The position numbers and the translations under genes are program-made. The notes below the pieces were generated by a model. It was not told the origin of the DNA. It saw only the letters and a list, made by a program, of their open reading frames with translations, and did not search any database. Shown here piece by piece: positions 1-13,507 of a DNA stretch of 13,507 nucleotides (positions are counted from its first letter, which is position 1; the number at the start of each line of letters is the position of its first letter). This stretch comes from a virus: UHGV virus genome UHGV-0166527; one strand, 5' to 3'.

Positions 1-49
1 GTATGCTAAATACCACTATTCTAAATATTCTTAACTGGCTGATATTGAT

Positions 50-2794
50 TCAAATCGCGTTCAGGTCTTTCTTATTCAACCATGCTTCCAGAGCGGCAAC
101 ACTGTGTGTAATTTCTTCGTGTGGGAGGGGGGCAGATAATGGTTGCTGCTCCAGTTGCGCGCATAGCTGGCTGGCGCTACGCATTCCCAGACTCGCGCAG
201 CTGCTTTTTAGCTGGTGCGCGGCACGTTTAATTTTTTCGCCGTCCTGCCTGGCGCGGGCTGCGTCTATTTCATCGAGAAGTGGCAGGGCATGTTGTTTAA
301 ATAATGTCAGCCATTCGCGAATACTCTCCGTCCCCATTAACTGAGCATCTTCATGGAGTTGCGATACATCCAGCGATTGATCTTTATTGGTTTGCAGTTG
401 GAGATAGTGCGCCAGTAACTGACCGAGCACTTCACGCGGCACTGGTTTAGGGATAATCCCGCGAAAGAGCGAACTGGTTCGCTGGCGCAGCGTTTCGTCG
501 ATGACATGGGCGCTAAAGCCAATCAAAACCAGCGACGGATATTGCTGTACCAGTTGTCGGGCAAGGGTAATGCCGTCGATATCCGGCAGATCAAAATCCA
601 CCAGTGCGGCAGCAAATGGTTCACTATTTTGCAGCGTTTCTATCGCCTGCGCGGCATTGCCAACAGCCACGACCTGCGCACCACTGGTGTTTAGCATCTC
701 AACGGTAATTCGCTGGGTTAGCGGGTTATCTTCAATTAACAGCAAACGTAAACCGTCCAGACGTACCGCCTGATTGACTGTTTTTGGCACGGGGGCAGTG
801 GCAACACGTAACGGCAAGCGTAAACAAAAACAGCTTCCAGCCCCCGGCGTGCTGGTGGCGCTCAGTTCGCCGCCCATCGCCTGAGCCAGACTGCTACTGA
901 TAGTCAGCCCCAGCCCGGTGCCGCCGCGTTTGCCGCTTACCTGAACAAATGGCTGGAATATTTCTGCCAGTTTCGCGGGATCAATACCGCAGCCGCTGTC
1001 TTCCACTTCGACCAACCATTGCTCGCCATCAGTGCGACTGCGCAGGACGATCTGCCCCTCGTCAGTGAAACGCACGGCGTTGCTCAACAAGTTGGTAATA
1101 ACCTGGCGAATACGTCGCGGATCGCCCATTAACGCGCTCGGTACATCGTTGGCAATTGCCGTTGCCAGGCGAATCGGGCGACCTTTCACCCGCCCGCTCA
1201 TTAATTGCAGGGTACTTTCCAGCAGCGGGCGTGGTTCAAAGGGTTCATCGCTGACCGAAACATTTTTGCCCCCCGCTTCGATAGCCGAATAATCGAGGAT
1301 ATCGTTAAGGATGGTCAGCAGCGATTCGCCGGAGTCGGTAATTGCCCGCAAATCATCACGCTGGGCGTTAAGTGCGGGGTTATCTGCCAGCAGTTGCGCG
1401 GTGCCGAGAATACCGTACAGCGGTGTGCGGATCTCATGGCTCATTGCCGCCAGAAACGCAGATTTTGCCTGGCTGGCTTTTTCGGCTTCCGCACGAGCCT
1501 GTCGATGTTCTACCACCAGTTCCTGTAATTCAGCCGTGCGCGCTTTTACTTGTGCCGCCAGCTGTTCGCGCTGGCGATTCAGCGCATGAACGCTGCTGCG
1601 AAACGCATCCATCAGCCGCCCGATAGTATCCAGCTCCCGCACGCCAGCGGTTTCCGGGAAAGGGGAGTCGATATCACCGTCCAGCAAGCGTTGCAGCGCC
1701 TGCGTTTGTTCAGCAAGTGGACGTGTGACAGAGCGATAAACCACGCGCCAGAGGATCAGAATCAGTGCGCAAAGTGAAACCATCCCCAGCAATACCAGGC
1801 TGTATTGCCCGCGTGCGCTGGCTTTTTCCAGATGCGCCAGTCCATGTTGATTACGCAGCTCAATGGTGTCGACCAGCTGACTGACTTCGCTACTAAACTG
1901 CGCAAACTGGGCGATGTTATTTTGGGCGAGAGTGTGCAGGTGATTGCTGATTTCACTGTCCTGCTGATACAGCGCCAGCAAATCGCTATATTGGCTAACG
2001 GTAGTTAACGTTGTTGCGACCTGAGCACGAACTCCCGGATCTTCAATGCGTATTTGCCGACGTTGCAGAATTTTCACCGCATTATTGAGCTGCTTTTCCA
2101 GCGTTGGCGCATTTTTCTGGATCTGTTCCAGCCCCAGATTCATCACCATTTGCTGCACCCGCAGAGCACTAAGGCGCAGTTCATTCATCTGGTTAACATA
2201 CTCAAGATCGATATCAATCAGCCTGTCGAGTGCGCTTTCGGCGGCCTGACGCTGATGTTGTTCGATCAAATCGTAAATCCCGGCCTGGGTAGCTCCGGCG
2301 GAGGTGGCCGCATTATTCGCCTGACCTTGCGCCAGGCGTGCGATTTCATCGGCGGCGGCGACTATCTGCTGACTGAGTTGCTGTTGTTGCTGGCGCAGTT
2401 GCAAACGCTGCCCCACCAGCTCCCCTTGCTGACGTAACGAACGGGAGATCTCCTGCTCCTGTTGTTCAATAGCGGTGGTATCAAAACCTTGTTCCCGTAA
2501 TGCTTGCAGCAACGCATTAATCTTCAGGCTTTGTGCGGTGAGCATTCGCCCCTGCGCCTGCCACATCTTTTCGTTATCGGCACTGGTCAGGTTCTGCGCG
2601 GCGAAAAGTTCCCAGGCGCTGGCTTCGCTCAACTGGCGCGCCATATTCATGGTAGGAATCAATGCCTGAGTGTTGTCTTTTTCCACCTGGCTGATAAAGC
2701 GCAGGTTGTACCATCCCACCAGGGTACTGGTCAGGGTTAACAGCGCCATCAGGGCAAAGCCCATCCAGAGCCTTCGGGTCAGGGTTAAATTCAC
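50..2794 (-). CDS. torS: Hybrid sensor histidine kinase TorS (trimethylamine N-oxide two-component sensor), complete 914 aa
   Basis: 914-aa ORF with N-terminal TM segment, HAMP-like region, histidine-kinase H-box (MSHEIRTPL), ATPase motifs (GTGLGL), receiver domain ([10 protein letters not shown]) and C-terminal HPt region; length and N-terminus [19 protein letters not shown] match my recollection of E. coli TorS. Confidence 0.93.
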
Positions 2795-2888
2795 GGTCGG
2801 TGCACTTAAGGTGAATAAGTTGTATATTTAAAATCTCTTTTATTATCAATGAATTAATGTAAGCAGGTCATTATTAGTCAAAATAAAA
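2795..2888. other. Putative attL (bacterial arm / core / P' arm) between torS start and int stop; AT-rich with arm-type-like motifs (AGGTCATTAT, TAGTCAAAAT)
   Basis: 94-bp AT-rich spacer directly adjacent to the 3' end of a lambda-family int; motifs resemble lambda Int arm-type sites (CAGTCACTAT); exact core not identifiable without attR. Confidence 0.4.
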
Positions 2889-3962
2889 TCATTTGTCGAT
2901 TTCAATTTTGTCCCATTCCCGTCCACGGCTGTCCCTATACCGCGCCGCCATTGAATCTGATTTATGCCCGAGAAGACGTTGAGCAAACTTATCGCCAATC
3001 TGGTTCCGGTATAGCCTCGCTGACAGGCTACGCAGTTCATGGAATGTTGGCGGGTTTCCATCAAATGAGAGTCCAGATGCATTTCTCGCCTTTGTAAAAT
3101 ACTTTGATACTGTTTTCGGGGAAAGCGGATCGTGATGCTTTGATGCGATTATAGTTTCACTGCTGCTGGCCTCCCTGCATTTTTGTAGTGTATCAGCCAA
3201 TGAGATATTGAGCGCGTCAATCGTTAGCGTCAGCGGAATGGCGAGCTTAGCCCCTGTTTTACTCTGCTCAATGTGAAGATGGTTGTCGTTTATGTCTGAC
3301 CATTTCATTCTGCACAAATCGCCCACTCTCTGCCCTGTAACGACAGCCAAATCCATTGCCAGCCTCAGCCAGATTGGGAGAGGTTCGGCTGCATGGTAAA
3401 TCGCGACATACTCATTAGCTGTCAGCCTTGAGCGCCTTACTTCTGACTTTGCTGTGCGGGTTGCTGTTACCGGATTCGTTTCCACATGCCCCTCGGCTAT
3501 TGCCTCACGAAAAACGTCAACAAGGGTTGACCTGATTAATTTTGCGGAAGCTGCTTTACCTTCTGCTACGTAGGTGTTTAGCATTGCTGCCACCTCTTTC
3601 GTTGATATGTCATTGAGCGGTTTGTCCGGCAATTTTCTTCGAATCGCCCTGATTTTGCTGGCGTAGTCGAGTAGAGTTTTCGGTCTGATACCCCTCTCGC
3701 TGAGGATTGTTTCATATCGGTCAAGCCACGCATGAAGAGTGATTGCGTCAGCGCCTTTAATCCTGTCTATCAGTGACTCACGCCTGTTCTCGGATAGCAA
3801 CTCAATATTGGCCTGAATAGCCTCTGAAACTGCTATCCTTCTGTCTCTGCCTAATCCGAACTCTTTACCCGTCCTTGGGTCCCTGTAGCAGTAATATCCA
3901 TTGTTTCTTATATAAAGGTTAGGGGGTAAATCCCGGCGCTCATGACTTCGCCTTCTTCCCAT
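2889..3962 (-). CDS. int: Tyrosine integrase, lambda Int family (357 aa)
   Basis: N-terminus MGRRRSHERRDLPPNLYIRNNGYYCYRDPRTGKEFGLGRDRRIA and C-terminus RGREWDKIEI closely match recalled lambda Int; catalytic motifs TGQRVGDL, HELRSL, LLGHKSD, ARYRD present. Confidence 0.95.
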   Translation of the reverse strand: MGRRRSHERRDLPPNLYIRNNGYYCYRDPRTGKEFGLGRDRRIAVSEAIQANIELLSENRRESLIDRIKGADAITLHAWLDRYETILSERGIRPKTLLDYASKIRAIRRKLPDKPLNDISTKEVAAMLNTYVAEGKAASAKLIRSTLVDVFREAIAEGHVETNPVTATRTAKSEVRRSRLTANEYVAIYHAAEPLPIWLRLAMDLAVVTGQRVGDLCRMKWSDINDNHLHIEQSKTGAKLAIPLTLTIDALNISLADTLQKCREASSSETIIASKHHDPLSPKTVSKYFTKARNASGLSFDGNPPTFHELRSLSARLYRNQIGDKFAQRLLGHKSDSMAARYRDSRGREWDKIEIDK

Positions 3963-4158
3963 TTCTGATCCTCTTCAAAAGGCTACCTGTTACTGGTCGA
4001 TTTAAGTCAACCTTTACCGCTGATTCGTGGAACAGATACTCTCTTCCATCCTTAACCGGAGGAGGGAATATCCTGCATTCGCGCACCCATCGACGAACTG
4101 TTTCAAGGCTTCTTGGGCGTCGCTGGCGAGCGTTCCACTCCTGAAGTGTCAAGTACAT
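3940..4158 (-). CDS. xis: Excisionase Xis (72 aa), 3' end overlapping int start
   Basis: MYLTLQEWNARQRRPRSLETVRRWVRECRIFPPPVKDGREYLFHESAVKVDLNRPVTG.LLKRIRNGKKAKS is essentially lambda Xis; ATG at 4156-4158 chosen over the longer in-frame ORF start at 4248. Confidence 0.9.
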   Translation of the reverse strand: MYLTLQEWNARQRRPRSLETVRRWVRECRIFPPPVKDGREYLFHESAVKVDLNRPVTGSLLKRIRNGKKAKS

Positions 4159-4170
4159 CGCAAAGTCTCC

Positions 4171-4184
4171 GCAATTACACGCAA
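4171..4184 (-). promoter_or_regulatory. Putative CII-binding site (TTGC-N6-TTGC) of the pI promoter just upstream of the xis ATG
   Basis: Minus-strand sequence TTGCGTGTAATTGC immediately 5' of xis, as in lambda pI; the transcript would start inside xis. Confidence 0.5.
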
Positions 4185-4265
4185 GAAAAAGCCGCATTGA
4201 TGCGGCGATGGTAGGTCTGGATATCATTGAGCAATGAACAGGCCTCATCGAGTGTGAGGCTGTAG

Positions 4266-4610
4266 TTAGTCCTTGCGTAGCTCGCTGATTCTTCTGTAAG
4301 TCTCTGGTGCTTTGTTCCCGTACGTCTTCATTTCAGACTTCAACAGAGCAACGAGGGAATCCCATTCGTTGAGGATTCCTTTGAATGCCGGAACGCGCTT
4401 TGCAACCTTGTCGAATGAATCTCTGATTTCTGGAATCTGCTCAACAAGTGCAACGCATCGCCGGAAATCGGCTACGTCATGTGGAGCGCCGAAGTGATGA
4501 CCATAGATATTATTTTTCAGTCCACATGCGATTGAGGCAAGAGTTGCGCTACTGATGCCGACATCGCCAGTCGATTGCCATTTCAAAACCTTCATAGCCA
4601 AATCTGACAT
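4266..4610 (-). CDS. Hypothetical phage protein (114 aa)
   Basis: ORF with ATG at 4608-4610 preceded by GGAGA 6 nt upstream; no recognised family. Confidence 0.6.
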   Translation of the reverse strand: MSDLAMKVLKWQSTGDVGISSATLASIACGLKNNIYGHHFGAPHDVADFRRCVALVEQIPEIRDSFDKVAKRVPAFKGILNEWDSLVALLKSEMKTYGNKAPETYRRISELRKD

Positions 4611-4621
4611 TTCTTGTCTCC

Positions 4622-4648
4622 ATAAAACAAAACTCGCTGTAGCGAGTT
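4622..4648 (-). terminator. Intrinsic terminator (minus strand): stem AACTCGC / loop TACA / GCGAGTT followed by TTGTTTTAT
   Basis: 7-bp perfect stem and U-rich tract read on the minus strand; the U-tract abuts the RBS of the 114-aa gene. Confidence 0.55.
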
Positions 4649-4768
4649 CAGATAAAAGAAATCCCCGCGAGTGCGAGGATTGTTATTGTCTTTGCTTTGT
4701 GCATTTGTCGCACTTTCGGCACCATCCAGATAGGCACATCCGTCCGCAATTAACACATATAGGCCACA

Positions 4769-5047
4769 TCATTTTTCCTCTTTTGGTTTATGAATCTGAA
4801 TGGTCATGCCGCTTTGAGTGGTGGCTACAACGACAGAACCAGGCTGAAGGCTGTTAAGATTGAATGCTTCGTAAAACGAATCCAATGCCAGTGCTTTTTT
4901 ATTCTTTCGGTTCCACCAACGCCATCCCTTGCTACAGGCTACACTGACAATCCACTGTCCACTCCTGTAAGCCATATAAAACCAGATGAGCAAAACCTGA
5001 AGGAAGGCTATCCAGTCAATAATCGTATATTTCGCGAAGGAGTCCAT
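4769..5047 (-). CDS. Small predicted membrane protein (92 aa; hydrophobic N-terminal segments, tryptophan-rich juxtamembrane region, soluble C-terminus)
   Basis: ATG at 5045-5047 with AGGAGG 7 nt upstream and TGATG overlap with the upstream gene stop; hydrophobic stretches YTIIDWIAFLQVLLIWFYMAY and WIVSVA. Confidence 0.55.
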   Translation of the reverse strand: MDSFAKYTIIDWIAFLQVLLIWFYMAYRSGQWIVSVACSKGWRWWNRKNKKALALDSFYEAFNLNSLQPGSVVVATTQSGMTIQIHKPKEEK

Positions 5048-5259
5048 CACTTTACCTCCTGCGCCGCTTTGATGATTGCAGCCAGGCAATTCTTGCACGG
5101 AACCTGAAATGAACCCTGCTCAATGCTCAACAGTGCATGCTGAGCATCCTGAAAAAGCCAGTCTGAAAATTGTGGTACATGTCCGCACCACGTCTCTATT
5201 TCATGCTTTGCAAGCTTGGCGCCGTCACGATAGTCATATTTGATAATGTGCTTACTCAC
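5047..5259 (-). CDS. Hypothetical small protein (70 aa), GTG start
   Basis: GTG at 5257-5259 preceded by AGGAGGTGAAGCC; N-terminus SKHIIKYDY is paralogous to the next gene upstream. Confidence 0.5.
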   Translation of the reverse strand: MSKHIIKYDYRDGAKLAKHEIETWCGHVPQFSDWLFQDAQHALLSIEQGSFQVPCKNCLAAIIKAAQEVK

Positions 5260-5273
5260 GGCTTCACCTCCTG

Positions 5274-5531
5274 CTACTGTGATGCTGGCTGATTATCGTT
5301 AACGTATGCATCAGGAAGCAGATACTGCTTAGCCATCCAGTTATCACACTTCATTTCAGTAATGTATTTTGGCAGTTCACCGTGCTGACAATTGAATAGC
5401 CACCACTGGTCACCCATGCTTTGAGGAATAGCGCGCTCATACGTGATACCAAGCTCGCGAATTACTTCTTGCGGGTGCCTGCTTTCTCCTGAATAAGCAG
5501 CACCCATACAGTCATAGCGTAAGTGTTTCAC
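5274..5531 (-). CDS. Hypothetical small protein (86 aa), GTG start
   Basis: GTG at 5529-5531 preceded by AGGAGGTGAAGCC; N-terminus KHLRYDC; the ORF-track 116-aa version (start 5624) is an in-frame extension lacking an RBS. Confidence 0.5.
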   Translation of the reverse strand: MKHLRYDCMGAAYSGESRHPQEVIRELGITYERAIPQSMGDQWWLFNCQHGELPKYITEMKCDNWMAKQYLLPDAYVNDNQPASQ

Positions 5532-5535
5532 GGCT

Positions 5536-5652
5536 TCACCTCCTGCACAGGCTGAAAATAAACGATGTGATTGCCAAATCCTGAATTGCTGTAATTGCCA
5601 GCATCCAGCCATAAATGCTTTCACTGAAATGCCATGCTAGTGCTGTAATCAC
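5536..5652 (-). CDS. Possible small hydrophobic peptide (38 aa, VITALAWHFSESIYGWMLAITAIQDLAITSFIFSLCRR), GTG start overlapping the stop of the 405-aa gene
   Basis: Hand translation; GTG at 5650-5652 within GTGA overlap, preceded by AGGAGGTTAAGCC; not in the ORF track because it is under 60 aa. Confidence 0.35.
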   Translation of the reverse strand: MITALAWHFSESIYGWMLAITAIQDLAITSFIFSLCRR

Positions 5653-6866
5653 GGCTTAACCTCCTGAGGCGGTTCTGGTAGAGACATCCAGTGAGTTACG
5701 TCATCCAAGATATTTCCTGATAAATACGTGAAAGCTCTATATTTTTTGTAATCAATTGGATTTACAACCCAGTTCCAATATGCGGCCACGATTTCACCTT
5801 GACTAAATGCCAGTAACATTTTGGTGTCTTCCGGCATTCGATCACTACAGCTTATCCAACCATCCGGAGTTACCGGAGAATTGCCATTTACCAAGTCAGC
5901 TCGAACATATAGCGTGTCATCATGGTGCTGATTGTGGCTGCACCACGTTAATTCGCTTAACTCGCCATCTTCTGGCCATACTCCAGCTGTTTGCAGCCAG
6001 ATATGGGCTGGCGCATCTTGGCAAGGTGTATTAACTGGCAACTTGTAAGTTTGGCTTACAGGTTGGCTACCCTGAAGCATGGCAGCGCGGCAGGCATACT
6101 CAACGCCCTTAACTGCATCTGCGCAGTAGTTATAGCGATTGCATTCCACTAATTTCCGTTTGAGTTTTTCAATTGCCTGCGCGACATCAGCCTGTATTAC
6201 AGGAACTGGCGGAACGGCTGTTTGCTCTCGAACGTCATTAGTCGCTATCGGTTCTGCTGCCAACTGGCTGGCATATTTGTTAATGGTAACGATAAGCTCT
6301 TGCTCAGCCTCATCCAGACAATCACCGATACCTCGCCTGTCACCGTCAAAATCATCGAAATCGGCACGAATCTTGGCAACCTTCAGGATTGCGGACAACA
6401 CCTCACTAGGAATTACCGGATAGTTGGTTGATGTTTCCGCGATTTCCCGAAAATTATTGGTTGACGAATTCTTGTTTTCCCGAAAGTTTCCGGACTGAAG
6501 CATGGCGGCGCGGCAGGCGTTCCAGCCATCTGCGTAACAATCTCTGTGTGTCTTGAAATATGTCACCGCCCTTGGTACATCGTTTACGTCTATTTCATCC
6601 GGCACAACCGGCGCAGGTGAGTCAGCATAAACAGGAATAACGTCCGGTTGCTCTTTATTGCTTTCATCCGTTAAAGCCAAGAATAATTTTCCGGCCGGAT
6701 GTTTGAAAATATAAGCAACTGGTTCTGCTTCCAGCGATGCCAGCGCCAACTTGAACGCCTGAAGCTCAATGGCACTGTTGGTATCCAGTCCAAACGGTAA
6801 TTCATCACGATTGGCTTCGTATTCAGCGATAGTTTGCTTCAGCCATTCTTTGGTTAGTTCAGCCAT
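5649..6866 (-). CDS. Phage early-region protein (405 aa) with an internal duplicated motif (ACRAAMLQ) and a C-terminal region reminiscent of DUF551-type phage domains
   Basis: ATG at 6864-6866 (MAELTKEW) chosen because the upstream ATG at 6917 overlaps the preceding gene and lacks an SD; family assignment is from memory and uncertain. Confidence 0.6.
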   Translation of the reverse strand: MAELTKEWLKQTIAEYEANRDELPFGLDTNSAIELQAFKLALASLEAEPVAYIFKHPAGKLFLALTDESNKEQPDVIPVYADSPAPVVPDEIDVNDVPRAVTYFKTHRDCYADGWNACRAAMLQSGNFRENKNSSTNNFREIAETSTNYPVIPSEVLSAILKVAKIRADFDDFDGDRRGIGDCLDEAEQELIVTINKYASQLAAEPIATNDVREQTAVPPVPVIQADVAQAIEKLKRKLVECNRYNYCADAVKGVEYACRAAMLQGSQPVSQTYKLPVNTPCQDAPAHIWLQTAGVWPEDGELSELTWCSHNQHHDDTLYVRADLVNGNSPVTPDGWISCSDRMPEDTKMLLAFSQGEIVAAYWNWVVNPIDYKKYRAFTYLSGNILDDVTHWMSLPEPPQEVKP

Positions 6867-6870
6867 ATCC

Positions 6871-7323
6871 CTAATTCCCCTTGATGCTGACTTTGACGCC
6901 AACCTTGCGAATCTCATCGGCGCATCTGTTCACGATACTCCGGTGAAACTCACAAAAAATTTTCGCCGACTGCGGCCCTAATGGGTGAACATCGTGCGCA
7001 CGCGGCAGTACAACCTCCCGCGCCTCCATGTCAGCAATCCGCTTGTCTTTGGCTTCCAGCTCATCCAGCAGCGCCAGCACGGTAGCTGGATTGGCTGCGG
7101 CGATGAATTCAGCATTGGCCTGCTGTTCTATTTGGAAATCTTCATCGAAACCGCTTTCAGGATGCGCTCCTTCAATTCTGCAAATGGGAATATATCCAGC
7201 AGCCTCGCGATGAATTAGCGCATCATCACCATCAAATCGGCCCTTTCCATATTCGAGCGACCACTCGCCACACGTTGCTTTTTCTGCCTTAGCACGCAGT
7301 GCCTGATAGTCAATCTTGCTCAC
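6871..7323 (-). CDS. Hypothetical phage protein (150 aa), possibly Ead/Ea22-like; GTG start
   Basis: GTG at 7321-7323 preceded by AAAGGAGG 6 nt upstream; N-terminus MSKIDYQALRAKAEKATCGEW resembles recalled Ead/Ea22-like annotations. Confidence 0.55.
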   Translation of the reverse strand: MSKIDYQALRAKAEKATCGEWSLEYGKGRFDGDDALIHREAAGYIPICRIEGAHPESGFDEDFQIEQQANAEFIAAANPATVLALLDELEAKDKRIADMEAREVVLPRAHDVHPLGPQSAKIFCEFHRSIVNRCADEIRKVGVKVSIKGN

Positions 7324-7627
7324 TGGTTGCCTCCTTTGCTGTGCTTTCTAACTTCTGAGTGGTTGTATCAAACTCAAACAACTTAACCACGTCATCAAAC
7401 AGGACATAATCGCCATCAGAATCTTCAGTCATGTCAGCGCCACAATCCTGACCGAACGAGTCACAACCATCCATATCAAGCTCGTATCGCTTGAGTTTTG
7501 CGATATTTGATAAATTCAGCGCCAGTACAGCAAGGTCATAAACCTCTTCGACTGTATACCCTGCGCCATGCCCATACATTTCAATACGGGATATGATTTC
7601 TTCTACACGTTGCTTTGTTATTGCCAT
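7310..7627 (-). CDS. Hypothetical acidic phage protein (105 aa)
   Basis: ATG at 7625-7627 preceded by GGGAGGTGA; stop overlaps the next start. Confidence 0.6.
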   Translation of the reverse strand: MAITKQRVEEIISRIEMYGHGAGYTVEEVYDLAVLALNLSNIAKLKRYELDMDGCDSFGQDCGADMTEDSDGDYVLFDDVVKLFEFDTTTQKLESTAKEATSEQD

Positions 7628-7989
7628 TTTTGCTCACCTCCCTGTTCTTCCAGAAAAATACGCATAGCCTCAAGCATCTCTTCGGTGTCATACGGTGATA
7701 ACTTGTCACGCAGGATGTGTTCAATGCTGTTAATGAACTTGCGGATTGCTTTGCGTTCAATTTCAGCCAGGACAGCGTCGGTGGTTGGAGTCCCTTCAAC
7801 CTTCAGCCCTATAGGGGCCAGGTAATCCTTCAGCCCCGCATTCTCCGCAGCCAGCGCCGCGCATTTAGCTTCAAGTTCAGCAAATTTACGCACCAGATAT
7901 TCAGTGTTTGTTTCGTTCACCTTTAAATCTCGTGGGATGCATTTACCTTTCAGAAATCCATCCATCTCAATTAGTGTCATTTGTTTCAT
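7618..7989 (-). CDS. Hypothetical phage protein (123 aa)
   Basis: ATG at 7987-7989; ATGA overlap with the upstream gene stop (translational coupling). Confidence 0.6.
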
Positions 7990-8168
7990 TTCTTCCCACT
8001 CCGCAACATCGCATTCAGATATTTGTTTTGATTCACTGATGGAAAAGAATTTCTCTTAAGCAATTCCTCTCTCGATGGCATTGGCTTTACGCGTTGGCGA
8101 ATAATCATTTCTGCCGGAAGAATGCCGGGATTGTATGCAAGTCCTCTCATGGTAAATTCCTCAGTCAT
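7986..8168 (-). CDS. Hypothetical small protein (about 60 aa; start uncertain, alternatives at 8183 or 8300 TTG)
   Basis: ORF in frame with ATG candidates at 8166-8168 and 8181-8183; no clear SD; bounded by coupled neighbours. Confidence 0.35.
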
Positions 8169-8454
8169 TACTGATAGCGCCATAGCGTGAGCGGTAATTA
8201 CGCAGGCGCGGGTCAATTTCAGGGAAGTGGGTATATGTGGCTTTGCGGAATGGTCGGATTGATGTCTGGTAAATTCGCTCGCGTTCTTCTTTCTCTGCAA
8301 GCCATATACAGTGGCGAAATTCCTTTTCCTTTTTCGTTTCCTGCGGTAGCGACATTATCCGGTTGTAGTTTTTTCTGAATTTATCCAGCACCTCCGATAC
8401 GGAATTGCCGGAACAGCGGCGCGGGTCATCCGCACCATACAGAGGCGCTGGCAT
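8161..8454 (-). CDS. Hypothetical phage protein (97 aa)
   Basis: ATG at 8452-8454 preceded by AAGGA 7 nt upstream; the ORF-track start at 8475 is a TTG. Confidence 0.5.
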
Positions 8455-8477
8455 AATGGAATCCTTATTTTGCAAAT

Positions 8478-8861
8478 CTAGAAGGGAATTGAATCGTCGT
8501 ATTCAGGATGATTTTGATGATTGCTACTTTGCTGCTGTTGGCTGTTTCCTGAAGTTGCAAATCCAATCTTTGCATTCAGTAATTCAAGATTGATTGATTG
8601 ACCATTTTGCCCCTGATAAACATCAACCCTGATGTTTTCTCCGGTAATTTCAACAATGCCACCTTCAACAAGAACACTACGGTAGTAATCCGCTTGCGCT
8701 CCCGGCTTGGCAAATACAACGGCGCTGTAGTTTGTCCATTCTTTCTTTTTTGTCTGGCGATCGTAATACTGAACGCCAGCACGGATGTTGAATCCGATAT
8801 TTTCCCCGGCCTGAAACTCTCTTGCGGGCTTGTTTAGTCTTACAGTAATCGAATGTGCCAT
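8478..8861 (-). CDS. ssb: Single-stranded DNA-binding protein, phage SSB-like (127 aa)
   Basis: OB-fold-like core and C-terminal acidic tail ending DDSIPF (compare E. coli SSB DDDIPF); ATG at 8859-8861 overlaps erf stop (TAATG). Confidence 0.75.
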   Translation of the reverse strand: MAHSITVRLNKPAREFQAGENIGFNIRAGVQYYDRQTKKKEWTNYSAVVFAKPGAQADYYRSVLVEGGIVEITGENIRVDVYQGQNGQSINLELLNAKIGFATSGNSQQQQSSNHQNHPEYDDSIPF

Positions 8862-9466
8862 TAAGCAGCCGCTCCTTCTAATTCGTCTCGTCTGATGTTG
8901 TAAACGTCCTGCGCTTTGTGCTGCTCCGGTGTGCCTTCGAGCATCTTCCACGCTTTGGCGAACGCCTGTTTAAGCTCTTCTACGGTGTTTTTCTGCATTG
9001 CTGCGTCAGTGAATGCTTTTAGAACCTGTTCAGGCGTAGGTGATGGTTTTGATTGCTTTGCTGCTGCGTTCTGCTGATGTTTATGCTCGTCTGTATCTGC
9101 ATCTTTCGCATCATCAATGCCGAACAAACCATTGAGGCAATACTTGCGTGCATAAGAGCTTGTGGCTCCCGTAACTTGTGCAGAATCCATTCCTTTCTTG
9201 CTTTCTTCCTCTCGTGCAAGAGCGGTTGCTGTATGACTGTTTTCGCCATCAGTAATAGTTGCCGTGGCTTTCACGTAATACCGATCACCAATCAACACAA
9301 CTTCATCGCTGATTGATAAAAACAGACCATTCAGTAACGGCTTAACGCCTTCAAGAATATCTTCGCAGCTTCTGTATTTATATTTACCGAATGAGTTGTA
9401 CTGATTTTTTGGCGCGTTCAGATTCTCCTGAATGGCTGCCAGTCTTGCGTAAAATTCTTTGCTCAT
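8861..9466 (-). CDS. erf: Single-strand annealing protein, ERF family (P22 Erf-like, 201 aa)
   Basis: MSKEFYARLAAIQENLNAPKNQYNSFGKYKYRSCEDILEGVKPLL... closely matches recalled P22 Erf; ATG at 9464-9466. Confidence 0.85.
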   Translation of the reverse strand: MSKEFYARLAAIQENLNAPKNQYNSFGKYKYRSCEDILEGVKPLLNGLFLSISDEVVLIGDRYYVKATATITDGENSHTATALAREEESKKGMDSAQVTGATSSYARKYCLNGLFGIDDAKDADTDEHKHQQNAAAKQSKPSPTPEQVLKAFTDAAMQKNTVEELKQAFAKAWKMLEGTPEQHKAQDVYNIRRDELEGAAA

Positions 9467-9555
9467 ATGTTTGTTCTCAGAATGGACATGGCCCAAGGAA
9501 ATAACGCTGATTTAATACTTCAGTCTTTGCCGCATTTAAAAATACGCGAACACCT

Positions 9556-9726
9556 TCACGATCTCCCTTCTGGCGATACATTAACGCCTGCTGCGTGTAC
9601 ATGCGTCTCTGTAACTTGCTCTCCTTCACTGTGGTTGCAAGTGACATGAATATCTCCTTCGTTACCGATTAAATCTTTCATCTGACGAATGAATTCTTCG
9701 TCTGACCAGTTATCTGTAAAACTCAT
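9556..9726 (-). CDS. Hypothetical small protein (56 aa) in the arf-like position between kil and erf
   Basis: ATG at 9724-9726 overlapping kil stop (ATGA); position analogous to P22 arf but sequence not recognised. Confidence 0.45.
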   Translation of the reverse strand: MSFTDNWSDEEFIRQMKDLIGNEGDIHVTCNHSEGEQVTETHVHAAGVNVSPEGRS

Positions 9727-9875
9727 TTCCTGCGATACCACGGAAGGTTGATAGCTGATTTCATCGCTTTATTTGCTTCAAGCCACATTTTTGAATCACC
9801 AATAAATCTGGCTATTACTGCTTTGTTCTGTGCAGCACGAAGCATCTGGTGATTAATGGCTATTTCATTGCGCAT
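9723..9875 (-). CDS. kil: Kil-like host division inhibitor (50 aa)
   Basis: Hand-translated MRNEIAINHQMLRAAQNKAVIARFIGDSKMWLEANKAMKSAINLPWYRRK; shares the FIGD.KM core with recalled lambda Kil; GGAGG SD upstream; absent from the ORF track (under 60 aa). Confidence 0.6.
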   Translation of the reverse strand: MRNEIAINHQMLRAAQNKAVIARFIGDSKMWLEANKAMKSAINLPWYRRK

Positions 9876-9994
9876 AACGCCTCCAGTTGTTTCTTTGCTG
9901 CTCTGATTAATTGTTTAACTCGGCGTGATAATTCAGATTCGTGCGGGTAGAAAGCGGACATGACGCCGCTACCCGCGAGCTGAAAGTGCATCAT
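9860..9994 (-). CDS. cIII: CIII-like protein (44 aa, FtsH-inhibitor family)
   Basis: MMHFQLAGSGVMSAFYPHESELSRRVKQLIRAAKKQL... resembles the lambda CIII amphipathic core (SESLLERITRKLRDGWKRL); AGGAG SD 6 nt upstream of ATG 9992-9994; overlaps kil start as in lambda. Confidence 0.55.
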   Translation of the reverse strand: MMHFQLAGSGVMSAFYPHESELSRRVKQLIRAAKKQLEALCAMK

Positions 9995-10056
9995 GGGTAA
10001 CTCCTTATATTTGATTGCATAACGAAAATGCCTCTCGTGAAGCATTATTGGTATGC

Positions 10057-10080
10057 GGTAAAGCCGCGCTTGGCGGCTTA
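10057..10080. repeat. Copy 1 of a 23-24 bp intergenic element GGTAAAGCCGCGCTTGGCGGCTTA (contains inverted repeat AAGCCGC/GCGGCTT) overlapping the stop of the 138-aa gene
   Basis: Near-identical to 10517..10540; palindromic core. Confidence 0.6.
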
Positions 10081-10494
10081 TTTGAAGATGTCTATGAAAT
10101 CAAGAACTGATGATATTTCGTGGTTGAACGATTTTCTTTTGTATCTTTCTATCGCAGAATCCACCTGGTGTTTATAGTCATCGTCGTTTGAGTATTTAAC
10201 GAAGCATTCTATTGTCTCAGGCGTTACAGCTATAAGGCTCCACCAACCTTCATCAGATTGATATTCAAATCCCATGCTTTCAAGCCATCCAGCATATTTC
10301 CCTCCAGCATCTTGCCAGTGTGTCTTTTCTGCAAGGAAGCTGTTAACCGTCATATGTGCATCAAGGCATTTATCCAACTGTTTACCATTAAGTAGCCATG
10401 CGCTGACAGTTGCACATCCCAAATCAACTGATTGAGTAGAGATATTGAATTGGTCGTAATTATCTGGATTAACCAGGATATCTGTAATTTCCAT
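10078..10494 (-). CDS. Hypothetical phage protein (138 aa)
   Basis: ATG at 10492-10494 preceded by GGAGGAATT; no recognised family. Confidence 0.6.
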   Translation of the reverse strand: MEITDILVNPDNYDQFNISTQSVDLGCATVSAWLLNGKQLDKCLDAHMTVNSFLAEKTHWQDAGGKYAGWLESMGFEYQSDEGWWSLIAVTPETIECFVKYSNDDDYKHQVDSAIERYKRKSFNHEISSVLDFIDIFK

Positions 10495-10516
10495 AATTCC
10501 TCCGTCATTGGCAGGT

Positions 10517-10540
10517 GTTAAAGCCGCGCTTGGCAGTTAC
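10517..10540. repeat. Copy 2 of the 23-24 bp intergenic element (GTTAAAGCCGCGCTTGGCAGTTAC) overlapping the stop of the 82-aa gene
   Basis: Near-identical to 10057..10080. Confidence 0.6.
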
Positions 10541-10785
10541 TCTATTTCTTCTTCGAATGATTTTATTAGTCGGTCAATAACATCATCTGTTTCAATATCA
10601 TTTCCGTCTGATTGCTTTAATACGTCTATTGATTCTACGGCGGTAAACTCCATCGCTGTGAGAAACTCGACAATTGCACACCCAACGACATATCGTTCTT
10701 CATCTGTACGACATGAGATAAAAGAGCATTTAATTGCTGTTATTACTTTTTGTTTAAGCTCTGCAGGGTAATCAGTTTTTATCAT
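10537..10785 (-). CDS. Hypothetical small acidic protein (82 aa)
   Basis: ATG at 10783-10785 preceded by GGAG 6 nt upstream; acidic C-terminus (DGNDIETDDVIDRLIKSFEEEIE). Confidence 0.6.
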   Translation of the reverse strand: MIKTDYPAELKQKVITAIKCSFISCRTDEERYVVGCAIVEFLTAMEFTAVESIDVLKQSDGNDIETDDVIDRLIKSFEEEIE

Positions 10786-10798
10786 CGTTTACTCCGTC

Positions 10799-10826
10799 AA
10801 AAAAACTGCCCTCACATTGGAGGGCA
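10799..10826 (-). terminator. Intrinsic terminator (minus strand): stem TGCCCTC / loop CAATGT / GAGGGCA followed by seven U
   Basis: 7-bp GC-rich stem; the minus-strand U-tract corresponds to + 10799-10805 (AAAAAAA); lies just upstream of the 82-aa gene RBS. Confidence 0.65.
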
Positions 10827-10942
10827 AAGAAGATTTCCAATAATCAGAACAAGTCGGCTCCTGTTTAGTTACGAGCGACATTGCTCCGTGTATTCACTCG
10901 TTGGAATGAATACACAGTGCAGTGTTTATTCTGTTGTTTATG

Positions 10943-10970
10943 CCAAAAATAAAGGCCGACTATGCGGCCT
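10943..10970 (-). terminator. Intrinsic terminator (minus strand): stem AGGCCG / loop CATAGT / CGGCCT followed by TTATTTTTGG; the loop contains the stop codon of the 207-aa gene
   Basis: 6-bp GC-rich stem plus U-rich tract read on the minus strand; tL1-like position after the N operon proximal genes. Confidence 0.6.
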
Positions 10971-11583
10971 CGGAAGGAAGTCCAATCATCTTATTCAAAT
11001 CTTCTACCCGTAAAGCAGGAAGTGCTGTACTTGCTTTGTCTGCTTCTTTTGGTAGCAATTCTTTGCTTTCAGGCCAAACTTCAATAAGTCGCTTAACTGT
11101 TGTGACTGAGTTCAAAGCAGCCCATACATTTGATTCGATATCCTTTTTCTTGGCTTCAAGTTTTTGTTGCAATGCGCAGATTTCATCAAACCTTTTTGTT
11201 ATTTCGTGTTCTGCGTCAAACATGCATTTATCTTTGGTCGGAGTAGGGAGCAATATATCTTCGCCGTTGCCGTCTTTCCCATATGAATGCCATCCAACCC
11301 TTCTGCCAGATACAGTCAGATAAATCGAAGTAGAACGAACATCGCATGAGTAAAATGAACATCCCATCTTTTCAATTTCTTCACTTATAGCTACTAACCT
11401 GGATGATAACTGATCCACTTCATCAGTTTTCTTTTTACCGCCAAACGCAACAACCCTGGCGTCAAGTGCAAGCTGGTTCTTTAACCTTGTTACTTCTTCA
11501 AGTTCAGTGAAAACCCCAGACTTAATTAAAGCGTTACGAGCGATTTTCTCTTTCATTCTCGTAGTTAAGCGGATTGATGACAT
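10960..11583 (-). CDS. Hypothetical protein (207 aa) immediately downstream of N, upstream of the first terminator
   Basis: ATG at 11581-11583 (MSSIRLTTRMKEKIARNAL...) preceded by GAGAGGAA; soluble, no recognised family; occupies the ral/sieB accessory slot. Confidence 0.65.
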   Translation of the reverse strand: MSSIRLTTRMKEKIARNALIKSGVFTELEEVTRLKNQLALDARVVAFGGKKKTDEVDQLSSRLVAISEEIEKMGCSFYSCDVRSTSIYLTVSGRRVGWHSYGKDGNGEDILLPTPTKDKCMFDAEHEITKRFDEICALQQKLEAKKKDIESNVWAALNSVTTVKRLIEVWPESKELLPKEADKASTALPALRVEDLNKMIGLPSEAA

Positions 11584-11594
11584 ATTAATTCCTC

Positions 11595-11921
11595 TCAAAT
11601 AAGTGGTTTGCTGCCTAATTTCATTTTCTGGCGACCAACACAAGTCACACCCATTTCACTGCGTGGCTTGCTGTACCATGTGCGCTGATTCTTGCGTTCA
11701 ATACGTTGCAGGTTGCTTTCAATCTGTTCGTGGTATTCAGCCAGCACCGTAAGGTCTATCGGATTCAGTGCGCTTTCTACTCGTGATTTCGGTTTGCGAT
11801 TCAGCGAGAGAATAGGGCGGTTAACTGGCTTTGCGCTTACCCCAACCAACAGGGGATTTGCTGCTTTCCATTGAGCCTGTTTCTCTGCGCGACGTTCGCG
11901 GCGGCGTGTTTGTGCATCCAT
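11595..11921 (-). CDS. N: Antitermination protein N (lambda-type, 108 aa)
   Basis: MDAQTRRRERRAEKQAQWKAANPLLVGVSAKPVNRPILSLNRKPKSRVESALNPIDLTVLAEYH... matches recalled lambda N including the arginine-rich motif; AGGAGA SD upstream of ATG 11919-11921. Confidence 0.9.
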   Translation of the reverse strand: MDAQTRRRERRAEKQAQWKAANPLLVGVSAKPVNRPILSLNRKPKSRVESALNPIDLTVLAEYHEQIESNLQRIERKNQRTWYSKPRSEMGVTCVGRQKMKLGSKPLI

Positions 11922-12078
11922 CTGGATTCTCCTGTCAGTTAGCTTTGGTTGTGTGTGGGAGTCGTAGTCCTGAACGAAAACACCCCGCAATGGCACATTG
12001 GCAGCTAATCCGGATTCGCACTTCCGGCCAATGCTTCGTTTCGTATCACACACACCAAAGCCTTCTGCTTTGAATGCT

Positions 12079-12109
12079 GCCCTTCTTCAGGGCTTAATTT
12101 TTAAGAGCC
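12079..12109 (-). promoter_or_regulatory. nutL site: boxA-like (GGCTCTTAA, + 12101-12109) and boxB hairpin (GCCCTGAAGAAGGGC, + 12079-12093)
   Basis: boxB is identical to recalled lambda nutL boxB when read on the minus strand; boxA differs from CGCTCTTAA by one base. Confidence 0.75.
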
Positions 12110-12154
12110 TCACCTTCAATGGTGGTCAGTGCGTCCTGCTGATGGCTTAAAATT

Positions 12155-12222
12155 ACAAGAAAGATTGTATGTTGTAAACAAGAAATATTGTAAAAATGGG
12201 CGTAAAAAACAAAATCCATTGT
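12155..12222 (-). promoter_or_regulatory. OL operators (three 14-bp 434-type sites ACAA-N6-TTGT at 12155-12168, 12178-12191, 12209-12222) overlapping the pL promoter
   Basis: ACAAGAAAGATTGT, ACAAGAAATATTGT, ACAAAATCCATTGT; minus strand shows -35-like TTTACA and -10-like TAATTT with 17-nt spacing. Confidence 0.7.
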
Positions 12223-12272
12223 TTTTAAACGGAAAATAGTTTGTTTTTTGGTTATCGAGATTGAGGTGGGGA

Positions 12273-13507
<1,235 letters not shown>

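Follow-up and report, generated by a model that had tools for sequence, protein, structure and literature searches.

In the window (the whole 13,507-nucleotide stretch of DNA that was analysed), the 94-bp spacer at 2795-2888 between an integrase gene and torS constitutes, with a probability that we place at about 90%, a complete HK022-type attL of B-O-P' structure, by which a lambdoid prophage equipped with the HK022 integration module is inserted at the canonical attB of HK022, within the 82-bp torS-torT gap, with torS rewired to a phage promoter. The anatomy of this attL, its homology and its population frequency have been established here for 2795-2888. The original prediction, made from the sequence and holding that a prophage had inserted against the torS start codon and could thereby alter torS expression, is correct and already an established result, reported in 2019 and refined in 2026. 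As this story has been worked out for HK022 and for one natural lysogen, the window adds another instance and not a new concept; this instance has a different prophage mosaic, together with the A allele of attB described below.

Anatomy of the attL between int and torS

The gap between the stop codon of int (TGA at 2891-2889) and the annotated GTG of torS comprises exactly 94 bp (2795..2888), as had been predicted, and has a GC content of 27%, compared with 47% for the whole window. Its parts were delimited in a seven-sequence alignment comprising the window junction, the attL sequences of E. coli PSJ-23, of LF82 and of a Stx1a phage record, the attP of HK022, the unoccupied attB of BL21 and the attR of PSJ-23. 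The features of the attachment site and of the adjoining integration genes are as follows.

2802..2808, plus strand: B core-type Int half-site GCACTTA, of bacterial origin (attL/attB/attP/attR alignment)
2809..2815, plus strand: 7-bp overlap (crossover) AGGTGAA, the same in all seven aligned att sequences
2816-2822, plus strand: C' core half-site TAAGTTG, of phage origin, the first bases of the P' arm (att alignment)
2816..2888, plus strand: phage P' arm, 73 bp, 69/73 identical to HK022 attP
2844..2856, plus strand: IHF site (H'-equivalent) TATCAATGAATTA, a pattern match to the consensus WATCAANNNNTTR, colinear with TATCAGTAAATTA in HK022 attP
2865-2874, plus strand: predicted arm-type Int site, first of a tandem pair (P'1/P'2 equivalents), AGGTCATTAT, 7/10 of the lambda-family arm consensus
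2875-2884, plus strand: predicted arm-type Int site, second of the pair, TAGTCAAAAT, 7/10 of the lambda-family arm consensus
2889..3962, minus strand: int, HK022-type tyrosine integrase of 357 aa, directed outward towards torS, 350/357 (98%) identical to HK022 Int over the full length; matches phrog_7244 and phrog_1 (integrase)
3940..4158, minus strand: xis, excisionase of 72 aa, its 3' end overlapping the int start; phrog_629 excisionase, E = 6e-23

With the overlap at 2809-2815, the att core is 15-21 bp away from the annotated torS GTG on its upstream side, within the few tens of bp that had been anticipated, and the native sequence left upstream of the GTG amounts to 21 bp (2795-2815). For annotation, the prophage boundary is best placed at 2815/2816. 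An alignment with an unoccupied torS-torT region had been proposed together with the original prediction as its check, and in this alignment the homology of the window to unoccupied sites ends at approximately 2822, the core is AGGTGAA and the native promoters lie beyond the overlap. The annotation of the Stx1a phage records gives the core in another form, as an imperfect 15-bp duplication (cttaaggtgaataag and ctttaggtgaaaaag). This description was rejected, with the attP alignment giving the standard B/O/C' structure and accounting for both mismatches of the supposed duplication, the one at 2816 as the difference between the C' and B' arms and the one at 2808 as a polymorphism of the host attB.

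Lambda-family P' arms carry an IHF site followed by arm-type Int sites, and the same order is seen in the window. Relative to HK022, the arm has four base differences, at 2841, 2849, 2851 and 2864, two of which fall inside the IHF site. Both arm-type sites, which correspond to the arm-type-like motifs that had been noted in the AT-rich spacer, are unchanged in HK022, LF82 and PSJ-23, while in the Stx1a phage the second site is one base off (TGGTCAAAAT). The length of the HK022 P' arm has been given as 73 bp (PMC6814406), matching that of the window.

The sequence on the right of this arm is that of a prophage end, as had been proposed, with an Int 98% identical to that of HK022 followed by xis and a lambdoid early-left operon. 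At the DNA level, HK022, mEp235, Gally and several Stx1a-converting phages match the int-xis-att region (2795-4300) with 96-97% identity, and for the int region the identity to other lambdoid phages, HK97 and phage 434 among them, is approximately 76-78%. PHROG and Pfam matches assign to the minus-strand operon after xis DUF551 and Ea22-like proteins, abc2 (anti-RecBCD), ssb, erf, kil, cIII, an anti-restriction protein, an Nmad5-domain protein and N, and the cI repressor is of the LexA family, with HTH and S24 peptidase domains. Among the 5,426 complete E. coli genomes searched, coverage of window 2800-13507 nowhere exceeds 55%; taken whole, the prophage is a new mosaic in which the int-att module is shared, of the kind that is usual in lambdoid and P22-like phages. 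At its last position, 13507, the window is still within the immunity region, and it covers one prophage end.

Two further genes of this prophage were noted. The Nmad5 (nucleotide modification associated domain 5) protein is encoded at 10960-11643 on the minus strand (E = 1e-69), with the anti-restriction gene and N on either side. A 134-aa ORF at 12273-12677, also on the minus strand, has an ATGA start that overlaps the stop codon of the cI repressor (gtATGAtc) and an N-terminus resembling a signal peptide; its PHROG match is phrog_2651, of unknown function, and no Pfam match was found for it. Lambda carries rexAB at the place held here by this ORF, and on account of this position it is probably a lysogen-expressed moron, a prediction made by analogy.

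The insertion site, its frequency and the allele at base 2808

Yagil et al. are said to have placed attB HK022 between torS and torT in 1989. In unoccupied strains the two genes are divergent and only 82 bp apart, with the core lying 8-28 bp from the torS GTG in BL21. The idea that torS-torT is a known integration locus is well founded, as the region has been described as the attB of HK022 (PMC6814406) and as one of the standard integration loci of Stx1 phages (PMC10042803). It has also been reported that prophages at torS-torT occur in about 5% of complete E. coli genomes, always with an HK022-like int facing torS (PMC6814406). In the present search the junction was found in 191 of 5,426 complete E. 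coli genomes (at least 80% coverage of an 801-bp query), and exact junction 36-mers were found in 96 genomes with the A allele at 2808 and in 83 with the T allele.

This recurrence indicates that the junction is neither an assembly artefact nor a coincidence. An artefactual or chance adjacency of torS and the prophage was raised solely on the ground that the window holds one prophage end, and nothing was found in its favour. The 191 complete genomes with the same junction speak against it, as do the B-O-P' structure, which is exactly the one that HK022 attP and attB predict, and the matching attR of related lysogens (PSJ-23 and the Stx1a phage lysogen), where the remaining intergenic DNA stands beside torT and the same overlap links it to the phage P arm. 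The probability of an artefact is accordingly negligible, and an HK022-type insertion at attB is retained as the origin of the junction.

The closest junction to that of the window, with 99.8% identity, occurs in E. coli PSJ-23. The element concerned (locus L002, 20388-31600) is a degraded P22-like remnant of 11 kb between torS and torT, in which the Rad52-family and ejection-protein genes are truncated but attL, int, xis and attR are intact.

The last base of the B half-site, at 2808, is A in the window and T in K-12, BL21 and the HK022 lysogen. A post-integration mutation or an unusual crossover as the source of this A has been ruled out, the A allele being present in 1,535 unoccupied attB sites, compared with 3,017 that carry T at the same position. 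Both alleles occur in attL junctions, and the Stx1a lysogen shares the A. The occupied fraction is 5.9% for A-allele genomes (96/1,631) and 2.7% for T-allele genomes (83/3,100), in a sample so heavily biased to sequenced STEC lineages that no conclusion is drawn from the difference. With A at 2808 the B half-site comes to resemble C' (CAACTTA), a likeness that, judging from the sequence, may explain why this allele is compatible with integration.

On the torS strand, base 2808 corresponds to position -11 of P2torS, where the A allele turns the -10 hexamer TAAAGT into TTAAGT. An engineered A-11T change in MG1655 has been reported to eliminate P2torS activity in vitro and to lower torS-lacZ expression in vivo (PMC13644379). 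In the consulted portions of the cited literature no discussion of a natural polymorphism at this position was found, and the A allele is the only unreported element that is apparent in the window. It is tentatively suggested, at a little short of even odds, that the allele acts as a natural P2torS knock-out, and it might also modulate HK022 Int binding or the frequency of integration. Should it be functional, about one third of E. coli strains would naturally be without P2torS and have an altered TorS/TorT ratio.

Start codon, promoters and transcription of torS

The annotated torS gene is intact, and the position of its start bears on how the spacer is measured. Initiation at an ATG at 2764-2762 (minus-strand sequence GTGAATTTAACCCTGACCCGAAGGCTCTGGATG) would give a protein of 904 aa, and of the two starts only this ATG, which lies 30 bp further downstream than the annotated GTG, has been reported to support translation (PMC6814406). 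The annotated GTG at 2794 is probably wrong or not used. With the ATG at 2764 as the start, the functional distance from the int stop to the torS start is 124 bp, and the predicted distance of 94 bp stands with respect to the GTG but not with respect to the start that has experimental support (PMC6814406).

The native promoters of the intergenic region have been dissected as P1torS, P2torS and PtorT, with P2torS embedded in attB HK022 (PMC13644379, 2026). According to the legend of Figure 1B of that study, the intergenic DNA extends over -95..+23 relative to PtorT, -40..+78 relative to P1torS and -82..+36 relative to P2torS (PMC13644379). These coordinates were placed on the BL21 locus (L001), for which the window coordinate equals the L001 coordinate + 1001, with the following result.

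50..2794, minus strand: torS from the annotated GTG, 914 aa, intact (ORF list); Pfam TorS_sensor, HAMP, HisKA, HATPase_c, Response_reg and Hpt
L001 1856: PtorT transcription start site (TSS), from the legend in PMC13644379
L001 1838: P1torS TSS, 42 bp upstream of the P2torS TSS and on the torT side of the core, from the same legend
L001 1796, which is window 2797 (A), or 2798 (G), minus strand: P2torS TSS, from the same legend
2797..2809, minus strand: P2torS remnant, -10 hexamer 2809-2804, TTAAGT here and TAAAGT in K-12 and BL21

Published papers place the P2torS TSS three bases upstream of the torS GTG. The overlap falls between the -10 element of P2torS (2809-2804) and its -35 element, and beside torS only this -10 element and the TSS stay. 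With the promoter positions taken from PMC13644379 and the attR of related lysogens, the P2torS -35 element has been displaced with torT to the attR side, and so have P1torS and the IscR operator; on that side the PtorT -35 element, which overlaps the B' half-site, is kept intact. The claim that the native upstream region of torS had been replaced is thus upheld for these promoter elements, but not for the 21 bp of native sequence that are kept next to the GTG.

The consequences of such an insertion have been studied in HK022 lysogens of MG1655, in which torS-lacZ expression is raised and torT-lacZ expression is unchanged (Carey et al., 2019, eLife, PMC6814406). The prophage cuts torS off from the P1 promoter and the IscR operator and ablates P2, and an omega terminator at attL abolishes torS transcription (PMC6814406). 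[quoted passage not shown] It is because of this phage-encoded outward promoter that torS goes up and not down in the HK022 lysogen; the promoter has been located within the P' arm or the adjacent int 3' end, although by the authors' own account it has no clear -10/-35 elements (PMC6814406). Aerobic torCAD expression is off in the lysogen and bet-hedging is abolished, while anaerobic induction is kept, and the natural lysogen NRG 857C behaves as MG1655(HK022) (PMC6814406). The altered torS expression and trimethylamine oxide (TMAO) control that had been foreseen have therefore been demonstrated experimentally for HK022 lysogens (PMC6814406), with the authors' warning that not all lysogens need behave alike. 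The same inference on torS has been drawn for phage Gally in LF82 (PMC9928086).

By analogy with the HK022 and NRG 857C lysogens, torS is likely to be up-regulated in the lysogen from which the window derives. Compared with HK022, the P' arm is 69/73 identical and the int 3' end is conserved, although the four base differences in the arm might affect the outward promoter, and a sequence scan found no terminator-like site between int and torS (2795-2888). The path from phage DNA into torS is thus unobstructed, and torS is full length with all its domains. A consensus promoter scan over 2600-4400 returned two hexamer pairs facing torS, compared with 1.8 expected by chance. At this chance level the pairs are no evidence of a promoter, and they are listed as candidates only.

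2899-2870, minus strand: candidate promoter hexamer pair TCGACA-18-AATAAT (consensus scan, chance level)
2871-2842, minus strand: candidate promoter hexamer pair ATGACC-18-GATAAT (consensus scan, chance level)

It could be argued instead that the insertion silences torS through loss of its promoters, a polar effect that would leave the lysogen blind to TMAO, considering that the displaced DNA includes P1torS, the IscR site and the P2torS -35 element and that the leftover P2 -10 element carries T at -11, the change that kills P2torS when engineered (PMC13644379). This outcome was tested and rejected for HK022, where anaerobic torCAD induction is normal and torS-lacZ expression is higher in the lysogen (PMC6814406). 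The near identity of the window P' arm to that of HK022 (69/73) and the terminator-free path from the arm to torS also argue against silencing, which is considered very improbable.

Another source of torS transcripts would be read-through from int, with pI/pL transcripts crossing attL and driving most of the expression in place of a dedicated P'-arm promoter. The gene is directly upstream of torS and in the same orientation, with no terminator-like structure in 2795-2888 between them, and upon prophage induction antiterminated pL transcripts are expected to cross attL. While the omega-terminator experiment cannot tell the two sources apart (PMC6814406), the -231..+28 fragment still gives a sigma-70 transcript with its TSS in the prophage in spite of lacking the int promoter, and int is repressed in lysogens (PMC6814406). 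As the main source of torS expression, read-through is unlikely; it is a secondary possibility, especially on induction, and a dedicated outward promoter is the preferred reading.

Under the reading of a dedicated outward promoter, the following state of torS would be expected in the lysogen of the window. An HK022-type Int, together with IHF, exchanged strands within AGGTGAA at 2809-2815 and formed the junction, with the chromosome on the left of the crossover contributing the B half-site, the -10/TSS remnant of P2torS and torS, and the phage on the right contributing the P' arm, int and xis. The gene has thereby lost P1torS (its main promoter), the IscR operator and the -35 element of P2torS, all of which stay with torT at attR, and its transcripts would start at a sigma-70 promoter that faces outward in the phage DNA adjoining attL. 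TorS levels would be raised and independent of IscR, with torT expression normal. TorS in excess and without TorT would dephosphorylate TorR, so that aerobic torCAD expression and bet-hedging would be lost and anaerobic induction would be retained.

The junction is a naturally occurring case of host regulation rewired in cis by a prophage, in a divergent promoter region of 82 bp. The phage would swap the weak, oxygen- and IscR-controlled promoter of a sensor kinase for a constitutive one of its own, and so change a respiratory bet-hedging strategy. The regulation of torS in the source strain should not be assumed to be wild type.

Comparison with known systems

The attL of lambda has the order B-O-P', with H' and P'1-P'3 in the arm and int adjacent. 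The window shares with lambda this architecture and site order, including an int that ends just past the arm-type sites, and differs from it in the overlap, AGGTGAA instead of TTTATAC, and in the chromosomal site, torS-torT instead of gal-bio.

A closer resemblance is found with Gally (LF82 and NRG 857C) and with the Stx1a phages of O26:H11 and other STEC (PMC9928086; PMC10042803), which have the same junction position and the same integration module (96-97% DNA identity) but differ in cargo and in their late regions. The portion of the prophage inside the window shows no stx gene. The torS of LF82 has been annotated as a frameshifted pseudogene (locus L004, NC_011993, 1-593), unlike the intact torS of the window, and if the frameshift is genuine, transcription of torS from the prophage would not matter in LF82.

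The most direct counterpart is the HK022 attL in E. coli K-12 lysogens, which has the same attB position, the same overlap AGGTGAA and the same C' half-site. The int-xis order and the outward orientation towards torS are also the same, with Int identical at 350/357 residues and the P' arm at 69/73 bases. The differences lie in four P'-arm bases, in the B half-site, which in the window ends in A and not in T (2808), and in the genome behind the integration module, which in the window is not that of HK022 but another mosaic, to which Nmad5 and the recombination module abc2-ssb-erf belong.

Follow-up and report, generated by a model that had tools for sequence, protein, structure and literature searches.

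The window, a 13,507-nt stretch of viral DNA (UHGV-0166527), carries a row of small genes joined on the minus strand by four copies of one short sequence, and the question raised by this locus is what such a repeat does at successive gene boundaries. The array is located in the early-left "exo-xis" (ea) region of an E. coli lambdoid prophage adjoining torS, where the gene order is torS, lambda-type int and xis, then the ea genes, Abc2, Erf, cIII, N, and CI, all on the minus strand. The repeats connect a 422-aa Ea22-like/DUF551 gene, a 38-aa ORF, an 85-aa gene, a 70-aa gene, and a DUF4752 gene. This is an unusually long stack, with three extra cassettes (38, 85, and 70 aa) positioned between DUF551 and DUF4752 genes that are usually adjacent. 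The Ea22-like gene (5649..6917, minus strand; longest ORF 422 aa) is a mosaic, with many PHROGs matching different segments and a DUF551 domain at its C terminus (Pfam E = 5.9e-20); its true start is likely the ATG at 6866 (MAELTKEW), as annotated in the relatives L002 and L003. Searches of all cassette proteins against Pfam, PHROGs, PADLOC, and NCBIfam returned only DUF551, DUF4752, Ead_Ea22, and PHROGs to which no function is assigned. There are no promoter-like or terminator-like sites on the minus strand within 5670-4770, so that classification of the array as a phage moron, which would have its own flanking promoter and terminator, was rejected; terminator-like hairpins appear only downstream of the array, at 4681-4630.

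A four-copy repeat at the gene junctions

The minus-strand core of the repeat, CAGGAGGTNAAG, is present in four exact copies at 5655-5666, 5534-5545, 5262-5273, and 5050-5061. When one mismatch or fewer was allowed, five matches were found compared with 0.16 expected by chance, and none of 200 shuffled sequences reached five. A repeat search of the window returned a single family of four 19-nt direct copies, all on the minus strand and spaced by 121, 272, and 212 nt. The four-copy junction motif of the preliminary description is thereby confirmed, with the correction that each of the ranges given there included three surplus bases at the 5' end.

The first three junctions, termed J1, J2, and J3, share the sequence CAGGAGGTNAAGCCGTGA, and J4 reads CAGGAGGTAAAGTGATG. 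J1 (5649..5667, minus strand; TCAGGAGGTTAAGCCGTGA) joins the 422-aa gene to the 38-aa ORF, and J2 (5528..5546, minus strand; GCAGGAGGTGAAGCCGTGA) joins the 38-aa ORF to the 85-aa gene. J3 (5256..5274, minus strand), which joins the 85-aa gene to the 70-aa gene, is identical to J2 over 19 nt, and the 15 nt just before it are a 3-mismatch copy of the canonical boundary CCAGCAGCACCGCAG (PAAPQ). J4 (5044..5062, minus strand; GCAGGAGGTAAAGTGATGG) joins the 70-aa gene to the DUF4752 gene. Neither inverted repeats nor attC-like structures were found at the four junctions, and RNA folding gave z-scores of about 0, indicating no RNA structural element. The sole Rfam match at a permissive threshold was a chance Leu-leader located outside the array.

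Each junction combines a strong Shine-Dalgarno sequence with an adjoining stop and start

The geometry of the stop and start codons was determined for each copy. At J1 the 422-aa ORF ends in QEVKP-TGA, and this stop overlaps the GTG start of the 38-aa ORF (GTGA). The stop of the 38-aa ORF at J2 is a TGA contained within AGGAGGTGA, 4 nt upstream of the GTG of the 85-aa gene. The 85-aa gene ends at J3 in a TAG that directly precedes the motif and stands 14 nt before the GTG of the 70-aa gene. The 70-aa ORF ends in QEVK-TGA at J4, with the stop overlapping the ATG of the DUF4752 gene (TGATG). Every copy contains a Shine-Dalgarno (SD) sequence of 7-9 nt that is perfectly complementary to the 3' end of 16S rRNA and is positioned 4-9 nt before the start. 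The SD has the form AGGAGGU, extended in J2 and J3 to AGGAGGUGA, the exact complement of the 16S rRNA 3' end; its length is 7 nt in J1 and 9 nt in J2 (AGGAGGTGA). The calculated energies of the SD/anti-SD duplex are −16.2 kcal/mol for J2 and J3, −11.5 kcal/mol for J1, and −11.7 kcal/mol for J4, against a background with a mean of −4.0 and a first percentile of −12.1 kcal/mol. The preliminary description had stated that each copy provides the next gene with its SD and start while overlapping or abutting a stop, and that two copies encode the QEVK(P) end of the preceding protein; the sequence bears out both points, the latter for J1 and J4. Recoding of the SD from CAGGAGGTG to CAAGAAGTC would preserve the residues Q-E-V.

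The SD sits within the upstream ORF, and the stop overlaps or is close to the start at all four junctions, as is expected for translationally coupled genes. Since the SD and start overlap or closely trail the upstream stop, ribosomes that end one small gene would be able to start the next. Independent initiation would also be possible, because no sequestering RNA structure is predicted. The geometry of J1 and J4 is that of known overlapping genes with translational coupling, in which stop and start form ATGA or GTGA and the upstream ORF contains the SD; as in such genes, the SD is 4-7 nt upstream of the start, and weak GTG starts are paired with very strong SDs. In contrast to them, 18-19 nt are reused here four times and are common to unrelated gene pairs in many phages, and the stops at J2 and J3 do not overlap the start but precede it by 4 and 14 nt, respectively.

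The 38-aa ORF is a conserved gene

The preliminary description proposed an unlisted hydrophobic ORF starting at the GTG at 5650-5652, and such a gene does exist (5536..5652, minus strand; MITALAWHFSESIYGWMLAITAIQDLAITSFIFSLCRR). Homologues were sought by tblastn against phages and by pattern scans. There are six distinct, diverged DNA versions of the gene, with 12, 8, and 23 variable sites at the first, second, and third codon positions, respectively. In the comparison with the version in L030, third positions account for 17 of 28 differences (p = 0.003), and the alternative frames of the diverged versions are always interrupted by 1-4 stops. The retention of the frame in six DNA versions, the preponderance of third-position changes, and the stops in the other frames together indicate from sequence that the 38-aa ORF is a real, conserved protein-coding gene. 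A Klebsiella phage homologue is annotated as gp47; in E. coli RefSeq records the gene is unannotated, PGAP either skipping or mis-framing it. The peptide has one hydrophobic segment, with a maximum 19-residue hydropathy of 1.73. More speculatively, a +1 frameshift at AGG-AGG-TGA at the end of the ORF would fuse the peptide to the following gene, and it could do so with any following gene because the downstream start is always in the +1 register; the lack of conservation of AGG-AGG in the L320 and Klebsiella homologues argues against this idea.

The remaining cassette genes

The protein encoded between J2 and J3 (5274..5531, minus strand) had been listed with 86 residues; with its GTG at 5529-5531 and its stop at 5274-5276 it comprises 85. 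Its family is restricted to Enterobacteriaceae prophages, and its predicted structure consists of a compact alpha/beta domain followed by a disordered tail encoded by the junction (pLDDT 90.9 overall, 53 for the last block). A fold search with this model gave no informative match. The 70-aa gene (5047..5259, minus strand; phrog_4090) starts at the GTG provided by J3, and in its family the body of the protein is conserved, with the final 2-5 residues changing with the downstream gene. The 92-aa DUF4752 protein (4769..5047, minus strand; Pfam E = 3.7e-35) has a single, N-terminal hydrophobic segment with a maximum 19-residue hydropathy of 1.78. Weak WD40 matches to this Trp-rich protein in a PDB sequence search were dismissed as compositional. 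DUF4752 genes are common partners of DUF551 genes: the region, mostly the DUF4752 gene, is matched in 705 of 5426 complete E. coli genomes, and in a 60-row sample taken from across 706 matching records, DUF4752 directly follows DUF551 in most rows. The DUF4752 stop is itself overlapped (ATGA) by the ATG of a 29-aa Cys-rich ORF (4683..4772, minus strand), which makes up the next, different junction, AAAGAGGAAAAATGATG. This junction is also a homology breakpoint, with many matches ending at query position 1026 (window 4775), and the 29-aa ORF is probably a further gene that standard annotation skips or mis-frames.

The junction recurs in other phages between unrelated genes

The 18-mer of the junction was found in 112 IMG/VR viral contigs, where it is surrounded by 72 distinct pairs of upstream and downstream families, so that the sequences flanking it are non-homologous, as they are at lambdoid boundary sequences. 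The preliminary description would count as refuted if its junction repeats were standard in many phages, and the recurrence in these contigs shows that they are. Among the 75 loci with enterobacterial G+C content, 44 upstream contexts are combined with ∼29 unrelated downstream families of genes of 23-150 aa. At 72 of the 78 junctions of these loci, QEVKP forms the end of an upstream ORF with 50 or more aa, and 47 of the junctions encode AAPQQEVKP following 10 or more unrelated C-terminal domains, including DUF551, a zinc ribbon, and an HNH-like protein. The canonical enterobacterial form spans ∼32 nt (CAGCAGCACCGCAGCAGGAGGTGAAGCCGTGA); the identity common to all junction types is only ∼8-12 nt (GCAGGAGGT), compared with 18 nt at the present locus. 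The tail changes with the downstream gene in the DUF551 and 70-aa families, both of which end in QEVK before DUF4752 and in QEVNRG before an ASCH-like gene, the DNA behind these matching tails being identical from CAGGAGGT onward. The junction sequence, as a 17-mer, is present five times in an unrelated phage contig with 63% G+C (L094), and a search of the phage collection for a relative of this five-copy array was negative. In a scan of 185,579 species genomes for the 18-mer, the matches listed are mostly from high-G+C organisms such as Nonomuraea and Nocardia and are probably due to chance, their number being about that expected (∼70 in 596 Gb, by our own estimate). A text search of the phage literature for the motif string and for QEVKP found neither.

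Homology breakpoints coincide with the junctions

Megablast comparison with phages and 5426 E. coli genomes showed that matches begin or end at J1, J2, J3, J4, and the 3' end of DUF4752. In local blastn alignments of 168 loci, many of which were selected for containing the motif, every HSP end in 5700-4760 falls within ∼35 nt of a junction and none falls inside a cassette. The homology breakpoints thus coincide with the motif, as is described for boundary sequences. At J1, 72 HSP ends of other phages fall at 5650-5669. E. coli ZF8-1 is identical at 783 of 784 positions on the 3' side of J2 and unrelated on its 5' side, and the homology block shared with mEp213 and IME10 starts at J3. Most of the E. 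coli and phage matches to DUF4752 start at J4 (query 732-739, window 5069-5062). The variation in cassette content follows the same boundaries. E06 lacks exactly 5274-5545, the 272 bp from J2 to J3 that contain the 85-aa gene, with flanks identical at 120 of 121 and 510 of 512 positions. In CAVP773, DUF551 is joined straight to DUF4752, and all three cassettes are absent.

Discussion

The reading that we favor, with a probability of roughly 0.7, is that the repeat couples translation across gene junctions and also acts as a recombination joint, in line with the idea of lambdoid "boundary sequences". The repeat would be a portable module at gene junctions of the exo-xis ("ea") region, which in this lambdoid prophage is transcribed from pL. 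At the RNA level the repeat would act as a coupling signal, composed of a strong SD, a 4-7-nt spacer, and a GTG or ATG that overlaps or lies near a stop. Because this signal is inside the upstream reading frame, unrelated proteins would end alike in residues without meaning of their own, which read QEVK(P) or, in a different frame, RR. At the DNA level, a sequence common to otherwise unrelated gene pairs would serve as a crossover point, at which small accessory genes may be exchanged between phages and prophages, stacked into arrays, or deleted. Such exchange would probably be carried out by the phage's own single-strand-annealing recombinase, which in the present prophage would be Erf.

The modular theory of Susskind and Botstein is said to invoke such boundary sequences, or linkers, in lambdoid phages, and seven of them were reportedly described by Clark et al. 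(2001) with HK620. The boundary-sequence (linker) model of these phages has been summarised (PMC3233612), and an article on lambdoid mosaicism (PMC9836094) contains nothing on breakpoints or linkers. We liken the present junctions to boundary sequences because in both a short conserved sequence marks borders of genes or modules within the early ("metabolic") half of the genome, with non-homologous flanks and mosaic breakpoints. The junctions differ in that the sequence is made up of the SD, spacer, and start that serve the following gene, and in that it separates single mini-genes rather than functional modules and is present in tandem in one genome. The location corresponds to the exo-xis region of lambda and Stx phages, which contains ea22, orf60a, orf61, orf63, and orf73 (PMC10834534, PMC8614690). 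As in those phages, the array lies between xis and the recombination genes in the same operon and includes an Ea22-like coiled-coil gene with variable C-terminal domains, among them DUF551; orf60a, orf61, orf63, and orf73 are all absent here, the cargo instead consisting of the 38-, 85-, and 70-aa genes, DUF4752, and the 29-aa Cys-rich ORF.

A possible agent of exchange is suggested by the relaxed recombination of Rad52-like enzymes (De Paepe et al. 2014, PMC3945230). Such enzymes, Erf among them, recombine homologies that are short or diverged, the minimum being ∼30 bp for Red-beta (PMC3945230). The present prophage encodes Erf together with Abc2, and its mosaics are flanked by short identities; these identities of 8-32 nt, however, equal or fall short of the lengths examined there. 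Since the identity common to junctions (8-12 nt; 18 nt here) is shorter than the ∼30 bp needed for efficient recombination by Red-beta, crossovers within the motif would be rare or mediated by microhomology.

A purely translational reading, which we regard as unlikely, would attribute the recurrence of the motif to selection for a near-perfect SD with overlapping stop and start and to common descent of Ea22/DUF551-type 3' ends, with joints arising by random illegitimate recombination and selection keeping those at gene boundaries (a Hendrix-type model). It is consistent with the exact complementarity of AGGAGGUGA to 16S rRNA, with the five copies of the 17-mer in an unrelated high-G+C contig, with the restriction of the identity common to all junction types to ∼8-12 nt, and with the many phage mosaic joints reported to lack a conserved boundary sequence (PMC3233612). 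Some of the recurrence may indeed be convergent, because part of the motif is an optimal SD. Illegitimate recombination followed by selection would equally be expected to leave breakpoints at gene boundaries, a point that weighs against the joint model. The translational reading does not account well for the identity of positions outside the SD, namely the AGCC spacer, the GTGA, and 14 more upstream nt in the 32-nt form, an identity that holds between gene pairs with unrelated flanks on both sides. Precise in-register joins also recur with ∼29 downstream gene families, and variants differ by exactly one repeat-to-repeat unit, both of which favor a joint that is used in exchange.

The other readings concern the cassette itself and fare less well. 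The preliminary description suggested that the cassette could be a small toxin or abortive-infection module. In this reading, extended to toxin-antitoxin systems, the effectors would be the 38-aa peptide and the DUF4752 membrane protein. Prophage accessory regions often hold defence genes, and each of the two proteins has one hydrophobic segment, which fits this idea; it is nevertheless very improbable, as PADLOC, the Pfam and NCBIfam toxin families, and PDB structures gave no match, and the array contains no internal promoter, antisense feature, or Rfam match. The supposed partners are moreover unlinked, the 38-aa gene being unaccompanied by any of the other three (85 aa, 70 aa, and DUF4752) in 8 of 14 loci, E06 lacking the 85-aa gene, CAVP773 lacking three genes, and DUF4752 normally standing directly behind DUF551. 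It is harder still to credit an origin of the array by tandem duplication of one gene-start module, with the 85- and 70-aa genes as diverged paralogues, which was proposed from the superficial similarity of their N termini (MKHLRYDC and MSKHIIKYDY) and would agree with the identity of J2 and J3 over 19 nt. The BLASTP comparison of the two proteins gives E = 0.28 for a stretch located elsewhere that leaves the N termini unaligned, the predicted folds differ (a beta-alpha-beta domain and a beta-hairpin plus two helices), and starts with MSK or MK are also found in many unrelated downstream genes. The two families have separate distributions and separate partners and assort independently among phages. 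The probability that the repeats are sites of a dedicated site-specific recombinase is practically negligible. Like an integron, the array is an expandable series of small, promoterless, co-oriented genes that have a repeated sequence between them and are variably present among genomes; unlike an integron, it has no integron integrase, attC structure, or attI, and exchange would be homology-based rather than site-specific. A lambda-type Int, which has an arm-binding domain and is accompanied by Xis, is the sole tyrosine recombinase, the repeat lacks an inverted-repeat structure, and SD, spacer, and start account for it fully.

The coupling junction that doubles as a recombination joint would belong to a known kind of phage mosaicism, of which this locus is a clear example rather than a new kind of system. 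A broader extension, which we offer tentatively and consider doubtful, is an integrase-free cassette system in which single-strand-annealing recombinases would use the SD-spacer-start linker to assemble and trim integron-like mini-gene arrays in the early operons of several phage lineages, including the phage with 63% G+C, with a cargo that would include unannotated micro-proteins such as the 38-aa membrane peptide. The locus offers an unusually clean example for the old debate of whether mosaic joints form at conserved linkers or at random sites followed by selection, with the same 18-32 nt present at dozens of different joints and variants that differ by exactly one unit. On the reading favored here, the QEVK(P)-like tails of many unrelated small phage proteins are by-products of the ribosome-binding site of the next gene, and such tails should be disregarded in family alignments and trimmed from expression constructs. 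The analysis also adds one conserved 38-aa gene, and probably the 29-aa Cys-rich gene, that are absent or mis-framed in standard annotation.

Setting of the junction array

The window is part of an E. coli chromosome, with torS at 50-2794 showing 97-99% identity to many strains, and adjoining torS is a lambdoid prophage whose early-left operon lies on the minus strand. In rising coordinates, the reverse of transcription, the prophage genes run from a lambda-type int (2889-3962, minus strand) through xis, a 114-aa gene, the junction array, an Ead/Ea22 gene, DUF2737, Abc2, Erf, cIII, an Nmad5 protein and N to CI. This order places the array in the exo-xis ("ea") region, which is variable, poorly characterized and transcribed from pL (PMC10834534). 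The 227-aa Nmad5 protein (10963-11643, minus strand), between N and cIII, gives a full-length match to nucleotide modification associated domain 5 (E = 1e-69). Two tandem terminator-like hairpins (4630-4681, minus strand), each with a T-run behind it, separate the array from the 114-aa gene; they lie just downstream of the array, and the second is kept before the homologous gene in mEp213 and E. coli prophages. An unannotated 29-aa Cys-rich candidate ORF, MMWPICVNCGRMCLSGWCRKCDKCTKQRQ (4683-4772, minus strand), has an ATG overlapping the DUF4752 stop (ATGA); its sequence is the same, or almost the same, in mEp213, where a different frame is annotated, and in several E. coli prophages.

Separate segments of the 422-aa Ea22-like protein (5649-6917, minus strand) match 13 different PHROGs, which makes the protein itself a patchwork; the longest ORF starts at 6917, in an overlap with the Ead gene upstream, and in relatives the annotated start corresponds to the ATG at 6866. 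The early-left operon uses several conserved junction families. A second recurrent junction, AAAGGAGGCAACCAGTGA (...KGGNQ-stop/GTG), lies at 7323-7345 on the minus strand and in three compared loci (L001, ~160-180; L002, from E. coli ET826, ~410-432; L005, ~155-176), upstream of Ead/Ea22-like genes starting MSKIDYQ, and in front of the 105-aa gene at 7627 is a third junction with a strong Shine-Dalgarno (SD) sequence, GGGAGGTGAGCAAAAATG.

Anatomy of the four-copy repeat

CAGGAGGTNAAG occurs exactly on the minus strand at 5655-5666, 5534-5545, 5262-5273 and 5050-5061, which bears out the four-copy motif of the preliminary description; the ranges given there marked the right sites with three surplus bases each. 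Allowing one mismatch, five occurrences are observed versus 0.16 by chance, and none of 200 shuffles reaches five. A repeat finder returned a single family of four 19-nt copies, J1 (5649-5667), J2 (5528-5546), J3 (5256-5274) and J4 (5044-5062), spaced by 121, 272 and 212 nt, with J2 and J3 identical. They separate, in order of transcription, the 422-aa Ea22-like/DUF551 gene, a 38-aa ORF, an 85-aa gene (described earlier as 86 aa; GTG at 5529-5531), a 70-aa gene and a DUF4752 gene.

The perfect complement to the 16S rRNA 3' end is 7 nt in J1 and J4 (AGGAGGU) and 9 nt in J2 and J3 (AGGAGGUGA), with duplex energies of -11.5 (J1), -11.7 (J4) and -16.2 kcal/mol (J2, J3), compared with a mean of -4.0 and a first percentile of -12.1 kcal/mol over every 22-nt window of the minus strand. 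The start codon, GTG at three of four junctions, follows 4-7 nt past the SD. The stop/start geometry described previously agrees with the sequence: at J1 and J4 the start and the upstream stop overlap, and the stop precedes the start by 4 nt at J2 and by 14 nt at J3. No promoter-like or terminator-like sites and no Rfam match were found inside the array, nor did folding give significant RNA structure at the junctions. This anatomy is that of translational coupling, and coupling itself is inferred from it.

A probable exchange point and natural variants

In an unbiased sample of 78 close relatives of the window's DUF551 domain, 31 end in PEPPL-stop with no junction; the remainder have CCGCCGCAGGAGG in common, followed by a spacer specific to the downstream gene, giving tails of QEVK-ATG before DUF4752, QEVNRG before an ASCH-like gene, and others such as QEVNQ and QEAK. 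The 70-aa family carries the same set of tails, and a member ending QEVNRG continues into CAGGAGGTTAACCGTGGCTAACCTGCAA exactly as DUF551 genes do, so the tail belongs to the initiation region of the downstream gene. The alignments thus place the putative exchange point at the CAGGAGGT core. AlphaFold models the 85-aa protein with low confidence only in its junction-encoded tail.

When 4700-5800 was compared by Megablast with 50,697 phage records and 5426 complete E. coli genomes, alignment blocks started or stopped at the junctions (query 127-151, J1; 256, J2; 528, J3; 732-739, J4), with another boundary at the DUF4752 3' end (query 1026). In local blastn against 168 related loci, no HSP end in the interval 5700-4760 fell inside a cassette, and every one was within ~35 nt of a junction. 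E. coli E06 is 120/121 identical over J1-J2 and 510/512 from J3 onward; what it lacks is exactly the 272 bp of 5274-5545. From J2 on, ZF8-1 is identical at 783/784 positions; upstream it is unrelated and has a different 61-aa gene. CAVP773 joins the DUF551 gene straight to DUF4752, the usual E. coli arrangement. The same four-junction array was present in only one of the 5426 complete E. coli genomes (ET826).

Spread of the junction in other phages

The junction motif is common rather than peculiar to this locus: 112 IMG/VR contigs contain the 18-mer CAGGAGGTNAAGCCGTGA (rough chance expectation <10), 75 of them enterobacterial by G+C and holding 78 junctions. At 72 of these junctions the upstream ORF is ≥50 aa long and ends in QEVKP, 47 times as AAPQQEVKP, and the AAPQQEVKP tail is carried by at least 10 unrelated C-terminal domains, including DUF551 (...THWMPLP), a CPDCGNKRCPHAND zinc ribbon and an HNH-endonuclease-like protein; the genes that follow belong to ~29 unrelated families of 23-150 aa. 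Shared identity in this set reaches ~32 nt (CAGCAGCACCGCAGCAGGAGGTGAAGCCGTGA), of which J3 is a copy with three mismatches, one of them giving the 85-aa gene its TAG stop. Only 3/205 loci examined hold four or more such junctions.

A 195-aa HNH-endonuclease-like ORF in the IMG/VR locus L021 ends at a junction (...SWSHLPLPAAPQQEVKP) with a DUF551-type C-terminal tail, as if inserted in or fused to a DUF551 gene end. In the IMG/VR contig L094 (G+C 63%, encoding DNA polymerase I), AGGAGGTGAAGCC(G/A)TGA is repeated five times in tandem at 8922-10370, joining ORFs of 55, 82, 80, 25 and 128 aa, with (E/K)EVKP at the C-terminus of several; no relatives of the contig were found in the phage collection, and either the motif is more widespread or the array has converged on the ideal coupling junction. 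Nonomuraea and related actinomycetes recur among bacterial-genome matches to the 18-mer, which may represent a conserved operon junction there rather than pure chance.

The 38-aa gene family and the cassette proteins

The unlisted hydrophobic 38-aa ORF proposed in the preliminary description belongs to a real gene family. It is rare (3/5426 E. coli genomes) and has six distinct, diverged DNA versions, from E. coli prophages, IMG/VR contigs and Klebsiella phage VLCpiS13d, whose 34-aa homologue starts with ATG and is annotated as gp47. All versions keep the frame (34-41 aa) and start within a QE(V/K)KP-type junction, and the other two frames contain stops in every case. Variable sites number 12/8/23 by codon position, and between the window and the diverged version in L030 third positions account for 17/28 differences (p = 0.003). 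In E06 PGAP leaves a 117-bp gap here, and in ET826 it annotates, in a different frame, a 116-aa protein (WP_137598415.1; L002 1576-1926, window 5274-5624), the 85-aa gene extended upstream through the 38-aa ORF; that frame is not conserved and is interrupted by stops in diverged copies, which makes an annotation error the probable source of the extension. Directly after the VLCpiS13d homologue is an unannotated, strongly hydrophobic ORF of ~30 aa (locus L118, ~2122-2214; MKPYIIRRLIAASLLAFWISIALAFYFILR), which has a GGGAGG SD of its own.

The 38-aa peptide has a single moderately hydrophobic stretch and no known-family match, and fold searches gave no functional lead for the cassette proteins. 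The toxin or abortive-infection module suggested in the preliminary description is not supported: no family match points to one, and the genes are unlinked, the 38-aa gene occurring without the 85-aa, 70-aa and DUF4752 genes in 8/14 loci. Tandem duplication of a gene-start module had also been suggested, and paralogy of the 85-aa and 70-aa proteins was rejected on a BLASTP E of 0.28, differing predicted folds and separate distributions.

A likely dual role for the repeat

We consider it likely (probability roughly 0.7) that the repeat has a dual role, in which it would couple translation of adjoining mini-genes and would also be the joint where these accessory genes are swapped, stacked and deleted. 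The motif is an ideal SD, so some recurrence may be convergent, and the five copies in the unrelated 63% G+C contig fit a translation signal alone, with mosaic joints made by illegitimate recombination. That explanation is nevertheless unlikely: non-SD bases are identical between unrelated flanks and variants differ by exact repeat-to-repeat units, both of which speak for events guided by homology rather than for random joins that selection has filtered. The Erf of the prophage falls in a recombinase class that acts on short or diverged homologies (PMC3945230). Against homology guidance, the core common to all junction types is only 8-12 nt, and the 18-nt identity at this locus is below the ~30 bp quoted for Red-beta.

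A literature search of incomplete coverage found no earlier description of the junction sequence or the QEVKP tail. Boundary or linker sequences of lambdoid phages are reportedly treated in the HK620 paper. Conserved sequences of this type as recombination foci in lambdoid phages are an established idea (PMC3233612), and under the dual-role model the junction repeat would be of the same kind. The annotation corrections at this locus are of practical use.

Follow-up and report, generated by a model that had tools for sequence, protein, structure and literature searches.

The window analysed here, a 13,507-nucleotide stretch of DNA from UHGV virus genome UHGV-0166527, holds a lambdoid prophage beside torS (50..2794, minus strand), with nearly all of the phage genes on the minus strand. 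One of these, a short reading frame in the early-left operon, had been proposed from the bare sequence to encode a small membrane protein. Is it a genuine gene, what sort of protein does it specify, when would that protein be made and what might it do for the phage?

Identification of a DUF4752 family gene

The open reading frame (ORF) at 4769..5047 on the minus strand (table 1) comprises 92 codons and a stop, and its conceptual translation, MDSFAKYTIIDWIAFLQVLLIWFYMAYRSGQWIVSVACSKGWRWWNRKNKKALALDSFYEAFNLNSLQPGSVVVATTQSGMTIQIHKPKEEK, is exactly the 92-residue product that the original prediction described. The tryptophan- and lysine/arginine-rich stretch that had been pointed out lies at residues 39-51 (SKGWRWWNRKNKK), with six lysine or arginine residues and no acidic ones. 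A Pfam scan of the protein returned DUF4752 (PF15944) as the sole match, with no exclusion, defence, holin or lysis family. The match (E = 3.7e-35, 120.3 bits; gathering cut-off 27 bits) aligns residues 8-91 with positions 2-84 of the 84-position profile. Among the PHROGs, the protein matched phrog_667, which has no assigned function (E = 1.2e-37). This catalogued family had gone unnoticed in the original prediction. NCBI and UniRef already list an identical 92-residue protein, named ‘DUF4752 family protein’ and seen on 67 contigs; the gene is an annotated member of a catalogued family, this copy of it was already known, and the finding is in that respect an ordinary one.

Each defining feature of the family that was tested, namely score, architecture and early accessory location, was found, and by these measures the predicted protein is a DUF4752 member. 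The architecture, taken from two family alignments (A1 and A2) and per-column statistics, comprises about 80-95 residues with a hydrophobic helix, a [WY]x[YF][IM]xx[KR][AST]GxW belt and a basic stretch, followed in the C-terminal part by an A[LVI][ND]x[FL][YF][DE]AF helix and a PG...T..G.xIxI hairpin; alignment A2 is too divergent for pattern design. Because of the Pfam score, the presence of an intact gene in 79 of the 80 IMG/VR copies and the mostly synonymous differences between alleles (nine synonymous and three non-synonymous relative to GER2), we regard 4769..5047 as almost certainly a real gene of the DUF4752 family, with a chance ORF ruled out.

The start site is well defined. The minus strand reads GCAGGAGGTAAAGTGATGGAC at this point, with a Shine-Dalgarno (SD) sequence, AGGAGG, graded strong and placed 7 nt 5' of the ATG. 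The TGA stop codon of the upstream 70-aa ORF (5047..5259) shares a single base, the A, with this ATG. Such a TGATG overlap was the ground on which translational coupling to the upstream gene had been suggested; it is present here, and a stop/ATG overlap is kept at this position in all 81 loci examined (65 TGATG and 16 TAATG). An extended 109-aa product starting from a GTG at 5098 was considered and rejected: it would overlap the conserved upstream ORF, the SD fits the ATG at 5047, and the N-termini of family members align at M1. Rfam gave no RNA match within the gene or close to it. Frameshifted alleles are found in two deposited genomes, at different homopolymers (T4 to T3 in Stx2-86 and A6 to A7 in GER2), which suggests that the gene is dispensable, although these frameshifts could be sequencing errors.

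Table 1. Features in and around the DUF4752 family gene, with window positions.
Feature	Position	Strand	Evidence and remarks
DUF4752 family gene	4769..5047	-	Pfam, phrog_667, hydropathy, family alignment and AF2; predicted single-pass inner-membrane protein
Ribosome-binding site and boundary sequence GCAGGAGGTAAAGTGATG	5047..5065	-	SD and stop/start overlap, from the sequence; the same in HK106, Stx2-86, GER2 and 80 IMG/VR loci
Upstream 70-aa ORF	5047..5259	-	phrog_4090 (no function assigned), E = 4.8e-43; coupled to the DUF4752 gene
29-aa Cys-rich micro-ORF MMWPICVNCGRMCLSGWCRKCDKCTKQRQ	4683..4772	-	ATG overlaps the DUF4752 stop codon (ATGA); own SD, GAGGA
Two tandem intrinsic-terminator-like hairpins with T-rich tails	4681-4660, 4649-4630	-	Terminator scan; directly 3' of the micro-ORF
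114-aa ORF	4266..4610	-	phrog_1229 (no function assigned), E = 5.7e-51; between the terminators and xis
Lambda-type N gene	11598..11921	-	N36 Pfam match; downstream of the nutL boxB
nutL boxB, exact match to lambda GCCCTGAAGAAGGGC	12079..12093	-	Pattern search, 1 found against 0.04 expected; start of the N-antiterminated pL operon
cI	12674..13306	-	Peptidase_S24 and HTH

Distribution of the family and its module boundaries

Using tblastn, the gene was found in 57 phage records. Copies with 94-98% identity are carried by HK106 (gp31), IME10, ST104 (ORF7), mEp043, mEp213 and many Stx1 and Stx2 phages, while homologues in SPN1S-like Salmonella phages share 30% identity. Counting the gene alone, 549 of 5,426 complete E. 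coli genomes are positive, with at most three copies per genome; a larger count of 2,068 genomes also takes in matches to the flanks. The family is narrow, since an exhaustive HMM search across 1.84 billion representatives yielded only 46 proteins at E<=0.001. A scan of genome contigs for taxonomic range yielded only two loci. A literature search found no mention of DUF4752, PF15944 or phrog_667, and the literature on the exo-xis region and on small membrane proteins of lambdoid phages was likewise silent on the 92-residue protein.

The gene appears as a module with a fixed 5' edge. The 15-20 nt before its start (GCAGGAGGTnAAnTGATG, encoding ...QEVK and a stop codon) are common to loci with unrelated upstream genes. 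Among the 81 loci, the preceding gene is of the DUF551 type, encoding 71-411 residues, in 70; in eight it is the 70-aa gene seen here, and in two it encodes a 98-aa zinc-ribbon protein. As judged from these comparisons, the conserved start junction is a typical lambdoid module boundary and also the source of the SD. At the other end, the 92-aa allele (ending ...KPKEEK) is followed by the 29-aa micro-ORF in all 44 copies, and the 94-aa allele (...KPKEEGRG, 35 cases) by another gene. The micro-ORF is annotated as HK106 gp30 and has relatives of 64-76% identity in unrelated phages.

Distant homologues, at 18-30% identity, still have this architecture, and without exception they are found in the early accessory regions of lambdoid, epsilon15-like and Mu-like phages. 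Some occupy the nin region, with replication genes on one side and NinB/NinX on the other, one of them directly after a DUF551 gene; that of SPN1S is in the early-right operon; and those of Mu-like phages are located between Gam and GemA, where they overlap the gemA start. We considered whether DUF551 might be an obligatory partner and rejected this: the association is frequent (70 of the 81 close loci, together with loci L005 and L006), yet no DUF551 match was found upstream in the Mu-like phages, in SPN1S or in loci L095 and L096.

Predicted membrane topology and structure

The Kyte-Doolittle profile of the protein, computed with a 19-residue window, reaches its maximum of 1.78 at residues 8-26, where the threshold for a transmembrane (TM) segment is about 1.6; values of >=1.4 were obtained for 28 of the 34 family members. 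The Wimley-White octanol sum of the hydrophobic segment is -12 to -13 kcal/mol, while a crude sum on the Hessa biological scale, taken without position terms, is slightly positive and marginal at +2.8 kcal/mol. To these values can be added the column statistics for 33 homologues, drawn from a 34-member family alignment in which identity falls to about 18%. Positions 12-27 are almost never charged, and residues 9-27 lack lysine and arginine in nearly all 33 sequences, with D11, at the N-terminal edge, the only recurrent charge; in the protein itself, D11 and Q17 sit within the hydrophobic segment. The end of the segment is marked by a set of conserved residues: aromatic residues occupy positions 22 and 24 in 31-32 of the 33 homologues, 68% of sequences have lysine or arginine at position 28, a small residue comes next at 29, and 30 of the 33 have tryptophan at position 32. 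Positions 33-38 are hydrophobic across the family. Lysine and arginine then account for 44-79% of residues at most positions of block 39-51, while the N-terminal flank of family members has none or one.

Taken together, these features make it very likely that the 92-residue protein is membrane-anchored. A single-pass, N-out/C-in orientation is predicted by the positive-inside rule, because of the one-sided charge bias. The best reading of the gene product is still the small membrane protein originally proposed: a segment at 9-27 that is almost free of charge is followed by a K/R-rich block, hydropathy and charge pattern alike predict a TM helix, AlphaFold2 (AF2) models a helix through residues 4-45, and no homology to a structural protein was found. 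The original prediction had also spoken of hydrophobic N-terminal segments in the plural. One stretch of membrane-spanning length, 9-27, is present, but the second is no more than a 7-residue patch at 32-38. This patch follows the conserved K/R28 and is unaccounted for by a simple single-span model.

Two other kinds of exported protein were considered and set aside. For a cleavable signal peptide, the n-region has no net positive charge and the 19-residue h-region leads directly into the basic cluster; for a lipoprotein, C38 is not conserved and lies outside any lipobox.

Modelled with the family alignment, the protein forms a continuous helix from residue 4 to 45, with block-mean pLDDT of 88-89 over residues 11-30; the pTM of the full-length model is low, at 0.32. 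The C-terminal 44 residues modelled alone gave a pLDDT of 92, with a helix at 50-61 and a β-hairpin formed by 72-76 and 82-86. The soluble C-terminus of the original prediction can accordingly be drawn as a small cytoplasmic helix and β-hairpin domain spanning residues 50-86 in the model. A two-stranded domain this small probably needs oligomerisation or a partner.

Searches for remote relatives with a known structure gave little. With PDB sequences as the target, profile searches gave no significant match for the full-length protein, and hence no relative with a solved structure; for the C-terminal domain, the best matches were YidC (E = 0.25) and STOPP/NfeD (E = 0.29), neither significant. 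Foldseek searches of the PDB with the full-length and C-terminal models gave no match at E<1, and a search of BFVD with the full-length model returned family members only. MADS-box cores (SRF, MEF2 and MCM1) recur among the top Foldseek rows of both searches, at E values of 1.7-8, TM scores of 0.18-0.40 and rmsd of about 6 Å or more, and these are not significant.

Three assignments of the C-terminal domain were rejected. For an AbrB/MazE-like swapped-hairpin domain (SpoVT/AbrB, MazE_antitoxin, PF04014), which had been considered from the pattern ‘L..i.PGd.v.v.t..G..i.i’, PF04014 was matched in two of 31 domains, with a best E value of 0.1. Its beta-beta-alpha-beta-beta half-barrel differs from the one helix and one hairpin that AF2 gives, and no AbrB or MazE protein was among the top 50 Foldseek matches. 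Membership of NfeD/STOPP-like or YidC-like families was likewise rejected at the non-significant E values of 0.25-0.29. PADLOC gave no match at E<=0.1 for the 92-residue protein, NCBIfam gave none, and PHROG gave no holin or lysis match; the position of the gene in the early-left operon is also remote from any lysis gene.

Genome context and expected expression

In the direction of minus-strand transcription, the identifiable prophage features come in the order cI, nutL boxB, N, the Nmad5 gene, cIII, Kil, Erf, Abc2, an Ead/Ea22-like gene, a gene for a 422-aa DUF551 protein, Xis and Int. The DUF4752 gene is about 7 kb downstream of nutL, in the exo-xis region. Its assignment to a non-essential part of the early-left operon is borne out by the exact lambda nutL boxB and N gene upstream and by the cIII, Kil, Erf, Abc2, Ea22 and DUF551 genes that lie between. 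Its placement at the distal end of that operon does not hold, since the 29-aa ORF, two hairpins, the 114-aa ORF, xis and int still follow on the same strand. Since the phage already carries a Kil of its own, the DUF4752 gene is not its Kil analogue.

A consensus scan of positions 3900-5700 found no sigma-70-like promoter, although a weak internal promoter, and with it some expression in the lysogen, could escape such a scan. For this reason, expression of the DUF4752 gene should require pL and N, in other words lytic growth, infection or induction. The terminator scan found five candidates in the region where 1.4 were expected, and the RNA of the hairpin region folds with -24.8 kcal/mol (z = -4.9). 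By analogy with established lambda biology, we infer that N-modified transcription would read through both hairpins.

Proposed role and alternative explanations

We propose that the DUF4752 gene would be transcribed from pL under N antitermination, some 7 kb past nutL, with its translation coupled to that of the upstream gene by the conserved SD and stop/start boundary. Its product would be a bitopic inner-membrane protein with a tail of about eight residues in the periplasm and one TM helix (core approx. 9-27), the cytoplasmic end of which would carry the conserved aromatic/Lys/Trp belt W22-Y24-K/R28-W32. A strongly basic juxtamembrane helix would then lie on the inner leaflet, ahead of a 40-residue cytoplasmic domain of helix and β-hairpin. 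In lytic growth or upon induction, the protein would bind a host or phage target via the conserved TM-end motif, the C-terminal mini-domain or both, and would act at the cytoplasmic side of the inner membrane. It would thus be a dispensable host-modulating or competition factor and not a structural, lysis or lysogen-maintenance protein. We have moderate confidence in this account as a whole, with its early-lytic timing and its place of action; what the protein targets and what it brings about, we purely infer.

Other roles can be set against this proposal. Superinfection exclusion, which the original prediction had suggested alongside host takeover, or competition between phages more generally, would have the inner-membrane protein block DNA entry or the development of other phages, in the manner of T4 Imm, P22 SieA or HK97 gp15. 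A small, predicted inner-membrane protein encoded in a non-essential mosaic region would suit such a role, as would the patchy occurrence among prophages (549 of 5,426 E. coli genomes), and T4 Imm, an exclusion protein that is the product of an early lytic gene, provides a precedent for exclusion from that stage. However, the lysogen is the state in which exclusion matters most for a temperate phage, and a gene that is buried in the cI-repressed pL operon and has no promoter-like site to itself is expected to be silent there. Only about eight residues would reach the periplasm, neither PADLOC nor Pfam gave an exclusion-family match, and the ORF coupled to cI (12276..12677) is a better-placed candidate for expression in the lysogen. 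Because the gene lacks a promoter-like site of its own and the predicted periplasmic part is minimal, classical lysogen-expressed exclusion is less likely than the role of an early-lytic modulator; overall, we consider an exclusion function unlikely. The protein could instead tether phage nucleic acid or replication and recombination complexes to the membrane, with the basic helix and a dimeric C-terminal domain binding DNA as in phi29 p16.7. Such a tether would make sense of the very basic segment 39-51 found across the family, of the layout from basic stretch to helix to β-hairpin, of the MADS-box DNA-binding cores that recur in both Foldseek searches and of the replication and recombination neighbours (Erf, Abc2, the nin region, Gam and GemA). 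Yet those structural matches are not significant, a positive-inside signal with affinity for anionic lipids accounts for the basic block just as well, the C-terminal domain has an acidic helix (D56 and E60), and no known DNA-binding family was matched, which leaves this a very improbable reading.

A more basic challenge to the proposed inner-membrane protein is that it might not be inserted in the membrane at all. The hydrophobic helix could form the buried core of an oligomer, as a coiled coil or helical bundle, in a soluble cytoplasmic regulator. This would accommodate D11 and Q17 within the segment, the positive value of the simple Hessa sum and the AF2 model, which has a single very long helix rather than a compact arrangement of TM segment and domain, and a low pTM. 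Against it, 19 consecutive positions are essentially uncharged in 33 divergent sequences, and the aromatic residues and lysine at one end, the one-sided K/R cluster and the strongly negative Wimley-White sum form the classical signature of a signal-anchor TM segment. We therefore hold a soluble protein to be quite unlikely.

Returning to the membrane-anchored, early-lytic factor that we favour, a broader and bolder version can be put forward tentatively, as a rather doubtful idea. DUF4752 proteins would constitute an overlooked class of early membrane-anchored effectors of lambdoid, P22-like, epsilon15-like and Mu-like phages, whose TM-end motif and helix-hairpin domain bind a host inner-membrane machine (for example the divisome, FtsH/HflKC or a membrane-bound defence effector). 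As such effectors, they might partner the product of the gene most often found just before their own, which is DUF551-type in 70 of the 81 close loci and recurs beside a homologue of 25% identity, or the coupled 29-aa Cys-rich peptide.

For specialists, one more copy of a catalogued domain, and one more small hypothetical membrane protein of the exo-xis region, will come as no surprise. About 10% of complete E. coli genomes and many Stx-converting phages nevertheless carry DUF4752; with its strongly conserved architecture and motifs and its place in the early operons of three temperate phage lineages, the family is a fair target for functional screens. What the present analysis contributes is a topology model, a list of conserved motifs for mutagenesis and the finding that the gene sits within a conserved boundary sequence for translational coupling. 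Should the protein indeed modulate a host membrane process or a defence during induction, it would be a new small lambdoid effector and could bear on the induction of Stx prophages.

Comparison with known systems

The protein described here matches the profile over its full length. Its close homologues, HK106 gp31, ST104 ORF7 and the copies in Stx phages, are 94-98% identical to it and have the same start-codon boundary, with no substantive difference. In loci such as those of HK106 and Dewey, the gene is on the early-left strand upstream of xis and int, as it is here, whereas Stx2-86 and GER2 share the start junction and have other downstream genes.

The exo-xis genes of lambda and Stx phages (orf60a, orf61, orf63, orf73, ea22 and ea8.5) occupy the same compartment, from the recombination genes to xis, and are likewise pL-transcribed and non-essential. 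The proteins that they encode have no sequence relationship to DUF4752, and to our knowledge none of them is a membrane protein. [quoted passage not shown] DUF4752 lies outside the set of genes covered in that study (PMC4195576).

In its predicted overall layout, DUF4752 resembles the short NfeD/STOPP proteins, the membrane-anchored partners of SPFH/stomatin, which likewise combine an N-terminal TM region with a small, β-rich cytoplasmic domain. The profile of the C-terminal domain aligns with the last hairpin of the STOPP structure 3wwv, although not significantly (E = 0.29). Unlike NfeD, however, DUF4752 is predicted to have a helix and a hairpin and no OB fold, Pfam NfeD is not matched, and no SPFH gene is nearby.

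A parallel in size class and predicted architecture is offered by three phage proteins with which DUF4752 shares no detectable sequence or fold similarity. The lysis protein E of phiX174 inhibits MraY, Gp56 of the Bacillus phage SPO1 blocks the divisome, and p16.7 of phi29 is a membrane-anchored DNA binder; Gp56 and p16.7 are expressed early. All three are of about 90-130 residues, with a short external N-terminal tail, an N-terminal TM helix and a basic or functional cytoplasmic part. By analogy, the presence of conserved residues in the predicted TM helix of DUF4752 and in those of E, Gp56 and p16.7 suggests that these helices make specific contacts within the membrane.

A probable micro-protein gene downstream of the DUF4752 gene

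The stop codon of the DUF4752 gene overlaps the start of a short cysteine-rich open reading frame (ATGA), which has a Shine-Dalgarno sequence of its own and whose 3' end abuts the first of two terminator-like hairpins (table). This micro-ORF is the next gene in all 44 copies of the 92-aa allele of DUF4752, the form present in the window. HK106 (where it is gp30) and a small number of further phages are the only ones in which it carries an annotation; unannotated relatives with 64–76% identity were found in phages C1, KFS-SE2, ST1UNAM and ZCEC08, for which DUF4752 was not among the matches listed. We conclude that the ORF probably encodes a genuine micro-protein that has been overlooked so far. 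The product, MMWPICVNCGRMCLSGWCRKCDKCTKQRQ, is zinc ribbon-like in appearance.

The hairpin pair separates the micro-ORF from a 114-aa ORF and lies within the early-left transcription unit. RNA folding of this region gave a z-score of −4.9. Presumably the hairpins are overridden by N antitermination and, without N, would limit read-through towards xis/int.

Features of the window and of homologue loci
Feature	Position	Strand	Source or detail
Tandem intrinsic-terminator-like hairpins (two), each with a T-rich tail	4630..4681	-	Terminator scan and RNA fold
Micro-ORF, 29 aa, six Cys	4683..4772	-	ORF list
Conserved boundary sequence	5047..5070	-	Locus comparison; similar junctions at 5259..5275 and 5649..5670
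422-aa protein, C-terminal DUF551 domain	5649..6917	-	
ORF between Erf and Abc2	8478..8861	-	ORF list
Nmad5 (nucleotide modification associated domain 5) protein, 227 aa	10960..11643	-	E=1.2e-69
134-aa ORF	12276..12677	-	Start codon overlaps cI stop (ATGA)
Frameshifted DUF4752, Stx2-converting phage 86	L011 1501-1772		
Frameshifted DUF4752, phage GER2	L012 1501-1774		
DUF4752 homologues, Mu-like phages	L008 3286-3561; L098 272-550; L099 2501-2782		

Module junctions and the upstream neighbour

On the 5' side, the Shine-Dalgarno sequence of the DUF4752 gene is provided by a conserved boundary sequence, GCAGGAGGTnAAnTGATG, which also codes for the C-terminal ...QEVK* of upstream genes that are otherwise unrelated to each other. 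The 70-aa ORF immediately upstream is itself preceded by a similar junction, GCAGGAGGT, and the DUF551 protein of the window ends in the same PEPPQEVKP. The boundary sequence looks like a recombination linker joining mosaic modules.

A DUF551-type protein, of very variable length (71–411 aa), is the upstream neighbour of DUF4752 in 70 of 81 close loci, and a gene of this type again adjoins a DUF4752 homologue of 25% identity, located in a nin region. The window's own DUF551 protein contains internal repeats with the motif '...W/YNACRAAMLQ...PVSQ(T/R)YKLP'.

Other genes of the window

The Nmad5 gene lies immediately 3' of N, within the pL operon, and is unusual as an early gene in a lambda-like phage. 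The ORF between Erf and Abc2 yielded no Pfam match at E<=0.001; its product has the appearance of an OB-fold ssDNA-binding protein, and its last residues, ...DDSIPF, are similar to the acidic tail at the C-terminus of bacterial SSB.

Since the 134-aa ORF sits 3' of cI, in the rex position, the lysogen probably expresses it. As a candidate for an exclusion or conversion factor expressed in the lysogen, it is better than the DUF4752 gene. No Pfam family matches its product, whose N-terminus is signal peptide-like in appearance.

DUF4752 copies in other phages

The DUF4752 gene is frameshifted near codon 23 in Stx2-converting phage 86 (T4 to T3) and in the N-K-K codons in GER2 (A6 to A7), different homopolymer runs in these two Stx-type phages; two-piece tblastn matches were also obtained from other Stx phages. 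Either the gene is a dispensable pseudogene in these phages, or the shifts are errors of sequencing. Mu-like phages carry the DUF4752 homologue in their semi-essential early region, where it overlaps the start of gemA, a fixed position unlike its lambdoid contexts.

Follow-up and report, generated by a model that had tools for sequence, protein, structure and literature searches.

The window analyzed here, a 13,507-nt stretch of DNA from the virus genome UHGV-0166527, contains on its minus strand a gene at positions 5649–6866 that encodes a protein of 405 amino acids, as had been proposed in the initial annotation. Translation of this open reading frame (ORF) begins at an ATG at position 6866; a longer ORF reaching 6917 is also present, but the homologs begin at MAELTKE. 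The gene is a mosaic, DUF551-containing gene that resembles upf89.5 of P7 and EaA of P22, and it belongs to the early-left operon of an Erf-encoding, HK022/P22-like prophage. Both Erf and Abc2 are encoded within the window in the same operon as the mosaic gene, with the Erf gene located approximately 2 kb upstream. The neighboring gene at 6871–7323 matched the Pfam family Ead_Ea22 (PF13935) with 80.6 bits.

Homologs of the protein at 75–90% identity carry the name "DUF551 domain-containing protein", and no match covering at least 80% of the gene was found among the E. coli genomes and phage records searched. The C-terminus had been described as DUF551-like, and this was confirmed by a match to PF04448 at residues 336–401 that spans the full profile, positions 1–68 (E 5.5e-20, 72.4 bits relative to a cut-off of 22). 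In the same Pfam profile search, the 405-residue protein did not match the Ead/Ea22-like family (PF13935) at E ≤ 1. Three families of phage proteins together cover the sequence, namely phrog_5117 (residues 1–125, E 1.8e-24), phrog_14306 (residues 113–267, E 7.7e-82), and phrog_60 (residues 265–404, E 2.2e-60). All three are classed as 'unknown function', and the borders between them coincide with two boxes that encode the peptide ACRAAMLQ. A sequence search of the PDB with the protein found nothing, a search of NCBIfam returned only a sub-threshold chance match, and the PADLOC profiles for anti-phage defense matched neither the mosaic protein nor the five neighboring proteins. An AlphaFold2 (AF2) model based on 121 sequences had a mean pLDDT of 52.5, with values below 50 around the first ACRAAMLQ, and only the N-terminal helices and the DUF551 domain were modeled with confidence.

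Boxes and cassettes along the gene

The two boxes form a direct repeat, CTGAAGCATGGC(A/G)GCGCGGCAGGC, located at 6072–6095 and 6495–6518, with 23 of 24 nucleotides identical. On the coding strand both copies read GCCTGCCGCGC(C/T)GCCATGCTTCAG and encode ACRAAMLQ, at residues 258–265 and 117–124, respectively; the sole difference between them is synonymous (GCC/GCT, Ala). Because the copies are spaced by 423 bp, or 141 codons, they are in frame. The initial annotation had placed the second copy at 6497–6520, which is 2 nt too far, and had given a spacing of 425 bp.

The gene is a string of cassettes consisting, from the N- to the C-terminus, of variable N-terminal helices, box A, a cassette termed U1, box C, a middle cassette, a second box C, a cassette termed D2, box D, the DUF551 domain, and box E, all on the minus strand. 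The N-terminal helical hairpin (residues 1–39, positions 6750–6866, AF2 pLDDT 71–84) differs among homologs that are otherwise 80–98% identical. Box A (LALASLEAEPVAY, residues 40–52, positions 6711–6749) is the conserved joint between these helices and U1. Matches to other genomes end at query positions 1080–1098 (window 6728–6746), and in the alignment of homologs residues 1–39 are variable and residues 41–52 conserved. Among 149 ORFs, box A precedes box C in 79 and follows it in none. The upstream cassette U1 (residues 53–113, positions 6528–6710), which includes a PAPVVPDE box, lies within the region matched by phrog_5117, and in P0109 and POCJ13 its place is taken by a different cassette that is joined at GWNACRAAMLQ.

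Copy 1 of box C (6495–6527) comprises the core 24-mer and, at 6519–6527, GGCTGGAAC, which encodes GWN (residues 114–116). The linker after it contains an imperfect 33-nt tandem repeat (6424–6488, NFRENKNSSTN / NFREIAETSTN, 75% identity at a spacing of 33) that was not reported by TRF and of which a one-unit variant is present in L042. The middle cassette between the two copies (residues 125–257, positions 6096–6494) corresponds to phrog_14306 and is predicted by AF2, with low confidence, to be helical; in phage ev017 it is a separate reading frame that stops just past the second box (MLQGKRE*). At copy 2 (6072–6095) most close homologs read ACHAAMLQ. The downstream cassette D2 (residues 266–327, positions 5886–6071), which is part of phrog_60, opens with the linker GSQPVSQTYKLP and is followed by box D (GNSPVTPDGWISCSDRMP, residues 328–345, positions 5832–5885) at the start of DUF551. 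Box D is the most widespread joint; many E. coli matches cover query positions 177–237 only (window 5825–5885), and the ends of high-scoring segment pairs (HSPs) accumulate at gene positions 1021–1100. The DUF551 domain itself (positions 5664–5861) was modeled as beta-strands with pLDDT values of 78–87. Box E (CAGGAGGTTAAGCCGTGA, ..QEVKP*, positions 5649–5666) is an intergenic boundary that contains both an AGGAGG ribosome-binding site and a GTG start overlapping the TGA stop. It is present in three copies in the window (5256–5273, 5528–5545, and 5649–5666), whereas three matches were obtained in none of 200 shuffles, and ORFs begin at its GTGs. The order A, B, C, D, E of the boxes is fixed across the 149 ORFs, and an SPV.PD-type motif is found after box C in 76 of them and before it in two.

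Distribution and flanks of box C

Box C consists of the core GCCTGCCGCGCCGCCATGCTTCAG (ACRAAMLQ), usually with the GWN-encoding segment directly before it. The 24-mer was found in at least 120 viral contigs by an exact-pattern scan of IMG/VR, a raw count whose members are not independent because the contigs are largely related enterobacterial prophages. When the IMG/VR matches listed were translated in frame, ACRAAMLQ was found between dozens of unrelated peptides. A scan without codon bias yielded about 121 instances coding for ACRAAMLQ; the identical 24-mer is used in 71, the remaining instances differ from it by 1–3 synonymous bases, and most instances keep CTT, a Leu codon that is rare in E. 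coli. Of 5426 complete E. coli genomes, 698 contain a 35-mer version of the box; their 817 sites include 86 on plasmids, and a single genome has at most four. The same 35-mer is found in P7, in phages of Salmonella, Klebsiella, and Enterobacter, and in genomes of Leclercia, Citrobacter, Intestinirhabdus, and Enterobacter. The genes that host the box are mosaic Ead/Ea22/EaA/DUF551 accessory genes in temperate phages of Enterobacteriaceae. Among the papers searched, none gave CRAAML, RAAMLQ, or NACRAA in a context that bears on the box, and none contained the 15-mer.

The flanks of the box were clustered for the 123 instances with full flanks among the matches listed, which corrects in part for the relatedness of the IMG/VR contigs. 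These instances fell into 53 upstream and 54 downstream flank clusters, in 88 distinct combinations. Again among the matches listed, 16 upstream types pair with at least two downstream types (up to six), 17 downstream types pair with at least two upstream types (up to nine), and column conservation reaches background within 9–12 nt of the core. For pairs that share only the upstream flank, similarity is lost at +12 to +29 in 137 of 180 cases, and for pairs that share only the downstream flank it is lost at −12 to +5 in 238 of 246. Dozens of flanks with no other resemblance share the box, variously combined and always in a single frame, and loci cease to resemble each other at its edges. Judged by sequence comparison, box C has the marks of a boundary sequence, being a short conserved sequence with mutually unrelated flanks in different genomes, flanks that reassort in both directions, and recombinant relatives whose similarity ends at the box.

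For the gene in the window, match ends cluster at both copies of box C and at boxes A, D, and E. The match to the EaA gene of POCJ13 (98.5%) begins at gene position 391, and that to the gene L074 (97.2%) ends at gene position 423; these appear to be two recent joints, both within the 33-nt box at 6495–6527. Matches to Stx1a phages and ev017 span query positions 422–883 (window 6070–6531), from copy 2 to copy 1 of the box, and the segment between the two copies is found elsewhere as a unit. In L074, a natural gene, a single box connects the upstream partner of copy 1 (U1) to the D2 linker found after copy 2. An origin of L074 by precise deletion between the boxes was rejected, as another cassette follows the D2-type box and linker; L074 is therefore a recombinant and not a simple deletion. 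The E. coli match H69 was likewise rejected as a deletion between boxes, as it is a decayed pseudogene region. Together, the matches of other genomes that start or stop at the two copies, the recurrence of the bounded segment as a unit, and the L074 joint lend comparative support to the earlier suggestion of a recombination-prone site. Variation in copy number, proposed at the same time as a check, does exist but in a different sense, as it concerns the presence or absence of whole cassettes between boxes and the number of units, one or two, in an 11-residue linker repeat. Among the window's own cassettes, D1 is found behind 27 foreign upstream flanks and U2 before three foreign downstream flanks. 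Some joints lie slightly outside the box: divergence between the window and P7 sets in approximately 22–33 nt downstream of the second box, and POCJ13 joins PVPV directly to TPDGW.

Possible origins of the repeat

The two repeats probably represent a single conserved junction box, present twice and in frame, that marks the ends of exchangeable cassettes and recombines as a patch of homology. The near-identity over 24–35 bp would provide this patch, and homologous recombination, catalyzed by a phage single-strand-annealing protein such as Erf or by RecA, would cross over at the box and swap cassettes with the frame intact. Two direct in-frame copies would also permit deletion or duplication of the 423-bp middle cassette; a deletion would shorten the gene from 1218 to 795 bp. 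Minimal efficient pairing segments of 23–27 bp for Red-beta and 31–34 bp for RecA have been reported (PMC3945230), and the length of the box, 24–35 nt, is at least that of the former and close to that of the latter. On diverged substrates, the efficiency of an Erf-family recombinase equaled that of Red-beta (PMC3945230). In the protein, the box is predicted to supply the final turns of an alpha-helix, after which comes a flexible linker rich in Gly, Ser, and Pro, an arrangement that would explain why joints are tolerated there; in the AF2 model both copies of the motif are at the C-terminal ends of predicted helices (residues 115–124 and 221–264), followed by a low-confidence linker. No crossover was observed, and we infer recombination at the box solely from the comparative pattern.

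Other origins were weighed against this explanation. A chance repeat or an assembly artifact was ruled out, with next to no probability left to it, because two matches never arose in 200 dinucleotide-preserving shuffles of the window, even with three mismatches allowed, and 112 of 120 close homologs from independent assemblies show the identical architecture; the near-identical direct repeat first reported is real and non-random. It had been taken as a sign of an internal duplication, perhaps of a binding module within the protein. Two copies in the same frame of one ORF would fit such a duplication, as would a Cys located 8–11 residues upstream of each copy and a weak, separate similarity between residues 36–90 and 272–335 (Smith–Waterman score 34 compared to 21.8 ± 4.0, reached by 26 of 2000 shuffles). 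However, a BLASTP alignment of the N-terminal part with the rest of the protein contained only the eight motif residues (8/11, E 0.007), neither repeat copy could be extended past 24 nt in a repeat search, and there is no relationship between the flanking sequences of copy 1 and those of copy 2. In addition, the upstream Cys is missing from other upstream cassettes, only four of the 149 distinct box-containing ORFs have two boxes, and the 24-mer is found in more than 100 other, unrelated contexts. Since the eight motif residues are all that the two halves of the protein have in common, there is no domain duplication, and we regard this origin as very unlikely. The strong nucleotide identity across genera might instead point to a signal in the nucleic acid, such as an RNA structure, a binding site for a regulatory protein or small RNA, or the site of a site-specific recombinase, but this is highly improbable: both copies and the consensus box, on both strands, fold no better than shuffled sequences (z −0.28 to +1.34), the window had no match in an Rfam scan, and the box has no dyad symmetry. 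The box is also always read in a single frame (ACRAAMLQ) with mostly synonymous variation, and it has no associated recombinase gene except int, which acts at att. A tRNA scan of the window was empty.

It is possible, although rather unlikely, that GWNACRAAMLQ is a short helix with a role of its own, such as an interaction, oligomerization, or processing motif needed by every cassette protein. Identity at the DNA level would then reflect common descent, and the mosaics would result from illegitimate joining and selection; such a role is compatible with that of a junction box. The peptide is nearly invariant, with 157 occurrences of ACRAAMLQ compared to 19 non-synonymous variants among the near-matches, and it is under purifying selection, such that a role at the protein level could be the reason why the box is kept. 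For pairs with unrelated flanks, third-codon-position divergence inside the box is 0.167, and that of homologous flanks is 0.07–0.22. An additional constraint on the box at the nucleotide level was rejected, as synonymous divergence is 0.064–0.170 in the box and 0.072–0.221 in homologous flanks; because the two resemble each other, there is no sign of DNA-level selection beyond common descent and selection on the peptide. Small proteins often end with the box (MLQEVK*, MLQGKGE*), and the residue that follows the Gln of the box is usually Gly, Ser, or Ala, which would also suit a functional peptide. On the other hand, no Pfam, NCBIfam, or PDB family covers the box, it is located in low-confidence, linker-adjacent regions of the AF2 model, and substitutions by His, Tyr, and Ser are found at its Cys and Arg positions. 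Illegitimate joining, moreover, would not leave so many different cassettes bordered on both sides by the same 24–35 nt, with the breaks falling precisely where the box starts and stops.

The junction-box explanation can be taken further, in a form that we consider speculative and doubtful, in which boxes A–E constitute a fixed 'grammar' kept for evolvability. Patches the size of minimal efficient pairing segments would let phage recombinases build new multi-domain accessory proteins, including enzyme cassettes such as that of the dATP/dGTP pyrophosphohydrolase, by drawing on a pool common to the Enterobacteriaceae and extending to lytic phages, a natural in-frame shuffling of cassettes akin to exon shuffling. 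Conservation of the boxes would then reflect, at least in part, second-order selection for recombination and not a function of the protein.

Comparison with known mosaic systems

Joints in phage mosaics usually lack a recognizable sequence, and the choice between homologous and illegitimate recombination has therefore been argued mostly from indirect evidence. One box that recurs in frame with about 50 by 50 partner cassettes, across several genera and in E. coli alone in hundreds of prophages, offers abundant substrate for direct tests of whether a 24–35 bp in-frame patch is enough for domain swapping by Erf or Red-beta and whether domain swapping is what preserves such patches. As a consequence of this mosaicism, the genes defeat annotation, with split, fused, or frameshifted calls and mixed names (EaA, Ea22, DUF551). 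The boxes provide natural split points for dissecting these proteins, which are annotated without a function and transcribed early in infection, and they flag a site where this prophage could lose or gain a 141-codon cassette.

The modular theory of lambdoid phages is said to be that of Susskind and Botstein, and short conserved boundary (linker) sequences at lambdoid mosaic joints were reportedly described for HK620 by Clark et al. in 2001. The concept of such sequences also appears in the part of PMC3029335 that cites its references 21–22. Boundary sequences are a known phenomenon, of which box C is an unusually clear new case. Like them, it is a short conserved sequence between modules that are unrelated across phages and a proposed site of homologous crossover, and the window itself holds the classical intergenic example in the three copies of CAGGAGGTKAAGCCGTGA at gene ends. 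Unlike them, box C is located within a reading frame, where it encodes a conserved peptide and links protein cassettes in frame. Recombination at the His-box and other conserved motifs of T-even tail-fiber genes, reportedly described by Tetart et al. in 1998, is similar in that short in-frame motifs are located between variable segments and recombination between motifs swaps domains. The tail fibers, however, are virion adhesins under host-range selection, whereas the proteins considered here are early accessory proteins, and the two systems also have different phages, motifs, and likely recombinases.

The mechanism invoked for box C is taken from work in which Red-beta, RecT, and Erf were found to recombine short or diverged homologies and to build mosaics (De Paepe et al. 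2014, PMC3945230), although exchange was measured there over 300–3000 bp of partial identity and not at a single isolated box of 24–35 bp. Among relatives of the gene, upf89.5 of P7 matches 55% of it at 99% identity, with both boxes included, and the box is also present in genes annotated as P22-type EaA in POCJ13, mEp043, and Salmonella phages. These genes, all annotated as being of unknown function, differ from the window gene in their N-terminal and C-terminal cassettes.

The Ea22 proteins of lambda and Stx phages have a mosaic block organization in which DUF551 is a 'portable' C-terminal domain, and two Ea22 variants, V1 and V2, have in common a 16-residue segment that was left unexplained (PMC10834534); the box is neither named nor displayed in the text or supplement text of that paper. 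Ea22 is reported to bias the choice between lysis and lysogeny. The ea22 genes occupy the same genome region as the gene studied here, early-left between the recombination genes and xis/int, but the window protein lacks the Ead_Ea22 domain, which is instead found in the product of the adjacent gene. In the IMG/VR ORF L083, AWNACRAAMLQ is located directly before DUF551, preceded by an N-terminal region that we take to resemble lambda Ea22.

The DUF551 gene and its internal repeat

The window gene occupies 5649-6866 of the minus strand, has its ATG at 6866 and encodes 405 amino acids; the reading frame could be extended to 6917, yet all homologues have a MAELTKE-type start and the stop codon of the upstream gene is at 6871. 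A repeat finder and a pattern search agreed on a direct repeat at 6495-6518 (copy 1) and 6072-6095 (copy 2). The coding-strand copies, GCCTGCCGCGCCGCCATGCTTCAG and GCCTGCCGCGCTGCCATGCTTCAG, are identical at 23 of 24 positions and lie 423 nt (141 codons) apart from start to start, in frame; two matches were obtained in none of 200 dinucleotide-preserving shuffles with three mismatches tolerated. Both encode ACRAAMLQ (aa 117-124 and 258-265), the sole difference being synonymous. This confirmed the 24-nt repeat and its two peptide copies described in the initial annotation, which had placed 6072-6095 correctly, the other copy 2 nt off, and the spacing at 425 nt. The suggestion of a DUF551-like C-terminus was also borne out, as Pfam located this domain at aa 336-401 (E 5.5e-20) and the protein is thus a DUF551 member. 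Membership of Ead_Ea22 was tested and did not apply, and the protein had no match among solved structures, NCBIfam or PADLOC.

The initial annotation had also proposed that an internal duplication might mark a repeated binding module. This was rejected: BLASTP of the first 156 residues against the remaining 249 aligned only ACRAAMLQ (8/11 identities), and the repeat does not extend past 24 nt. Matches to three PHROG families of unknown function succeed one another along the protein, phrog_5117 (aa 1-125), phrog_14306 (aa 113-267) and phrog_60 (aa 265-404), and their borders coincide with both ACRAAMLQ copies, a first sign that the motif marks the borders of modules and not their cores. In an AF2 model built from 121 sequences (mean pLDDT 52.5, poor overall; confident only for aa 1-45 and the DUF551 beta-domain), both copies are predicted at the C-terminal ends of helices (aa 115-124 and 221-264), each followed by a low-confidence linker rich in Gly, Ser, Pro and Asn. 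The linker after copy 1 (6424-6488, minus strand) contains an imperfect 33-nt tandem repeat of 75% identity, absent from the TRF output, that encodes the 11-aa units NFRENKNSSTN and NFREIAETSTN; locus L042 and two close homologues carry a one-unit form.

Of the 120 homologues closest to the window protein, 111 have His (CAC, ACHAAMLQ) in the second copy and only 4-5 have Arg. Copy 2 of the window has Arg (CGC), which places it one step nearer the canonical sequence and could reflect a point mutation or micro-conversion from another copy. Separately, a weak similarity was seen between aa 36-90 (6597-6761) and aa 272-335 (5862-6053), with a Smith-Waterman score of 34 against 21.8 +/- 4.0 for shuffles, reached by 26 of 2000 shuffles. 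Both segments end in SP.V.PD. The first belongs to the cassette that follows box A and the second to the one that precedes box D (boxes described below); they may stem from an ancient duplicated small beta module, or boxes B and D may be related.

A conserved in-frame box between unrelated flanks

The exact sequence GCCTGCCRCGCNGCCATGCTTCAG was found in at least 120 IMG/VR contigs; the contigs sampled are related prophages, so instance counts are not numbers of independent events. Every listed instance, translated in frame, reads ..(G)(W/F)N-ACRAAMLQ-.. between mutually unrelated peptides. We refer to this 24-mer core, usually preceded by GWN codons, as box C. When the 123 listed instances having 120 nt on each side were clustered by flank, 53 upstream and 54 downstream clusters occurred in 88 combinations, and column conservation, 100% in the core, was down to background level (30-50%) within 9-12 nt of it, the consensus reading GGCTGGAAC, then the core, then GG. 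Among pairs of instances with one side at least 90% identical and the other side different, similarity was lost at the box edge in 238 of 246 pairs on the upstream side and 137 of 180 on the downstream side. A second scan avoided the bias of the first by allowing every synonymous variant (GCNTGYMGNGCNGCNATGYTNCAR); it returned about 121 ACRAAMLQ-coding instances, of which 71 were the identical 24-mer and nearly all others differed from it by 1-3 synonymous changes. Most retained the CTT codon, a rare Leu codon in E. coli.

The 35-mer consensus was present at 817 places in 698 of 5426 complete E. coli genomes, at most four per genome, 86 of these places being on P1-like plasmids. It was also found in species-representative genomes of Leclercia, Citrobacter, Intestinirhabdus and several Enterobacter species, and in 38 phage records from Salmonella, Klebsiella, Enterobacter and Escherichia. 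Among these records are P7 and SDFMU_Pec, a lytic Enterobacter phage classified as Autographiviridae. In SDFMU_Pec (OQ884028.1, 1138-1545), a 135-aa protein ends in the box (..GWNACRAAMLQEVK*), here with 34 identical nucleotides, and the cassette pool therefore seems to extend beyond temperate phages. Box C is likewise the extreme C-terminus of some small genes (MLQEVK*, MLRGGKP*, MLQGKGE*) and internal in others: 19 of 149 distinct ORFs have at most 10 residues after it and 118 have more than 60. Two boxes occur in only 4 of the 149 ORFs and in 112 of the 120 closest homologues of the window protein.

Other short conserved segments recur in the box-C ORFs, always arranged in one order. Box A (..ALASLEAEPVA..) precedes box C in 79 of the 149 ORFs and box B (..PAPVVPDE..) in 44, neither ever following it; box D (..GNSPV(I/T)PDGW..) follows box C in 76 and precedes it in 2; and box E, a ..P(Q/K)(Q/E)..-type C-terminal end (..PQEVK* and variants), is found in 79. 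The cassettes between boxes are mutually unrelated, and Pfam recognizes only two, DUF551 and the dATP/dGTP pyrophosphohydrolase PF04447 (formerly DUF550). The latter occurs in IMG/VR ORFs of loci L105, L157, L017, L067 and L123. Some of these proteins have it before box C and others after it, and in L157 and L017 it forms a fusion with DUF551.

Mosaic joints and a possible route of exchange

At least 80% of the window gene was covered in no phage record and in none of the 5426 complete E. coli genomes, while partial matches of 90-99% identity occurred in 2538 of these genomes. The ends of matches to phage and E. coli records cluster at five places on the query (window coordinate = query position + 5648): 177-185 (5825-5833), 422 (6070, the outer edge of copy 2), 862-889 (6510-6537, copy 1 and its GWN codons), 949 and 1080-1098. 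Across 162 loci, blastn HSP starts and ends piled up at both boxes (gene positions 381-450 and 821-890), with further pile-ups at 171-210, 1021-1100 and 1211-1269. Some joints fall slightly outside box C. The comparison with other genomes supported the other proposal of the initial annotation, a recombination-prone site. In Stx1a phages, ev017 and PhiR57_1, the match spans exactly box to box (query 422-883), and in ev017 this interval is a separate reading frame with a stop just past the second box (..ACHAAMLQGKRE*). EaA of Shigella phage POCJ13 matches at 98.5% from gene position 391, behind a wholly different upstream cassette. In IMG/VR locus L074, identity is 97.2% as far as position 423, from where the locus carries the box and linker of the second copy and then another cassette. 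These two recent exchanges therefore enclose 33 nt, corresponding to the box. Joints at box edges include recent ones, in which 97-99% identity is seen on one side only.

In ev017 (NC_049948.1, 977-1228), gp36 has an annotated start from which box C is read out of its usual frame (MPATLPCFREKESDM..); this start was probably mis-called, the real one likely being the ATG after the box-terminated gene; the ORF upstream of gp36 looks frameshifted. In E. coli 266917_2 (NZ_CP026723.1, 894-1787), the equivalent prophage region has decayed into annotated partial DUF551 pseudogenes, so mosaic genes of this type are evidently also lost piecemeal.

We consider it likely that box C serves as an in-frame junction for cassette shuffling, with crossovers occurring within it by homologous recombination, as judged from sequence comparison. 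Such crossovers are plausible because the stretch of identity, 24 nt long for most instances and 28-35 nt for 721 E. coli records, equals or exceeds the minimal efficient pairing segment quoted for Red-beta (23-27 bp) and approaches that of RecA (31-34 bp) (PMC3945230), because Rad52-like phage recombinases, an Erf among them, drive mosaic formation (PMC3945230), and because the operon of this prophage itself encodes Erf (8861-9496, minus strand) and the anti-RecBCD protein Abc2 (8161-8475, minus strand). Since the window gene carries its two copies in direct orientation at a spacing of 141 codons, the middle cassette would be lost or doubled in frame by unequal exchange between them. If cassettes were instead joined illegitimately and then selected, one and the same 24-35 nt would not be expected at so many different joints. 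A role of the ACRAAMLQ helix in the protein is a live explanation and is compatible with the junction reading; the peptide is clearly constrained, with 157 ACRAAMLQ against 19 variants. Third-position divergence in the box was 0.167 among instances with unrelated flanks, about equal to that of homologous flanks (0.07-0.22), and therefore gives no sign of selection on the DNA sequence itself. An RNA or DNA signal is not supported.

Box C can be filed as an unusually clear and abundant case of a known kind of element, the boundary sequence. Being intragenic and in frame, it is closest in spirit to the conserved-motif recombination reportedly found in T-even tail-fibre genes. The idea that homologous recombination between phage modules is directed by short conserved sequences at their boundaries is an old one (cited in PMC3029335), and such sequences could not be found at most module boundaries (PMC3029335). 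Ea22 genes have been characterized as mosaics that carry a 'portable' DUF551 domain and share a 16-aa segment lacking an explanation (PMC10834534). Shuffling of domains among phage proteins has been documented at large scale, in work that explicitly excluded those of unknown function (PMC10684548). The ACRAAMLQ motif was not found in the text of the limited literature collection searched.

Operon and prophage context

In the window, box E is an 18-mer, CAGGAGGTKAAGCCGTGA, comprising an AGGAGG ribosome-binding site and a GTG start that overlaps a TGA stop. It recurs, exactly or nearly so (CAGGAGGT(G/T)AAGCCGTGA), on the minus strand at three successive gene borders (5256-5273, 5528-5545 and 5649-5666), and the exact 18-mer was present in only 5 of 181 loci. 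It is a classical intergenic boundary sequence in the same operon as the window gene. Its three copies imply that the real downstream genes, all on the minus strand, are a hydrophobic ORF of 38 aa (5536-5652), a gene that starts with GTG near position 5531 (VKHLRYDCMGAAY..) within the listed ORF 5274-5624, and a 70-aa ORF (5047-5259).

The window covers one end of a lambdoid prophage that is integrated next to the host sensor kinase gene torS (50-2794), with a lambda-type integrase (2889-3962) and an excisionase (3940-4248), followed by small genes up to the window gene. Beyond it lie an Ead/Ea22-domain gene (6871-7323), DUF2737, abc2, erf, an Nmad5-domain gene, N (11595-12053) and a cI-type repressor (12674-13306). 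Every gene of this series, from torS to the repressor, is on the minus strand. This gene content and order place the window gene in the distal early-left operon, the equivalent of the lambda exo-xis/b region, which is highly mosaic (PMC2629481, PMC10834534). The nearest relatives of the whole window (HK022, HK446, Sf101 and Stx1a phages) each cover about one third of it in several pieces, and the int/xis region is about 97% identical to HK022. The Nmad5-domain protein (227 aa, 10960-11643, minus strand) matches PF18757, nucleotide modification associated domain 5, over its full length (E 1.2e-69), its gene lying just downstream of N in the early-left operon, between N and erf. Since torS (to 2794) abuts the integrase gene (from 2889), the prophage/host junction, and with it the att site, should lie within 2795-2888.

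What the first reader, a model, noticed from the sequence alone, without database searches (positions are those of the whole stretch)
8478..9875. Recombination module is P22-type (Erf plus SSB) with kil, unlike the lambda-type int/xis/N flanks
Where lambda has exo-bet-gam, this phage has an Erf-family annealase and an SSB-like protein with a DDSIPF tail, translationally coupled by TAATG. It is preceded by cIII-like and kil-like genes and an unrecognised 56-aa gene in the arf position. The kil ORF is under 60 aa and absent from the ORF track, so it was found only by reading the sequence. No gam or abc-type anti-RecBCD gene is recognisable; one of the unknown small proteins downstream may fill that role.
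Basis: partly seen in the sequence, partly recalled or inferred. Interest (0 to 1): 0.35.

Follow-up and report, generated by a model that had tools for sequence, protein, structure and literature searches.

The report
HK022/HK97-type phage recombination module

Summary
On the minus strand lie cIII (9860-9994), lambda-type kil (9723-9875), two overlapping 56-aa ORFs (9556-9726 and 9477-9647), erf (8861-9466) and an SSB-like gene (8478-8861). The SSB-like protein ends in DDSIPF, and its start overlaps the erf stop as TAATG.

Two statements are wrong or incomplete. First, an abc-type anti-RecBCD gene is present. abc2 lies at 8161-8454, 23 nt past the finding's edge (Pfam PF11043 E 1e-62, 92% identical to P22 Abc2, full-length match to PDB 8B1T). 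Second, the arf position holds two overlapping ORFs.

The module is not strictly P22-type, because P22 has Abc1 where this phage has the SSB. It is the HK022/HK97 module. All eight proteins are 98-100% identical to HK022's, and hundreds of viral contigs carry the same block. A 2025 survey of lambdoid Rec modules already names HK97 gp40 "SSB-1b".

My AlphaFold model and Foldseek search confirm an SSB-type OB fold. Canonical SSBs occupy the same slot in sister phages.

Verdict: already known, low interest.

The parts
9860..9994 (-). cIII (44 aa), inhibitor of the host FtsH protease that stabilises CII. It overlaps the kil start by 16 nt.
   Evidence: Pfam PF08134 E 2e-30. 100% identical to HK022 CIII and 42% to P22 C3.
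9723..9875 (-). kil (50 aa), lambda-type Kil cell-division (septation) inhibitor.
   Evidence: Pfam PF06301 E 1.7e-20. phrog_2055 E 1e-35. 100% identical to HK022 Kil. No significant similarity to P22 Kil (blastp E 0.54).
9556..9726 (-). gp42.1-like ORF (56 aa, acidic, pI 4.6). Its ATG overlaps the kil stop as ATGA. Likely positional analogue of P22 Arf.
   Evidence: phrog_2123 E 6e-40. 98% identical to HK022_42.1. Shares an SDEEFI motif with Arf, but only blastp E 0.07. Charge. The N-terminal 48 aa are nearly invariant in 63 sequence variants.
9477..9647 (-). gp42-like ORF (56 aa, basic, pI 10.1). This is the 'unrecognised 56-aa gene' of the finding. It overlaps gp42.1 by 92 nt in another frame.
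   Evidence: phrog_1723 E 4.5e-34. 100% identical to HK022_42. The frame is open in 62 of 63 variants, with conservative replacements.
8861..9466 (-). erf (201 aa), Erf-family single-strand annealing protein.
   Evidence: Pfam PF04404 E 2.1e-44. 75% identical to P22 Erf and 99.5% to HK022 Erf. DNA homology to P22 stops after about codon 159.
8478..8861 (-). Divergent SSB (127 aa, = HK97 gp40 / HK022_40, 'SSB-1b'). It has an OB core (1-105), a Q-rich linker and an acidic tip DDSIPF. Its start overlaps the erf stop (TAATG).
   Evidence: phrog_44 E 9e-28. No Pfam hit. AF2 pLDDT 83.7. Foldseek PDB top 50 are all SSB or PriB, E down to 3e-5. The homologue alignment shows a conserved core, a variable Q/P linker and a [DE][DE]xIPF tip in most rows. 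Canonical SSB sits in the same slot in sister phages.
8161..8454 (-). abc2 (97 aa), anti-RecBCD protein 2.
   Evidence: Pfam PF11043 E 1.2e-62 over 1-97 of 97 positions. 92% identical to P22 Abc2. PDB 8B1T_A E 3.7e-57, with Pro68 conserved (PMC9836394).
7986..8150 (-). DUF2737 small protein (54 aa), homologue of P22 orf56. It travels with abc2.
   Evidence: Pfam PF10930 E 3.4e-32. 77% identical to P22 orf56. Present after abc2 in 79 of 80 related loci.

Best explanation
The window is the left (pL) arm of an HK022/HK97-like lambdoid prophage. It is integrated through an HK022-type Int next to torS, and it carries lambda N and 434 immunity.

The finding covers most of the phage's standard recombination ('Rec') module. 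In transcription order the genes are cIII, kil, gp42.1, gp42, erf, SSB-1b, abc2 and DUF2737. They are tightly packed and partly overlap at start and stop codons.

The likely mechanism is as follows.
- After induction or infection, N-antiterminated pL transcription expresses the block.
- Abc2 binds the RecC subunit of host RecBCD and reprograms it rather than blocking it.
- Erf rings anneal complementary single strands.
- The phage SSB coats the ssDNA. Through a C-terminal tip that copies the host SSB tip (DDSIPF versus DDDIPF) it probably connects to Erf and/or host SSB-binding proteins.
- Kil transiently blocks cell division, and CIII protects CII from FtsH.

Shown here: gene identities, the fold of the SSB, gene order, and near-identity to HK022/HK97. 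Inferred from the named families: every biochemical activity, and the Erf-SSB cooperation.
For: Family assignments come from curated profiles. ERF E 2.1e-44, Lambda_Kil E 1.7e-20, cIII E 2e-30, Anti-RecBCD_p2 E 1.2e-62 and DUF2737 E 3.4e-32. PHROG SSB E 9e-28.

All eight proteins are 98-100% identical to those of HK022. The DNA is 95-98% identical to HK022, HK97, HK446, HK106, HK633, Sf101 and Stx phages. The HK022 record annotates the same genes in the same order.

Among 80 IMG/VR loci with an identical Erf, 76 keep gp42.1-gp42-erf-SSB-abc2-DUF2737.

For the SSB, AF2 gives an OB-type strand pattern with one helix (H55-63) at pLDDT above 90 over most of residues 1-105. Foldseek's top 50 PDB hits are SSB or PriB. 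The alignment shows core, low-complexity linker and acidic IPF tip. Of 107 unique enterobacterial Erf loci, the gene right after erf is SSB-1b in 93, a canonical E. coli-like SSB in 9, and Abc1 in 1.

Literature supports each step. HK97 gp40 is called SSB-1b in a survey of 325 lambdoid Rec modules (PMC12315714). Abc2 binds RecC, and Pro68 engages PpiB (PMC9836394). RecT annealases recognise the last 7 residues of SSB (bioRxiv 10.1101/2020.04.14.041095).

Flanks: HK022 int/xis/attP at 96%; lambda N (PF11438) and a 434-type repressor.
Against: - No experiment on HK97 gp40 or HK022_40 turned up in the two paper searches that touched on it. The 2025 survey (PMC12315714) bases its SSB-1b call on a predicted structure, so ssDNA binding is inferred.
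- Sequence-only links to canonical SSB are weak. There is no Pfam SSB hit at E <= 0.01. TIGR00621 gives E 0.013, below its cutoff. The best PDB sequence hit is E 0.076. Foldseek TM-scores are only 0.4-0.55.
- The HK022 GenBank record calls this gene 'likely analog of P22 Abc1'.
- Expression from pL, and the start-stop overlaps acting as translational coupling, are inferred from gene layout only.
Confidence: 0.9

Rival explanations
1. The 127-aa protein is not a working SSB. It is a functional analogue of P22 Abc1, an accessory anti-RecBCD or recombination cofactor that happens to have an OB fold.
For: It occupies exactly the Abc1 slot between erf and abc2, with the same one-base overlap onto the erf stop. 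The HK022 GenBank note says 'likely analog of P22 Abc1'. Canonical SSB sequence models do not reach significance.
Against: It shows no sequence similarity to Abc1. Abc1 is a basic HTH-like protein (phrog_323 'transcriptional regulator'; pI 10.3), whereas this protein has a full SSB layout of OB core, disordered Q-rich linker and acidic IPF tip. Genuine E. coli-like SSBs sit in the same slot behind the same Erf type in 9 of 107 unique loci.
Confidence: 0.08
2. The protein acts mainly as a decoy of the host SSB C-terminal tip. By presenting DDSIPF it would draw host SSB-binding proteins (for example exonuclease I, RecQ, RecO, PriA) away from host SSB or onto phage DNA. DNA coating would be secondary.
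For: The tip is nearly the host sequence (DDSIPF versus DDDIPF). It is kept in most aligned homologues while the linker varies freely in length and sequence. Annealases and many host proteins are known to read this tip (general knowledge of the SSB interactome).
Against: The OB core is the most conserved part (26 invariant columns, all in the core). That argues for selection on DNA binding or oligomerisation and not only on the tip. Nothing here tests binding partners. This reading is compatible with, rather than exclusive of, the best explanation.
Confidence: 0.1
3. The block is a decaying remnant in a defective prophage and no longer functions.
For: No complete E. coli genome covers more than 58% of the window, so this exact mosaic is not documented as an active phage.
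Against: All eight ORFs are intact and 98-100% identical to those of the viable phage HK022. int, xis, N and cI are also full length.
Confidence: 0.03

Closest known systems
Rec module of coliphages HK022 and HK97 (cIII-kil-gp42.1-gp42-erf-gp40-abc2-gp38; HK97 gp40 = 'SSB-1b' of PMC12315714)
   Same: Gene content, gene order, overlaps and sequence all match. The proteins are 98-100% identical to HK022's, and the DNA is about 95-98% identical across 8065-10056. int/xis/attP are also HK022-type.
   Different: Only the surroundings differ. Here N is lambda-type and immunity is 434-type, whereas HK022 has Nun and its own cI. HK022 carries an IS903 beyond cIII, where this window has other genes (138-aa, 82-aa and Nmad5 proteins).
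Salmonella phage P22 recombination module (c3-kil-arf-erf-abc1-abc2-orf56)
   Same: Erf is 75% identical (over 90% in the first 135 residues). Abc2 is 92% identical and orf56/DUF2737 is 77% identical. The order and the erf-stop/next-start overlap are the same.
   Different: P22 has Abc1 (basic, HTH-like) where this phage has an SSB. The last ~43 codons of erf are non-homologous and switch together with that gene. P22 Kil is an unrelated family. Arf (phrog_2445) is replaced by two overlapping ORFs (phrog_2123 and phrog_1723), with only a weak SDEEFI motif in common.
Lambda Red system (exo-bet-gam) with kil and cIII
   Same: Same place in the pL operon. kil and cIII belong to the same families as lambda's. 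The overall logic is the same: an annealase plus a RecBCD countermeasure.
   Different: There is no Exo, Bet or Gam homologue among the ORFs scanned. The annealase is Erf-family. RecBCD is modified by Abc2 rather than blocked by Gam. A phage SSB is added.
Bacterial SSB (E. coli SSB, PDB 1EYG/1QVC) and canonical phage SSB-1 (Sf6, ES18)
   Same: Predicted OB fold, disordered low-complexity linker and an acidic C-terminal tip ending in IPF. The position behind erf is interchangeable with canonical SSB.
   Different: Only about 15-18% identity in structural alignments. It lies below the thresholds of the Pfam and TIGRFAM SSB models. It is shorter (127 aa versus 178) with a much shorter linker. Oligomeric state and DNA binding are untested.

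Membership tests
ERF superfamily single-strand annealing proteins (PF04404) | Significant full-length match to the ERF domain profile | tested here: met
   PF04404 E 2.1e-44, profile positions 1-146 of 153. phrog_155 E 2e-57.
ERF superfamily single-strand annealing proteins (PF04404) | Close homology to the experimentally characterised prototype, P22 Erf | tested here: met
   75% identity over 205 columns, E 4e-106. The N-terminal domain is nearly identical and the C-terminal ~43 residues diverge.
ERF superfamily single-strand annealing proteins (PF04404) | Ring oligomer that anneals complementary ssDNA | not testable with these tools
   Biochemical property, inferred from P22 Erf.
Bacterial-type SSB (OB-fold SSB, PF00436 / TIGR00621) | Match to curated SSB sequence profiles above threshold | tested here: not met
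   No Pfam hit at E <= 0.01. TIGR00621 E 0.013, 15.8 bits against a cutoff of 53.95. PDB phmmer best hit is an SSB at E 0.076. The profile search against PDB returned only a polyQ artefact. Only the remote-homology PHROG 44 matches (E 9e-28).
Bacterial-type SSB (OB-fold SSB, PF00436 / TIGR00621) | SSB-type OB fold (beta barrel with a helix between strands 3 and 4) | tested here: met
   AF2 mean pLDDT 83.7, above 90 for most of 1-105, with a single helix at 55-63. Foldseek PDB: 52 hits at E <= 0.001. The top 50 are all SSB or PriB, probability 1.00, TM 0.4-0.55.
Bacterial-type SSB (OB-fold SSB, PF00436 / TIGR00621) | Disordered low-complexity linker followed by an acidic C-terminal tip ending in IPF (protein-interaction tip) | tested here: met
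   Window protein: residues 107-121 have pLDDT below 50 and are Q-rich, and the end is YDDSIPF. Most aligned homologues keep a [DE][DE]x[IP]PF-like end, while linker length varies greatly.
Bacterial-type SSB (OB-fold SSB, PF00436 / TIGR00621) | Cooperative ssDNA binding as a homo-oligomer | not testable with these tools
   No experiment on HK97 gp40 or HK022_40 turned up. The SSB-1b call in PMC12315714 rests on a predicted structure.
Abc2 anti-RecBCD protein 2 (PF11043) | Full-length match to the Abc2 profile and to the solved P22 Abc2 | tested here: met
   PF11043 E 1.2e-62, 1-97 of 97. 8B1T_A E 3.7e-57. 92% identity to P22 Abc2.
Abc2 anti-RecBCD protein 2 (PF11043) | Pro68, the residue that engages host PpiB | tested here: met
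   The alignment shows ...SIRPFRK... with P at position 68. Its role is described in PMC9836394.
Abc2 anti-RecBCD protein 2 (PF11043) | Binding to RecC and modification of RecBCD activity | not testable with these tools
   Inferred from P22 Abc2 (PMC9836394).
Lambda Kil (PF06301) | Match to the Kil profile above the curated cutoff | tested here: met
   72.6 bits against a cutoff of 27.6, E 1.7e-20, profile 1-31 of 31.
cIII (PF08134) | Match to the cIII profile above the curated cutoff | tested here: met
   104.7 bits against a cutoff of 25, E 2e-30.
P22-type Rec module in the strict sense (arf-erf-abc1-abc2) | Abc1 homologue between erf and abc2 | tested here: not met
   No similarity between the 127-aa protein and Abc1. 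They fall in different PHROGs, 44 and 323.
P22-type Rec module in the strict sense (arf-erf-abc1-abc2) | Arf homologue upstream of erf | tested here: inconclusive
   gp42.1 shares SDEEFI, acidity and position with Arf, but blastp gives only E 0.07 and the PHROGs differ.
Lambda Red (exo-bet-gam) | Homologues of Exo, Bet or Gam in the pL operon | tested here: not met
   None of the 20 pL-side ORFs scanned against Pfam or PHROGs hits these families. Two short ORFs (4769-5098 and 5274-5624) were not scanned.

The most novel reading that the evidence does not exclude
The mosaic exchange unit is not the gene. It is 'the last ~43 codons of erf plus the downstream gene'. The HK-type Erf tail travels with an SSB (either the divergent SSB-1b or a canonical SSB, both ending in ..D-x-IPF). 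The P22-type tail travels with Abc1.

This would mean the Erf C-terminal tail is a swappable adaptor that docks onto its cognate partner, probably the acidic SSB tip, giving Erf phages a private annealase-SSB pair. In addition, the two overlapping ORFs upstream (acidic gp42.1, basic gp42) would both be translated as Arf-like cofactors.

None of this has been tested experimentally for this module.
Probability: 0.3. Interest if true: 0.35.

Novelty: already known. Interest (0 to 1): 0.08.

Why it matters
It matters little beyond correct annotation. The block documents routine lambdoid mosaicism: an HK022/HK97 Rec module combined with lambda N, 434 immunity and HK022 integration at torS.

The practical corrections are threefold. 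The prophage does encode an anti-RecBCD function (Abc2), so no hidden substitute needs to be sought. The 'SSB' is the divergent SSB-1b type, still biochemically uncharacterised. The arf slot holds two overlapping ORFs.

The Erf/SSB-1b/Abc2 trio could interest recombineering work, because annealase-SSB pairing governs portability. That is an application of known principles, not a discovery.

Tried and rejected
1. Sequence-only proof that the 127-aa protein is an SSB failed. Pfam gave nothing. NCBIfam gave E 0.013, below cutoff. phmmer against PDB gave E 0.076. A 25-sequence profile against PDB returned only a polyQ artefact, MBP-huntingtin. The assignment therefore rests on PHROG 44, predicted structure, domain layout and gene position.
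2. The link between the small ORFs and P22 Arf is only a 17-residue blastp match at E 0.07, and the PHROG families differ. It is kept as a lead, not a finding. I ran no further search on it.
3. I looked for the exact prophage in complete E. coli genomes. The best place covers only 58% of the window at about 95-96%, so the precise mosaic and host were not identified and not pursued.
4. I considered the 'Abc1 analogue' reading from the HK022 record and rejected it as the main explanation (see rivals).
5. The promoter and terminator scan of 7800-12300 gave counts no higher than in shuffled sequence. It shows no internal regulatory signal within the module. Two terminator-like hairpins lie just downstream of the Nmad5 gene.
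Full report
**What is in the sequence**

All the genes in question lie on the minus strand and are read from high to low coordinates.
- cIII: 9860-9994.
- kil: 9723-9875. Its start lies 16 nt inside cIII.
- A 56-aa ORF at 9556-9726. Its ATG overlaps the kil stop as ATGA.
- A second 56-aa ORF at 9477-9647. It overlaps the first by 92 nt in another frame.
- erf: 8861-9466.
- A 127-aa ORF at 8478-8861. Its ATG overlaps the erf stop as TAATG.
- A 97-aa ORF at 8161-8454, after a 23-nt gap containing AAGGA.
- A 54-aa ORF at 7986-8150. The ATG of the next gene overlaps its stop as ATGA.

They exclude cIII and the 97-aa ORF.

**Checking the assignments**

Curated profiles give unambiguous answers.

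| ORF | Pfam family | E-value |
|---|---|---|
| erf | ERF PF04404 | 2.1e-44 |
| kil | Lambda_Kil PF06301 | 1.7e-20 |
| cIII | cIII PF08134 | 2e-30 |
| 97-aa ORF | Anti-RecBCD_p2 PF11043 (all 97 profile positions) | 1.2e-62 |
| 54-aa ORF | DUF2737 PF10930 | 3.4e-32 |

PHROGs agree, and they also place the 127-aa protein in phrog_44 'single strand DNA binding protein' (E 9e-28). These values are far beyond chance. The Erf, SSB-like, Kil and cIII calls are therefore confirmed.

The statement that no abc-type anti-RecBCD gene is recognisable is wrong. The 97-aa protein is 92% identical to P22 Abc2. It matches the solved Abc2 chain of PDB 8B1T over its full length (E 3.7e-57). It also keeps Pro68, the residue that engages host PpiB (PMC9836394).

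**What the module is**

The stretch 7600-10800 matches 263 phage records. HK446, HK022, HK97, HK106, HK633, HK544, Sf101 and many Stx-converting phages match at 95-98% identity. The curated HK022 record (AF069308) annotates the same genes in the same order, including both overlapping small ORFs (HK022_42 and 42.1) and 'Kil', 'CIII' and 'abc2'. All eight proteins of the window are 98-100% identical to their HK022 counterparts.

A scan of IMG/VR returned at least 592 contigs encoding a relative of this Erf. In the 80 best loci Erf is 100% identical, and 76 keep the full gp42.1-gp42-erf-SSB-abc2-DUF2737 order.

A 2025 survey of 325 lambdoid phages describes exactly this class. It names HK97 gp40 'SSB-1b' on the basis of its predicted fold, and it notes that the lambda, P22 and Rac modules encode no SSB (PMC12315714). 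The module is therefore already known.

**Is 'P22-type' the right label?**

Only in part. The P22 order is c3-kil-arf-erf-abc1-abc2-orf56. Erf, Abc2 and orf56/DUF2737 are homologous to the window's proteins (75%, 92% and 77%). The other positions differ.
- The gene between erf and abc2 is Abc1 in P22. Abc1 is a basic HTH-like protein with no similarity to the 127-aa protein.
- P22 Kil shows no significant similarity to the Kil here (blastp E 0.54). It falls in a different PHROG (phrog_2394 versus phrog_2055).
- Arf belongs to a different PHROG from either small ORF.

At the DNA level, homology to P22 covers window 9466 to 8990 (erf codons 1 to about 159) and 8457 to 8000 (abc2 plus DUF2737). 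The cassette in between is unrelated. That cassette holds the last ~43 codons of erf plus the SSB gene.

**Is the 127-aa protein an SSB?**

Sequence models of canonical SSB do not reach significance.
- Pfam gives no hit.
- TIGR00621 gives E 0.013, below its cutoff.
- The best PDB sequence hit is an SSB at E 0.076.
- A profile built from 25 homologues found only a polyQ artefact.

Three other lines do support an SSB.
1. The alignment of 25 homologues from enterobacteria and metagenomes shows a conserved ~100-residue core with 26 invariant positions. After it comes a Q/P-rich linker that varies greatly in length, then in most rows an acidic tip such as [DE][DE]xIPF. This is the three-part design of bacterial SSB. 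The window's tip, DDSIPF, differs by one residue from E. coli's DDDIPF (general knowledge).
2. AlphaFold2 on that alignment gives mean pLDDT 83.7, above 90 for most of residues 1-105. It predicts OB-type strands, one helix at 55-63 and a disordered tail. Foldseek against the PDB returns 52 hits at E <= 0.001. All of the top 50 are bacterial or mitochondrial SSBs or PriB, at probability 1.00, although TM-scores are modest at 0.4-0.55.
3. I examined 107 unique enterobacterial-type Erf loci drawn from IMG/VR and from one-genome-per-species GTDB contigs. The gene directly after erf is SSB-1b in 93, a canonical E. coli-like SSB (MASRGVNKVILV…DFDDDIPF) in 9, Abc1 in 1 and something else or nothing in 4. 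A bona fide SSB in the same slot behind the same Erf type is good evidence of functional equivalence.

ssDNA binding itself remains untested.

**How it most likely works**

Gene identities and order are shown; the rest is inferred from the named families.
- N-antiterminated pL transcription expresses the block. Lambda-type N lies at 11595-11921 (PF11438).
- Abc2 binds RecC and reprograms RecBCD rather than inhibiting its helicase. In the Murphy model it favours loading of the phage annealase (PMC9836394).
- Erf anneals complementary strands.
- The phage SSB coats ssDNA. Its host-like tip probably docks Erf and/or host SSB-binding proteins. RecT annealases have been shown to read the last seven residues of SSB.
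- Kil transiently blocks cell division, and CIII protects CII from FtsH (general knowledge).

**The arf position**

That ORF is basic (pI 10.1). A second ORF at 9556-9726 was missed. It is acidic (pI 4.6), starts on the kil stop, and shares an SDEEFI motif with the acidic P22 Arf (pI 4.05). The blastp match is only E 0.07.

I compared 63 distinct variants of this 291-nt stretch.
- The basic ORF is open in 62, with conservative replacements between two allelic forms.
- The first 48 residues of the acidic ORF are almost invariant.
- The overlap zone carries almost no nucleotide variation.

These patterns are compatible with both ORFs being coding, though they are not proof.

**Context**
- int (2889-3962), xis (3940-4158) and the attachment region are 96% identical to HK022's. 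The prophage abuts torS (50-2794).
- The repressor (12674-13306) and neighbouring DNA are about 98% identical to phage 434 and lambda imm434.
- The 'lambda-type flanks' are therefore lambda N, 434 immunity and HK022 integration, which is ordinary lambdoid mosaicism.
- No complete E. coli genome covers more than 58% of the window, so this particular combination was not found there. I did not pursue that.

**Verdict**

One claim is wrong: the anti-RecBCD function is not absent. One label is imprecise: the module is HK022/HK97-type, not P22-type. One ORF was missed. The module is common and already catalogued.

The remaining open points are the untested biochemistry of SSB-1b, the possible co-adaptation of the Erf tail with its downstream partner, and the dual-coding small ORFs. 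They are modest. Novelty: already known. Interest: about 0.08.

Noticed in passing
window 9477-9726 (-): Two 56-aa ORFs overlap by 92 nt in different frames between kil and erf (HK022_42.1 and HK022_42). Across 63 sequence variants both frames stay open (the basic one in 62 of 63), and the overlap zone is almost free of nucleotide variation. One IMG/VR variant carries +2 nt, which fuses the N-part of the acidic ORF to the C-part of the basic ORF.
   Followed up: partly
window 8457-8990 (-) compared with P22 26926-27382 (locus L003): The mosaic junction with P22 lies inside erf. The last ~43 codons of erf switch together with the downstream gene (SSB-1b here, Abc1 in P22). The HK-type Erf tail is found with SSB-1b or with a canonical SSB, and never with Abc1, in 107 unique loci. 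Only one unique P22-type locus was sampled.
   Followed up: partly
window 10960-11583 (-): A 207-aa protein just downstream of N is a full-length Nmad5 'nucleotide modification associated domain 5' protein (PF18757 E 9e-70; phrog_1965, unknown function). Two terminator-like hairpins lie at 10971-10952 and 10827-10806.
   Followed up: no
window 12273-12677 (-): A 134-aa ORF with a hydrophobic, signal-like N-terminus ([20 protein letters not shown]…) starts on the stop codon of the 434-type cI repressor as ATGA. It occupies the rex position, so it is probably co-expressed with cI in the lysogen. phrog_2651, unknown function; no Pfam hit.
   Followed up: no
window 10059-10074 and 10519-10534 (-): An exact 16-nt repeat, GCCAAGCGCGGCTTTA, sits immediately after the stop codons of two consecutive genes (the 138-aa and 82-aa ORFs). 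The chance expectation is 0.01 matches. It could be a small hairpin or a module-boundary sequence.
   Followed up: no
window 10078-10494 and 10537-10785 (-): Between cIII and the Nmad5 gene lie a 138-aa protein of unknown function (phrog_8967) and an 82-aa protein in phrog_14587, labelled 'anti-restriction protein'. Neither has a Pfam hit. This stretch is shared with HK446 but not with HK022, which has an IS903 there.
   Followed up: no
whole window; torS 50-2794 (-): No complete E. coli genome covers more than 58% of the window, and the best matches are about 95-96% identical. The exact prophage mosaic, and possibly the host lineage, is not represented among complete RefSeq E. coli genomes.
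   Followed up: no
loci L164-L243 (IMG/VR): When IMG/VR is queried with P22 Erf itself, only 3 of the 80 best contigs carry the P22-type Erf (100% identical to the query, followed by Abc1). Nearly all the rest carry the HK-type Erf followed by an SSB. The textbook P22 arrangement is therefore the rare one.
   Followed up: partly

Follow-up and report, generated by a model that had tools for sequence, protein, structure and literature searches.

Conserved linker or boundary sequences are said to mark the module junctions of lambdoid phages, a concept attributed to Susskind and Botstein in 1978 and, on HK620, to Clark et al. in 2001. Morons, reportedly described by Juhala et al. in 2000, are said to consist of a gene with a 3' terminator inserted between phage genes, and the tL2 terminators of lambda were reportedly mapped by Luk and Szybalski in 1983. 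Integron attC cassettes offer an analogy only: a promoterless ORF is followed by an imperfect palindrome, and tandem arrays are possible. The genome paper of phage L describes intra-operon terminators as common in these phages and of unknown role, suggesting that they act by partial termination or stop transcripts that are not antiterminated (PMC8022706). In lambda, the Hfq-dependent small RNA PreS (LPR1, ~88 nt) is encoded between ral and ea10 and has its 3' end at tL2a (bioRxiv 10.1101/2024.10.31.621285). When homologies are short or diverged, the phage proteins Red-beta, RecT and Erf are more efficient at recombining them than RecA (PMC3945230, PMC2327257), and the minimal segment for efficient pairing by Red-beta is ~23-27 bp (PMC3945230).

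The locus described here lies in a window of 13,507 nucleotides, the whole of the analysed stretch of virus genome UHGV-0166527. The window is a lambdoid prophage, and its left part is the junction between prophage and host, since the host torS sensor kinase gene (50-2794, minus strand) adjoins a lambda-type integrase with an arm-binding domain (2889-3962, minus strand). The region of interest is the pL (early-left) operon on the minus strand, an assignment based on Pfam matches to Erf, Kil and cIII and on annotated relatives. The operon order on this strand is a gene of the Nmad5 family, a non-coding stretch, an 82-aa gene, a 138-aa gene, cIII, kil and erf. The 82-aa and 138-aa genes fill a slot between PreS/tL2A and tL2B/cIII, which holds ea10 in lambda and gene 17 in P22. 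A near-identical short sequence overlaps the stop codon of each of the two genes; the copy at the 3' edge of the slot is called E and the copy between the genes E'. The most probable reading, in our judgement, is that E is a terminator-type 3' border of a variable slot in the pL operon and doubles as a homology arm, and that E' is a historical footprint.

The left border of the slot is an intrinsic terminator called by a terminator scan (10796-10827, minus strand; UUGCCCUCCAAUGUGAGGGCAG followed by U7), equivalent to tL2A in HK620 and kept upstream of every cassette type. A PreS (LPR1) homolog with an approximate extent of 10799-10886 (minus strand) ends at this terminator and is recognized by near-identity to the lambda ral-ea10 region. 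The non-coding stretch 10786-10959 as a whole is almost identical to the lambda ral-ea10 intergenic region, with the Nmad5-family gene before it in the place of ral. An inverted repeat directly precedes the PreS homolog (10878-10925) with 22-nt arms, 82% complementarity and a 4-nt loop. It is conserved in lambda and HK97; the surrounding 166-nt region is predicted to fold with -56.5 kcal/mol (z -5.2) and could be a processing or 5'-end-defining structure for PreS. The Nmad5 (nucleotide modification associated domain 5) gene itself (10960-11643, minus strand), located between the N region and the PreS homolog, is followed by a terminator-like hairpin at 10952-10971 (GAGGCCGCAUAGUCGGCCUU with UAUUUUU), and is also present in Kapi1 and mEp235.

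The upstream occupant of the slot is the 82-aa gene (10537-10785, minus strand), which matches phrog_14587, "anti-restriction protein", with an E-value of 3.5e-47. The downstream occupant, the 138-aa gene (10078-10494, minus strand), matches phrog_8967 (1e-86), a PHROG without assigned function, and its protein has no Pfam family. With these matches both ORFs count as genuine genes of phages. The ribosome-binding region of this gene, GACGGAGGAAUU (10495-10506, minus strand), is identical whether it follows the T-run of tL2A or E'. Across positions 10190-10483 the 138-aa gene shows ~74-75% nucleotide identity to a hypothetical gene of virulent E. coli phages of the rV5-like group (Vequintavirinae), FV3 and V18 among them; the best-ranked matches include nothing closer from deposited lambdoid phages. 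Going by this similarity, the gene is probably an old exchange between temperate and virulent phages.

On the right-hand side, E is followed by a conserved spacer, GCAUACCAAU (10047-10056, minus strand), which also forms the right-hand edge of the empty-site allele, and then by a second scan-called intrinsic terminator (10017-10046, minus strand; AAUGCUUCACGAGAGGCAUU and UUCGUUAUGC), a hairpin annotated as tL2B in the HK620 record. Two tL2B alleles are found, AAUGC...GCAUU and AACGC...GCGUU (10027-10046 in the window), which differ by a compensatory change of a U-A to a C-G pair and in the loop; the compensatory pair is good evidence of structural selection on the tL2B hairpin. The first conserved gene downstream of the slot is cIII (9860-10045, minus strand; PF08134, 4.6e-30), annotated in relatives as a shorter gene of 135 nt, followed by kil (9723-9875) and erf (8861-9496), both on the minus strand and identified by Pfam matches. 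The cassettes resemble morons in combining an accessory ORF with a terminator-like hairpin that is present or absent between conserved neighbours, but no promoter of their own is evident, and they would be read from pL. Promoter-like matches are at shuffle level (five weak matches, 5.9 expected); two of these, at 10521-10493 and 10488-10459 on the minus strand, lie close to where the 138-aa gene starts and score only 9/12.

The repeat itself is real. The two 24-nt stretches at 10057-10080 and 10517-10540 carry exactly the sequences reported in the original prediction, and a minus-strand TAA lies under each of them as it had claimed, at 10078-10080 for the 138-aa ORF and at 10537-10539 for the 82-aa ORF. 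They share a 16-nt core, TAAAGCCGCGCTTGGC, which is exact at 10059-10074 and 10519-10534, inside a longer similarity of 28 nt with 86% identity (10047-10074 against 10507-10534). Coincidence, or a recent local duplication private to this genome, has a next to negligible probability: the window contains only two copies, as such an account would have it, but two core matches with up to three mismatches occur in 0 of 200 dinucleotide-preserving shuffles of the window, and the same two-copy layout is present in independent genomes and metagenomes, which together rule out an element unique to this genome or a chance similarity. The copies moreover differ at 4 of the 28 aligned positions and have different evolutionary histories. 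The further claim that the 138-aa gene is bracketed by one palindromic element, AAGCCGC/GCGGCTT, survives in part. A non-chance direct repeat stands on both sides of the gene, but the palindrome is present in copy 1 only, with plus-strand arms at 10061-10067 and 10073-10079 around a loop at 10068-10072; in copy 2 the second arm is replaced by GCAGTTA.

Folding separates the two copies in the same manner. E (10057-10080, minus strand; RNA sense UAAGCCGCCAAGCGCGGCUUUACC) forms a 7-bp hairpin in the sense of the gene, with the TAA of the 138-aa gene overlapping its 5' arm; the predicted energy is -10.9 kcal/mol (z -2.7), equalled by 1 of 200 shuffles. The corresponding fold of copy 2 reaches only -4.7 kcal/mol, and 144 of 200 shuffles are as good. 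In transcript sense, an occupied site reads ORF, GCCGCC, loop, GCGGC, UUUACC, GCAUACCAAU, tL2B. The 5' arm, which lay outside the search pattern that collected the copies, is intact in 149 of 153 of them; the other four carry a C-to-U change that retains a G.U pair even though it turns an alanine codon of ea10 into valine. Loops vary (CUGAGU, CUGAGC, CUAAGC, CAAGC, CAAAC, CAAGA, CUGUUG). We folded each allele separately, because MAFFT placed the alleles with 5-nt loops out of register. The common hairpin is predicted in 20 of 21 distinct alleles, with 5-9 bp and -7.1 to -14.8 kcal/mol. The stem is either invariant or altered to G.U pairs, and true covariation is almost absent from it.

These natural variants also bear on the proposal that the element is a protein-binding site. 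A DNA palindrome bound by a dimeric protein would agree with the perfect 7-bp inverted repeat of copy 1, yet the variants GCGGU (lambda) and GCCGU (four contigs) pair only as G.U on the transcript and would break the symmetry of the DNA, and the loop length varies from 4 to 6 nt. We know of no candidate protein that would bind E. The G.U-compatible variants point to a constraint on RNA rather than on DNA, leaving the proposal without support, and we consider it extremely improbable.

As it stands in the window, E matches neither a known RNA family nor the terminator consensus. In a search of Rfam 15 over the element no family reaches the gathering score; the best match, isrK on the opposite strand, scores 18.1 bits against a threshold of 50 (E = 0.37). 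A terminator scan of the window, with at least 5 U required in the 8 nt 3' of the stem, calls three sites on the minus strand, tL2A (10827-10806 with U7), tL2B (10046-10027 with UUCGUU) and a third site at 10971-10952, but neither copy of the repeat. Copy 1 fails because its tail is UUUACCGC. The relatives of E in Salmonella phages, by contrast, carry a U-run and pass the consensus. Gene 17 of P22 ends in ACA GCC GCC TGA GTGCGGC TTTTT, and the P22 record (NC_002371.2) carries a terminator annotation on GCCGCCTGAGTGCGGCTTTTT at 28402-28422, which overlaps the stop codon of gene 17. The corresponding position in phage L is occupied by CAGCCGC...GCGGCUG-UUUU, and a tL2B homolog comes next. Both hairpins pass the terminator consensus scan, and both are terminators by annotation or in silico prediction.

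Judged by sequence and position, E and the annotated terminator of P22 gene 17 are homologs: the P22 hairpin, GCCGCC-UGAGU-GCGGC with the stop codon in its loop, occupies the matching place, where the slot gene ends ahead of c3/cIII. P22 differs in lacking the tL2B hairpin that follows E in E. coli phages. Since the P22 and L homologs are of the terminator type, E is the form taken in E. coli phages by an intra-operon hairpin built like a Rho-independent terminator. It sits between tL2A and tL2B, in the same operon and with the same general build as the members of the lambda tL2 cluster (tL2A-D, as annotated in HK620, AF335538), but it is not a named terminator and is present only in occupied slots. 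Most E. coli alleles, that of the window included, have a U-run cut to UUUACC, and with this erosion E would at most act there as a weak terminator or pause and as a 3'-end hairpin. Our literature searches on tL2b and on the P22 gene 17 terminator found no open paper on hairpin E. Of the RNA hairpin originally proposed, copy 1 is therefore upheld as a hairpin of terminator type, on the strength of P22 and L homologs that pass the consensus and of the P22 annotation, while copy 2 forms no hairpin.

Salmonella phages P22, L and epsilon34 carry a PreS variant with a different terminator hairpin, GCCGCUC...GGGCGGC. An attractive lead is that E may have been derived from this alternative PreS terminator (GCCGCUC...GGGCGGC, a U-run and GCATACCAA), because its arms and junction are colinear with those of E. 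An exact-pattern scan for more alternative PreS-terminator alleles joined to GCATACCAA found none.

The slot exists as nested alleles, apparent from the alignment of junctions among relatives: an empty site, a site with one ORF and a site with two. In the empty sites of HK97, mEp235 and HK620, tL2A is directly joined to GCATACCAAT-tL2B-cIII (GAGGGC-T-run-ATAT|GCATACCAAT), and both the ORF and E are absent. One-gene slots are found in lambda, Kapi1 and sequences L123-L128, and two-gene slots in the window, L130 and a few others. As a single occupant the slot may hold ea10 (lambda), a gp17-like 103-aa gene (Stx-type prophages), the 82-aa gene (Kapi1, L131 and L132) or the 138-aa gene (L123 and L124, and E. 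coli C4 and A26); where the 138-aa gene is alone, GACGGAGGAAUU directly follows the U-run of tL2A. At least six unrelated classes of ORF end at E: ea10, the gp17-like 103-aa gene, the 82-aa gene, the 138-aa gene and the ORFs of L179 and L165, as counted in viral and genome contigs fetched by search pattern, a census with some bias from the patterns and with redundancy, since many of the contigs are lambda-like or contaminants. The 5' arm of E is made up of the two final codons (Ala-Ala) in ea10 and the gp17-like gene, whose stop codon lies in the loop, and in the other slot genes the stop codon abuts or precedes the 5' arm. In a second sample, anchored on the downstream sequence alone, E was absent from all 61 empty sites and present in all 18 occupied ones, although two of the 18 have a substitution in the 3' arm. 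A scan of viral contigs with a 15-nt core gave mostly unrelated G+C-rich matches and was replaced by patterns of 19-22 nt. Matches to non-Escherichia entries of the genome collection were mostly chance hits of degenerate patterns or small low-coverage contigs resembling lambda carry-over, and were rejected. The latter include L134, L136, L143, L150, L154 and others, short low-coverage contigs in assemblies of Pseudoxanthomonas, Enterococcus, Bradyrhizobium and other genera, which look like lambda DNA carried into the assemblies.

The position of the stop codon raises the possibility of a translation-coupled switch, in which a terminating ribosome melts E and the freed 3' arm pairs with the downstream ACCGCAU, so that termination at tL2B, or expression of cIII, would respond to whether the slot gene is translated. 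The lambda allele of E, GUGCGGUUUUACCGCAU, is indeed predicted to prefer another hairpin, GUGCGGU/ACCGCAU, built from the 3' arm and the spacer; this is its minimum-energy fold, and both of the C-to-U changes of lambda strengthen it. Such a switch is possible for the ea10 and gp17 alleles, the two gene classes with the stop codon in the loop, but cannot be general: four other cassette types have their stop codon at the 5' arm or before it, most alleles form the alternative hairpin only weakly, no target for it is evident, and empty sites express cIII without E. As an explanation of E we find it quite unlikely. In the mechanism we favour, every slot ORF ends at E, followed by GCAUACCAAU and tL2B, and the N-modified polymerase would read through E.

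Several observations indicate that the sequence around E is also a place of repeated exchange. Each of ea10, the 82-aa gene, the 138-aa gene and the empty site is found with both tL2B alleles, one contig has a hybrid tL2B, and the 138-aa gene is also found followed by the loops that typify ea10 (UGAGC) and gp17 (UAAGC). This reshuffling of slot genes and tL2B alleles shows that crossovers have repeatedly taken place within the ~40 nt that run from the slot ORF to the distal side of tL2B. Conservation of E, the spacer and tL2B next to ORFs that share no relationship makes this block of ~40-60 nt the right-hand homology arm for the exchange of slot genes. The exchange would most likely be carried out by Rad52-like recombinases of the phages, and the window encodes one candidate, Erf. 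The exact repeat of 16 nt is below the minimal pairing segment of 23-27 bp, so that crossovers strictly inside E should be inefficient and many may fall in the spacer or tL2B. E is therefore best seen as contributing homology to a longer arm that comprises E, the spacer, tL2B and the cIII leader, and not as an independent recombination site.

The original prediction had also suggested a recombination linker that marks module boundaries, and of its three readings this one comes closest and is largely right. One short sequence flanks unrelated genes at a gene boundary, being the common 3' border of at least six ORF classes; ea10, the 82-aa gene and the 138-aa gene are each seen with both tL2B alleles; the position of copy 2 coincides with the joint created by the addition of the 138-aa gene; and breakpoints lie in or next to E, as seen in the tL2B combinations, the hybrid tL2B, a drop in identity between ea10 and E', and an E' that looks chimeric. 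The recurrence at gene boundaries of other lambdoid genomes that had been proposed is likewise found, but it is confined to one slot and is not genome-wide, and crossovers also occur elsewhere in the conserved block. E shares with lambdoid linker sequences the position of a short conserved sequence beside non-homologous genes and the crossovers in its block, but differs in its specificity to one slot, and its conservation may owe as much to the function of the hairpin as to a part in recombination.

A more specialized alternative is that E is a dedicated recombination site for cassettes, comparable to integron attC, by which promoterless ORFs are captured in a site-specific or hairpin-targeted manner. 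The cassettes do consist of a ribosome-binding site and an ORF with an imperfect palindrome at its 3' end, they can stand two in a row, and the absence of E from empty sites means that it travels with the cassette. Each genome, however, has one such slot with at most two cassettes seen; there is no integron-type integrase, attI or attC-type architecture, and the lambda-type Int at the prophage end is the only tyrosine recombinase in the window. One identical junction in all tandem loci speaks for a single founding event rather than recurrent capture, breakpoints are also found in tL2B, and the internal site is decayed, being unfolded in all four E' alleles, the opposite of what is expected of an active site. 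We therefore hold this alternative to be very unlikely. A related idea gives the hairpin itself a role as the preferred point of cassette capture, for instance through template switching or hairpin-directed annealing by Erf, RecT or Red-beta. If true, promoterless counter-defence ORFs would be stacked there and the interval between PreS and cIII would be a small cassette array system, but we lend this idea decidedly little credence. Homologous exchange through the E-spacer-tL2B block remains the preferred account of how genes are replaced in the slot.

The internal copy has a history of its own. E' with its spacer (10507-10540, minus strand; RNA sense GUAACUGCCAAGCGCGGCUUUAACACCUGCCAAU) is a decayed paralog of E with ~75% identity to it. 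Sequences of this type are seen only in the rare two-gene slots and always upstream of the 138-aa gene. Four E' alleles are available, and the stem is present in none of them: 3-4 bp are predicted, with -4.0 to -5.0 kcal/mol. The 5' arm is mutated in all four (CUGCC or CAGCC; CUGCC in the window), and two have further changes in the 3' arm (GCAGC and GUGGC). The loss of the stem in all four alleles implies that the upstream gene of two-gene slots does without such a hairpin.

This decay decides against the reading in which both copies are working RNA elements that supply each gene with its own 3' hairpin for mRNA processing or protection from 3' exonucleases. That both copies lie at a stop codon and that copy 1 and its orthologs fold well would agree with it; the failure of copy 2 to fold better than shuffles, and the absence of a stem from every E' allele, with the additional stem-breaking changes GCAGC and GTGGC, are against it. 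We regard it as unlikely. The notion of the same functional hairpin occurring twice is wrong, and the two copies are not equivalent. E' is instead the degenerate remnant of a copy, marking the place at which recombination brought in a second gene.

The junctions of E' agree with such a footprint. E' ends in ...GCGGCUUUAACACCUGCCAAU, followed by GACGGAGGAAUUAUG, always identical ahead of the 138-aa gene, and the junction ...CCAAT|GACGGAGGAATTATG is the same in six loci with two different upstream genes. The upstream partner is the 82-aa gene in the window, in E. coli WCHEC040047, in Escherichia sp. E1V33 and in two more contigs, and ea10 in E. coli Z1323HEC0423 and one viral contig. In L130, ea10 is ~97% identical to lambda ea10 until its last codons, after which identity drops to ~75% across E'; the drop at this joint indicates that E' has a history different from that of the preceding gene and belongs to the upstream flank of the 138-aa module. 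The E' of the window looks chimeric: in its 5' half it resembles the E that L132 has after the 82-aa gene, whereas the 3' half matches the E' of L130 exactly. We infer that one old and probably illegitimate join placed ...E-spacer-CCAAT before the ribosome-binding site of the 138-aa gene and created the two-gene slot. The internal copy, no longer beside tL2B, would then have lost its stem, and the upstream partner would later have been exchanged, to the 82-aa gene here and to ea10 elsewhere, through crossovers at or in E'.

The locus is a clear but ordinary example of phage mosaicism and reveals no new mechanism. The P22 terminator annotation, the classical neighbours tL2A and tL2B and the concept of lambdoid boundary sequences are already known; what may be unwritten is that one hairpin is the 3' border of at least six unrelated ORFs, is absent from empty sites, and decays in its internal duplicate. 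The comparison provides a base-level picture of how one lambda-like accessory hot spot is built and reshuffled, with the PreS terminator as a fixed left border, E and tL2B as a fixed right border, and at least six interchangeable ORFs between them. These ORFs include an anti-restriction-type gene and the P22 gene 17 family, which makes the slot useful for the annotation of prophages and for a position-based search for new counter-defence genes. It also offers a natural case for weighing mosaic joints at conserved linkers against selection on random joins.

Two further repeats came to light in the analysed sequences. A 19-nt sequence, GCAGGAGGUGAAGCCGUGA, occurs three times on the minus strand of the window (5256-5274, 5528-5546 and 5649-5667), twice in identical form and once with 89% identity. 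Three small genes in succession each take their ribosome-binding site and GTG start from one of the copies, in one case with stop and start overlapping as GTGA, and such repeats at gene boundaries could serve as recombination homology. In Salmonella phage GE_vB_TR (L355), an ORF upstream of the slot/cIII junction contains a tandem array of ~400 nt (~1890-2300 of that sequence) with a repeat of ~27-30 nt, GGTCAGCGGCAACTAACACTGGCAAC..., which may be the pentapeptide-repeat gene annotated in phage L.

What the first reader, a model, noticed from the sequence alone, without database searches (positions are those of the whole stretch)
10078..10785. Two unknown proteins (82-aa acidic, 138-aa) in the N-to-cIII accessory slot
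Between the terminators and cIII, where lambda carries ral/sieB/ea10, there are two well-supported ORFs of unrecognised family. The 82-aa product has a strongly acidic C-terminal half, a property shared by DNA-mimic anti-restriction proteins; that is only a compositional hint. Both have strong SD sequences.
Basis: inference. Interest (0 to 1): 0.45.

Follow-up and report, generated by a model that had tools for sequence, protein, structure and literature searches.

The report
Two uncharacterised lambdoid early accessory genes
Two real but uncharacterised small acidic phage genes sit as independent swappable cassettes in the early-left operon of a lambda-like prophage; the database label "anti-restriction" on the smaller one traces to a mislabelled GenBank record, so its function is still open.

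Summary
On the minus strand, an 82-aa ORF (10537-10785) and a 138-aa ORF (10078-10494) lie between two intrinsic terminators and cIII in the N-dependent pL operon of a lambdoid prophage integrated next to torS. Both have good Shine-Dalgarno sites, low GC and purifying selection.

They are independent cassettes, not a pair:
- Each usually occurs alone in related prophages.
- Each is rare in complete E. coli genomes (58 and 37 of 5426).
- The tandem arrangement is seen in 1 of 5426 genomes.

ORF82 (phrog_14587) is a confident four-helix bundle (pLDDT 90.6). Its net charge is -10; the family median is -15. It also opens an early operon in virulent Skate-like phages.

It is not Ral (hhalign probability 0.1%). 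It often sits beside an intact Ral. It matches no known anti-restriction family or fold. The PHROG label "anti-restriction" probably comes from the ECP1 record, whose labels are shifted.

ORF138 (phrog_8967) belongs to a phage-only family with a Trp-rich motif, also found in rV5-like myophages. It has no Pfam, PDB or fold match.

Best guess, inferred only: both are early proteins that bind host proteins, possibly for counter-defence. The finding is ordinary, with modest interest.

The parts
10537..10785 (-). ORF82: an 82-aa acidic four-helix-bundle protein, family phrog_14587 (same as HK446 gp36).
   Evidence: ORF and translation. phrog_14587 match 3.5e-47, full length. 97.6% identical in HK446, ECP1 and Kapi1. 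AlphaFold pLDDT 90.6 with helices 7-21, 28-44, 49-59 and 64-81. Net charge -10. dN/dS 0.17 against HK446.
10078..10494 (-). ORF138: a 138-aa acidic protein, family phrog_8967, with the conserved motif DWGGxYAxWLxxxGIxxxTDNGWWSxxAVxPxNIxxF.
   Evidence: ORF. phrog_8967 match 1.3e-86. 63-66% identical in rV5-like myophages. 62 representative clusters at E<=1e-3. Motif read from alignment A5. dN/dS 0.08-0.26. AlphaFold pLDDT 70.9.
10792..10795 (-). Shine-Dalgarno GGAG of ORF82, inside the joint sequence GACGGAG that both cassettes share.
   Evidence: Read directly from the sequence. The same GACGGAG joint abuts the terminator in front of ORF138 in prophage L002.
10499..10503 (-). Shine-Dalgarno GGAGG of ORF138.
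   Evidence: Read directly from the sequence.
10799..10827 (-). Intrinsic terminator (8-bp stem, then T7) immediately upstream of ORF82.
   Evidence: Terminator scan. Conserved in HK446 and in E. coli prophages.
10944..10971 (-). Intrinsic terminator just after the Nmad5-domain gene.
   Evidence: Terminator scan.
10061..10079 (-). Hairpin AAGCCGC-GCTTG-GCGGCTT between ORF138 and cIII. It overlaps the ORF138 stop codon and has no T-run. It is a conserved boundary of the cIII upstream region.
   Evidence: Present at the same place next to cIII in HK446 and in three E. coli prophages, whichever gene lies upstream.
10521..10535 (-). Partial second copy of the same hairpin sequence (AAGCCGCGCTTGGCA) between ORF82 and ORF138. 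With the full copy it forms the direct repeat that brackets the ORF138 cassette.
   Evidence: ORF138 is absent from HK446, where the ORF82 stop abuts the single hairpin.
9860..9994 (-). cIII, the downstream neighbour that defines the slot. This is the 44-aa reading used by RefSeq; the mechanical ORF runs to 10045.
   Evidence: PF08134 match 4.6e-30. RefSeq annotation of the same gene in L004.

Best explanation
SHOWN:
- The interval holds two genuine protein-coding genes on the minus strand.
- They sit in the delayed-early pL operon of a lambdoid prophage, downstream of N and of two intrinsic terminators, and directly upstream of cIII and kil.
- They are two independent, horizontally exchanged cassettes, not a functional pair. 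Each is usually found alone in the same slot.
- Each is bounded by the same short joints: the GACGGAG ribosome-binding joint at the 5' end and an AAGCCGCGC hairpin at the 3' end.
- Each is AT-rich relative to the phage.
- Each has relatives in strictly virulent phages: Skate-like siphophages for ORF82 and rV5-like myophages for ORF138.
- ORF82 is a compact, very acidic four-helix bundle. It is not Ral and not a member of any known anti-restriction family.
- ORF138 belongs to a phage-only family with a Trp-rich conserved core and no recognisable fold.

INFERRED:
- Both are made early, only after N antitermination.
- Both act by binding a host protein rather than by catalysis.
- ORF82 most likely works as a stoichiometric inhibitor. 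Its acidic surface would occupy the basic DNA-binding surface of a host nuclease or other DNA-binding protein. The conserved stripe on helix 4 is D67 and D71, plus E75 and E76 in most relatives. That makes it a counter-defence or host-takeover factor; the target is unknown and need not be a type I restriction enzyme.
- ORF138 is more loosely assigned to the same broad class. It is an early gene linked to the DNA-metabolism and recombination region.
For: Position and expression signals.

Independence of the two cassettes:
- HK446, ECP1 and Kapi1 have ORF82 without ORF138.
- E. coli prophages have ORF138 alone, or with the DUF2528 protein plus Ral.
- One of 28 ORF82 viral loci and one of 24 lambdoid ORF138 viral loci (the same contig) carry both genes.
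- In 5426 E. coli genomes, 58 carry ORF82, 37 carry ORF138, and 1 carries the tandem.

Shared joints. GC of 35.3% and 38.8% against 45.3% for the prophage part.

Real genes.

ORF82:
- Fold and charge.
- Conserved residues.
- First gene of an early operon (with a ParB-like gene, and in one phage a DNA methyltransferase) in Skate-like phages.
- Same N-to-cIII position in diverged lambdoids at 52-63% identity.
- Retained in all of about 70 sequenced genome-reduced seszw clones, although 53 of 81 genes were removable: and PMC9825161.

ORF138:
- Lies among early small genes in rV5-like Bas58.
- Lies next to YqaJ/RecT/RtcB/DnaB or dCMP deaminase in distant relatives.

Neither protein matches a defence-system model.
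Against: - No experiment bears on the function of either protein.
- No paper or supplement I searched mentions them.
- Retention of the ORF82 homologue in every reduced seszw genome could instead mean a role in the phage's own development.
- Neither gene occurs in plasmid anti-defence leading regions.
Confidence: 0.4

Rival explanations
1. One reading: ORF82 is an Ocr/ArdA-like DNA mimic that blocks type I restriction-modification enzymes.
For: - The family is very acidic: net charge -10 to -20 in 76-90 aa.
- It is expressed early and is the first gene of an early operon in Skate-like phages, as gene 0.3 (ocr) is in T7 (the T7 comparison is from established knowledge).
- A DNA methyltransferase sits in the same operon in one Klebsiella phage.
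- PHROG and RefSeq label the family 'anti-restriction protein'.
Against: - The label traces to a GenBank record with shifted product names, so it is not evidence.
- ORF82 shows no similarity to Ral or to any anti-restriction Pfam family.
- It coexists with an intact Ral in 8 of 28 loci.
- It is absent from conjugative-plasmid leading regions, where type I inhibitors are common.
Confidence: 0.12
2. ORF82, and possibly ORF138, serve the phage's own early programme rather than attacking host immunity. Examples would be a regulator or chaperone of transcription, replication or recombination proteins.
For: - The ORF82 homologue is kept intact in all of about 70 genome-reduced seszw clones, down to 36 kb, although 65% of the genes were removable.
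- In Skate-like phages it heads an operon with a ParB-like DNA-binding protein and a RusA-like resolvase.
- ORF138 relatives lie beside recombination and replication genes.
Against: - Both genes are rare and patchy among otherwise near-identical lambdoid prophages.
- About 164 Skate-like phages share the coat gene but only 96-114 have the ORF82 homologue. That pattern marks a dispensable accessory gene, not a core function.
- Retention in seszw may simply reflect lack of an effective guide RNA. The paper's gene table was not available.
Confidence: 0.28
3. They are prophage-encoded defence or superinfection-exclusion genes, as sieB and rex are in lambda.
For: The slot and its neighbours in lambdoid phages do hold exclusion genes such as sieB (established knowledge). 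The low GC is moron-like.
Against: - They lie downstream of two intrinsic terminators in the pL operon.
- The number of promoter-like sites is no higher than in shuffled sequence, so they should be silent in a lysogen.
- Homologues occur in strictly virulent phages.
- No PADLOC defence model matches.
Confidence: 0.07
4. ORF82 is a colicin-immunity-like (Im7/Im9-type) inhibitor of an HNH/DNase-type nuclease.
For: - The family profile gives a weak local hit to the colicin E7 immunity protein, E 0.036-0.2. It covers the acidic helix II of Im7 (ATDDVLDVLLEHF against ETDDVIDRLIKSF).
- Both are acidic four-helix proteins of about 85 aa (Im7 from established knowledge).
Against: - hhalign probability is only 12%.
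- The match is out of register: helices 3-4 of ORF82 align to helices I-II of Im7.
- None of the 23 family members hits the Pfam immunity family.
Confidence: 0.05

Closest known systems
Lambda Ral (restriction alleviation protein)
   Same: Small early protein in the same N-to-cIII accessory region of lambdoid pL operons.
   Different: No sequence relationship (hhalign probability 0.1%). Ral is a 66-aa, Cys-rich, non-acidic protein. Ral and ORF82 occur side by side in 8 of 28 loci.
T7 Ocr and plasmid/phage ArdA (DNA-mimic type I R-M inhibitors)
   Same: Small, very acidic, helical, and expressed first.
   Different: No sequence or fold match. ORF82 is a single 82-aa four-helix bundle. It is not found on plasmids. 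No activity has been tested.
Colicin DNase immunity proteins (Im7/Im9)
   Same: Acidic four-helix proteins of about 85 aa that inhibit a nuclease by direct binding. There is a weak local sequence resemblance in one acidic helix.
   Different: The resemblance is not significant (probability 12%) and is out of register. There is no Pfam match.
Lambda Ea10 (DUF2528 in RefSeq) and other pL-operon accessory cassettes
   Same: ORF138 occupies the position next to cIII. It can sit directly beside the DUF2528 protein, shares the same cassette-style joints, and is equally uncharacterised.
   Different: No homology (hhalign probability 1.5%). The ORF138 family extends to virulent rV5-like and other large phages.
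PHROG families phrog_14587 and phrog_8967
   Same: Full-length, highly significant membership.
   Different: These are clusters, not functional families. The 'anti-restriction' label of phrog_14587 has no traceable experimental basis, and phrog_8967 has no label.

Membership tests
Ral family (antirestriction Ral) | Sequence homology to lambda Ral. | tested here: not met
   hhalign of the ORF82 family against a RefSeq-annotated Ral gave probability 0.1%. No Pfam hit at E<=1.
Ral family (antirestriction Ral) | Occupies the Ral position as the only such gene (functional replacement). | tested here: not met
   An intact Ral (97-100% identity over 66 aa) lies about 180 bp upstream of ORF82 in 8 of 28 IMG/VR loci.
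Ocr / ArdA / ArdB-KlcA anti-restriction proteins | Sequence or fold membership. | tested here: not met
Ocr / ArdA / ArdB-KlcA anti-restriction proteins | Strongly negative surface charge. | tested here: met
   Net charge -10 (pI 4.3). Family median -15, range -10 to -20.
Ocr / ArdA / ArdB-KlcA anti-restriction proteins | Inhibits type I R-M enzymes in vivo or in vitro. | not testable with these tools
   Needs plating assays or biochemistry. No published test was found.
Colicin/pyocin DNase immunity proteins (Im7/Im9) | Significant full-length homology. | tested here: not met
   PDB profile hit at E 0.036-0.2, local and out of register. hhalign probability 12%. None of 23 members hits the Pfam family.
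phrog_14587 | Full-length profile match. | tested here: met
   3.5e-47, residues 1-82 of 82.
phrog_8967 | Full-length profile match. | tested here: met
   1.3e-86, residues 1-138 of 138. All 50 distant relatives scanned also match.
DUF2528 (lambda Ea10 position) | Homology of ORF138 to the neighbouring-slot protein. | tested here: not met
   hhalign probability 1.5%.
Lambdoid pL-operon accessory cassette (N-dependent delayed-early gene) | Lies between N with its tL terminators and cIII, on the same strand, with its own SD and no promoter of its own. | tested here: met
   The same layout is seen in HK446 and in many prophages.
Lambdoid pL-operon accessory cassette (N-dependent delayed-early gene) | Expressed only after N antitermination. 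| not testable with these tools
   Inferred from the terminators and the lack of a promoter. Needs transcript data.
Known anti-phage defence systems (PADLOC) | Match to a defence-protein model. | tested here: not met
   No hits at E<=1 for either protein.

The most novel reading that the evidence does not exclude
ORF82 may define a new family of small acidic four-helix-bundle inhibitors of a host nuclease or defence system. The family would be shared by temperate lambdoid phages and virulent Skate-like siphophages of Enterobacteriaceae, and would be mechanistically distinct from Ral, Ocr and ArdA. ORF138 may define a second, widespread, phage-only counter-defence or RecBCD/recombination-modulating family, marked by the DWGGxYAxWL...GWWS motif.
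Probability: 0.3. Interest if true: 0.55.

Novelty: new member of a known kind. Interest (0 to 1): 0.3.

Why it matters
If either protein proves to be an inhibitor of a host defence or repair complex, it would add a new anti-defence family. It would come with ready-made natural controls: near-isogenic prophages with and without each cassette, and homologues in virulent therapeutic-type phages (Skate-like Salmonella phages and rV5-like coliphages).

The practical result today is a warning. 'Anti-restriction protein' is now written on this family in RefSeq and Pharokka-style annotations of many phage genomes. That label appears to rest on a single mislabelled record and should not be used as evidence.

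Tried and rejected
**Database and homology searches**
- Pfam, NCBIfam and PADLOC scans of both proteins found nothing meaningful.
- PDB sequence searches with single sequences and with profiles found only a sub-threshold Im7 hit for ORF82 and noise for ORF138. Follow-up with hhalign gave probability 12%, so I rejected Im7 membership.
- ORF82 against Ral and ORF138 against DUF2528: unrelated.

**Fold searches**
- BFVD returned only ORF82's own homologues and one structural paralogue.

**Plasmid search**
- I tested for presence in anti-defence leading regions. Both genes are essentially absent.

**Literature**
- No mention by accession or PHROG id.
- No match to sequence motifs in the supplements of the accessory-gene screen PMC12373910.
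- The HK446 study (bioRxiv 10.64898/2026.07.10.737580) deals with gp33 and gp27, not gp36.
- The BASEL paper reports Skatevirus isolates as markedly RM-sensitive. I could not find those isolates among the phages that carry the ORF82 homologue, so this gives no test.

**Other attempts**
- The seszw gene-removability table was not available. I used retention counts instead.
- A scan of viral contigs with the deep ORF138 alignment failed because no stretch was conserved enough. It was redone with close relatives.
- The idea that the two genes form a functional pair was rejected on their co-occurrence.
- Spurious plus-strand ORFs overlapping the interval (10508-10771, 10258-10395, 10274-10435) were dismissed. 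All homology and conservation lie on the minus strand.

Full report
**Setting**

The window is the left arm of a lambdoid prophage integrated beside torS (50-2794). The integrase gene is at 2889-3962. On the minus strand the early-left operon reads:
- a cI-type repressor (12674-13306);
- a lambda-type N (11595-12053);
- a 227-aa Nmad5-domain protein (10960-11643, PF18757, 1.2e-69);
- ORF82;
- ORF138;
- cIII (PF08134, 4.6e-30);
- kil (PF06301);
- a 56-aa gp33-like gene;
- Erf.

**The observation**

Each has a good ribosome-binding site: GGAG 6 nt before the ATG of ORF82 and GGAGG 4 nt before that of ORF138. Two minus-strand intrinsic terminators precede ORF82, at 10971-10952 and 10827-10806, the second followed by seven T. 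Promoter-like sites in the region are no more frequent than in shuffled sequence. I therefore infer that the genes are read from pL only after N antitermination.

ORF82 has net charge -10 (pI 4.3), all of it in the C-terminal half. ORF138 has net charge -12.

**They are real genes**

- Both match PHROG profiles end to end: phrog_14587 at 3.5e-47 and phrog_8967 at 1.3e-86.
- dN/dS is 0.17 for ORF82 against HK446. For ORF138 it is 0.08-0.26 wherever dS is not saturated.
- Relatives at 40-66% identity exist in unrelated virulent phages.
- ORF82 folds with high confidence: pLDDT 90.6, pTM 0.79, four helices at 7-21, 28-44, 49-59 and 64-81.

**They are independent cassettes**

HK446, ECP1 and Kapi1 carry ORF82 at 97.6% identity, directly upstream of cIII and without ORF138. 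E. coli prophages carry ORF138 alone, or with the DUF2528 protein plus Ral.

| Sample | ORF82 | ORF138 | Both in tandem |
|---|---|---|---|
| IMG/VR lambdoid loci | 28 | 24 | 1 (the same contig) |
| Complete E. coli genomes (of 5426) | 58 | 37 | 1 |

Sources are for the viral loci, and for the genomes. The exact protein pair does recur on about 115 contigs, including Salmonella, with adjacent accession numbers. I read that as spread of one arrangement.

The joints are visible in the sequence. Both genes are preceded by GACGGAG. In prophage L002 that joint fuses ORF138 directly to the terminator. The hairpin AAGCCGC-GCTTG-GCGGCTT (10061-10079) is a fixed feature of the cIII upstream region, whichever gene precedes it. 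A partial second copy (10521-10535) lies between ORF82 and ORF138, so ORF138 is bracketed by a direct repeat. GC content is 35.3% for ORF82 and 38.8% for ORF138, against 45.3% for the prophage part. This is the ordinary mosaic, moron-like behaviour of this slot.

**ORF82: what it is not**

It does not survive inspection:
- The original HK446 record says 'hypothetical protein', and so do all NCBI cluster members.
- The only primary record with a functional name is ECP1, which calls ORF82 'antirestriction protein ral'.
- In that record the true cIII and kil are 'hypothetical'. The gp33-like gene is 'cIII protein'. A 28-aa Ral remnant lies just upstream. The product names are shifted.
- The ORF82 family profile has no similarity to Ral (hhalign probability 0.1%).
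- An intact Ral lies beside ORF82 in 8 of 28 viral loci.
- No Pfam, NCBIfam or PDB sequence match links ORF82 to Ocr, ArdA, KlcA or any other family.
- In BFVD only its own homologues and one 74-aa structural paralogue in phage SeSz-2 match.
- A weak profile hit to the colicin E7 immunity protein is interesting as an analogy. That protein is also an acidic four-helix nuclease inhibitor of about 85 aa. The hit is E 0.036-0.2 over its acidic helix II, but it is out of register and not significant (hhalign 12%).

**ORF82: what can be said**

- The family is small and restricted to phages of Enterobacteriaceae.
- It is uniformly very acidic, with median net charge -15 in about 86 aa.
- Conserved polar residues include D5, K11, K13, C20, S21, C25, E40, E51, D67 and D71. 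With E75 and E76 in most members, helix 4 carries an acidic stripe next to its hydrophobic face.
- In lambdoids diverged to 52-63% identity it keeps its place between the repressor/N region and the cIII/kil-type early genes.
- In virulent Skate-like phages of Salmonella, E. coli and Klebsiella it is the first gene of a short early operon. A ParB-like gene follows, and in one phage a DNA methyltransferase.
- It is essentially absent from plasmids.
- All of about 70 sequenced genome-reduced clones of phage seszw, down to 36 kb, keep it, although 53 of 81 genes were removable. Yet many Skate-like phages with a similar coat gene lack it (164 against 96-114 records).

Together these points fit an early, non-enzymatic protein that binds another protein. 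They do not identify the partner.

**ORF138**

- A full HMMER scan of 1.8 billion representatives found 62 clusters at E<=1e-3.
- The clusters share an N-terminal I-x-(V/I)-(T/N)-P-x-N-(H/Y) element and the core DWGGxYAxWLxxxGIxxxTDNGWWSxxAVxPxNIxxF. Y67, L71 and W84 are invariant.
- None hits Pfam, and all fall in phrog_8967, which has no assigned function.
- The family is phage-only.
- It occurs in rV5-like myophages among long runs of small early genes.
- In lambdoid pL operons it sits at the head of the cIII/kil/recombination block, often together with Ral (11 of 24 loci).
- In a 113-kb phage it lies near YqaJ, RecT, RtcB and DnaB, and elsewhere next to a dCMP deaminase.
- It is unrelated to DUF2528.

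**Mechanism, with the steps marked**

Shown:
- gene reality;
- operon position;
- independence of the two cassettes;
- the fold and charge of ORF82;
- non-membership in Ral and the other known anti-restriction families.

Inferred:
- N-dependent early expression;
- action by stoichiometric binding of a host protein, most plausibly a DNA-binding enzyme for ORF82.

I put about 0.4 on this general early host-protein-binding or counter-defence reading. I put about 0.12 on the specific type I R-M target and about 0.28 on a phage-internal role. Prophage defence and Im-like inhibition each get less than 0.1.

**Verdict**

This is an ordinary feature of lambdoid genomes. Two rare, mobile, uncharacterised accessory genes happen to be stacked in one slot. 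Its modest interest lies in ORF82 as a well-folded, extremely acidic candidate inhibitor shared with virulent phages. It also lies in the finding that the family's circulating 'anti-restriction' annotation has no sound basis.

Noticed in passing
window 9477-9647 (-): This 56-aa ORF (phrog_1723, labelled 'recombinase') is the HK446/HK75 gp33 homologue. A 2026 preprint reports gp33 as sufficient to trigger the OLD abortive-infection nuclease and proposes it as a new RecBCD inhibitor (bioRxiv 10.64898/2026.07.10.737580).
   Followed up: partly
window 10960-11643 (-): A 227-aa Nmad5 ('nucleotide modification associated domain 5', PF18757, 1.2e-69) protein is encoded directly after N. Its mechanical ORF overlaps the 3' end of N, and it is followed by two intrinsic terminators. 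It is present in only some related prophages.
   Followed up: partly
window 10061-10079, 10521-10535, 10792-10798 and 10499-10505: Short conserved joints bound the cassettes: the GACGGAG SD joint in front of both genes and an AAGCCGCGC hairpin behind both. In other prophages the same joints connect ORF138 directly to the terminator or to the DUF2528 gene. These look like recombination joints of lambdoid mosaicism.
   Followed up: yes
L050 (GenBank KY979108.1, phage ECP1) 1157-2350: Product names in this record are shifted relative to the genes. ORF82 is 'antirestriction protein ral' and a gp33-like gene is 'cIII protein', while the true cIII and kil are 'hypothetical'. This is the probable source of the 'anti-restriction' label on phrog_14587.
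   Followed up: yes
L008 (Salmonella phage seszw) 2983-3261 and about 70 derived records: Every sequenced genome-reduced seszw clone keeps the ORF82 homologue (70 records at >=99% DNA identity, against 72 for the coat gene). Several of the smallest genomes carry one to three extra amino-acid changes in it (PMC9825161).
   Followed up: partly
BFVD entry A0A411BGY7 (Salmonella phage SeSz-2): A second 74-aa protein with the same four-helix fold (TM 0.80-0.88, 25% identity) exists in a Skate-like phage that also carries the ORF82 homologue. It may be a paralogue.
   Followed up: no
L036 6001-6247: In one IMG/VR prophage the ORF82 homologue is disrupted. The first reading frame stops after 28 codons, and the tblastn match at 84% identity starts 28 nt in.
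   Followed up: no
window 8478-8951 (-): This 157-aa ORF, just downstream of Erf in the operon and overlapping its 3' end, ends in ...PEYDDSIPF. That resembles the acidic C-terminal tip of bacterial SSB, which recruits partner proteins (the SSB comparison is from general knowledge).
   Followed up: no
window 12273-12749 (-): This 158-aa ORF lies in the cI-to-N slot, where lambda has rexAB. It has an internal signal-peptide-like stretch ([20 protein letters not shown]). It is a candidate lysogen-expressed moron, and no PADLOC model matches it.
   Followed up: partly
L080 6001-6996 (113-kb metagenomic phage): A 331-aa protein fuses an ORF138-like N-terminal domain to an unknown acidic C-terminal domain of about 190 aa. 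It lies between YqaJ/RecT and an RtcB RNA ligase gene.
   Followed up: no
H146 (CP057073.1, PLSDB 'plasmid', 137,565 bp): The only 'plasmid' carrying an ORF138 relative has the size of an rV5-like phage genome and the same 64% identity to ORF138 as those phages.
   Followed up: no

Follow-up and report, generated by a model that had tools for sequence, protein, structure and literature searches.

The interval between the 207-aa and 82-aa genes of virus genome UHGV-0166527 is very probably where a lambda-family prophage carries its PreS (LPR1) sRNA gene, preceded by one additional terminator. Within the window, by which we mean the whole 13,507-nt stretch of DNA analysed here, positions 10963-10800 are ~97% identical to lambda 33925-34087, the non-coding ral-ea10 region, which is lambda's only match to this interval. 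Homology to lambda and published primers together place an 88-nt PreS gene, GAGCAAUGUCGCUCG...GAGGGCAGUUUUUUU, at 10799..10886 on the minus strand (-). The cloning and in-vitro-transcription primers P810, P1107 and P1103 set +1 at GAGCAATGTCG (GAGCAATGTCGCTCG) and have the RNA end at the U tract (Table S5 of bioRxiv 10.1101/2024.10.31.621285), ends that map to window 10886->10799. The window copy is homologous to lambda lpr1 (GAGCAAUGUCG...GAGGGCGAUUUUUU) and identical to it over nucleotides 1-69, seed included; the two differ at one nucleotide in the loop of the terminator hairpin T2 and at two where its stem begins, and the window copy has one extra U. The gene also lies in the setting expected for PreS, in the pL operon downstream of N and on the same (minus) strand. 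Judged by its sequence, the conserved 'spacer' between the two terminators is an sRNA gene.

PreS is covered by no Rfam family. A search of the whole window at gathering thresholds returned no Rfam match, and at E <= 10 the region 10500-11200 gave only chance-level similarities (SraG, rliE and RyhB terminator-like; E >= 0.4). Both PreS and tL2a have already been described, and what this HK022-like prophage carries is an almost identical copy, not a new kind of element. The value of the result thus lies mainly in correct annotation, which would assign the prophage a host-manipulating, sliding-clamp-raising sRNA at a locus that otherwise reads as 'two terminators'. Its incremental points are that the upstream hairpin, T1, is optional and occurs in two versions, with the lambda copy degenerate; that a hairpin at the PreS 5' end is kept by structure; and that no promoter is conserved.

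In lambda, LPR1, since renamed PreS, lies between ea10 and ral (Silverman, Nashef, Bruner, Noy, Melamed; bioRxiv 10.1101/2024.10.31.621285). That preprint, which combines RIL-seq, northern blotting and genetics, reports that the RNA is strongly enriched on Hfq, that it runs as bands of ~88 and ~68 nt, the shorter being a processed form, and that its 3' end is the early-left terminator tL2a. According to the same authors, expression is seen in the lytic cycle and not in lysogens; PreS opens the dnaN ribosome-binding site, raising translation of the sliding clamp, and represses alaS, both effects being backed by compensatory mutations; and phage lacking the seed replicates its DNA less and has a lower spontaneous yield, an effect that depends on Hfq (bioRxiv 10.1101/2024.10.31.621285).

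The window supplies the early-left context for such an RNA. A lambda-type antiterminator N gene is found at 11595..11921 (-) (PF11438 N36, E = 1.5e-26). Upstream of it, the nutL region (12079-12108, (-)) contains a boxB, GCCCUGAAGAAGGGC, at 12079..12093 (-), which was read directly and is identical to the boxB of lambda nutL, preceded by a boxA-like CUCUUAA. The probable pL promoter, recognised by sequence, would lie near 12177-12149 (-), with TTTACA and TAATTT separated by a 17-nt spacer. The 207-aa ORF (10960..11583, (-)) begins 11 nt past N and is a full-length member of the Nmad5 family (PF18757, E = 8.9e-70), named for 'nucleotide modification associated domain 5'; it occupies the position of lambda sieB, orf28 and ral. 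Downstream of the interval, the 82-aa gene (10537..10785, (-)) is an ORF for which the family search gave no match, and its ribosome-binding site, GGAG, and ATG lie within 14 nt of the T2 U tract.

The original prediction had described two hairpin-plus-U-tract terminators on the minus strand between these genes, about 130 bp apart, and both are present. Their stem starts are separated by 144 nt, close enough to the predicted spacing, with ~118 nt between the terminators themselves. The downstream element, T2 (10799..10827, (-)), consists of the hairpin UUGCCCUC-CAAUGU-GAGGGCAG at 10827-10806 followed by U7 (10805-10799). Its stem of 8 pairs, 5 of them G-C, folds at -12.7 kcal/mol (z -3.44), a stability equalled by none of 200 shuffles. 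At the sequence level the window copy therefore carries the Rho-independent terminator and U tail of PreS. From its fold and its homology to lambda, T2 is the orthologue of tL2a, that is, the PreS terminator together with a putative Hfq-binding tail; the equivalent element is annotated 'putative terminator' in the HK97 record. Polymerase modified by N should ignore T2.

The proposal that the pair stands in place of lambda tL1 does not hold. As noted above, the sole lambda match is the ral-ea10 region, with T2 as tL2a; T1 has no homology to tL1, and the 207-aa gene intervenes between N and T1. It is also very improbable that the two elements are tandem terminators which solely divide the pL operon into N-independent and N-dependent segments, with an inert spacer between them. 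Such a model would accord with the canonical anatomy of both sites, with the position of T1 as the first site after N on this strand and with the label given to the T2 equivalent by the HK97 annotators, who also called it a terminator. However, the supposed spacer is the most conserved part of the interval, with 95-100% identity across 331 phage records and 2233 E. coli genomes; the interval folds far better than its shuffles (-66.4 kcal/mol for 10985-10790, z = -5.1, a large share of it from a further hairpin, H); and the lambda counterpart yields an Hfq-bound sRNA with targets validated genetically, as the PreS preprint describes. What survives of the original prediction is thus its terminator anatomy and the stop codon in the T1 loop, whereas the tL1 replacement falls away and the PreS sRNA and hairpin H had been overlooked.

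The seed of the PreS RNA, UGUUCUGAUUAUUGGAA, lies at 10835..10851 (-), corresponds to the published lpr1 seed-deletion segment and is identical to that of lambda. The sites of the M1 (dnaN) and M2 (alaS) mutations fall within the seed or immediately beside it. With positions -48..-11 of E. coli K-12 dnaN, the seed is predicted to form a duplex of -31.9 kcal/mol, which none of 2000 shuffled seeds equalled (-12.5 +/- 2.8 kcal/mol), and introducing the published M1 mutation lowers the predicted dnaN duplex to -20.5. Shuffles of the full-length PreS-dnaN duplex gave similar energies, and the seed-only test was used instead. By these calculations, the window PreS keeps the predicted dnaN pairing, upstream of the ribosome-binding site. 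The function of PreS in this prophage would be carried over from lambda by analogy.

For comparison across related phages, we used a 24-nt seed pattern to collect about 120 loci from IMG/VR and added the window. The pattern fixed PreS nucleotides 27-50, so that seed conservation in this set is partly imposed; pattern-free BLAST searches gave at least 95% identity in nearly all PreS copies. We found the block in 331 phage records, with Stx1, Stx2, HK97, HK022 and Salmonella phages among them. Of 5426 complete E. coli genomes, 2233 contain it, often in Shiga-toxin prophages, and a single genome can have as many as six copies. Among the 12 E. coli matches listed, none has an annotated feature under the PreS match. 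Within PreS, the copies of this set differ only at nucleotide 20, in the T2 loop, where the T2 stem begins and in the length of the U tail (5-8), and the near-identity of the copies leaves almost no covariation bearing on the PreS fold.

Two sets of matches were set aside. In E. coli AF57 (L149, NZ_OZ546943.1 765051-765101), the match covers PreS nucleotides 37-87 only, 50 nt from an IS3-family transposase gene and with a DUF2528 (ea10-like) gene downstream; we rejected it as a PreS variant and read it as probably an IS-truncated copy. Exact copies of the seed were also found in assemblies of Pseudomonas, Shewanella, Pseudoxanthomonas, Neobacillus, Kitasatospora and others (L122-L142). These matches lie on ~48.4-48.5 kb contigs or on tiny low-coverage ones and look like lambda DNA contamination of the assemblies, and we infer no wider host range from them.

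The PreS block remains constant in sequence while both of its flanks change, with at least eight upstream joints. Its 3' limit is the T2 U tract in nearly all related loci, beyond which several unrelated genes are found, each with a ribosome-binding site within ~15 nt. The 5' limit varies stepwise. Some loci share the entire Nmad5-like gene; in others homology sets in where the T1 stem starts, within its loop (as in the ral type, lambda included) or in an A/C-rich linker. Many loci begin right at hairpin H, with the upstream stop codon 35-46 nt before PreS +1, and in one class, which carries an alternative hairpin, homology begins at about +1. The constant unit is thus a hairpin, PreS and T2, with T1 optional, and such a unit of H, PreS and T2 with no promoter sharpens the question of how a terminator-ended sRNA arises from an antiterminated operon.

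Abrupt homology edges and many different neighbours, together with the HK542 GenBank record, in which the block edge is labelled 'boundary sequence 4', would suit a recombination 'boundary' or linker kept by lambdoid homologous exchange, the RNA being incidental. We consider such a role improbable as the main one, as it leaves the terminator and U-tail architecture, the seed complementarity to dnaN and the phenotypes of the lambda seed deletion unexplained. The two roles are in any case compatible, since a useful sRNA can double as a crossover point.

Conservation of the block could also reflect a small protein, made when read-through transcripts are translated from a 30-codon ORF, MSLVTKQEPTCSDYWKSSLPSNVRAVFLTE, at 10792-10881 (-), whose ATG at 10881 is PreS nucleotide 6, which would make PreS a dual-function RNA. 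The frame is open through T2 in all variants seen, and of the five substitutions that fall elsewhere than in the T2 loop, three affect a third codon position and leave the amino acid unchanged. That proportion is not significant, though, and by our own estimate ~27 open codons arise by chance about once in four. Furthermore, the GGAG stands just 2 nt from the ATG, is partly paired in H and is missing in the alternative-hairpin class; the C-terminus shifts with the length of the U tract and with the downstream module; and transcripts ending at T2 would lack a stop codon. Translation of this frame is accordingly most unlikely, and we retain the reading of the block as an sRNA gene.

The hairpin that abuts the gene, H (CUGUGUAUUCAUUC...GAGUGAAUACACGG; 10886..10917, (-)), comprises a 14-bp stem closed by the loop CAAC and folds at -18.8 kcal/mol (z -5.06). 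Its final paired base is PreS nucleotide +1. Hairpin H is found in nearly all related loci, and a minority class has a hairpin of other sequence at the same position (AUAGCAGA...UCUGCUAU; -14.9 kcal/mol, z -3.66); a hairpin at the PreS 5' end is therefore kept by structure although its sequence is replaced. We regard H as a candidate 5'-end processing determinant or a candidate protective stem for the upstream mRNA. Between T1 and H runs the unstructured A/C-rich linker, CAUAAACAACAGAAUAAACACU (AAACAACAGAAUAAACAC; 10921..10942, (-)), which contains ARN-like triplets, the kind bound by the distal face of Hfq. The linker is present in lambda with one difference and is missing from many other PreS loci.

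A promoter scan found no sigma-70-like site upstream of PreS +1, -35/-10 candidates inspected by eye were unconvincing, and sequence beyond about -30 is unconserved across locus classes. Because nothing is conserved above about -30 and the promoter scan was empty, PreS most likely lacks a dedicated promoter. Cleavage of the N-antiterminated pL transcript would then probably release it, the 3' base of H marking its 5' end; alternatively, a weak promoter of its own may set that end.

In the upstream element, T1 (GAGGCCG / CAUAGU / CGGCCUU; 10952..10971, (-)), a stem of 7 pairs, 5 of them G-C, is capped by a 6-nt loop and followed by UAUUUUU within the U tract UAUUUUUGG (10943..10951, (-)), a run of U broken by A. 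A G+C-rich stem, a short loop and a U-rich tract directly 3' make up intrinsic-terminator anatomy, and in a scan of the window T1 is the earliest minus-strand terminator-like site past nutL and N. As had been predicted, the six-base loop encloses the TAG stop (10962-10960) of the 207-aa gene. The end of that gene, GAG GCC GCA TAG, makes up the 5' arm and the loop, the 5' arm corresponding to its last three codons (Glu-Ala-Ala). The folding-energy check proposed for both hairpins came out in their favour, clearly for T2 and less so for T1, which folds at -11.0 kcal/mol (z -2.05) and is matched in stability by 10 of 200 shuffles. By itself the stability of T1 only marginally exceeds chance, and the window shows no general enrichment of terminator-like patterns (20 observed against 14.4 +/- 3.9 expected). 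What makes T1 credible is that a U tract follows it, that it stands where a gene ends and that it recurs among related phages.

Across the 120 related IMG/VR loci, the T1 block is absent from 58. The version found in the window (v1, loop CAUAGU) occurs in 23 loci, 14 of them with a stable hairpin and 9 with a weakened one, taking a fold of <= -8 kcal/mol as stable; a second version, AAGGCUGCC-UGAU-GGUGGCCUU (v2), follows ral and occurs in 39 (17 stable, 22 weakened). Stable versions are thus present in 31 of the 120 loci, and among the 62 loci with a T1 block the stem is weak or broken in 31. Stable copies fold at about -11 to -13 kcal/mol for v1 and at -13.9 to -15.2 for v2; the stable v2 hairpin of -13.9 kcal/mol has z = -2.42 and holds the UGA stop of ral in its loop. 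The two versions share the pattern AGGC[C/U]GC...AU[A/G]GU[C/G]GGCCUU and, on that sequence, are evidently homologous. The 3' arm and U tract of T1 (GGCCTTTATTTTTGG) are shared with lambda, where they follow ral. The lambda counterpart is degenerate: two G-to-A changes leave it at -4.3 kcal/mol, which would explain the absence of a recognised terminator there.

The Nmad5-like gene and lambda ral are unrelated, and both end Ala-Ala-stop (window 10960-10971, lambda L001 1088-1099). The same hairpin 5' arm encodes both ends, which places the mosaic joint inside the last codons of the upstream gene; the T1 5' arm thus provides the final codons and the stop for whichever gene adjoins. Version v1 is also found 3' of at least three other genes, whose stop codons precede the hairpin by 9-15 nt. 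Given these earlier stops and the many broken stems, the loop need not contain a stop codon. T1 is an optional, moderately conserved accessory in which the loop stop codon is common and no requirement, and we describe it as a separate, dispensable putative intrinsic terminator, part of the mosaic joint upstream of PreS.

It may be a weak terminator or none, given the marginal z and the interrupted U tract. A role for T1 as a stabiliser of the upstream mRNA's 3' end, or its persistence as a decaying, functionless relic of the mosaic joint, is a reading that we hold to be doubtful while giving it real weight. It draws on the z of -2.05, the broken U tract and the -4.3 kcal/mol of the lambda version, as well as on the weak or broken stems in half of the loci with the block and on the 58 further loci without it. 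Against it, v1 and v2 both retain a stable stem and a U tract, and one copy (L111) shows a compensatory C-G to A-U change in the stem. We therefore keep the designation of T1 as a putative terminator.

Taken in order, the elements suggest the following course. Transcription from pL would cross nutL, N and the Nmad5-like gene. Polymerase without N modification would stop at T1, so that PreS synthesis would need N, and T1 could in this way bound the N-independent segment of the pL operon, as the original prediction had it. N-modified polymerase would continue through the A/C-rich linker, hairpin H and the 88-nt PreS, whose 5' end could be produced by endonucleolytic processing at the 3' base of H, a route favoured because no promoter is conserved upstream. 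The 3' end would be the T2 hairpin and U tail, which may also act as the Hfq-binding module; on N-modified transcripts this end might come from residual termination, or from trimming back to the hairpin with Hfq guarding the U tail. Mature PreS would then pair with host mRNAs through its single-stranded seed (10851-10835) and, as in lambda, could open the dnaN ribosome-binding site and repress alaS, both aiding phage DNA replication in the lytic cycle.

Termination is in general less efficient where a stop codon lies very close to the terminator stem. If a ribosome kept close behind the polymerase and ended translation at the TAG, it could hinder T1 folding, and translation-modulated termination at T1, also part of the original prediction, is possible. 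The stop codon lies in the loop of two related hairpin versions, as TAG of the Nmad5-like gene here and as TGA of ral in lambda relatives. That T1, hairpin H and PreS form one regulated unit, with T1 as a translation-sensitive gate and H setting the 5' end, is a further step that we think unlikely; if true, synthesis of the PreS precursor would depend on N and also on the upstream gene being translated.

Set beside lambda, the window has PreS at the same position in the pL operon, on the same strand, with the same terminator stem and U tail and the same 14-bp hairpin 5' of +1. The two loci differ in the upstream gene, which is Nmad5-like in the window and ral in lambda; in the downstream gene, the 82-aa ORF being unrelated to lambda ea10; and in the terminator-like hairpin ahead of PreS, intact in the window (-11 kcal/mol) and degenerate in lambda (-4.3). 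Both lambda tL1 and T1 are the first terminator-like site met from pL, and the same gating role is possible. They have no sequence similarity, however, and T1 follows the second gene whereas tL1 comes directly after N; T1 is also absent from about half of the PreS loci.

Hfq-dependent sRNAs derived from 3' UTRs, such as CpxQ and SroC, are cut from longer transcripts and end at the terminator of the operon or gene. PreS resembles them in that its 3' end is an intrinsic terminator and Hfq site, its 5' end is apparently processed and its ~68-nt form has the seed. Unlike them, it lies between genes of a polycistronic antiterminated phage operon and not at an mRNA end. Since PreS is inside an operon meant to continue, T2 must act on such transcripts or the 3' end must be trimmed.

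AgvB, AsxR, Pas and StxS, from prophages of pathogenic E. coli, are likewise phage-borne, Hfq-associated, terminator-ended RNAs that retune host genes; they lie in the late (Q / PR') region, unlike PreS. A CA-rich AACAACA after T1 had raised the idea of an AgvB, AsxR or Pas identity, which we discarded as these sRNAs belong to the late region near Q, holin or stx; Rfam models for AgvB and AsxR exist and have no match in the window. The position of PreS in Sp5 is not represented in the EHEC Hfq-CRAC sRNA list (Tree 2014), where EcOnc20 maps upstream of N and EcOnc22, of about 85 nt, to the tail region. Literature searches on tL2a, 'boundary sequence' and lambda ribosome profiling yielded nothing usable.

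Several further features of the window were recorded. A repressor with HTH and Peptidase_S24 domains is encoded at 12674-13306, and the leftward operator repeats, on inspection by eye, do not appear lambda-like. At the left end, the 914-aa ORF at 50-2794 (-) is the host TorS (Pfam TorS_sensor, HisKA, HATPase, Response_reg and Hpt), which means that the window spans a chromosome-prophage junction. An integrase-sized ORF at 2889-3962 (-) adjoins torS; the junction corresponds to an attachment region of the HK022 type, and HK022 itself is one of the phages that match best. Two further pairs of terminator-like hairpins were seen on the minus strand, at 4681-4660 with 4649-4630 and at 4260-4242 with 4206-4191. 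The first pair equals T1 and T2 in strength, and these extra pairs might flank other short transcripts.

What the first reader, a model, noticed from the sequence alone, without database searches (positions are those of the whole stretch)
10960..11583. Unknown 207-aa protein co-transcribed with N upstream of the first terminators
The ORF starts 11 bp after the N stop with a good SD, and ends inside the loop of an intrinsic terminator hairpin. It would therefore be expressed immediately from pL, with N, before any antitermination is needed. In lambda this N-proximal position is occupied by tL1 followed by ral/sieB-type accessory genes, so an immediate-early protein of unknown family here is a candidate anti-restriction, anti-defence or exclusion factor. 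The region looks AT-rich relative to N by eye. I do not recognise the protein.
Basis: partly seen in the sequence, partly recalled or inferred. Interest (0 to 1): 0.6.

Follow-up and report, generated by a model that had tools for sequence, protein, structure and literature searches.

The report
Nmad5-family early gene after N
The "unknown" 207-residue protein is a real gene of the catalogued but functionally untested phage family Nmad5, placed so that it is made together with the N regulator at the very start of infection, which makes it a reasonable but unproven candidate for a host-takeover or counter-defence factor.

Summary
A 207-codon ORF (10960..11583, minus strand) starts 11 nt after the N stop behind a GAGGA Shine-Dalgarno. 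Its TAG lies in the loop of a hairpin plus T-tract, and it is AT-richer than N (40.7% vs 50.0% GC).

The protein is not of unknown family. It matches Pfam PF18757 (Nmad5) end to end (E 9e-70) and PHROG 1965. RefSeq names it "Nmad5 family putative nucleotide modification protein". It is 95-98% identical to proteins of phages HK542 and mEp235 and occurs in 211 of 5,426 complete E. coli genomes.

Relative to lambda, it replaces the sieB-ral module between N and the terminator region downstream of ral. In 78 related loci it is always N-proximal. In Klebsiella, Serratia and Providencia prophages it is the first gene after the repressor.

No modification enzymes accompany it here. The AlphaFold model is a coiled-coil stalk with a small beta tip and a conserved flexible C-terminal peptide, with no solved structural relative.

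The only experimental data come from Dhillonvirus: the gene is dispensable, toxic to clone, and a K-to-E change gives escape from Tmn immunity. That site aligns with R165 here.

Best reading: an immediate-early, probably non-catalytic binder. The function remains untested. The gene is already known and the lead is modest.

The parts
12150..12192 (-). pL-type promoter (-35 TTTACA, 17 nt, -10 TAATTT) overlapping two operator repeats TACAAT(A/C)TTTCTTGT; the transcript start region is identical to lambda pL RNA
   Evidence: Sequence read; direct repeats 12155-12169 and 12178-12192; homology with lambda and HK542 up to 12144/12149; HK542 pL annotation. The promoter is inferred from the sequence and fell below the threshold of the consensus scan.
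12079..12093 (-). nutL boxB hairpin (GCCCTGAAGAAGGGC)
   Evidence: Hairpin found; sequence; position matches the lambda Nutl feature through the alignment.
11595..11921 (-). Antiterminator N, lambda type (108 codons plus TGA); starts MDAQTRRRERR
   Evidence: Pfam N36 E 2.5e-26; PHROG 271; 94% DNA identity to lambda N over 11620-12144; translation.
11584..11594 (-). 11-nt N-to-Nmad5 spacer GAGGAATTAAT carrying the Shine-Dalgarno sequence; the same 5' flank (CTTATTTGAGAGGAATTAAT) precedes the gene in nearly all alleles, whatever lies upstream
10960..11583 (-). Nmad5-family gene (207 aa plus TAG)
   Evidence: PF18757 E 8.9e-70, residues 4-203 on model positions 1-206 of 206; PHROG 1965 E 3.6e-82; 97.6% aa identity to mEp235 and 95.2% to HK542; codon-position pattern; AlphaFold model with mean pLDDT 85.
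10942..10971 (-). First intrinsic-terminator-like element: a 7-pair hairpin whose loop holds the Nmad5 stop codon, then TATTTTTGG. The 3' arm and T-tract are shared with the sequence just after lambda ral; the 5' arm belongs to the Nmad5 module
   Evidence: All 7 pairs are kept in 50 of 78 loci, at least 6 pairs in 75 of 78, and the stop is in the loop in 76 of 78.
10797..10827 (-). Second, stronger intrinsic-terminator-like element (8 pairs, then TTTTTTT), homologous to the lambda ral-ea10 intergenic hairpin
10963..11620 (.). Mosaic module bounded by lambda homology on both sides; it replaces the roughly 950-bp lambda segment that carries sieB and ral
   Evidence: blastn of the window against lambda and the lambda sequence and annotation.

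Best explanation
The ORF is a genuine gene for a stand-alone Nmad5-family protein (Pfam PF18757).

The sequence shows that the gene lies on the pL transcript directly behind N, with its own Shine-Dalgarno 11 nt after the N stop. No terminator precedes it, and its stop codon sits inside the first terminator hairpin.

From this I infer that it is made with N, without any need for antitermination, in the first minutes after infection or induction, and that it is silent in the lysogen. I also infer that a ribosome reaching the stop would cover the 5' arm of the hairpin, so termination there could depend on how tightly translation follows transcription.

The predicted protein is a three-helix coiled-coil stalk with a small beta tip. 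It ends in a short helical domain and a flexible tail, and these carry the family's most conserved motif ([KR]-L-I-x-x-W-P-E ... L-P-x-x-x-V-x-x-L-N-x-x-I-G-x-P).

I infer that it acts stoichiometrically, by binding a conserved partner through that C-terminal region. The partner would be a host component, or replicating DNA itself, belonging to DNA metabolism or immunity. The effect would be to favour phage DNA metabolism or blunt host interference. I do not think it modifies nucleotides itself.

I rate identity and gene reality at about 0.95, immediate-early expression at about 0.8, and the binder, host-takeover or counter-defence mechanism at about 0.35-0.4.
For: Identity.

Operon position. 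There is also no terminator between N and the gene in the allele with a 61-nt gap.

Slot conservation:
- In 78 loci an N-family ORF lies within 1.1 kb upstream in 76.
- It is immediately adjacent in 46 loci (gaps of 11 or 61 nt).
- A second N type is adjacent in 7 loci, and Ral lies between N and the gene in 10.
- The flanking recombination modules differ (Erf, RecT, Red) and so do the N alleles.
- In Klebsiella, Serratia and Providencia prophages (42-57% identity) it is the first called gene after the repressor. In Klebsiella a promoter-like site and a 265-nt leader precede it, with no N ORF.

Accessory character: low GC; present in only 3.9% of complete E. coli genomes; the slot holds other genes in other prophages.

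Non-catalytic look:
- The model is mostly coiled coil, with pLDDT 85.
- Across 44 diverse members only E172 and N197 are invariant.
- No domain fusions and no recurrent partner gene were found.

Link to host immunity, from PMC11846954: the Dhillonvirus homologue is dispensable, apparently toxic to clone, and K216E/K296E gives escape from Tmn. K216 of phage SM_A8 aligns with R165 in the most conserved motif. Tmn is reported to sense an early phage protein directly (PMC13001434).
Against: No experiment bears on this protein in any lambdoid phage.

In YuA/M6-like phages the family sits inside the thymidine-hypermodification cluster (PMC9476957). In several lytic phages it sits in replication modules. 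Both placements fit a role in DNA metabolism proper at least as well as counter-defence.

The absence of a catalytic-looking site is a weak argument, since E172, N197 and R43 could form one.

Deletion of the Dhillonvirus gene did not change Tmn sensitivity, so the protein is neither the sole trigger nor an inhibitor of Tmn.

Termination at the hairpin and N-independent expression are predicted, not measured. About a third of alleles carry weakened hairpins.
Confidence: 0.4

Rival explanations
1. It is what its name says: an accessory subunit of phage DNA metabolism or modification. It would act on DNA or on the replisome, for example by recruiting enzymes to replicating DNA, and is not aimed at host defence.
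For: In YuA-like phages the gene lies between the 5-hmdU DNA kinase and ADDT genes and the dU hydroxymethylase, near PolA (PMC9476957).

In other phages it lies in or next to replication modules:
- N4-like Shigella phage B2: after thymidylate synthase, within the replication module.
- Vibrio phage Athena1: just before replication protein O.
- Phage eiAU: after the helicase-primase.
- A Providencia prophage: at the head of a DUF2800-SSB-PolA module.

Conserved basic residues (R5, K21, R43, K164/R165) could contact nucleic acid. The other known Tmn trigger, RIIB, is described as a replisome factor (PMC13001434).
Against: The window's pL operon has no modification enzyme, and neither does the HK542 stretch. 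No neighbour recurs across phage groups other than the repressor. In lambdoids the gene is separated from the recombination genes by two terminators and by variable accessory genes, and it combines freely with Erf, RecT or Red modules. It is dispensable in Dhillonvirus (PMC11846954).
Confidence: 0.3
2. It is a regulator of early transcription. It would substitute for or assist N, since it takes the first position of the leftward operon in prophages that have no N gene there.
For: It is the first ORF after the repressor in Klebsiella, Serratia and Providencia prophages, with a long leader and no N-like ORF. In E. coli phages it is always next to N.
Against: It co-occurs with a complete N in the window. 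The family is widespread in lytic phages that have no lambda-type antitermination. It has no arginine-rich motif or other similarity to N, Nun or Q.
Confidence: 0.07
3. It is a prophage-expressed exclusion or defence factor, taking over the role of the lambda sieB gene it replaces.
For: It occupies the sieB/ral slot and has accessory-like composition.
Against: No promoter-like site was found on its strand between pL and its start. pL is repressed in lysogens. It has no hydrophobic segment (maximum Kyte-Doolittle 19-residue mean 0.61), whereas SieB has membrane segments. It matches no PADLOC model. The family is common in strictly lytic phages.
Confidence: 0.05
4. The annotated frame is wrong: the real gene is the antisense ORF 10922..11323 (plus strand, 133 aa), which GenBank record EF120458 annotates as HK542c101.
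For: The antisense ORF is open in all 59 alleles and was annotated by the depositors of EF120458.
Against: It has no Pfam match. It lies in the antisense frame whose third codon positions coincide with those of the sense gene, a frame that often stays open by chance. Within that ORF, position 2 varies more than position 1 (25 vs 14 sites), which is the reverse of a coding pattern. The minus-strand frame shows 42/30/77 and a 235-bit family match.
Confidence: 0.02

Closest known systems
HK542 gp33 (HK542_033 / HK542c102) and the mEp235 orthologue; RefSeq 'Nmad5 family putative nucleotide modification protein' of E. coli prophages and Stx1a/Stx2a phages
   Same: The same gene: 95-98% amino-acid identity, the same position right after N (11-nt gap in HK542), and the same terminator hairpin.
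   Different: Essentially nothing. The window combines it with a different immunity region and integration site. None of these orthologues has been studied experimentally, as far as the searched literature shows.
Nmad5 proteins of YuA/M6-like Pseudomonas phages (for example YuA gp15)
   Same: Same Pfam family. The C-terminal 85 residues align at 42-45% identity, including the WPE and LN..IG.P motifs.
   Different: These are embedded in the thymidine-hypermodification cluster (5-hmdU DNA kinase, ADDT, hydroxymethylase) next to PolA. The N-terminal half is not alignable by BLAST. These are lytic or non-lambdoid phages.
Dhillonvirus Nmad5 (SM_A8 CDS7, SM_S22 CDS6, SECphi18 gp24)
   Same: Same family. 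Residues 103-203 align at 33% identity. The Tmn-escape residue K216 aligns with R165 of the window protein, in the conserved [KR]LIxxWPE motif.
   Different: These are 254 aa or longer, with an insertion in the beta region. The gene stands alone on the opposite strand inside the head-morphogenesis cluster. The only experimental data for the family come from here (PMC11846954).
Lambda sieB-ral module and the terminators around it
   Same: Same place in the pL operon. The window is homologous to lambda on both sides of the module, and the T-tract after the stop codon is the one that follows ral in lambda.
   Different: No sequence similarity. In lambda, sieB is read from the opposite strand. Ral and Nmad5 can sit in tandem. 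I recall that lambda has tL1 between N and ral, whereas here nothing separates N from the gene.
T2/T4 RIIB
   Same: Resemblance in role only: an early phage protein whose point mutations let the phage escape Tmn (PMC13001434).
   Different: No homology (hhalign probability 0.3%). RIIB alone activates Tmn, whereas deleting Dhillonvirus nmad5 leaves Tmn sensitivity intact (PMC11846954).

Membership tests
Nmad5 (Pfam PF18757 / PHROG 1965) | Match to the family profile above the curated threshold, over the whole domain | tested here: met
   235.4 bits against a cut-off of 27, E 8.9e-70, residues 4-203 on model positions 1-206 of 206. PHROG 1965 E 3.6e-82.
Nmad5 (Pfam PF18757 / PHROG 1965) | Stand-alone protein of about 200 aa with the conserved N-terminal R-L-T...N-A motif and the C-terminal [KR]LIxxWPE...LN..IG.P motifs | tested here: met
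   Alignments A1, A2 and A3. 2,307 cluster representatives, nearly all 190-220 aa. No fusions.
Nmad5 (Pfam PF18757 / PHROG 1965) | Gene neighbourhood with nucleotide or DNA base-modification enzymes (the basis of the family's name) | tested here: not met
   No such gene in the window's pL operon or in the HK542, Klebsiella and Serratia loci. It is met only in YuA-like phages. This feature concerns the functional label, not sequence membership.
Nmad5 (Pfam PF18757 / PHROG 1965) | A biochemical role in nucleotide modification | not testable with these tools
The papers that mention Nmad5 report no biochemical activity for the protein.
Ral-type restriction alleviation | Sequence similarity to Ral (about 66 aa) and mutually exclusive use of the slot | tested here: not met
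   No Ral family hit. Ral lies directly upstream of this gene in 10 of 78 loci and in E. coli D1.
SieB-type superinfection exclusion | Membrane protein expressed in the lysogen from its own promoter | tested here: not met
   No hydrophobic segment. No promoter-like site between pL and the start. Expression itself was not measured.
Acidic DNA-mimic anti-restriction proteins (Ocr/ArdA type) | Strongly acidic protein | tested here: not met
   pI 7.6, with 33 K+R against 32 D+E. No structural match.
Intrinsic (Rho-independent) terminator | G+C-rich hairpin followed directly by a U-tract on the transcribed strand | tested here: met
   7 pairs (5 G-C), 6-nt loop, TATTTTTGG, dG about -11 kcal/mol. 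The T-tract is conserved in nearly all 78 loci, but 28 loci have one or more broken pairs.
Intrinsic (Rho-independent) terminator | Transcripts actually end there | not testable with these tools
   Needs term-seq or a Northern blot.

The most novel reading that the evidence does not exclude
Nmad5 proteins are a widespread, so far unrecognised class of immediate-early phage effectors. In lambdoid phages the protein would be the first or second product of pL. It would dock through its conserved C-terminal peptide onto a host DNA-metabolism or immunity component, and host sensors such as Tmn would monitor that surface. The name 'nucleotide modification' would then reflect only one lineage's gene neighbourhood.
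Probability: 0.25. Interest if true: 0.6.

Novelty: already known. Interest (0 to 1): 0.33.

Why it matters
The gene and its family are already catalogued, so nothing new is discovered as sequence. What this analysis adds is context.

A family with more than 2,000 diverged representatives and no known function holds a strikingly fixed place in temperate enterobacterial phages. It is the first or second gene of the leftward early operon, ahead of the first terminators, and it combines freely with different N alleles, immunity regions and recombination modules.

Together with the Tmn escape mutation in its most conserved motif, this makes HK542 and mEp235 convenient systems for finding out what Nmad5 proteins do. 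Both grow on E. coli K-12.

It also cautions against reading the RefSeq label "nucleotide modification protein" as a function in lambdoid prophages and Stx phages.

Tried and rejected
- Defence or anti-defence catalogues: PADLOC gave no hit. NCBIfam has no model for it.
- Homology to the known Tmn trigger RIIB: rejected (hhalign probability 0.3%).
- Domain fusions that might reveal function: none among 131 hits or the 150 listed representatives.
- A conserved partner gene next to Nmad5 across 14 diverse loci: none apart from the cI-type repressor.
- Compensatory changes in the terminator stem: not found. The commonest variant changes both partners of one pair but breaks it.
- Literature: Nmad5 appears in 4 papers, and only one has experiments. 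Searches on HK542, mEp235 and SECphi18 gave nothing on this gene. The paper I recall as the origin of the family name (Iyer et al. 2013, Nucleic Acids Res) is not held. A search for lambda tL1/tL2 papers returned nothing useful, so those terminator names rest on memory.
- The genome-contig scan gave only 4 loci. The A3 alignment was too diverse for a locus scan.
Full report
**1. The observation.**
The window's right half is the leftward early operon of a lambdoid prophage, read on the minus strand.

The ORF in question runs from ATG 11583 to TAG 10962..10960 and encodes 207 residues. The upstream ORF is antiterminator N: Pfam N36 gives E 2.5e-26, and the DNA is 94% identical to lambda N and nutL over 11620-12144. 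N starts at ATG 11921 (MDAQTRRRERR...) and stops at TGA 11597..11595.

Between the N stop and the ATG lie 11 nt, GAGGAATTAAT, which give a GAGGA Shine-Dalgarno 6 nt before the start. The mechanical ORF list extends the frame to TTG 11643, but homologues and the Pfam model start at MSSIRLT, so 11583 is the start.

The stop codon sits in the loop of GAGGCCG-CATAGT-CGGCCTT, which is followed by TATTTTTGG (10971..10952). This hairpin has 7 pairs and a dG of about -11 kcal/mol. A second, stronger hairpin plus T-run follows at 10827..10806. The scan found no terminator-like site on this strand between the promoter region and 10971.

The promoter itself is readable. It has -35 TTTACA, a 17-nt spacer and -10 TAATTT, and overlaps two copies of TACAAT(A/C)TTTCTTGT. 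It is followed by the lambda pL leader and the nutL boxB hairpin at 12079..12093.

The gene is AT-richer than N: 40.7% vs 50.0% GC, and GC3 34% vs 46%.

**2. It is a real gene, in this frame.**
The family match is 235 bits against a threshold of 27. I compared 76 full-length copies from related loci, which make 59 distinct DNA alleles and 56 distinct proteins. Variable sites fall 42/30/77 on codon positions 1/2/3.

An antisense ORF (10922..11323, plus strand, 133 aa) is annotated in GenBank EF120458 as HK542c101 and is open in all alleles. It has no Pfam match. It lies in the antisense frame that shares third codon positions with the sense gene, and it shows more change at position 2 than at position 1. 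I treat it as a by-product of the sense gene.

**3. What the protein is.**
It is not of unknown family. It matches Pfam PF18757, "Nucleotide modification associated domain 5" (Nmad5), from end to end, and PHROG 1965, which is labelled "unknown function". RefSeq annotates the same gene as "Nmad5 family putative nucleotide modification protein".

How common it is:
- The protein is 97.6% identical to a protein of phage mEp235 and 95.2% identical to HK542_033. It is about 94% identical to proteins of Stx1a- and Stx2a-converting phages.
- The gene is present in 211 of 5,426 complete E. coli genomes.
- A profile search of 1.84 billion cluster representatives finds 2,307 relatives at E up to 0.001. 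Nearly all of those listed are stand-alone proteins of about 200 aa. No domain fusions were seen.
- Among phage genomes it occurs in 379 records. These include Vibrio, Pseudomonas (YuA-like), Bordetella, Edwardsiella, N4-like Shigella phages and the Dhillonvirus genus.

**4. How the locus is built.**
The window is homologous to lambda at two places: 11620-12144 (N and nutL) and 10800-10963. The second stretch corresponds to the lambda sequence that begins at the ral stop codon and runs to just before ea10.

The 657 bp in between replace the roughly 950-bp lambda segment that carries sieB and ral. In lambda, sieB is read from the opposite strand, as one search shows. I recall that this lambda segment also contains tL1.

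The left joint falls inside the hairpin. The 3' arm and T-tract are the ones that follow ral in lambda, where the 5' partner is much weaker. The 5' arm here is the end of the Nmad5 coding sequence. The second hairpin is the lambda ral-ea10 intergenic hairpin. From memory, that region is called the tL2 cluster.

The immunity region differs from lambda's. The repressor's N-terminal sequence and the operator repeats look like phage 434 to me (from memory). The prophage sits next to torS.

**5. Is the slot conserved?**
Yes. I analysed 77 IMG/VR contigs that carry the gene at 93-98% protein identity, plus the window.
- An N-family ORF lies within 1.1 kb upstream, on the same strand, in 76 of 78 loci.
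- It is immediately adjacent in 46 loci, with a gap of 11 nt in 32 and 61 nt in 14.
- A second N type with an arginine-rich motif is adjacent in 7 more loci.
- Ral lies between N and the gene in 10 loci.
- The 20 nt before the ATG (CTTATTTGAGAGGAATTAAT) are the same whatever lies upstream. In the 61-nt variant the spacer is a remnant of the lambda-type N 3' end and contains no terminator.
- Annotated E. coli examples show three arrangements: N-Nmad5-kil-Erf; Ral-Nmad5 followed by a RecT module; and N-Nmad5-Ea10-cIII-kil-gam-bet-exo in an Stx-type prophage. The gene therefore combines freely with recombination modules and N alleles.
- Other prophages at the same torS site carry different genes in this slot.
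- The hairpin keeps all seven pairs in 50 of 78 loci and at least six pairs in 75. The stop codon is in the loop in 76. The variants weaken the stem and are not compensated, so its strength is not tightly held.

More distant relatives point the same way. In Klebsiella (57% identity), Serratia (42%) and Providencia (46%) prophages, the Nmad5 gene is the first called gene downstream of the cI-type repressor on the leftward operon. In the Klebsiella locus a repressor terminator is followed by a 10-of-12 promoter match and a 265-nt leader, with no N-like ORF before the gene.

Promoter-proximal placement in the early left operon is thus the conserved feature in temperate enterobacterial phages.

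**6. What the family's other contexts say.**
- In YuA-like phages the gene lies between the 5-hmdU DNA kinase and ADDT genes and the dU hydroxymethylase, near PolA (PMC9476957). I believe this is where the name comes from.
- Elsewhere there are no modification genes nearby. The gene follows thymidylate synthase in the replication module of an N4-like phage. It precedes replication protein O in Vibrio phage Athena1 and follows the helicase-primase in phage eiAU.
- It heads a DUF2800-SSB-PolA module in the Providencia prophage.
- In Dhillonvirus it is a lone opposite-strand gene in the head cluster.
- An all-against-all comparison of neighbours in 14 diverse loci found no recurrent partner gene other than the repressor.
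- The window's own pL operon holds integrase, excisionase, several unknowns, SSB, Erf, Abc2, Kil and cIII, and no modification enzyme.

**7. The protein itself.**
The AlphaFold model has mean pLDDT 85 and pTM 0.70. Its elements are:
- three long helices (8-22, 24-47, 50-72);
- a small beta unit (86-100);
- a 32-residue helix (127-158) that returns along the stalk;
- three short helices (163-182);
- a low-confidence linker (182-191);
- a short C-terminal helix.

The most conserved part of the family is this C-terminal third: T162, K164/R165, L166, W170-P171-E172, L176, P178, then L196-N197, G201 and P203. Across 44 diverse members only E172 and N197 are invariant.

The protein is neutral (pI 7.6) and has no hydrophobic segment.

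No solved structure resembles it beyond generic coiled coils. The viral structure library returns only other Nmad5 proteins.

Nothing here looks like an enzyme fold, although that is a weak negative. A highly conserved motif on a flexible tail is what one expects of a docking peptide. That reading is an inference.

**8. Experimental knowledge.**
Only one study bears on the family (PMC11846954). In two Dhillonvirus phages, escape from the Tmn defence system mapped to a single substitution in nmad5: K216E in SM_A8 and K296E in SM_S22. Reverting the substitution restored sensitivity. Deleting the gene did not abolish sensitivity, and the wild-type gene could not be cloned, apparently because it is toxic.

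I retrieved SM_A8 (PP920553) and checked the site. Residue 216 is the second K of T-D-K-K-L-I-K-A-W-P-E. It aligns with R165 of the window protein (T-V-K-R-L-I-E-V-W-P-E), inside the family's best-conserved motif.

A 2026 preprint reports that Tmn is activated by direct binding of the early T2 protein RIIB (PMC13001434). Nmad5 and RIIB are not homologous.

The Dhillonvirus authors call Nmad5 a "DNA modification enzyme". They present no biochemical evidence for this.

**9. Most likely mechanism, and rivals.**
Shown by sequence: the gene lies on the pL transcript, directly behind N and ahead of the first terminator-like hairpins.

Inferred: it is expressed with N, independently of antitermination, and is silent in lysogens. 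The stop codon in the hairpin loop means a terminating ribosome would cover the 5' arm, so termination there could be modulated by translation.

Inferred, with about 0.35-0.4 confidence: the protein is a non-catalytic early binder that engages a conserved host component or replicating DNA through its C-terminal region. This would help the phage take over DNA metabolism or evade host interference, and host immunity can be sensitive to that surface.

The main rival, at about 0.3, is a direct accessory role in phage DNA replication or modification. The lytic-phage neighbourhoods favour it. The absence of any recurrent partner, the accessory composition, the patchy distribution and the dispensability count against it. 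The two readings overlap.

Minor rivals:
- An N-like regulatory role, suggested by its first position in N-less prophages, at about 0.07.
- A lysogen-expressed exclusion factor, at about 0.05. No promoter, no membrane segment and its presence in lytic phages argue against this.
- A wrong frame, at about 0.02.

**10. Comparison with the known, and novelty.**
Membership in Nmad5 is met on every sequence criterion. The neighbourhood that gave the family its name is not met here.

The gene works in the same operon position as lambda's sieB-ral module but is unrelated to it. It can sit next to Ral, so it is not a Ral replacement.

As a sequence feature it is already known and annotated. Its function is unknown in every phage.

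The useful outcome is a sharper description of a conserved immediate-early slot and a concrete experimental handle: HK542 or mEp235, residue R165 and the C-terminal tail.

I score interest at 0.33. A specialist would not be surprised by an uncharacterised accessory gene after N, but the family's breadth, its fixed promoter-proximal position and the Tmn link make it a fair target.

Noticed in passing
window 12273..12749 (minus strand): A 158-codon ORF lies between the repressor gene and pL, the slot where lambda carries rexAB. It matches PHROG 2651 (unknown function) from residue 39 onward, so the true start is probably later. It has a signal-peptide-like segment, [19 protein letters not shown]. 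It could be a lysogen-expressed exclusion gene.
   Followed up: partly
window 12674..13306 and 12155..12192: The repressor's N-terminal sequence ([44 protein letters not shown]...) and the operator repeats TACAAT(A/C)TTTCTTGT look like phage 434 immunity to me, joined to a lambda-type nutL and N. This identification is from memory and was not tested against a 434 record.
   Followed up: partly
window 10537..10785 and 10078..10494 (minus strand): Two very AT-rich (36% and 39% GC), acidic (pI 4.3 and 4.5) small ORFs follow the second terminator. The 82-aa one matches PHROG 14587, labelled 'anti-restriction protein'. The 138-aa one matches PHROG 8967 (unknown). Neither has a Pfam, NCBIfam or PADLOC match.
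   Followed up: partly
window 10922..11323 (plus strand): An antisense ORF of 133 aa lies inside the Nmad5 gene. It is annotated as HK542c101 in GenBank EF120458 and is open in all 59 alleles examined. It has no family match and a non-coding substitution pattern, so it is probably an artefact of the shared-third-position antisense frame.
   Followed up: yes
window 10952..10971; loci L027-L106: In 12 of 78 related loci the terminator stem reads GAGGTCGCATAATCGTCCTT. Both partners of one C-G pair have changed (to T and T), which breaks the pair. The stop becomes TAA and the computed stability falls from about -11 to -4.9 kcal/mol. Some lineages therefore carry a much weaker first terminator.
   Followed up: partly
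L019 4577..5000 (Klebsiella prophage): Between the repressor's terminator and the Nmad5 start there is a 10-of-12 sigma-70 promoter match (4707-4735) and a 265-nt leader with no N-like ORF. The leader might hold a nut- or put-like RNA element. It was not examined.
   Followed up: no
alignment A1 (enterobacterial homologues), C-termini: 10 of 21 homologues, including the window protein, end in Ala-Ala (...PSEAA, ...TEQAA). This resembles ssrA-type C-terminal degradation signals and may hint at rapid turnover. This is pure speculation.
   Followed up: no
window 5649..6917 (minus strand): A 422-aa ORF has a C-terminal DUF551 domain and a mosaic of PHROG matches (ead/Ea22-like region). It is typical of the hypervariable distal part of lambdoid pL operons.
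   Followed up: no
window 1..3962: The prophage is integrated next to torS (50..2794, minus strand), with the integrase at 2889..3962. No complete E. coli genome in the collection covers more than 58% of the window in one place, so this combination of modules is not represented there. torS is only about 95-96% identical to E. coli copies.
   Followed up: partly
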